Positions 1-26,214 of a DNA stretch of 26,214 nucleotides are shown one piece after another (within the stretch, counting starts at the first letter, position 1; each line of letters starts with the position of its first letter). This DNA is from Planctomycetota bacterium (GTDB taxonomy: Bacteria; Planctomycetota; GCA-002687715; DRQF01), in NCBI GenBank assembly GCA_027001995.1, contig JALTLO010000088.1:116520-142733 (forward strand), in the 5' to 3' direction. A program made the translations under genes and the position numbers. The notes under the pieces are model-generated. The model was not told the DNA's origin and did no database searches. It saw only the letters and a list, made by a program, of their open reading frames with translations.

Positions 1-313
1 CGTTGGCCCGGAGGAGCATGGCAAATCGCACCACCGCGGGTGGCAGGGGATCGCCAACGCCAACGGCGTGGGAAACGATGAGATTTCTTTGCAATTCTTC
101 CAAGCGGGAGGCGTCAATCTGAGTGTTGGCGAGTTTGCCAAAGCCCGTGTTAATGCCGTAAACCACTTGTCCTCGGGCCAGTATGGCTTCAACTGTGGCA
201 CGGGAAGTCTTCATGGCTTTTTTGGCCCCGTCTCCCAGGCTGACTTGAGGGGGTGTCCCAGAAAGGAAACAGTCGAGTTCTGAGAGCTGAATATCTTGTC
301 CGTCTATGATCAT
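1..313 (-). CDS. hutH: Histidine ammonia-lyase, N-terminal part (runs off the left edge; not in the ORF track)
   Basis: Manual translation from ATG at 313 gives MIIDGQDIQLSELD...QVVYGINTGFGKLANTQID...LEELQRNLIVSHAVGVG. VYGINTGFG and LQxNLxxSHA are HAL/PAL family signatures. An AGGA SD-like sequence lies upstream. Confidence 0.9.
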   Translation of the reverse strand, partial: MIIDGQDIQLSELDCFLSGTPPQVSLGDGAKKAMKTSRATVEAILARGQVVYGINTGFGKLANTQIDASRLEELQRNLIVSHAVGVGDPLPPAVVRFAMLLRAN

Positions 314-459
314 GATGATCGATCCTAACGTCTCTGATGCAAGCCGAAAACTGCCTCACTGGCCCCATTCTTGAGCCATCTGAGGCAAAAACGCCGGACC
401 AAGGGGTCGGCACGAGAATTTCCCTGTCGGAAAGCGAACGACACCCTATAACAAAGCTC

Positions 460-1920
460 ATGAATGGACCTCGACGAGAATCAATTTTAGAAAGCCAGGT
501 CGTCCTTCTGCTGGCCCATGGTGCCAGTTTGGCCTTGGGACTGGTGATCACCTGGTTGCTGGCCCGCCGCCTTGACGATGGGGCCTTCGCCGGGTTCATT
601 CTGCTCTCTGGGGCTCTCTCTTTGGCGGGGCAGCTCGTCGATGCCGGGCTTCAGCCAGCTGTGGTTGCTGAATTGGCCAAGGACGAAGTCCGTGGCCGCC
701 AGTTTCGAGACAGAGTCTTCAGGCAACGATTCCTCTTAGTGGCCATCGCAGTTGTGGTGGCCTTCCTCTTTCGGTCCTTGCTCCCTGAGCCTCTCTCGTG
801 GTGGCTCTTTCTCTTGACCATCGCCACCTTGCCATTACGAACATTTTCAGCTCATTTCTTGGCTTCTGGCCGCAATCGTTTTGCTGCTTGGGGGGGGCTC
901 CTTGTTCGTTCCACATTTTGCTTGGCCATCATTTGGCTGGTGCAGAAGGAGGGAGATGTCTTGAGGTGGGTCTTGAGCTTCCTTTTGCTCAGAGAGATCG
1001 CCATGTCGCTTTATCCCTGTTTGTCTCTGCGCTGGAGATCGGCTGAAGTTTCGCCCCGAGACTCCAGAGAGGAGAAAGCAGAAAGTAGTCCCAATCAGGG
1101 TTTGGTTATGCTCGCATGTGCCACCATTTTTGGGGCCGCTTACTTTCACGTGGATGTTTTCATGTTGCGGGCAATGTCGACTGCAACCGCAGTGGCGCAA
1201 TACGGCTTGGCAGTGCGAGTTCTGGGGCCCTTGCTGGTGTCGATCTCGCTGATTCTCTCTCCTTTTCTTCCAGCTCTCAGTCTTGGACTTGGGAAACGCT
1301 TGGGACCTGGCCCTCTTGACGTTGGCTTGACCGTGGCTGCCACTCTTGGTGTCATCTTGCCCATCAGCATGGTGCTGAACTTGTCAGAGCCCATCATTGG
1401 TTTTCTGAGTGGCGAAGTGACAGAAACGGCGGCTCGATCTTTGAGCATCTTGGCCTGGACCTTGCCCCTGGTAGCCATAGGAGCAGCCTTTTCTACGGCT
1501 CTAATTTTGGCACAGCGCTATGGCACCTGGGCTCTTATCACGGGATTCGGCTTGGTCGGCAATTTGGGGCTCAACGTGGTTGCAATTCCTCAATGGGGTG
1601 AGAGTGGGGCAGCTACGGCCACCGTTGCCACAGAGTTTTTGGTGGCAACCCTGGCGGTTTTCTTTTATCGGCGTGGTCCCAATCGACCATCGATTTTCAC
1701 CGCCAAAGAGACGGCTGGCGCTTTCTTGGCCTCTTTGGCTCCATCGGCCTTGGCTCTTGCCATCTACTTGTTGATTTTTCCCGATGACGTCCACATGAAG
1801 CTCATTTTGGCGTCGGTTTTAGCCCTTGCTGCTGCCTCCCTTCACATGTTTTTTGGCATGGCCAAGAACTTGAGGCAGCACTTTGAAGAACGGCAGCGCC
1901 GCTATGGGGAGCAAGTATGA
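460..1920 (+). CDS. Wzx/MOP-family oligosaccharide flippase (polysaccharide export)
   Basis: Many hydrophobic TM segments and a C-terminal NLGLNVVAIPQWGESGAATATVATE motif typical of Wzx-type flippases. Adjacent to glycosyltransferases. ATG at 460 is preferred over 337, which is only 23 bp from the divergent hutH start. Confidence 0.8.
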   Translation: MNGPRRESILESQVVLLLAHGASLALGLVITWLLARRLDDGAFAGFILLSGALSLAGQLVDAGLQPAVVAELAKDEVRGRQFRDRVFRQRFLLVAIAVVVAFLFRSLLPEPLSWWLFLLTIATLPLRTFSAHFLASGRNRFAAWGGLLVRSTFCLAIIWLVQKEGDVLRWVLSFLLLREIAMSLYPCLSLRWRSAEVSPRDSREEKAESSPNQGLVMLACATIFGAAYFHVDVFMLRAMSTATAVAQYGLAVRVLGPLLVSISLILSPFLPALSLGLGKRLGPGPLDVGLTVAATLGVILPISMVLNLSEPIIGFLSGEVTETAARSLSILAWTLPLVAIGAAFSTALILAQRYGTWALITGFGLVGNLGLNVVAIPQWGESGAATATVATEFLVATLAVFFYRRGPNRPSIFTAKETAGAFLASLAPSALALAIYLLIFPDDVHMKLILASVLALAAASLHMFFGMAKNLRQHFEERQRRYGEQV

Positions 1921-3035
1921 GCCCCCTGCGTTTTGGACTCGATTACCGACCAGCGCTCCTGGGCAATTCTGGTATTGGCCGTTATGTGCGACAATTGGTT
2001 GAAGCCCTACCTGCTGTGATGGGTGAGACGGAGTTGGCTCTCTTCGGCGTCTTTTGGCAGGACATTGGGAAGAGGTCTTTGAACGTCGACGATCCTCGTT
2101 TGCAGCTCTTTGACCAGCGATTTCCGGGGCGAATTCTTCAGGCCCTGGGGCGGCTTGGGCTCTTGTCTGCGGAGCGTTTCATGGGATCGGTTGACTTGTT
2201 CCATAACACGGATTATGTCGAGATCCCTCTGCGTACAGAATGTTCGGTGACAACAATTCATGACCTCGGATTTCTGCGCGAACCTCTGTGGTATCCGCCA
2301 AAGAGCTACGAGAAGATCAAGTCGGTCACCCAGAGACTCGTGGAGGCCTCACGGGGTTTCATTGCTGATTCTGAGGCCACAAAAACCGATCTCGTCGAAC
2401 TCTTGGGCGTTGAGGAGAATCGAATCGAAGTCGCCCTGTTAGGGGTGTCGGATTCCTTCTTCGAGACAGTAAAGCCACCTTCTGGCCCGCCCCAAATTGC
2501 CATGATTGCAACCTTGGAACCGCGGAAGAATCATTTGCGACTCCTGCGGGCTTTTGAGCAAGTGGCGGCCAAACATCGAGAGAGTCGGTTGACGATCGTG
2601 GGGCGTCGGGGTTGGCTTGACAATGACATCGTCGAGACGATTTTGCGTTTAGAAAATATGGGGCAAGTGTCCTGGTTGAGAGACGCTGATGAAGCTCAAC
2701 TGCATCACACATTGGCCCAATCAAGTATCGTCGCCTATCCTTCTTTGTGGGAGGGTTTTGGTTTACCTGTGTTGGAAGGCATGGCCGCTGGACGGGCGGT
2801 GTTGACTTCTGATTTGGGTTCCATGAAAGAGATGGCTGGGGAGGGGGCTTTACTTGTTGATCCCACTTCCGAATCTGCTTTGGCGGAAGGACTGGATTTT
2901 CTTTTGTCCGATGCCAGAGCCCGAGCCGACTTAGGAGCTTGTGGTCAGGCGCGTGCTCGTGACTTCACTTGGGAAGGCTGCGCCCGGGCAACATTCACCG
3001 CTTGGCAACGTTTCTTGGGGGAGGGCGGTCCGTGA
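1917..3035 (+). CDS. Glycosyltransferase family 4 (MtfB-like)
   Basis: TIHDL, LEPRKN and EGFGLPVLEGMAAG (EX7E) motifs. ATGA overlap with the flippase. Confidence 0.92.
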   Translation: MSPLRFGLDYRPALLGNSGIGRYVRQLVEALPAVMGETELALFGVFWQDIGKRSLNVDDPRLQLFDQRFPGRILQALGRLGLLSAERFMGSVDLFHNTDYVEIPLRTECSVTTIHDLGFLREPLWYPPKSYEKIKSVTQRLVEASRGFIADSEATKTDLVELLGVEENRIEVALLGVSDSFFETVKPPSGPPQIAMIATLEPRKNHLRLLRAFEQVAAKHRESRLTIVGRRGWLDNDIVETILRLENMGQVSWLRDADEAQLHHTLAQSSIVAYPSLWEGFGLPVLEGMAAGRAVLTSDLGSMKEMAGEGALLVDPTSESALAEGLDFLLSDARARADLGACGQARARDFTWEGCARATFTAWQRFLGEGGP

Positions 3036-4186
3036 ATGCTTCTTTTCCTTCCATTTTGGTAGATACCACTCAGGTCCGCGACCTTCACAGTGGCGTGGCC
3101 CGTCGGCTCATCAACCTTTGGCCTCAGGTGATAGAGAAAAGCAAGAACCTATCCATTGGTATTGTGGCTTATGATTTTATGGTTGCTTCCTTGTCGCAGT
3201 TCTTTCCTGATTGTGAAATCCTTGTGGCCAAGGATTTTGGTGAAGGCCCAAGGATTCGGCGAAGACGCCTCAATCCTCATTTGGCTGAGCTGAGAAAAAC
3301 AGGGGGATACGATTGGATCTTTCAAGATGGTCTCCTACCCTGCGATCGAAGGACTATCCTGACGATTCACGACTTACGTTTTAAGGCTGCTGGTATTCAC
3401 CCTCCTTGGCGTCGCGCTTTTATGGCGGGTTTTCTGCAATGGACACTTCGAGGCCGCAAGACACCAACGCTGACGGTGTCTAACTCTATGAAGCAGGAAA
3501 TTGTGGCCACCTTGGGCCTCAAGGCGGAGAGGGTTTTTGTGGTGCCCAATGGCGTTGACACCCAGCGATTTATTTTGCGTGAAAACATCGCCGAGGAACT
3601 CAATGACCTGGGCTTAGAACCGGGAAGATTTCGGCTCTTTGTTGGGCATTTGGAAGACCGCAAGAACCCGAAATTCTTGCTGGATCTTCACCGCTATGGT
3701 CGTGGGCAAGGTGATCAGACGAGGTTGGTGGTGGCGGCTCACACAAGGTCAGCTCCTTCGGAATCCCACAGGTGGAAAGAAACTTGGCAAGAAGAGCCTG
3801 GCGTGATTTTCTTTGAGTCGCCTCATGACGAACTTTTGGCTGCCCTTTATCAAGGTGCGGCTTGCTTTCTCATGCCTTCCAAGACGGAGGGTTTTAGTAT
3901 GACACCCTTAGAATCTCTGGCTATGGGGACCCCGGTTTTGGCTTCGGACATTGATGCCCACAAAGAGACCTTGGGTCCGGTATTCTGCCAACCTCTGGAT
4001 GTACACAGTTGGCATCGGCGACTCTTGGAGCTGGCAAACCCCAGCACCAAAACCGATCTGCTTGAGTTTGGGAATGAACGCCTCAAGGCACTCTCTTGGG
4101 ATCGAGCCGCTTTCGATCTTGTTTCTCTTTTGCAAGTGATCAGGGAAACATCAATGTCGTATTCGAGCAAGAGAGGCAAGCTCTGA
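3032..4186 (+). CDS. Glycosyltransferase family 4
   Basis: TIHDL, VVPNGVD, LEDRKN and EGFSMTPLESLAMG motifs. GTG start overlaps the previous TGA (GTGA, 3032-3035). Confidence 0.9.
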   Translation: MNASFPSILVDTTQVRDLHSGVARRLINLWPQVIEKSKNLSIGIVAYDFMVASLSQFFPDCEILVAKDFGEGPRIRRRRLNPHLAELRKTGGYDWIFQDGLLPCDRRTILTIHDLRFKAAGIHPPWRRAFMAGFLQWTLRGRKTPTLTVSNSMKQEIVATLGLKAERVFVVPNGVDTQRFILRENIAEELNDLGLEPGRFRLFVGHLEDRKNPKFLLDLHRYGRGQGDQTRLVVAAHTRSAPSESHRWKETWQEEPGVIFFESPHDELLAALYQGAACFLMPSKTEGFSMTPLESLAMGTPVLASDIDAHKETLGPVFCQPLDVHSWHRRLLELANPSTKTDLLEFGNERLKALSWDRAAFDLVSLLQVIRETSMSYSSKRGKL

Positions 4187-4413
4187 GCATGAAGGGAAGG
4201 ATCAGCACCATGACTCATAACGCAAGACAAGAGTTTCTTATGGGGTGGCTCCTTTCACATGCATTGCGGTAGCAACAACGTGTTTCTGAACTGCGAGCCT
4301 ATCCTGGCCGCGGGAGAAAAGCTATTAAGACCCTATGGAATTCACCGTGCACATGGGAGTTGCTCTCGATATGAGACCGAAATGGGCATCCTTGGTGAGT
4401 TGGGCCCATGCAC

Positions 4414-5277
4414 CTATGGCTTGGCGAAGCCCGTGGCCGATAGAGTGAGCTTGGCGGGGGAGAGAGGCGAGTCAAAACCAATGATTGCTTCGCCTGTGAC
4501 TTCGACCTTGAAGCTCTTAGCAAAAGCCAAAATCTGGTAGATCTCGCTGCGTTCGCTATCGAGGCGGATGGAGTGAGAAACCTTGACTTGAACCCTTTCG
4601 TCGCTGGGGATCCACTCATCCATTTCTGGAGCCTCAATTTTGCCTAATGAGACACCGTTGATCTTTAGGTCGATGGAGAGGGAACGCAGATGAATGGCGT
4701 AATTGTTTGGATTCTCGAGCTCGGTGATGAGTTCCAGGTCTGCTTGAAGCGCGCTGAGAGACTGGCGATCAATCCTCTTGAAGTGCAGGGTGGGCCGGAC
4801 CATGATTGGCAAGGAGCCAGACCATTGGGCTGAATACCAAGTAGCAGGGTCTAATTCTCTTTGGTTGCTTCTCAGAGCAAGTTGCAAGGAGCCGGGAATA
4901 CTCGCTTCTTCTGGGGTCTGTTGCAGGGAGTCGACCATCTCTTCACCTGCTAAAGACATGTGAGCTTTGAATTCGATTTCACCGTGGGCCGGTACTTGTC
5001 TGGGCACATGGTCGGTGAGGATTTTGAGAGGTTGGTCCTCTAAACGAAGGACACGTTCCGTCTCGATGATTTCCACATCGAAATCATTGGGGTTGCGAAT
5101 CACGAAAATGCTGAGGATTTGGAGTTCTCCGAATCGCTCCGCCGTCAAAGTCGTTTGGCGAAGGTTTACCTCTAAGCCCTGGGGTGGTACTGGGCGAAAA
5201 AGGGCGCAGCCAGAAAGGGCGACCAACAGGAGGGTCAAGAGGGCCCATGCCCTAAGCTCTTGGATGGGCACTGGCAT
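4414..5277 (-). CDS. Lipoprotein with two LEA_2/WHy-like domains
   Basis: Lipobox LSGC after a hydrophobic stretch. Two repeats of the NPN motif (IRNPNDFDV, LENPNNYAI) followed by beta-rich segments. Confidence 0.7.
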   Translation of the reverse strand: MPVPIQELRAWALLTLLLVALSGCALFRPVPPQGLEVNLRQTTLTAERFGELQILSIFVIRNPNDFDVEIIETERVLRLEDQPLKILTDHVPRQVPAHGEIEFKAHMSLAGEEMVDSLQQTPEEASIPGSLQLALRSNQRELDPATWYSAQWSGSLPIMVRPTLHFKRIDRQSLSALQADLELITELENPNNYAIHLRSLSIDLKINGVSLGKIEAPEMDEWIPSDERVQVKVSHSIRLDSERSEIYQILAFAKSFKVEVTGEAIIGFDSPLSPAKLTLSATGFAKP

Positions 5278-6148
5278 GTACTTTCTTCAGTCGTTCGGCG
5301 TCGACGGAGGTGTAAACAGTTGTGGTTTCCAAGTTGGCGTGGCCCAACATCTCTTGAACGCTCCGTAGGTCAGCTCCTTTGTGCACCAAGTGAGTGGCGA
5401 ACGTGTGACGGAGCAAGTGGGGCGTGACAGTTTGTTTGATTCCAGCTTCCTGGCCCAGCTTGCGTAAGCGCTTGTATACGGCAACGCGGCTGAGGGCACC
5501 GCCTCGGACTCCCAGGAATAAGTTGCCAGGTGAATGGGGCTTTGCCAGTCTGGGGCGACTTCGCTTCAAGTAGAGCTCGAGGGCCAGCACGGCTTGTTGA
5601 TGAATCGGAACGAAGCGCTCCTTGCGTCCTTTCCCTAAGACCTTGAGGGCTTCCAAATTTTGTTCGCGGCGGAAATCGGCGGCGTCCAAACCCACCAATT
5701 CGGCAACACGAATCCCCGTGGCATAAAGGATTTCAATGATGGCCTGGTCTCGAAGATCAAGAACGGCGTGGCCCTTGGAAACCTGGAGTAGCAGGGTCAT
5801 TTCTTTTGTGGTCAAGTAATGGGGTAGGGTCTTTTTGCGCTTGGCGCCAGGTAAGTGGACGGAAACGTCTTCACGGATGACTTTCTCCGCCAATAGGAAG
5901 TGGTGAAAGGAGCGTAGGGCCGCTTGTCGCCGTGCTAAAGTGCGGCTTGAGTCTCCTGCTGCCCGTCGATGAGCCATGAATTTTAGGATCGAGTCAGCCC
6001 CAGATTGATTTATGTTGGTGAAGTTAAGTCCTTCTAAGAAAAGGACATAAAGCGACAGATCACGCTCGTAGGCATGGAAAGTGTCCCGGGACCACATGGA
6101 TTCCGTAAGACCCAAGTTCAGAAAAAGTTCTATTTCACAATGATCCAT
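5252..6148 (-). CDS. xerD: Site-specific tyrosine recombinase, XerD/XerC type
   Basis: Full catalytic set: YATGIRVAEL (R), GKGRKER (K), HLLRHTFATHL (HxxR), LGH, TTVYT (Y), plus the C-terminal HPRA. ATG at 6148 with upstream AGGA is preferred over 6205. Confidence 0.85.
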   Translation of the reverse strand: MDHCEIELFLNLGLTESMWSRDTFHAYERDLSLYVLFLEGLNFTNINQSGADSILKFMAHRRAAGDSSRTLARRQAALRSFHHFLLAEKVIREDVSVHLPGAKRKKTLPHYLTTKEMTLLLQVSKGHAVLDLRDQAIIEILYATGIRVAELVGLDAADFRREQNLEALKVLGKGRKERFVPIHQQAVLALELYLKRSRPRLAKPHSPGNLFLGVRGGALSRVAVYKRLRKLGQEAGIKQTVTPHLLRHTFATHLVHKGADLRSVQEMLGHANLETTTVYTSVDAERLKKVHASAHPRA

Positions 6149-6299
6149 CCAACGCTTGTTCCTATTGACCGTATAGACTGCCTGACAGGATGAATTTCCT
6201 GACATGCTGCAATCCTATAGCAGTTAATAAGTTATGCAATATCTGCCCCGCAGGAGTCAAGAGCTAAGCGCAGGATTGTCACAGGGACTCGTCTTTTGT

Positions 6300-6329
6300 T
6301 TGACAACCAAGGGTCTAGGTCAATATACT
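6300..6329 (+). promoter_or_regulatory. Sigma70-type promoter for dksA-lspA
   Basis: TTGACA (6300-6305), 18 nt spacer, TATACT (6324-6329). Confidence 0.65.
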
Positions 6330-6440
6330 CCCCGGCAACGATTTGAAGATCATAGATACCGTTCTGGCATAAGCCTTTTTCCCAGGCTTACTTAGCGCAC
6401 GATGAACGTGGGCGTGCTGGACACAAATTGAGGTAGCACC

Positions 6441-6824
6441 ATGCGCGCGAGAGATCGCGAAAAGTTCAAGAAGCTCCTGCTTGACCGCCGGAGACAGCTG
6501 ACCGGAACTCTGTCATCCATGGCAGAAGAGGCGCTCAAGACCCATGGCACTGGCCAAGGGATCGATGACATCGCCGATATGGGCAGCGACCAATATGAAC
6601 AAGAATTAACATTGGGCCTTATGGCGACGGAACGGGTCGAAGTTCAGTCAATTGACCAAGCTTTGGATCGGGTCGACGATGGCACTTACGGTAAGTGCTG
6701 TGGTTGCAAAACAGCCATCCCCGTACCACGCCTGACAGCGGTCCCTGCGGCACAGTACTGCATCGAGTGCCAAAGCCACGTCGAGAAGTATGGCGTGCCT
6801 CCAGGGGAAGAGGAAGAAGAGTAA
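6441..6824 (+). CDS. dksA: DksA/TraR family C4 zinc-finger transcription factor
   Basis: Coiled coil with DIAD, then YGKCCGC...IPVPRL...AQYCIEC zinc finger. GAGGT SD upstream. Confidence 0.85.
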   Translation: MRARDREKFKKLLLDRRRQLTGTLSSMAEEALKTHGTGQGIDDIADMGSDQYEQELTLGLMATERVEVQSIDQALDRVDDGTYGKCCGCKTAIPVPRLTAVPAAQYCIECQSHVEKYGVPPGEEEEE

Positions 6825-6836
6825 CACCAACCACTG

Positions 6837-6862
6837 GGCCGGATTTTTTTGGAAATCCGGCC
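6837..6862 (+). other. Intergenic stem-loop between dksA and lspA
   Basis: Perfect 10-bp inverted repeat GGCCGGATTT / AAATCCGGCC. Only a short U tail follows. Confidence 0.5.
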
Positions 6863-6877
6863 ATTTGAGGGCAACAC

Positions 6878-7414
6878 TTGACTACAAAGACCCCGAAGAG
6901 TCATTGGCTCTTTGTTGTGACCTTTTTGATTGCCCTGGCTTTGGATCTCATATCCAAGCATTTGATCGAAACCCGACTTGGCATGTTCGAAGAATATGAG
7001 GTTTGGCAAGGCGTCTTGCGCTTCCGTTTGATCACCAATCCTGGAATGATGTGGAGCATGGCGGAAGCAGTCCCTGCCTCCCTCTGGGTCGCGATTCGCG
7101 GGAGTGTGCTTCTTGGTCTCATCTGGATGTATTTCAGCTTGGAGAACAAGGGGCCTATGGCTCAGTTGGCCTTCGGGTTGGTTTGCGCCGGTGCTTTGGG
7201 CAATATCTATGACAATATCTTTCAGAACAAAGATGCCTTGTTCCAGGGGGAAGTGAGGGACTTCATCCAATTCTATTGGTTCGAATTCCCCACTTTTAAC
7301 GTGGCGGACTCCTGCATCTGCGTCGGGGCTCCTTTGCTTCTTCTTGTGCTGTGGAGCCATGATCGGGAGCTGCGCGCCAAAGAGGACGGGAAGCCTCAGG
7401 AGCAAGGCTCTTGA
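6878..7414 (+). CDS. lspA: Lipoprotein signal peptidase II
   Basis: DLISK, NPG, GALGNIYD, VRDFI and FNVADSCI motifs. Confidence 0.93.
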   Translation: MTTKTPKSHWLFVVTFLIALALDLISKHLIETRLGMFEEYEVWQGVLRFRLITNPGMMWSMAEAVPASLWVAIRGSVLLGLIWMYFSLENKGPMAQLAFGLVCAGALGNIYDNIFQNKDALFQGEVRDFIQFYWFEFPTFNVADSCICVGAPLLLLVLWSHDRELRAKEDGKPQEQGS

Positions 7415-7604
7415 TGAGCCTGATTCAGCAGGCGAAGTGATCGTTCCAAAGTGTCGCAGGCCTTTTCACTCTAAGTTCGGGTGAATCTCTCTATTTTTTT
7501 TACGAACCGTGTATTTCCTCAAGGCAAGTATTAAGGTTGCACGAGACCTAGTGTGGTTGTGTGTGAATCGTAAATGTGTCGCATCATTCTTGAGAGCAAA
7601 GCCT

Positions 7605-8438
7605 ATGAGGCTCGAGACCGTCGACGCCTCGCTCATTGAGAGCGCAGTCAGTAGTTTTCTCGACTTAGCCTGGGGTGACCTTGCGGAAGCTCATTGGCCG
7701 AAAAGCATGAACTTCACCGGTGCTGACCGGGATGAGGTCTTGGCTGGTTTTGTCGACGAAAAAAAGCGTGGGTGCATGCGCAAATTCAGTTTGCGCCTGG
7801 GTAATCGACGTTATCCCTTCATGAAGATGGTCTTTCAGGAGCTGCTCTTTCGGGACTGCTTCTTTTTTAGTGTCGACACTCACGATGAATTGGACATCAA
7901 AGACACCAATCCGGACTACCAGGAATGGTTGGCCATCAAGCACTATAATATCGAGCTTAAGAACAAGGTTGAGGATGTCTGGCGGGCTCGGGGCATTCCA
8001 ACGTTGAGCGTCCTTCTCGACCGAGTCGACGACGATGAAGTGCCAGAGCGTCAAATCTGTACCATCACTCCTTCACCGCTGATCTATGTGGTGGACGATG
8101 AGGAATCTATCGCCGAGGGAGTTCGGCGCACTTTGGTCAAACGAAACTACGCTGTTGAGGTGTTTCACTGCGCAGAAGAGGCCATGAAGGCCATTCACCA
8201 GAAACGTCCAGATCTTATTGTCTCCGATTTGGAGATGGGAGATGGGGACTCGGGGTTGGAGTTCTGCGAGAGAATCCGGCGAGATGAAGACTTGAAGGAC
8301 ATCCCTTTTATCCTGGCAACGGCCGCAGGAATCGATTTGAGCCAGTTTGAGTTGATCGATGGCTTCATCGTTAAACCCTATGAAGTGGAGGTTTTGTGCG
8401 CTTTCGTGTCGGAAAACTTGGCGCACAGTACTCACTGA
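7605..8438 (+). CDS. Response regulator: unknown N-terminal domain plus C-terminal receiver domain
   Basis: REC residues intact (VVDDE, PDLIVSDLEM, ILAT, VKP). The N-terminal ~150 aa are not recognised. ATG at 7605 is the likely start. Confidence 0.8.
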   Translation: MRLETVDASLIESAVSSFLDLAWGDLAEAHWPKSMNFTGADRDEVLAGFVDEKKRGCMRKFSLRLGNRRYPFMKMVFQELLFRDCFFFSVDTHDELDIKDTNPDYQEWLAIKHYNIELKNKVEDVWRARGIPTLSVLLDRVDDDEVPERQICTITPSPLIYVVDDEESIAEGVRRTLVKRNYAVEVFHCAEEAMKAIHQKRPDLIVSDLEMGDGDSGLEFCERIRRDEDLKDIPFILATAAGIDLSQFELIDGFIVKPYEVEVLCAFVSENLAHSTH

Positions 8439-8626
8439 CTAGGTTTGCAACTTTGCCCAATCGAGATCCTCGTTTCGGCAGCAAACCCCCCTGTTCTTCC
8501 ACAATTCTGAATTCTTGTCCGATCCAAGGCAGAGGCGTTAGACTGTGCCCGAATCAAGGCATCCGGTAGACCCCGTGTGGTCATTAAGCCCAAGACGCCC
8601 GTCAGACCTGTTTGAGCGAACAATCC

Positions 8627-11239
8627 ATGATTGAGTCAATATTTAAGGGCGTAGTCCGCCTCTTTGGTTCTCACAATGAGCGCCAGATCAAAGCGAATCG
8701 AAAAGAAGCTGAGGTCATCGCTTCTTTTGAGCCCCAACTTGAAGTTCTCAGCGACGCAGATCTGCAGGCGAAGACGGATGAATTCCGTGACCGCCTAAAG
8801 AAGGGCGAAACTTTAGAGGACATCTGTCATGAAGCCTTCGCTGTGGTGCGGGAAGCCAGCAAGCGAATTCCCCCTCCCGGCGAAGAAAAAGGGCTCCGGC
8901 ACTACGACGTCCAGATGGTCGGTGGCTTGGTCTTGCATCGCTCCGGCATTGCCGAGATGGCTACCGGTGAAGGCAAGACGTTGGTTGCCACCTGTCCGGC
9001 CTATTTGAATGCCTTGGAGGGCAAGGGCGTTCATGTCATTACCGTGAACGACTACTTGGCTCTTCGTGACCGCAACTGGATGGCTCCTATCTTTGAATTC
9101 CTGGGCCTGACGGTGGGCGCGATTCAGAGTGAGATGACCAATAGTCAGCGTCGGGAGCAATATGATTGCGACATCACCTACGGCACCAACAACGAATTTG
9201 GCTTCGACTACCTTCGGGACAACATGAAGTCGCGGGTTGAAGACCAGGTCCAGCGCAGTCGCCATTACGCGATCTTGGATGAGGTTGATAATATCCTCAT
9301 CGATGAAGCGCGGACTCCTCTGATTATCTCTGGCCCTGGGGAAGGAGACACCCGCAAGTATTTCGACGCGGATCGCATCGCTAGGAAGCTGGAGATCGGC
9401 CGGGACTTTGAGATCAAGGAGAAGGAATCTCAAGCTCTGCTCACAGAAGAGGGCATCGTCAATGCCCAAAAGTTGGCTCACGTCGACGATTTCTATACGG
9501 GCTCCAATATGCAGTGGCCCCATTTGTTGGAGCAGGCATTACGAGCCCATCATCTCTTCTTCCGTGACAAAGACTACATGGTTGGCCAGGGTGATGAGGG
9601 TAAGACGGAAGTCATTATTATCGACGAATTCACCGGTCGCGCCATGGCTGGTCGCCGCTGGAGTGATGGCCTTCATCAAGCCATCGAAGCGAAAGAAAGT
9701 ATTTCCATCAAGGCAGAGTCCCAAACTCTGGCTTCGATTACCTTCCAAAACTTCTTTAAGCTTTACGATAAGCTGGCGGGTATGACCGGTACGGCTTTGA
9801 CAGAAGCCGGGGAATTCCTCAAGATTTACAATCTGAATGTTGTTGCCATTCCCACCAATCGGCCTATTGCTCGTCAGGACTTAGACGACAAGATCTACGC
9901 CGATCAAAAAGACAAGTACCGGGCCGTCGTTGAGGAAATCAAAGAAATTCACGCCACCGGGCGGCCAATCCTGGTGGGTACCACTTCGATCGAGATATCC
10001 GAGAAAGTGTCCGCCATTTTGGACCGCAATGGCATCCAGCACAACGTCTTGAACGCCAAGCATCATGAGCGCGAAGCTGAGATCATTTCGAATGCTGGGC
10101 AAAAGAACGCTGTCACCATCGCCACGAACATGGCTGGTCGTGGTACGGACATCAAGCTCGGCCCAGGTATTGCCAAGGCTGGTGGACTTCATGTCTTAGG
10201 TACTGAGCGTCATGAATCCCGTCGTATCGATAATCAGCTCCGCGGTCGTGGTGGTCGCCAAGGAGATCCTGGGTCTACGCGTTTCTTCTTAGCGTTGGAC
10301 GATGATCTCATGAGGCGCTTTGCTTCTGACAATGTCGCCAACCTTTTGAAGAAACTCGGTCTAAAAGATGGACAGGCGATCGAACACAAGTGGATCAACA
10401 AGTCTATTGCGAATGCGCAGAAGAAGGTTGAGAACCGCAACTTCGAAATTCGTAAGAGCCTGCTTGAGTATGACAATGTCATGAATGAGCAGCGGAAGAT
10501 CATCTATGATCGTCGCCGCCAAATCCTCGAAGGACGTGAGCTTCGGGGCTTGATTGACAATATGTTTGATGAAGTGGTGGATGCCGCTGTTGGTCTCTAT
10601 GTCGACACAGAGCTGCCTGCTTCTGAGTGGGAATGGGATGCTTTGGAGCTGTGGTACAACAAGAAAACTGGTGACAGTTTCAAGTTGGATCGATCTCTCA
10701 AGGATCATGATGACATCGCAGACGCCCTTAAGACTCAACTCAGCAAGGACTACGACAAGTGCTATGAGCGCAGTGGCGAAGAGCGGATGGCGGTTCTTGA
10801 ACGCTACCTTCTCCTCAATGCCTTTGATGTTAAATGGAAAGAGCATCTCTCTGCTATGGACGCTCTCAAGTCCGGTATTGGACTTCGGAGCTTTGCCCAA
10901 ATCGATCCCAAGATGGAATATCGTCGGGAAGCCTTAGAGACCTTCCAAGAGATGATTGCCGCCATCTACGAAGAAGTCACTGACTTCATCTTGCGGGTAG
11001 AGATCCGCGAGGAAGAAACAGCATCAGCGAAGAACGTTTGGAGTCAACAAGAGGCGAGTAAAGAGCAATTCGGCGAGTACGACAGCAACCGTCAGCAGCA
11101 AGATGCGGCGGTGAGCCGTGATCAGAATGCAAAACCCGCCAAGCCATTTGTCCGTCAGGACGAAAAAGTGGGGCGCAATGATGCTTGTCCTTGTGGAAGT
11201 GGCAAGAAGTACAAGAAGTGTCACGGTTCAGGAGCCTAA
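8627..11239 (+). CDS. secA: Preprotein translocase ATPase SecA
   Basis: MATGEGKT, DEVDNILIDEARTPLIIS, ATNMAGRGTDI, RRIDNQLRGR and the C-terminal SEC-C motif GRNDACPCGSGKKYKKCHG. Confidence 0.99.
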   Translation: MIESIFKGVVRLFGSHNERQIKANRKEAEVIASFEPQLEVLSDADLQAKTDEFRDRLKKGETLEDICHEAFAVVREASKRIPPPGEEKGLRHYDVQMVGGLVLHRSGIAEMATGEGKTLVATCPAYLNALEGKGVHVITVNDYLALRDRNWMAPIFEFLGLTVGAIQSEMTNSQRREQYDCDITYGTNNEFGFDYLRDNMKSRVEDQVQRSRHYAILDEVDNILIDEARTPLIISGPGEGDTRKYFDADRIARKLEIGRDFEIKEKESQALLTEEGIVNAQKLAHVDDFYTGSNMQWPHLLEQALRAHHLFFRDKDYMVGQGDEGKTEVIIIDEFTGRAMAGRRWSDGLHQAIEAKESISIKAESQTLASITFQNFFKLYDKLAGMTGTALTEAGEFLKIYNLNVVAIPTNRPIARQDLDDKIYADQKDKYRAVVEEIKEIHATGRPILVGTTSIEISEKVSAILDRNGIQHNVLNAKHHEREAEIISNAGQKNAVTIATNMAGRGTDIKLGPGIAKAGGLHVLGTERHESRRIDNQLRGRGGRQGDPGSTRFFLALDDDLMRRFASDNVANLLKKLGLKDGQAIEHKWINKSIANAQKKVENRNFEIRKSLLEYDNVMNEQRKIIYDRRRQILEGRELRGLIDNMFDEVVDAAVGLYVDTELPASEWEWDALELWYNKKTGDSFKLDRSLKDHDDIADALKTQLSKDYDKCYERSGEERMAVLERYLLLNAFDVKWKEHLSAMDALKSGIGLRSFAQIDPKMEYRREALETFQEMIAAIYEEVTDFILRVEIREEETASAKNVWSQQEASKEQFGEYDSNRQQQDAAVSRDQNAKPAKPFVRQDEKVGRNDACPCGSGKKYKKCHGSGA

Positions 11240-11271
11240 TTTTCGTTTCTGACTTGTTGTGAGGGATAGGT

Positions 11272-12558
11272 TTGGTCGTGACCATCATTTTTGATTTGGT
11301 CTATGCCCTTGCGGCAATCTTGATCGGGCCCTTCTATTTGATTTGGCGGTGCTTCAAAGGCAAGGCCATGGCCCCCATGGCCGAGCGCTTGTTTCGCTTT
11401 CCGGTCCCGAAATCGAAGAAACCCGTGGTTTGGATTCATGGGGTCTCCGTTGGGGAGATCCTGGCGGCCAGAGGCATCGTGGAAGGGCTTCGGGGGAGGC
11501 AGCCTTCGGTCGAAGTGGTGATCTCAGCTACCACCCCCACGGGTCTTGCCATCGCGAAGAGAGAATACCCGGAACTTCTTTGTCTCTATTGCCCTTTGGA
11601 CTTTTCTTCTTCTGTGGGGCGGGCCCTTAGCCAAATCCAACCCAAATTGTTTGTCCTCATGGAGCTGGAGCTGTGGCCCAATTTGCTTCTTGGATTGGCT
11701 CAGAGAAAGGTCCCAATTGTCCTAGCTAATGGCAGGCTCTCAGCTCGGTCGGCCCGGGGTTATGGTCGGCTCCAGAAGTTCCATGGGCGGCTCTTCACTC
11801 CCATCAGCAAGTTCTTGATGCAAGGAGAGGAACATCGGGACCGTCTGCTGCAATTGTCTGTGCCCGATGACCGGATTGAGGTTTTGGGCAACCTCAAAGT
11901 TGATAACCTGATGGTGGACCCTCGCGTCAGTGAAATTTTGAGTGACGAACTTGGTTTCCGAGAGGAAATGATCTTTGTTGCTGGCAGTACTCACTGCGGT
12001 GAGGATGAATCCGTATTTCGTGCTTACTTAACTGCTCGCAATAACTTAGGATCACTGCGATTGATCTTGGCCCCCAGGCACTTAGAGCGTCTGGATAGGA
12101 TCGAGTCTTTGGCTGCTTCACTGGGGCTAAAGACAGTGCGGAGAAAAAGTGGCCAAGTTGCCGATGACAGATCTAATAGCGTTGTTCTGGTGGACACACT
12201 TGGTGAATTACCCATTTTTTTTGGGTTAGCCGATGTTGTTTTTCTGGGTGGCAGTCTGGCGAAAGTTGGTGGCCACAACGTTTTGGAACCCGCCGCTTGT
12301 GGGGTGTTTCAAATCCTTGGTCCTCACACATGGACGGTCCAAGGGTTGGTAGATGAACTCAAGGCTGTTGATGCGGTGGCCATCGTAAATGACGAGGCCA
12401 CCTTGTCGCAGGAACTGAGTGCGATATTAAGTAATAAGTCACGGCGCGAGGCAGCTCATTTGAGTGCCAAGCAAGTTGTGGCGCGCCACCGAGGCGCACT
12501 TGACCAAACAATGCGAGTCTTGGAGGAGTTTCTTCCAAGCCACAGTGACAGTGATTAG
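11272..12558 (+). CDS. waaA: 3-deoxy-D-manno-octulosonic acid transferase
   Basis: WIHGVSVGE, ELELWPN, GNLKVD, AGSTH, APRH and GGHNVLEPA motifs. Confidence 0.95.
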   Translation: MVVTIIFDLVYALAAILIGPFYLIWRCFKGKAMAPMAERLFRFPVPKSKKPVVWIHGVSVGEILAARGIVEGLRGRQPSVEVVISATTPTGLAIAKREYPELLCLYCPLDFSSSVGRALSQIQPKLFVLMELELWPNLLLGLAQRKVPIVLANGRLSARSARGYGRLQKFHGRLFTPISKFLMQGEEHRDRLLQLSVPDDRIEVLGNLKVDNLMVDPRVSEILSDELGFREEMIFVAGSTHCGEDESVFRAYLTARNNLGSLRLILAPRHLERLDRIESLAASLGLKTVRRKSGQVADDRSNSVVLVDTLGELPIFFGLADVVFLGGSLAKVGGHNVLEPAACGVFQILGPHTWTVQGLVDELKAVDAVAIVNDEATLSQELSAILSNKSRREAAHLSAKQVVARHRGALDQTMRVLEEFLPSHSDSD

Positions 12559-12577
12559 TCAAAACCAGGAGTCTTGA

Positions 12578-13744
12578 ATGAGTGAACGCAGAGTCTTCAC
12601 CTCTGAGTCGGTTTCGATGGGCCACCCCGATAAGGTGGCTGACCAGGTTTCTGATGCTATCTTGGATGCCATGCTTGAGCAGGATCCCAAGAGCCGCGTC
12701 GCCTGCGAAACTATGGTGACCACAGGATACGTTCAGATTGCTGGAGAAGTCACCAGCAGCGCAACAGTCGATATCCCAACCTTGATTCGCAAGGTCATTA
12801 GCGACATTGGCTATACATCTTCTGATATCGGTTTCGATGCGGAAAGCTGCGCCATTAATATTGCTCTCGACAAGCAATCACCGGACATCGCCCAAGGTGT
12901 GGACGATGACGACGGTTTGCATAAAGAGCAGGGTGCTGGTGATCAAGGAATCATGTTTGGTTACGCCTGCCGGGAAACCGAAGAATTGATGCCCATGCCT
13001 ATCATGCTGTCACATCAGTTGATGGCTTATTTGGCCGAGTGCCGCCAGACTGGTGCTGTTGATTGGCTTCGCCCCGATTCCAAGTCTCAGGTGACTGTTG
13101 AATACGATGGTGAGACCCCTGTGCGGGTTGATACAGTCTTGATCTCGACTCAACACAATGAGGACGTTTCCCACGAAGAGATTGTCCGCTACATTGTTGA
13201 AGACGTCATCAAGAAGGTCATTCCAGCCGAGCTTCTTGACGACAAGACCGTCTATCACGTTAACCCAACCGGACGATTTGTCATTGGGGGTCCCATGGGA
13301 GATTGCGGTCTTACCGGCCGTAAGATCATTGTGGACACCTATGGCGGCATGGGGCGCCATGGTGGGGGAGCCTTCTCTGGCAAAGATCCTACCAAGGTTG
13401 ATCGTTCTGCTGCTTACGCTGCTCGCTGGGTTGCCAAGAACATTGTTGCCGCCGGTTTGGCTGATCGTTGTGAGTTGCAATTGAGTTATGCCATTGGTGT
13501 GGCTCAGCCTTTGTCGATCCGGGTGATGACCCAGGGCACCAACAAGATTGAGGAGTCTCGCATTGAAGAATTGGTGCGGGAGGTCTTCGACCTGCGTCCG
13601 GCTGCCATTGTCGATGACTTAGATCTTCTCAAGCCACGCTATCTTCAAACGGCTGCCCACGGTCATTTCGGGCGCAAGGAAGAGGCTTTCACTTGGGAAA
13701 GAACCGATCGGGCCGACGCCCTGCGGAAAGCCGCTGGCCTTTAG
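12578..13744 (+). CDS. metK: S-adenosylmethionine synthetase
   Basis: [19 protein letters not shown] and GGGAFSGKD motifs. AGGAG SD upstream. Confidence 0.99.
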
Positions 13745-13759
13745 TCGCCCTGAATCAAC

Positions 13760-13798
13760 AGAAGAACCCTGGTAACCAAGTTGCCGGGGTTCTTTTCT
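13760..13798 (+). terminator. Intrinsic terminator after metK
   Basis: AGAACCCTGGTAAC / GTTGCCGGGGTTCT stem with G-U pairs, followed by TTTCT. Confidence 0.8.
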
Positions 13799-13953
13799 GT
13801 CTTGACAGGGTGAATTTATCGTGTGAGTCCTAACTTATTCTACAGCCTATCCTTATGAATTTTGCCGAATGTCTGCAGGATGGCCCATTCTTTGCAATAA
13901 TAGGGGGCGGCTCAGTCCAGCAAGAAATCGTCCAAGAATCGAGCGACCCAATT

Positions 13954-14613
13954 ATGAATTCTCCCCGACCTTCTCAGCATGGCTTCACTTTAGTCGAGCT
14001 GCTCGTTGTGATTTCCATCATCCTACTCTTGGCGACCTTTGGTGTGACCAAGTTCATCGAAGGAAAGCGTGATGCTGAGATGGTGACATCGCAGGATCAC
14101 TTGGGGCAGATCCTTTACCACTTGAAGCGATTTGAAACGAAGAAGAGAAGTCTTCCTATCAAGCGCAAAGATGGCTCCTATTTCACCGGCTCCGAGTTTG
14201 TTTTGGCTATTTGGGATGATGCCATTCTGGACAAGACGGCGAACAACGCGAAGATCTTCTTCTGCCCCTCTTTGGCCCAACCACCGTTGACTGAGGATAA
14301 CTTGGAAGACATGGTGACGGCGGAGAGCATTCACTATGCCGGGCGTACTCAGGAGAACAAAGATTTCCGCATTGGGCGAAGCACCCAGGGTAAGCCTTCT
14401 AAGACAATTGTGGCTTGCAATAAGCCTTTGTTTGAAGGCCAAATCCCTCATGCGGGCCGAGCCTTGGCAGTCATCTACCTGGACGGCAGTAGTGGTGAAA
14501 TTTCACGGGAAGACTTTGGCCCTGACTGGGGCGATGATGAACCCCTTGCTATTGGCGAAGAGTCCCCAGTGGAAGCACTCCAAGGCCTCAGCGGAGCAGG
14601 TGACGACTACTAG
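13954..14613 (+). CDS. Prepilin-type N-terminal cleavage/methylation protein (DUF1559-like, PVC type)
   Basis: G|FTLVELLVVISII class III signal, FFCPS, and C-terminal HAGRALAVIYLDG (a 10-residue variant of H-X9-DG). Confidence 0.85.
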   Translation: MNSPRPSQHGFTLVELLVVISIILLLATFGVTKFIEGKRDAEMVTSQDHLGQILYHLKRFETKKRSLPIKRKDGSYFTGSEFVLAIWDDAILDKTANNAKIFFCPSLAQPPLTEDNLEDMVTAESIHYAGRTQENKDFRIGRSTQGKPSKTIVACNKPLFEGQIPHAGRALAVIYLDGSSGEISREDFGPDWGDDEPLAIGEESPVEALQGLSGAGDDY

Positions 14614-14634
14614 ACTATCGCCACAGTGTAGAAT

Positions 14635-14758
14635 GCGGCCACCGTTGATTTGAATCAGCTTGTACGGGGTTCATGGATTCCTGCACTTCCTGAGGTAAGG
14701 AGTGGCAACCATGCAATGTCATGGGGGTTGAAACAGCTGTTCCGAATCCGGACGCCGC
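14635..14758. ncRNA. Candidate structured RNA: long irregular hairpin with central bubble
   Basis: Nested pairings GCGGC/GCCGC, CCG/CGG, GATTTG/CGAATC, CAGCT/AGCTG, then a bubble, then CATGG/CCATG and CACTTCCT/AGGAGTG. Confidence 0.4.
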
Positions 14759-14989
14759 TGACGAGAGGCCTCCACAATAGGAAGGGCAGTCGCCCTTCTT
14801 GACTTCGAGGAGAATCCTGAACTTAAGAAGCGGTGAGTTTGGCCAGCACAATTTGGGAAGAATGTTGCTTGCAAGGCCGGGCGTAAATTCCTGAGATTCT
14901 CCCTCTTGGCGGTTCCTTGATTTGATCGGGTGAGTGGGGCGGGGCTTCGACAAAACTCTCCAGGTTTTCTCCCTATTCCAAGGCAATGT

Positions 14990-15420
14990 CGTGCTGCATC
15001 GAGAGAGCAATCGTTTTCGTTTGGGCGTTTCCTCCAGGTAACGAAGAGGGGGCACTGCCTTTCTGGATTGATCTGGGGGGGCTCAGCGAAATGCTCCAAA
15101 CCCCCTTTGCTGGGATATTTATCGCTATTTCGTCGTTTTTGTCGGCTTGGCACAATGGTTGCGACTTGTGGGGCCATGACAAACAAACGTGCCGTGTCTT
15201 TGACGCGATTGAGAGGGGGACGGTTTCCTTGCCCGTCCGGCTGGTTGTCGCTGGCGTAGCGAGACCGAGACGATAGCAGGGGCCCATGAGTATGGGGCTT
15301 GAACCGATGTCCATCGGTGCCGGAATATCACCCAGCACGCCCGGACTCAAAGCAGGCGTTTCGTATTCCACTTGTGGAATTCCGATCTTCTTGGGGTGTC
15401 GGTGCACAAGAAATCCCCAA
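14990..15420 (-). ncRNA. Unassigned structured RNA element, copy 1 (long form)
   Basis: No credible ORF. Dense hairpins with G-U pairs mostly on the minus strand. Six sequence blocks are shared in order with 17732-17937. Confidence 0.6.
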
Positions 15421-15430
15421 GTGCCCAATC

Positions 15431-15470
15431 GAAGGGCCGTTGTCTCCTTGGAAACAGCGGCCCTTTTCTT
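15431..15470. terminator. Probable bidirectional intrinsic terminator
   Basis: AAGGGCCGTTGTCTCC / GGAAACAGCGGCCCTT stem with a TTTTCTT tail on +. It lies about 27 nt after the stop codon of the minus-strand lipoprotein gene. Confidence 0.7.
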
Positions 15471-15496
15471 GCGTCATCATGGAATGAAAGAAAGTC

Positions 15497-15907
15497 TCAT
15501 TTGCGCTTCATGGTGAATTTCTTTCCTTCTGATTCGAAGAGGAGCTTGTCGCCATTGATGGTCGCGACGGCGAGTTTCTCTTTGCCGTCCACAGTGGTCT
15601 TGAGAGTGAGTTTGTCGCCGTCTGATTCTGTGACCTCGAAGTCGCTGCTTTTCTCTTTTGAGTCTCCCATGAGCTTCATCTTGCTTATGACCTTATTGCC
15701 GGAGAAAGTGATCTCCATGTCCATCGACTCAAGCACATTGAGCATGCCCTTCTTGCTGATCTCATTGGCGTCTTTGTATTCAGATGTCTCTTTGAAAGAG
15801 TCTATGTCTAGGACCCAAGTGCCTTGCAATTGGTCTTCTTTCGAGTCTGAGCAAGCGGCCGGAACCAGTAAGATTGCCAGAAACGCGATAACGTAGGTGA
15901 TTTTCAT
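15497..15907 (-). CDS. Small lipocalin-like lipoprotein
   Basis: Signal peptide with PAAC lipobox, LQGTW motif and beta-strand pattern. Confidence 0.7.
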   Translation of the reverse strand: MKITYVIAFLAILLVPAACSDSKEDQLQGTWVLDIDSFKETSEYKDANEISKKGMLNVLESMDMEITFSGNKVISKMKLMGDSKEKSSDFEVTESDGDKLTLKTTVDGKEKLAVATINGDKLLFESEGKKFTMKRK

Positions 15908-15925
15908 AATACTTGTCCTTCGGTT

Positions 15926-16441
15926 TTAGTGTTTCAGTATTCCAAGATAGGCTTGCCAAGGCCCGACGGCGTCTTTGAGCTGCCTGCTCATGACACGAGC
16001 GATTTGGGCGATGTGCCCTAAGTCGTGTACGACCCAGGTATTCAGCAGTTCACTGAGGGTAACCATACCAAACTCGGGGTGCTTCCCTGTGAGTGACAGT
16101 TGGGAGGGGGTTAAGTCGAGACTTCGGACCCGTTCTAAGTTGGCACCGCGGAGTGTGGCAAAGTTGCTTAAGAGCTTGGCTATTGAGGTGTTCTTGGGGA
16201 AGTTGAAACGGTCAAAGGGTGTGAACGTAACTTGTTCACCTTGCTGCAAGATGATCTCCAAGCGGGGAATCCAGTCAGTCTTTTCGCCATGAATGAGATG
16301 GGCCACGACATCAAGGGGGTTGAAAGTCCCTTCTCCTTCGTTTGACTCAAGCATCCGCTGAGGCGTGTCTGCCAAGAGGGCTTGAAGAATATGGGGTGTT
16401 CTCGAAAGCGTCCCCAGGATTTCTGAGATGGTCAAATTCAT
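15926..16441 (-). CDS. DinB/YfiT family protein
   Basis: DVVAHLIHGE, HPEFG and WVVHDLGHIAQI metal-binding histidines. The real start is probably ATG at 16441. Confidence 0.88.
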   Translation of the reverse strand: MNLTISEILGTLSRTPHILQALLADTPQRMLESNEGEGTFNPLDVVAHLIHGEKTDWIPRLEIILQQGEQVTFTPFDRFNFPKNTSIAKLLSNFATLRGANLERVRSLDLTPSQLSLTGKHPEFGMVTLSELLNTWVVHDLGHIAQIARVMSRQLKDAVGPWQAYLGILKH

Positions 16442-16650
16442 GACGGGGATTCCATCTGGGCCAAGGGGTGGAGCTATGGGATCAGATAGAAATCTAAAGG
16501 AGAGCGGAAGAGATTGCAAGCGTTGCCTTGGCTCAAGAGATAGGCTGTTCACCGTGGCAAAAGTGCCCCAAGAATCATCTCTGCTGAGGGGACAATGATG
16601 TAGGTGAGCAGTTAGAATGACGGAGGAATCTGAGACATTGGGGAGAGGAC

Positions 16651-17841
16651 ATGAAAGCAGTTGTTGTGGTGTTTGTTTTGGTGAGTGTGCTCTTTTGGAT
16701 TGCAACCTGGGAAGCGCCTCCTCCTTCCGAGGATCTGGAGGTTTCTCAGATTGAAGACCGGGATTTTCTTATTCGAGTCGTAGATGAGGCGGGAGTCCCC
16801 ATGGACCACGCTCTCGTTGTGATCATAGATCCGGATCAAGAGAAAATTCCGAACATGGCGTTTGATTACTTTCAGGCCCGCAATTTCAGACAGGGCATCA
16901 CGGGAGAGGATGGATCTTTTGCCGTCCGTGTAGCTGCCAATCAGGGAGATAAACTGTTCTATGCTCGAAGACTTCGTTTTTTGTGTCTCAGATTCGGGGG
17001 GGAACCCCTGGATGTCACGGTGGACCTGAACCCGAGCACCTCGGAAATAAAGTTAGTCATGCCGCCCACCCTCCGTTTGCATCTGAAGGTAGAGGATCAG
17101 GGGCGGGCGATTGAAGAAACAGCTCGTGTTGTTTGGGTGGCAGGGGATCGTTCACCAAACTTGGGGGGCAACACGCGTATACATCGAAGAGAGCCCCTGA
17201 GCAAAAACATCTTGGACTACCTTGTTAAGTGGGAAATGCCCGTCCCGCCGGCAGGGATCGTGCTTCGTGCCTTTGCACCCGGAGTTAAAATCGCCATGGC
17301 TATACAGGTGCCCCACTGTGAAAATGCCAAACAGGTCATTGCTTTGCCCAAGTGCGATGAACATCAAGCTGTCCTTCAAGTCGGCAAGAGAAAGGTCAGA
17401 CTACTGCTCTCCGTCGTGGATGAGAATGGCGATGACGCTCAAGCTCTTCTCGAGAACTCGAAGGCGGGGTGGTCCGTTGAGCTCTCCCAAGAGCATGATG
17501 AAGAGACGATCGCAAGAATGAAGAAAGTCAGAGAATCTCTCATGAAACGGGGGCGTCCTTTTCGAGTACCTTTGCGTACCCGGATTTTTCGCGGAAGAAA
17601 ACTGCTTCCGACAGGAAAGAGGCCCTTGAGGAGTTGCTCGAATGACGTGGGCCGAGACATCGCGTCGCTTCGGTGGTATGGCCCTGGGGCTGAAGGCAAA
17701 AAAACGCCCCACACCTTTCCCGAGATGTGGGGCTGCATCGCTGCCACTGCAACGAAGTGTGCTACCTCGGGGAGCATCTTCCCCTGTTCGTCGGAGGGCG
17801 GTTTGACGAACGGGGCGGCTCCGGGAGAGAACACTGTCTGA
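16651..17841 (+). CDS. Exported/membrane-anchored hypothetical protein with carboxypeptidase-regulatory-like beta domains; 3' end doubtful
   Basis: GAGGA SD, N-terminal hydrophobic segment, and repeated VVDEAGVP / VEDQG / VVDENG and TGEDGSF motifs. The last ~50-100 codons look atypical and overlap a structured element. Confidence 0.6.
   Translation: MKAVVVVFVLVSVLFWIATWEAPPPSEDLEVSQIEDRDFLIRVVDEAGVPMDHALVVIIDPDQEKIPNMAFDYFQARNFRQGITGEDGSFAVRVAANQGDKLFYARRLRFLCLRFGGEPLDVTVDLNPSTSEIKLVMPPTLRLHLKVEDQGRAIEETARVVWVAGDRSPNLGGNTRIHRREPLSKNILDYLVKWEMPVPPAGIVLRAFAPGVKIAMAIQVPHCENAKQVIALPKCDEHQAVLQVGKRKVRLLLSVVDENGDDAQALLENSKAGWSVELSQEHDEETIARMKKVRESLMKRGRPFRVPLRTRIFRGRKLLPTGKRPLRSCSNDVGRDIASLRWYGPGAEGKKTPHTFPEMWGCIAATATKCATSGSIFPCSSEGGLTNGAAPGENTV
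17698..17733 (-). terminator. Minus-strand intrinsic terminator
   Basis: Minus strand reads GCCCCACATCT-CGGGAA-AGGTGTGGGGC-GTTTTTTT (11-bp stem plus U7). Confidence 0.8.
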
Positions 17842-17992
17842 ATCCCTCTTCGGTGTTGGGGGTTAAATAGAGCCGAGGGACCAAAAGGTTCCCCGGCTCT
17901 GGAAATATCACCCAACACTTGCTCCGGCTTACAAAGCCTTGGACGACCCTCTTACGAGCGTCGTCGTCATCCCTTTTCGCAAGGGCTATGCC
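17698..17992 (-). ncRNA. Unassigned structured RNA element, copy 2 (compact form)
   Basis: At least eight helices, a GUAA (GNRA) tetraloop on the minus strand, its own terminator, an AT-rich upstream region, and homology to copy 1. Confidence 0.65.
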
Positions 17993-18383
17993 ATTGGAAA
18001 GAAAATTGTGAAAATTCTCTAAGATGCTTTTGAGAAAGGACTTGGGCCCATAGGTTGGCTGTCGGCCAAGAGGAGGATCCAGGTCTGCTTGTAAAGCAAT
18101 ACTTACGGTGGCTCCCAGACGTATGACATCCTTTGGAAAGACGGTGCGGTCTTTGTGGTGGCATTCTTGTTGACCATGAGGCTCTGGTTAGAATCTTAAA
18201 GTTCAGTCGAGAATGTGAAGCTATTCTTGACCGAGCCTTAACCTGACTTTTTCATGAGATCGTGGCCCTGAACATTTCGGGTAAAGCGCCTCATGTGCAT
18301 TTTCCCAACCAAGAGCTGCTCCTGACTACAGGCCCTTTCGGTCCTGACTCAGTTGTCGCCAAAGAAGCTGTACGGGTCCACCC

Positions 18384-19736
18384 ATGGAACACACAATCGA
18401 TTCCAGTCCTTCTAAGTCCGGGCAAAAAGTTCGTCGGGTCTTCATGGAAGACTTTGGCTGCCAAATGAACAAGAACGATGCCGAGTTGGTGGTCGGGCGG
18501 CTCCGGGATGACGGCTTTACCCGCACGGAGGTCTTGGAGGATGCTGATGTCATTCTCTACTACGCATGTAGCGTACGGGAACACGCGGAGGAACGTATTT
18601 TCGGTCGCTTGGGTGGGTTGAAGCGTCTGAAGAAGGAAAAGCCAGGCACCATCATTGGGGTCATGGGGTGTATGGCCCAGAACCAAAAAGAGGCGATCTT
18701 TGAACGAGCCCCTCATGTCGACTTAGTTGTTGGTACCCAACGGTTTGAAGATGTGGCTGACTTCGTCAAGGAACTGGGGCACAAAGACAAAGTTATTGCA
18801 ATCGACGGAGGCGAGGTCAGTTACGACCGGGACATCACTCAGAGACCAGTGAAGCATCAGGCTTTTGTCACCATCATGCGTGGTTGCGACAAGTTCTGTA
18901 CCTTTTGCATTGTTCCCTTTACTCAAGGCCGAGAACGCAGCCGGGGCCCTCAGAGTATTGAAGACGAAGTGCGGGCCTTGATCGACGATGGGGTGCAACA
19001 AATCACTTTGTTGGGGCAAAGGGTCAACACTTATGGCTTAGATCTGAATCAGGGGGAGAACCTTGCGAGGCTCTTGGAAAGGCTAGGCAAGCTCAAGGGC
19101 CTCAAACGCCTTCAGTTCATCACTTCCCATCCGACACACATTGACGAAGAACTCATGAGTGTGATTCGGGACAACCCGGTTCACTCGCGCTATCTTCATC
19201 TTCCGGTGCAGACGGGTTCGGACACCATCTTAAAACGCATGAATCGAGGTCATGATGTGGAAAGTTATCGTCGAACGATCGACATGATTCGTCGTGTTGT
19301 TCCTGATATCTCCATGGCAACTGACTGGATCGTTGGCTCTCCCGGAGAAACAGACGAAGACTTTGACAAAAGTGTTCAACTGTTGCGTGATGTCGAGTTC
19401 CAGACTTCTTTCGTTTTCAAATATAGCGTTCGGAGCGGAACCCGGGCCGCTCGCAGTCAACCAGATGATGTACCCGTGGAGAAGAAGAAGGAACGCAATC
19501 AGATCCTTCTTGCGGAGCAAGAGCGGATGTCTCGAAAGCTCCATTTGGCACGCATCGGTGAAGTGCACGAGATCCTGGTGGAAGGAATCTCCAAGCGTGA
19601 TGAAACGCGATGGTTTGGTCGAACTTCCCAAAACTGGATTGTGGTATTTCGTGCAGCCCGGGACTTCACTGGGGAGTTTGTCAAAGTTCGGATCGTTGAC
19701 GTCACCGCCCTCACCCTCTTTGGCGAATTGATTTAA
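18384..19736 (+). CDS. miaB: tRNA-i6A37 methylthiotransferase
   Basis: GCQMN, CSVREHAE, GCMAQ, radical SAM CDKFCTFC, and a C-terminal TRAM domain. Confidence 0.95.
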   Translation: MEHTIDSSPSKSGQKVRRVFMEDFGCQMNKNDAELVVGRLRDDGFTRTEVLEDADVILYYACSVREHAEERIFGRLGGLKRLKKEKPGTIIGVMGCMAQNQKEAIFERAPHVDLVVGTQRFEDVADFVKELGHKDKVIAIDGGEVSYDRDITQRPVKHQAFVTIMRGCDKFCTFCIVPFTQGRERSRGPQSIEDEVRALIDDGVQQITLLGQRVNTYGLDLNQGENLARLLERLGKLKGLKRLQFITSHPTHIDEELMSVIRDNPVHSRYLHLPVQTGSDTILKRMNRGHDVESYRRTIDMIRRVVPDISMATDWIVGSPGETDEDFDKSVQLLRDVEFQTSFVFKYSVRSGTRAARSQPDDVPVEKKKERNQILLAEQERMSRKLHLARIGEVHEILVEGISKRDETRWFGRTSQNWIVVFRAARDFTGEFVKVRIVDVTALTLFGELI

Positions 19737-19738
19737 TC

Positions 19739-20848
19739 ATGTCCCCATGTCCCCAAGAAAGCTTCATGTCCCAGGCTATTGACTTGGCCAAAAGAGGGGC
19801 CGGGTTCGTTGAGCCTAATCCTTGTGTTGGGGCCGTGGTTGTCAAGGAGGGCAAGATCGTTGGGCAGGGCTATCATGAGGCTTTGGGCGGACCTCATGCT
19901 GAAGTCAATGCCATCCATGCTGCTGGGGTCCATGCCCGGGGCGCAGATCTTTACGTCACCTTGGAGCCCTGTTCTACCCAAGGTCGCACACCACCTTGTT
20001 CTGAATTCGTCGTGGATGCGGGCATTCGCCGTGTCTTCATTGGTTGCGTTGATCCGAATCCTCAGCATGGGGGGCGAGCTCTTCTGAGCCTCAAAGCCAA
20101 TGGGCTGGATGTGACTTGCGGACTGCTTGAGAGTGAGTGCCAGGAGTTGATCGCGCCTTTTGTCGCCAGCCTGAGCGCCAAGCGCCCAGTGATTATGGCC
20201 AAATGGGCTTCCACTCTGGATGGCAAGATCGCTACCAAGACTGGTGATTCCAAGTGGATTACCAGCAAGACCGCAAGAGCCCTTGTTCATGAAGAACGGG
20301 CACGCTGCGATGGAATTTTGGTGGGTTCAGGGACGATCTTGGCAGACGATCCCCATTTGGGTGTCCGTCATGTTAGTGGAGATTCACCTGCCCCCATCAT
20401 TCTCGATACGTCACTTCAAACTCCCGTGGATGCCAAAGTCCTCACTGAGATCGAGCGACAACCCATCATTTATTGCGGAGACAACGTTGATCCAAGCCGT
20501 ATCAAATCGTTTCGTTCCTTTGGCGTGGTTGTTGTCTGTTGCCCAGTGACCGAAGACGGGGTTGACCTGAAGTTTGTTCTTCGGGACCTTCACGAACGGG
20601 GATTTGGTCGAATCTTGGTTGAGGGTGGCGCCCAGGTCTTGGGATCATTTTTTCAAGGCGGTTACGTGGATTTGGTTCAAGTTTACTTGGCTCCTAAAGT
20701 CTTGGGTGACGTGGATGCTCTGGGAGCAATTCGCGGTCGCCAAGTTGAATTCATGGCTGACACGGTTGACCTTGAGTGGCTTCATGTTGAACTGGCAGAC
20801 GGAGACCTGCGCCTCTTCGGGCGAGTCTTGTCAGATCCCCAATCTTAG
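19739..20848 (+). CDS. ribD: Bifunctional riboflavin biosynthesis deaminase/reductase
   Basis: PNPCVG, HAE, TLEPC...TPPC, SKWIT and VEGG motifs. Confidence 0.97.
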   Translation: MSPCPQESFMSQAIDLAKRGAGFVEPNPCVGAVVVKEGKIVGQGYHEALGGPHAEVNAIHAAGVHARGADLYVTLEPCSTQGRTPPCSEFVVDAGIRRVFIGCVDPNPQHGGRALLSLKANGLDVTCGLLESECQELIAPFVASLSAKRPVIMAKWASTLDGKIATKTGDSKWITSKTARALVHEERARCDGILVGSGTILADDPHLGVRHVSGDSPAPIILDTSLQTPVDAKVLTEIERQPIIYCGDNVDPSRIKSFRSFGVVVVCCPVTEDGVDLKFVLRDLHERGFGRILVEGGAQVLGSFFQGGYVDLVQVYLAPKVLGDVDALGAIRGRQVEFMADTVDLEWLHVELADGDLRLFGRVLSDPQS

Positions 20849-20875
20849 TCTCCTTCCAATTTCATGACTATCAAA

Positions 20876-21003
20876 GTGGCACCGGACCAAGCACGACGAG
20901 GTTCCGACGAGGAACCATGGACACACATCCTCTCCCGATTTCGATTTGCCCGGTTTCGACATTCTATAAATCAGTTTAGGTGTCGCGCTTAGCTCGGTGC
21001 CAC
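20876..21003 (-). ncRNA. Candidate small RNA or inverted-repeat element closed by a 22-nt stem
   Basis: Arms 20876-20897 and 20982-21003 pair at 21/22 positions on the minus strand, including 3 G-U pairs. Confidence 0.45.
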
Positions 21004-21171
21004 CACCCACTAAGACGTTAAGTCTCAAGAAGGTGGACTAGCATTTCGAAATATTTTCAGCACTCTGCCCAGGGGTGGCGGCAAACTGCTTGCTGACTAT
21101 GATGAGTCCGTTGATGAGGACAGGGGACGGTTCCCTTGTGGTTCGAACTTACCGTTGATCGAAAGAACATC

Positions 21172-23427
21172 ATGCTTCTAAGTCTTCCAGGGAAACGTAA
21201 GAAGTGCCAAGCCCGCGGAGGCCTGGGGCTGTGGGTCCTCTTGGTGCTTGGGAGCTTCTTGCCATCTTGTTCTATCTATGATTTGGAGCATGGTCCCAAA
21301 GAGGAAGTCGATCCAGATTTTGTAGAGATTACCCGGCTTCTCCAAAGGGGTGATTCTGAAGAAGCAGAGCAGAGACTCCAAGTCTTGATCCGCCAGCGCC
21401 CCCTTCACGTCGCAGCTCATCGGGAGATGCAGAAGCTCCGCCTCGCCCGATTTGAGAATTTTGACCTGATTCGCGATTACCGAGCTTTATGCACAGAGTT
21501 GCCGGACTCTGCTGGGGCTCGCTATTTATTGGGGCGATTGTTGTTTAAGTACGACGCCCAGAAAAGAGGATTTAATCGAGCTGTGGCGTTGGACCCTGGG
21601 GATCCTTGGGGACATTATGGCCTGGCTTGGGTGGCAGCGGGGCAGGGTGAAGTCGATGTGTCTTTTTCGCACATCAATTATGCCTTGGCAGCCCAACCCG
21701 GTCATAACTGGTCGCGCTACCTTTTAACCCGCCACCTCATGAGTCAGGCGCGATTTGTGGAAGCCCGGGGTGTCCTGACGCTTCTCCTGAAGGATTACCC
21801 TCACCTGCATGTCAACTGGATCCTCATGGCCAGGTTATCTCAAATGGAAGGCAAATATGCTCAAGAGCTTGATGCCCTTGAAGGGGCCTTGGCAATTAGC
21901 CCAGAAAACCAAGAAGCTCGTGGGCTACTCTTGGCCCTGGCTAAGAACCAAAGAGACACAGCTTTGGGTTTCCTGGCCCGAGACTTGGGGAAGAAGAGCG
22001 TAAAAGCAAAGAACTTGTCAGAGAATGATCGGGCTTTTTTGTTGGAGCTAGAAGCTATTGATGCCCGTCATTCTCATACTCTGAGAGATCTGGCGATCAT
22101 GACTTTGCGCCATGGCAAGAAAGGCTCTCAGCGCACCTTGCTCTATGGGGAATTCGACCCAAAGGATTACTTTCAACATTGGCGTTCCTTGTATGGGAGC
22201 CACTCCCATCACCTCAAACCAGTTCTGGGTAAACTCGGATCTGACTTGGAGAAAGCCGGTTCATTTCAGCCTCGAGATGCCCTTCATTGGGCCGAAAGAT
22301 TCGCCCGGGCTGGGCTTGTGGACTATGCCCAGTACTTAGTGGAGCATTTTGATCTTGAAGGCCCATTTGCCTCTCGACTCCACAAGCACCAACGGGTGTT
22401 GGCTCGACTTCAAGTTTTGGTGCAAGAGATCCAGGAGCAAGAATCCGAAGATCATGAGGAGTCCTTAGCTCAGTTTCTGGCCCATGTCCGGGGTGTTATT
22501 GAGCAGGAAACTGGTTACGTTTGCGACCAAGAAGAACCGACGTTGGGCCTCCCCTTGGTGGGCTCGGCTCTTGATGCATCCAAGGCCCGTGCCGGAACCA
22601 TCAACGGCTACTTCGCCCGATTCAACCAAATCATGTTTGCCGGGCGTTTGGATGGTTCGGCCACGCAAGCTCTTGTCTTCACCACCGTTTCCGGGCCGAC
22701 CCAAGTGAAGCCTCTTGATTGGCCTGTTGAGCAGGGTTGTGTTGAAGTGATTGGCGCCATGGTTGCAGTCCGCTCCCAGGATGAGACCTTTGGCGACAAT
22801 GCTGGTCGGGCTCTTTTTGGCACCTATTTTCTTGACTTAGATGTTCTTTTGCCGTGGAGCCGACGCTTGGAGAGGGTTGAGAATAATTCAGATGTTCAGA
22901 ATCACAACCTGCTAGACAGCAAGCCACTCTCTGCTACAGGATTCGAAGAAAGACAAAGCCTGGACTTTCCTGGCTCAACCGCCACGGCCTTAACCAAGAA
23001 GGCTTTTGATCTCCACGGCGAGCTTCCTATGCTGGATTTGGTGAGAGTCCATGAGCAAGGTCACCTCTTTGATAGTTTCAACTACTTGCCATTATGGCAG
23101 CAGGTCTTGCCCAATCTTCTTTTGATCTTGCGTGGTGGATTCTCTTCTGTGGGAATCATGGCTGAACTGGAAGAAGCCGCAGCCCTACACGCTCTGAAGC
23201 AGGCCCAAAGTCCTCATTTGGCATTGGCAGAGTTAGTGCGATCATTGACCCCCGGCGAACCACGAGGACCTCACGCTCAAGGCTATCGCAATCTTCTGAA
23301 GCGGTTTTTGATTCGCCTGGATCATCGGGTTAGCGAGTTTATTCAACTCGAGCCCGACGCCGTATTGCTACACCAACTCCATCGTCTGACTGAAGAGCAA
23401 ATTCGCCAAGTCGCCCGAGAAATATGA
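21172..23427 (+). CDS. TPR-repeat lipoprotein with C-terminal HEXXH motif
   Basis: LPSC lipobox, several TPR-like repeats (AVALDPGD, ALAAQPGH, ALAISPEN), and VHEQGH near the C-terminus. Confidence 0.75.
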   Translation: MLLSLPGKRKKCQARGGLGLWVLLVLGSFLPSCSIYDLEHGPKEEVDPDFVEITRLLQRGDSEEAEQRLQVLIRQRPLHVAAHREMQKLRLARFENFDLIRDYRALCTELPDSAGARYLLGRLLFKYDAQKRGFNRAVALDPGDPWGHYGLAWVAAGQGEVDVSFSHINYALAAQPGHNWSRYLLTRHLMSQARFVEARGVLTLLLKDYPHLHVNWILMARLSQMEGKYAQELDALEGALAISPENQEARGLLLALAKNQRDTALGFLARDLGKKSVKAKNLSENDRAFLLELEAIDARHSHTLRDLAIMTLRHGKKGSQRTLLYGEFDPKDYFQHWRSLYGSHSHHLKPVLGKLGSDLEKAGSFQPRDALHWAERFARAGLVDYAQYLVEHFDLEGPFASRLHKHQRVLARLQVLVQEIQEQESEDHEESLAQFLAHVRGVIEQETGYVCDQEEPTLGLPLVGSALDASKARAGTINGYFARFNQIMFAGRLDGSATQALVFTTVSGPTQVKPLDWPVEQGCVEVIGAMVAVRSQDETFGDNAGRALFGTYFLDLDVLLPWSRRLERVENNSDVQNHNLLDSKPLSATGFEERQSLDFPGSTATALTKKAFDLHGELPMLDLVRVHEQGHLFDSFNYLPLWQQVLPNLLLILRGGFSSVGIMAELEEAAALHALKQAQSPHLALAELVRSLTPGEPRGPHAQGYRNLLKRFLIRLDHRVSEFIQLEPDAVLLHQLHRLTEEQIRQVAREI

Positions 23428-23433
23428 ATTTCG

Positions 23434-24291
23434 TCAGTCCTCAAGGCGGCCCAAGTGATTGCTGAGTTGTTCCACATATCCGCCACCAAAGAGTGTCACA
23501 TGGACCAGGAGGGGGTAGAGATTGTAGACATGCTGTCTGCGTTCACGAAAGTCGTCGTGAATGTTATGGGTTTCCCGGTAGATATCGAAGAATTTGGCAC
23601 TGAAGGTGCTGAAGAGATTGATGAAAGCCAACTCGATTTCCGGGTCAGCGTAGTAAATGGCGGGATCAACGAACCCCAAAAGCTGTTTCGGCTTCGCCAA
23701 GATGTTGCCGGCCCAAACATCGCCATGAATGAGCCCGGGGGGATTGGGATCTACGAGCTCCTCTTCTATGTTTTCGGCGAAGTCACGAATCCTGTGGTGC
23801 AAGGAAGTAGGTAAGTTGCCGCAGGCTTTCGCTTGAGATGCCATCGCCAAGAGTCTTTGGTCACGAAAGAACTCTGGCCAGGAGTCGGAGTAGGTATTTT
23901 CTTGAACCAAACCACCGATCCTGGTGTCGAAATCAAGTCCGTAGTGCTCACCTCTGATGGAGTGAAGGGCCGCCAATTGGCGGGCTGCTTGGACTTGGCC
24001 CTTGCCCCGAGCTCCGCTAGAGCCGCCCAAGTCTGTCATGATGAGCATATGGTCATCGTTTGCCACAACCTGGGGGACAGGGAGTTCGCTGTGCTCCGAC
24101 AAATAGGTGAGCATGCGTCCTTCAACTGTGAGCCCGCCGGTGCCGGCCTCATCCAACTTGATGACAAGAGTTGAGTCGTCCGCGAAGCGGAGGCGCTTGA
24201 CATCACCCACGCATCCTCCCATGAGGTCGTAGATCACAGTTGGTCTTTTGTTTAGAGCCTGTTCAACTTTTGTCTCGATTGACGTGTTCAT
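23434..24291 (-). CDS. Fructosamine kinase family protein
   Basis: GGCVG, LAALH, WPEFFRDQRL, LIHGDVWAGN, DPAIYY and YNLYPLLVH motifs. Confidence 0.92.
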   Translation of the reverse strand: MNTSIETKVEQALNKRPTVIYDLMGGCVGDVKRLRFADDSTLVIKLDEAGTGGLTVEGRMLTYLSEHSELPVPQVVANDDHMLIMTDLGGSSGARGKGQVQAARQLAALHSIRGEHYGLDFDTRIGGLVQENTYSDSWPEFFRDQRLLAMASQAKACGNLPTSLHHRIRDFAENIEEELVDPNPPGLIHGDVWAGNILAKPKQLLGFVDPAIYYADPEIELAFINLFSTFSAKFFDIYRETHNIHDDFRERRQHVYNLYPLLVHVTLFGGGYVEQLSNHLGRLED

Positions 24292-24761
24292 GATGATGAG
24301 CGAATCTTTTCTAACAGGCCCCTTGATGCATCTTCGATGAGGTCGAGCACAAGCTCGAAGCCAGAATCGCCTTCGCCGTAGTAGGGGTCGGGTACTTCCC
24401 GGGCTTCGTGTTGTTGTGCGAAATCCAAAAACAGAGCAACTTTGTGGGCGTGCTTTGCGGGGGCTTCATGAGTCAAGATCTTGAGGTTGGCACGATCCAT
24501 GGCCAGTATGTAATCAAAATGCTCGAAGTCGCCTTCGCAGACCTTTCTTGCTTTGTGAGAACTCAGATCATAACCTCGCCGCAGGGCGACTTTTCTTGAG
24601 CGAGGATCAGCGCCGTCGCCACAATGATAGGCGTGGGTTCCTGCTGACTCGATGTGAAATTCGGAGGCCAAACCGGCTTCGGCGACCATGTTAGCGAAGA
24701 CGAACTCCGCCGAGGGAGAGCGACAAATGTTGCCCATACAAACGAAAAGTACATGGGTCAT
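24288..24761 (-). CDS. Low-molecular-weight protein tyrosine phosphatase
   Basis: VLFVCMGNICRS P-loop and VPDPYY. Start at ATG 24761. The stop overlaps the next start (ATGA). Confidence 0.95.
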   Translation of the reverse strand: MTHVLFVCMGNICRSPSAEFVFANMVAEAGLASEFHIESAGTHAYHCGDGADPRSRKVALRRGYDLSSHKARKVCEGDFEHFDYILAMDRANLKILTHEAPAKHAHKVALFLDFAQQHEAREVPDPYYGEGDSGFELVLDLIEDASRGLLEKIRSSS

Positions 24762-24774
24762 GAAACGATCCAGT

Positions 24775-26214
24775 TCAGTAAGAAATGACGGGGGATTGCA
24801 GAAGGATCTTATGATCGAGGCTGAACCAGGGCTCTCGGGACAAAATGAGCACGGGGGTCCAACGGCCGGGTCGACTTGGTGTTCTGCCAATGGTCATGAT
24901 TTTGACTGACCCCTTTGAACTCAAACCGCTCGCAGGCAAGAATCGTCCGGGCAGTCTGCGGGTGCTGTTGGGAAGGAGCCATTCGCCGGTGTCGGCGTTC
25001 TTGAAAATCCATGTGACACGATTTCCCCAATGCCAAACACCTCCGCCGATTTCTTGAGGGCCATCATTGTGCAGGGTTACATGTCTGGCGAAAAATGTGT
25101 TGCGCTTTTGTGGCAATTGCTTGGCCCGAGGGGCAATCTTCGCCGTCAAAGAGAGCTGATGCAGTTCCCCTGCCTTGACAGCTTCTTGCTGGCAGAGTTT
25201 CTTCAATGATCGAGCCCATGACTTGATCCAAGGGCGGGCATGATTCTCGGTTTGGAGGACATCACGAAGGGTTGTGAGAGCTTGCTCTCTCTCTCCTTGA
25301 AGGCAATAGAGATGGGCCAATTTCGTACGGACGAAGAAATCTTGGTCGCCAACTTCTTTGCTGATTGCGATGGACTCAATCAGCCGCGGAATCGCCTCTT
25401 TGTAGCGTTTCTCTCTGGTACTTTCATCTGCGAGTATTTCTTGAGACGCGGCCAACATCAGTTTTTCCTGCATCTGGGGTGTGACCCGCATAGCCAGGGT
25501 GTCCCGGCTCAGACGTCGAGCTTCCGGGACATTGGTGTGAGACATTCGTGCCAACAGGGCATTGGCGTTTTTGCCGGTGAGTTTTGTGGCGGCTTGGGCC
25601 AGAGCGACTTGGGCCCTGGGTTGGTTGAGGCCAGCCCCAGGTGAACAAAGCGCATCCCGGAGGACTAAGTCGAGGTCGTGGAAGCCGATGGTCGCAAGAG
25701 CGCTCAAGGATCGAGCCACGATCTTGCTGCTGGGGCGATCCAAATTAGGCAAAAGCCAAGGAGCCAAGCTGATGTTGCCAGATTGGGCGATCCATGGAGC
25801 GATGAGAAGATTCCACTCGCCGAAATAGTCGTTGAGACTGTCTTCAACGATGGCGAATCCGCTGTGGTCTCCTTGTTTCAAAAGCCAAAGAGCAGCGCTT
25901 TGCCGCACTTTGGGGCTGGGCGACTGCAATCCTTCTTTCATGAAAGGAGATAGACGCGTGTGGGGCAGAGCCAAGAGGAAATCGAAACAGGCAAGGCAGA
26001 CAGTTTGAGGATGCAAAGCTGAACGGGTGAGGCGGAGAAGAGTTTGGTGAAGCCGATCGATTCGAGCCGTCCCCAAGATCTTGTCCCGTTCGCTTCGGTA
26101 GTTGTGGGAATTGTCGAAGAGGATTTTCGCCAAGGAAATGATCGCTTTGAAATCGTCGCGCAGGTCTTCGTCATTCAGTTTTCCTAACCATAGGTCGAAA
26201 TCGGCCTCTATGCT
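24775..26214 (-). CDS. HEAT-repeat/TPR protein with probable C-terminal Ig-like domain (5' end outside window)
   Basis: The frame stays open to the window edge (SIEADFDLWLGKLNDEDLRDD...). HEAT-like repeats (SPSPKVRQSAA), TPR-like helices and a beta-rich C-terminus (VTLHNDG). Confidence 0.7.
   Translation of the reverse strand, partial: SIEADFDLWLGKLNDEDLRDDFKAIISLAKILFDNSHNYRSERDKILGTARIDRLHQTLLRLTRSALHPQTVCLACFDFLLALPHTRLSPFMKEGLQSPSPKVRQSAALWLLKQGDHSGFAIVEDSLNDYFGEWNLLIAPWIAQSGNISLAPWLLPNLDRPSSKIVARSLSALATIGFHDLDLVLRDALCSPGAGLNQPRAQVALAQAATKLTGKNANALLARMSHTNVPEARRLSRDTLAMRVTPQMQEKLMLAASQEILADESTREKRYKEAIPRLIESIAISKEVGDQDFFVRTKLAHLYCLQGEREQALTTLRDVLQTENHARPWIKSWARSLKKLCQQEAVKAGELHQLSLTAKIAPRAKQLPQKRNTFFARHVTLHNDGPQEIGGGVWHWGNRVTWIFKNADTGEWLLPNSTRRLPGRFLPASGLSSKGSVKIMTIGRTPSRPGRWTPVLILSREPWFSLDHKILLQSPVISY

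Follow-up and report, generated by a model that had tools for sequence, protein, structure and literature searches.

A probable sigma-54-dependent small RNA conserved across an uncultured order of Planctomycetota, with a putative diverged duplicate in one genome

Known relatives in kind

The Qrr1–5 RNAs of Vibrio (RF00378) are quorum-regulatory small RNAs (sRNAs) that depend on sigma-54 and the activator LuxO and occur as one to five paralogues. GlmY and GlmZ of Enterobacteria (RF00128 and RF00083) are controlled by sigma-54 and GlrR through three activator boxes, and GlmY acts through protein mimicry rather than through a seed. To our knowledge, very few regulatory RNAs of Planctomycetota have been characterised.

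Here we analysed a window of 26,214 bases (the whole stretch of DNA under study) from Planctomycetota bacterium GCA_027001995.1 (G000; a 5.2-Mb genome, 92% complete as assembled). Two of its regions, copy 1 and copy 2, had been described as a pair of structured RNA elements on the minus strand. We consider it probable that copy 2 is an sRNA gene transcribed from a sigma-54 promoter and that copy 1, found in G000 alone, duplicates part of it in diverged form (Table 1). The sRNA reading is based on conserved sequence, conservation of the promoter and of an upstream palindrome, covariation, terminators and synteny. The comparisons covered 23 genomes of the order, the same-genus set (genus g1: G000, G001 and G002) and, outside the order, 127 other Planctomycetota genomes in model searches and 378 in searches for an exact 15-mer. 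The alignments held 20 members and later 24 distinct members, and R1 and R2 are covariance models of the sRNA family.

The predicted product of copy 2 resembles the Qrr RNAs in its length of about 100 nt, its sigma-54-type promoter with a presumed activator site upstream, its several stem-loops, its highly conserved unpaired stretch (the putative seed) and its Rho-independent terminator. In contrast to Qrr, it is single-copy, belongs to another phylum and has no sequence or model similarity to them; Hfq was not found in G000. With GlmY and GlmZ it shares the type of promoter, a palindrome upstream as presumed activator site, a free-standing sRNA gene and a terminator, but it has no Rfam match, and one palindrome was detected at the locus as opposed to three activator boxes. 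RNase P RNA, tmRNA, SRP RNA, group I and II introns and riboswitches are likewise structured and non-coding with conserved blocks, whereas the unit described here is ~105 nt long, its conserved core is unpaired, and it has a promoter and a terminator of its own. The sRNA represents a new family within a kind already known; it does not open up a new class of structured or catalytic RNA.

The preliminary description could not match the elements to RNase P, tmRNA, SRP, group I or II introns or common riboswitches, and the Rfam search agrees: Rfam 15 gave no match at the gathering score anywhere in the window, including to Qrr (RF00378), GlmY (RF00128), GlmZ (RF00083), CrcZ (RF01675), RNase P, tmRNA, SRP, introns and riboswitches. 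Up to E = 10 over positions 14600–18300 there were only unrelated sub-threshold matches, mostly on terminator hairpins, and the same was true up to E = 1 over the loci of seven relatives. No tmRNA or tRNA was found. A full-text search of the literature returned no description of this sRNA, nor of any sigma-54-driven sRNA in Planctomycetota.

Table 1. Features of the two copies, in window coordinates
Feature	Position	Strand	Remarks
Palindrome GTAAAGCAATACTTAC (GTAA-N8-TTAC)	18091..18106	.	presumed activator-binding site; starts 113 nt before the promoter 15-mer
CTTAGAGAA motif	18015..18023	-	about 22–30 nt upstream of promoter
Sigma-54-type promoter TGGCATAGCCCTTGC (TGGCAT-N5-TTGC; -24 GG, -12 GC)	17979..17993	-	9 of 10 specified positions of TGGCAC-N5-TTGC
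sRNA gene (copy 2)	about 17969 to 17865; genus-specific extension to 17699	-	conserved unit ~105 nt
5' stem-loop SL1 GACGACGCUCGUAAGAGGGUCGUC	17942..17965	-	from folding of the short form
Stem-loop SL2 (GGCUU-UGU-AAGCC)	17926..17938	-	covarying hairpin
Single-stranded region GGAGCAAGUGUUGGGUGAUAUUUCCAG	17899..17925	-	contains 15-mer CAAGUGUUGGGUGAU (17921 to 17907), presumed seed
First terminator hairpin	17862..17900 (hairpin 17900 to 17869)	-	poor U tract AUUUAAC; -22.9 kcal/mol
Genus-specific 3' extension	17699..17861	-	anti-seed, fast-evolving middle, 3' hairpin, second terminator
Anti-seed CCCAACAC	17860 to 17853	-	in 3' extension
Hairpin UCGUUGC-AGUG-GCAGCGA	within 17757 to 17736	-	in 3' extension
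Strong second terminator	17733 to 17706, then U7	-	in 3' extension
Copy 1, putative diverged, promoter-less duplicate of the long form	14990..15360	-	shared blocks; ancestral position beside pilin-like gene
Copy 1 hairpin	15358 to 15338	-	directly before seed-like sequence, as in true members
Copy 1 seed-like GUGCUGGGUGAUAUU	15338 to 15324	-	14 of 15 seed bases kept
Copy 1 anti-seed CCCAGCA	15114 to 15108	-	shared block
Copy 1 CUUCGUUAC	15046 to 15038	-	shared block
Copy 1 CGAUGCAGC	15001 to 14993	-	shared block

Sequence shared by the two copies

All six co-linear blocks that had been reported are found in the two regions at their given positions, and the complementary pairs listed with them are present in the sequence. 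Three blocks, GCTGCATCG (14993/17732), GYAACGAAG (15038/17749) and AATATCACCCARCAC (15324/17904), occur exactly twice each in the window, as do GGGGGCA and GGGGAGCA. By contrast, TGYTGGG (10 occurrences), CCGG (104) and CAAAGC (11) are weak as evidence because they are so frequent there. Across the whole 5.2-Mb genome, perfect matches to GTGYTGGGTGATATT lie only at copy 1 and copy 2, and two sites with one mismatch have no other block in common with them.

The co-linear chain is modestly above chance. Exact matches of at least seven bases sum to 48, against 29.8 ± 8.0 in dinucleotide shuffles of copy 1 (9 of 500 reach 48) and 27.1 ± 7.6 in random genomic 541-mers (9 of 1,000). The two copies differ in their predicted folds: copy 2 is far more stable than its shuffles (minus strand, z = -5.4; plus strand, z = -5.1), whereas copy 1 folds no better than shuffled sequence (z = -0.47 and -0.45 on the two strands).

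A predicted small RNA family conserved across the order

The 15-mer CAAGUGUUGGGUGAU within copy 2 is invariant in 20 of 20 and then 24 of 24 aligned members, with flanks that vary; the previously reported block AATATCACCCAACAC (17904) falls inside the single-stranded region that holds it. SL2 is found in each of the 24 distinct members, as is a terminator hairpin (-22 to -36 kcal/mol) that begins at most 13 nt after the 15-mer. The 15-mer thus lies between the covarying SL2 and the terminator, an arrangement (an unpaired seed between structured elements, with a Rho-independent terminator) that is characteristic of trans-acting sRNAs. The 5' part varies across the order in length and in number of hairpins, and the stem of SL1 has compensated changes in G002.

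Homologues with covariation, on which the preliminary description had made its RNA reading depend, are present. Among 15 distinct sequence variants of SL2, all 75 cells of the five outer pairs are standard (equalled by 0 of 2,000 shuffles) in a hairpin-anchored count in which stems were found by folding each sequence, a procedure that leans towards pairing. The alignment fitted to the model, which leans the same way, has two-sided changes at three of the five SL2 pairs and at all 15 pairs of the first terminator; overall, 98.4% of its cells are paired and 18 of 20 pairs show two-sided changes. Its covariation score is 0.784, compared with 0.230 ± 0.020 in shuffles (0 of 500 reach 0.784) and at most 0.19 with slid partners.

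A convincing copy of the sRNA, one per genome, is present in 22 of the 23 searched genomes of the order. Model R2 matches all 23, the match in G019 being on inspection a mere terminator at a gene end, and in G000 its single match is copy 2. Of the 23, 21 contain the exact 15-mer, each a single time. Among other Planctomycetota, neither the model (127 genomes) nor the exact 15-mer (378 genomes) revealed a convincing copy; the one 15-mer match outside the order, without promoter or terminator, is a chance site. The usual neighbours of the sRNA are a pilin-like gene on one side and a miaB-like gene on the other, and the order metK, pilin-like gene, sRNA, miaB-like gene is kept in six relatives, with the sRNA inverted in G010.

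Promoter and upstream palindrome

A -24/-12 promoter at the appropriate distance from the gene start is expected of sigma-54-dependent sRNAs, and TGGCATAGCCCTTGC stands at this distance in copy 2; from the spacing, we predict that transcription starts at about 17967–17969. A strict pattern places a sigma-54-type promoter at the equivalent position in 18 of 20 loci, and a looser one does so in 23 of 24. Further upstream, 102–178 nt from the promoter, GTAA-N8-TTAC is found in 16 of the 24 members, and it is present in G015 too. Of the eight members without it, two have less than 170 nt of upstream sequence and one has a variant with one mismatch. The CTTAGAGAA motif, or a near-identical one, recurs at a similar distance in family-f1 loci L027, L028, L030, L031, L032 and L037, and could be a bending site or a promoter part of the divergent miaB-like gene.

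The genome of G000 has 11 such palindromes, and only that of copy 2 has a sigma-54-like promoter within 30–230 nt. Because the palindrome marks no other such promoter in G000, the activator may act chiefly on the sRNA gene. Sixteen strong sigma-54 activator domains are encoded in G000, and in five relatives a candidate activator is not linked to the sRNA locus. Of the 23 genomes of the order, 21 yielded an rpoN gene; none was found in G000 itself, the assembly of which is 92% complete.

The conserved 15-mer might instead be a DNA site that acts as operator or promoter for the genes nearby, or it might belong to the leader of the miaB-like gene. The locus always adjoins the miaB-like gene, and in G010 the element has the same orientation as that gene. 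In most genomes, however, the element points away from it, every member has a strong terminator, the hairpins flanking the 15-mer covary in the manner of RNA, and the upstream sigma-54-type promoter and palindrome are conserved at the spacing of an RNA gene. We regard the DNA-site explanation as exceedingly unlikely and retain the sRNA gene.

Predicted mode of action

We propose that an enhancer-binding activator binds the GTAA-N8-TTAC palindrome about 110 nt upstream and opens the sigma-54 promoter TGGCAT-N5-TTGC. The resulting transcript of ~105 nt would consist of the 5' hairpin or hairpins, SL2, the single-stranded stretch with CAAGUGUUGGGUGAU and an intrinsic terminator. The invariant stretch would then be the seed through which the sRNA pairs in trans with target mRNAs, and the sRNA would couple a single signalling input to post-transcriptional regulation, much as Qrr or GlmY does in Proteobacteria. 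Regulation of mRNAs in trans through base pairing is the most likely function suggested by the sequence. By a crude test, no target mRNA emerged and potential target sites are not enriched in G000: 161 sites have at least ten complementary bases, compared with about 179 expected by chance. The locus represents a compact, testable regulatory module, with a defined (presumed) activator site, a sigma-54-type promoter and a putative 15-base seed that is unchanged across four families.

A probable genus-specific 3' extension

The first terminator hairpin of copy 2 has its homologue in the terminator at which the RNA of all other genera ends. Its tail in genus g1 is AUUUAAC or AUUUAUC, with no U run. 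In this genus the U tract of the first terminator is thus lost, and we suggest that transcription probably reads through for about 165 nt to the strong second terminator, giving a 3' extension that can fold back onto the seed. Four of the previously reported blocks (17732, 17749, 17769 and 17854) fall in the extension. Within the genus its middle cannot be aligned, whereas its 3' hairpin and terminator are conserved. On the opposite strand, the tail of an open reading frame (16651–17841, plus strand) overlaps the extension; homologues of its protein match residues 31–268 only.

The preliminary description had joined both copies into a single family of multi-way-junction RNAs of 250–370 nt, with a conserved core (outer helix, seed/anti-seed helix and arms) and a variable periphery. 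Some evidence speaks for it: the six blocks are real, the seed difference between the copies is compensated in the anti-seed (UGCUGGG:CCCAGCA versus UGUUGGG:CCCAACA), and the 5' GCUUUG and 3' CGAUGC blocks come together in the minimum-energy fold of each copy. The large junction itself does not hold, because the conserved unit is the ~105-nt sRNA, closed in all 24 members by the early terminator hairpin; outside the genus, this hairpin directly follows the seed region, and no counterpart of the 3' part was seen beyond it. The enclosing helix is not conserved even within the genus, and the 3' strands of the further long-range arms lie in the middle sequence that is unalignable among G000, G001 and G002. 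Copy 1, moreover, folds at shuffle level and scores 4.1 bits against the family model. The multi-way junction is, in our judgement, highly improbable.

The proposed seed/anti-seed helix fares somewhat better. In each of the three genomes of the genus, bases immediately downstream of the first terminator hairpin are able to pair with the seed, through sequences that differ between the genomes. The duplex energies are -14.0, -14.4 and -13.1 kcal/mol in G000, G001 and G002, ranking 66 of 2,274, 77 of 2,561 and 176 of 3,131 local windows, respectively. These values are marginal, as 62, 91 and 40 of 1,000 mononucleotide shuffles reach the observed energy, and the helix survives only weakly.

Copy 1 as a probable relic

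Of the described pair on the minus strand, copy 2 stands as an RNA gene and copy 1 does not stand as its second member. Copy 1 scores 4.1 bits (E = 0.57; 901 bases, filters off) against the family model, compared with 39.2–110.7 bits for the 24 members, and was rejected as a member of the family. Upstream of it, the best sigma-54 match has 7 of 10 positions and no GC, and there is no palindrome; no terminator was found, and copy 1 lacks the GAGCAAG portion of the conserved single-stranded stretch. BLAST did not recover copy 1 in G001, G002, G003, G005 or G006, the first two of which are of the same genus, nor was it found downstream of the pilin-like gene of G002. We propose that copy 1 was left beside the pilin-like gene as about 2.7 kb with three genes came between that gene and the sRNA gene. 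Its sequence suggests that it is probably a relic and at most a passenger in a neighbouring transcript.

Copy 1 could alternatively be a functional second sRNA, a paralogue with an altered seed like those among the Vibrio Qrr genes, expressed by read-through from the upstream minus-strand lipoprotein/DinB operon or from a promoter of a type other than those scanned for. Such read-through is conceivable because no U tract follows the hairpin (15465 to 15432) that lies beyond the lipoprotein gene. Copy 1 keeps 14 of the 15 seed bases with a compensated anti-seed, has a hairpin immediately before the seed as in true members, and has a possible parallel in the one extra seed-like site elsewhere in each of G001 and G002. 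Those extra sites, however, are not syntenic with copy 1, which itself was not found in either of these genomes. Together with the missing GAGCAAG, a fold at z = -0.47 and the lack of a convincing sigma-54 promoter, palindrome or terminator, this makes a working second sRNA distinctly unlikely.

A further possibility is that copy 1 acts through its plus strand, as a near-perfect pairing site (target or decoy) for the sRNA in a long 3' region of the pilin-like transcript; this would replace an antisense overlap that may have existed in the convergent ancestral arrangement. The plus strand pairs with the 5' half of the sRNA at -47.8 kcal/mol, the single seed difference becoming a U–G wobble, and no other local sequence is a better partner for the seed. 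A seed-like site of 22 bases in G002, identical at 20 of them and with wobble-compatible differences at the other two, lies opposite a gene for a secreted FG-GAP-repeat protein, 51–72 nt before its start codon. The pairing is nevertheless uninformative, because duplication alone makes the opposite strand of a copy complementary to the original. A terminator-like hairpin (14779–14800) also separates the pilin-like gene from copy 1, and the G–U pairs in the hairpin of copy 1 favour the minus strand, so that we hold a plus-strand role to be very improbable.

Taken jointly, the features of the locus would allow a more elaborate arrangement, which we think unlikely although worth stating: one sigma-54 activator would be dedicated to the sRNA as its sole output, the genus-specific 3' extension would be self-inhibiting, with an anti-seed selected through changing sequences, and the promoter-less duplicate with its compensated seed and anti-seed would be a second regulator or a decoy. 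If true, this would amount to a one-input, one-RNA signalling module conserved throughout an uncultured order of Planctomycetota.

Two observations on copy 1 run against its being a relic. Its clean blocks of 9–15 bases lie amid unalignable sequence, which is not the pattern of neutral decay, and its single seed difference is matched by a compensating change in the anti-seed.

Two related elements in the window

All six co-linear blocks that the preliminary description had reported as shared by two elements (copy 1 and copy 2, listed in the table) are in place in the window. The long blocks GCTGCATCG, GYAACGAAG and AATATCACCCARCAC occur there twice each, in an order shared by both copies. Exact matches of GTGYTGGGTGATATT in the 5.2-Mb genome are confined to the two copies, and the two one-mismatch sites elsewhere have none of the other blocks; further copies in this genome were found neither by BLAST nor by pattern search. 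The overall co-linear similarity of the copies is modest. Exact matches of at least 7 bases form a chain that sums to 48, compared with 29.8 ± 8.0 for shuffles of copy 1 (48 reached in 9 of 500) and 27.1 ± 7.6 for random genomic pieces (9 of 1,000); a MAFFT alignment of the two copies left the blocks unpaired. On the minus strand, copy 2 folds far better than its shuffles (z = −5.4); copy 1 folds no better than shuffles (z = −0.47).

Coordinates of the small RNA gene, copy 1 and associated features in the window
Feature	Position	Strand	Remarks
Copy 2, predicted small RNA gene	~17969 to 17865	minus	genus extension to 17699
SL2, short hairpin before seed	17926..17938		
Sigma-54-type promoter TGGCATAGCCCTTGC	17993 to 17979	minus	pattern match
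Upstream motif CTTAGAGAA	18015-18023	minus	
Palindrome GTAA-N8-TTAC	18091-18106		
Second terminator	17733 to 17706	minus	followed by U7
Copy 1	15360 to 14990	minus	
Hairpin after lipoprotein gene	15432-15465	minus	34 nt, without U tract
ORF	16651-17841	plus	396 codons

A predicted small RNA family of the order

In a BLAST search of 40 related genomes with copy 2 (minus strand), conservation was limited to the first ~50 bases, which recurred in every one of the 22 other genomes of the order to which this genome belongs. These relatives share one arrangement of the locus. A sigma-54-type promoter (TGGCAC-N5-TTGC) comes first, followed by between one and three hairpins that vary, the short hairpin SL2 and an unpaired stretch that contains the invariant 15-mer CAAGUGUUGGGUGAU (the presumed seed); this stretch leads directly into a strong terminator hairpin, which in most members has a U-rich tail. 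The 15-mer is without variation in every aligned member and occurs exactly once per genome in 21 of the 23 genomes of the order. Outside the order, an exact 15-mer was found in 1 of 378 Planctomycetota genomes, at a site that has neither promoter nor terminator.

A covariance model of the family, R2, searched over 150 genomes, matched in all 23 genomes of the order. On inspection, the weak match in G019 is no more than a gene-end terminator, whereas the G015 locus (L166, G015:C13, minus strand) is a true member that has extra bases inside the 15-mer (CAAGUGAUGAUGGGUGAU) and retains an intact promoter and palindrome; we therefore count a convincing copy in 22 of the 23 genomes, one in each. Beyond the order, R2 gave weak matches in 7 of 127 genomes (22.9–34.5 bits), and the four inspected were gene-end terminators without a promoter.

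Public genome and metagenome collections yielded three full new members (L122, L125 and L131) and one partial member (L119); members are labelled as Planctomycetota or Planctomycetia metagenome-assembled genomes, with a few odd labels. Nine genome-collection loci in unrelated taxa are chance hits that have neither a sigma-54-like promoter nor a strong hairpin downstream; the same applies to a further set of metagenome hits, with the exception of L108 and L111. These two metagenome contigs and a third, L115, have a sigma-54-like promoter (TGGCACAACCGATGC) followed by a short hairpin and the same 18-mer, with no terminator hairpin after it. They score 13.5 bits against R1, the first covariance model of the family, and may represent a distant or truncated relative of the small RNA.

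The window has no Rfam match at the gathering score and no relevant one up to E = 10 around the two elements, in line with the preliminary description, which had been unable to match them to RNase P, tmRNA, SRP, group I/II introns or common riboswitches. The loci of seven relatives likewise match no relevant Rfam family up to E = 1, and ARAGORN found no tRNA or tmRNA. No paper on a sigma-54-driven small RNA of this kind in Planctomycetota appeared in the part of the literature reached by full-text search. Given the lack of an Rfam model and of a paper within that reach, the small RNA is a new family within a kind already known, rather than a new class of structured RNA.

Structure and covariation

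Because a MAFFT alignment of 20 members misaligned the hairpins, and RNAalifold gave no structure from it, we used a hairpin-anchored count and a model-fitted alignment. SL2 occurs in 15 distinct sequence variants, in which the five outer pairs are standard in all 75 cells (reached by 0 of 2,000 shuffles), with compensated changes at pairs 3, 4 and 5. R1, built from five like-sized members, finds all 24 members at 39–111 bits. In the alignment fitted to R1, 98.4% of cells pair and both partners change in 18 of the 20 pairs. The covariation score stands at 0.784, compared with 0.230 ± 0.020 for shuffles (reached by 0 of 500) and at most 0.19 when the partners are slid. Both the folding behind the hairpin count and the fitted alignment are biased towards pairing; the effect is nevertheless large. 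The covariance model and homologue search proposed in the preliminary description thus recovered homologues with covariation for copy 2.

Promoter and sigma-54 machinery

The sigma-54 promoter pattern is present at 18 of 20 loci under a strict expression and, under a looser one, in 23 of 24 distinct members, including metagenome sequences. In an upstream alignment, 16 of 24 members have the palindrome GTAA-N8-TTAC 102–178 nt ahead of the promoter; G015 has it too. The genome of the window contains 11 such palindromes, and the one listed in the table is alone in having a sigma-54-like promoter within 30–230 nt. Enhancer-dependent sigma-54 promoters are organised in this way, with a palindrome upstream.

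Sixteen strong sigma-54 activator domains are encoded in the genome of the window, the nearest activator gene lying ~31 kb from the small RNA. No activator gene was found near the small RNA in five relatives, whose contigs either have the closest one 47–107 kb away or have none. Of the 23 genomes of the order, 21 have the sigma-54 DNA-binding domain, among them the other two from the genus. Searches with Pfam Sigma54_DBD and Sigma54_CBD did not find a sigma-54 gene in the window's own assembly (92% complete), probably owing to an assembly gap.

Members from family f1 of the order also conserve a motif (CTTAGAGAA) that precedes the sigma-54 promoter by ~22–30 nt. This motif might serve in DNA bending, or it might form the −10 region of the promoter of the divergent miaB-like gene.

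A probable 3′ extension in the genus

Among the three genomes of the genus (G000, the window's own, G001 and G002), the first 108 nt of the small RNA are almost identical and the next ~120 are unalignable, followed by a conserved 3′ hairpin, CGUUGC-N4-GCARCG, and a strong terminator. Since the tail of the first terminator in this genus is AUUUAAC or AUUUAUC, without a U run, read-through to the second terminator is plausible.

The outer helix and arms of the multi-way junction proposed in the preliminary description fall in the unalignable part and did not hold up. Its pairing of the seed with an anti-seed fared better. In the minimum-energy folds of all three long forms, the seed pairs with the bases that immediately follow the first hairpin, and the sequences involved differ between genomes, but each duplex is marginal against controls: it ranks 66 of 2,274, 77 of 2,561 and 176 of 3,131 among local windows, and its energy is reached by 62, 91 and 40 of 1,000 mono-shuffles. 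We regard this predicted pairing as suggestive rather than established.

The possibility that the elements are remnants of a decayed protein gene was rejected. ORFs over copy 1 have no Pfam matches, the 15-mer has no synonymous-type variation, and the frame that opens at the GUG of the seed ends after six codons in families f2 and f3. The plus-strand ORF listed in the table is a real gene, with homologues (25–32% identity, several copies in G006) that match residues 31–268 only; its last ~50 codons overlap, in antisense, both the 3′ extension of the small RNA and its second terminator. The 3′ module is kept in G001 and G002 without this gene nearby.

Genomic neighbourhood

In six relatives, a stretch of ~3 kb contains, in this order, metK, the pilin-like gene (which has an N-terminal methylation motif), the small RNA and a miaB-like methylthiotransferase gene; the small RNA is usually convergent with the pilin-like gene. 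In G010 (L043, G010:C27) the small RNA gene is inverted in place: it has the same direction as the metK, pilin-like and miaB-like genes, to which it is opposed in G005. In the window, copy 2 is separated from the pilin-like gene by three genes, which encode a lipoprotein, a DinB-family protein and an unknown protein. Copy 1, just after the pilin-like gene, occupies the ancestral position, and copy 2 retains the ancestral link to the miaB-like gene. The pilin-like gene of G002 is on another contig.

Origin of copy 1

With filters off, R1 gives copy 1 a score of 4.1 bits, and the R2 search did not find it. The sequence upstream of copy 1 contains no palindrome and agrees with the sigma-54 consensus at 7 of 10 positions at best, with the GC missing; copy 1 also has no terminator. 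BLAST did not find it in G001, G002, G003, G005 or G006, nor is it downstream of the G002 pilin-like gene or on the G001 contig fragment. Its seed match is on the correct strand at the ancestral site, one of only four matches with at most one mismatch in the 10.4 Mb of both strands (the two copies account for two), and would be unlikely to arise by chance.

On these sequence features, we interpret copy 1 as a duplicate of the long form that has diverged. Its clean blocks and compensated seed/anti-seed change are a misfit to simple decay, and we therefore keep two minority readings. Copy 1 may be a paralogue expressed by read-through: the hairpin after the lipoprotein gene lacks a U tract, and transcription of the lipoprotein and DinB genes might continue into copy 1. 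Alternatively, the plus strand of copy 1 may be a pairing site for the small RNA, with which it has a predicted duplex of −47.8 kcal/mol.

Possible function and other seed-like sites

The small RNA of copy 2 is likely to act in trans by base pairing, a role suggested by a conserved unpaired 15-mer between covarying hairpins, under a signal-dependent promoter. Complementary sites of at least 10 bases are not enriched in the genome of the window (161, compared with ~179 expected), a local duplex scan of eight loci found no conserved site in neighbouring genes, and Hfq was not found in this genome.

Both other genomes of the genus have a second seed-like site on the minus strand of a contig. The G001 site (L132, G001:C306, 3930–3956; GUGUUGGGUGAUAUUCCAAGGGCCGGG; BLAST E = 0.013) lacks GAGCAAG, has a sigma-70-like TTGACA...TATTGT upstream, scores 13.3 bits against R1 and has no synteny with the window. 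The G002 site (L133, G002:C217, 4727–4748; GGAGCAAGUGUCGAGUGAUAUU) agrees with the small RNA in 20 of its 22 bases and may be a chance occurrence (BLAST E = 0.33). Both differences would form G–U pairs with the small RNA. On the opposite, plus strand, a gene for an FG-GAP-repeat secreted protein starts at ~4799, which places the site 51–72 nt upstream of its ATG; the leader of the FG-GAP mRNA in G002 would therefore carry a 22-base pairing site.
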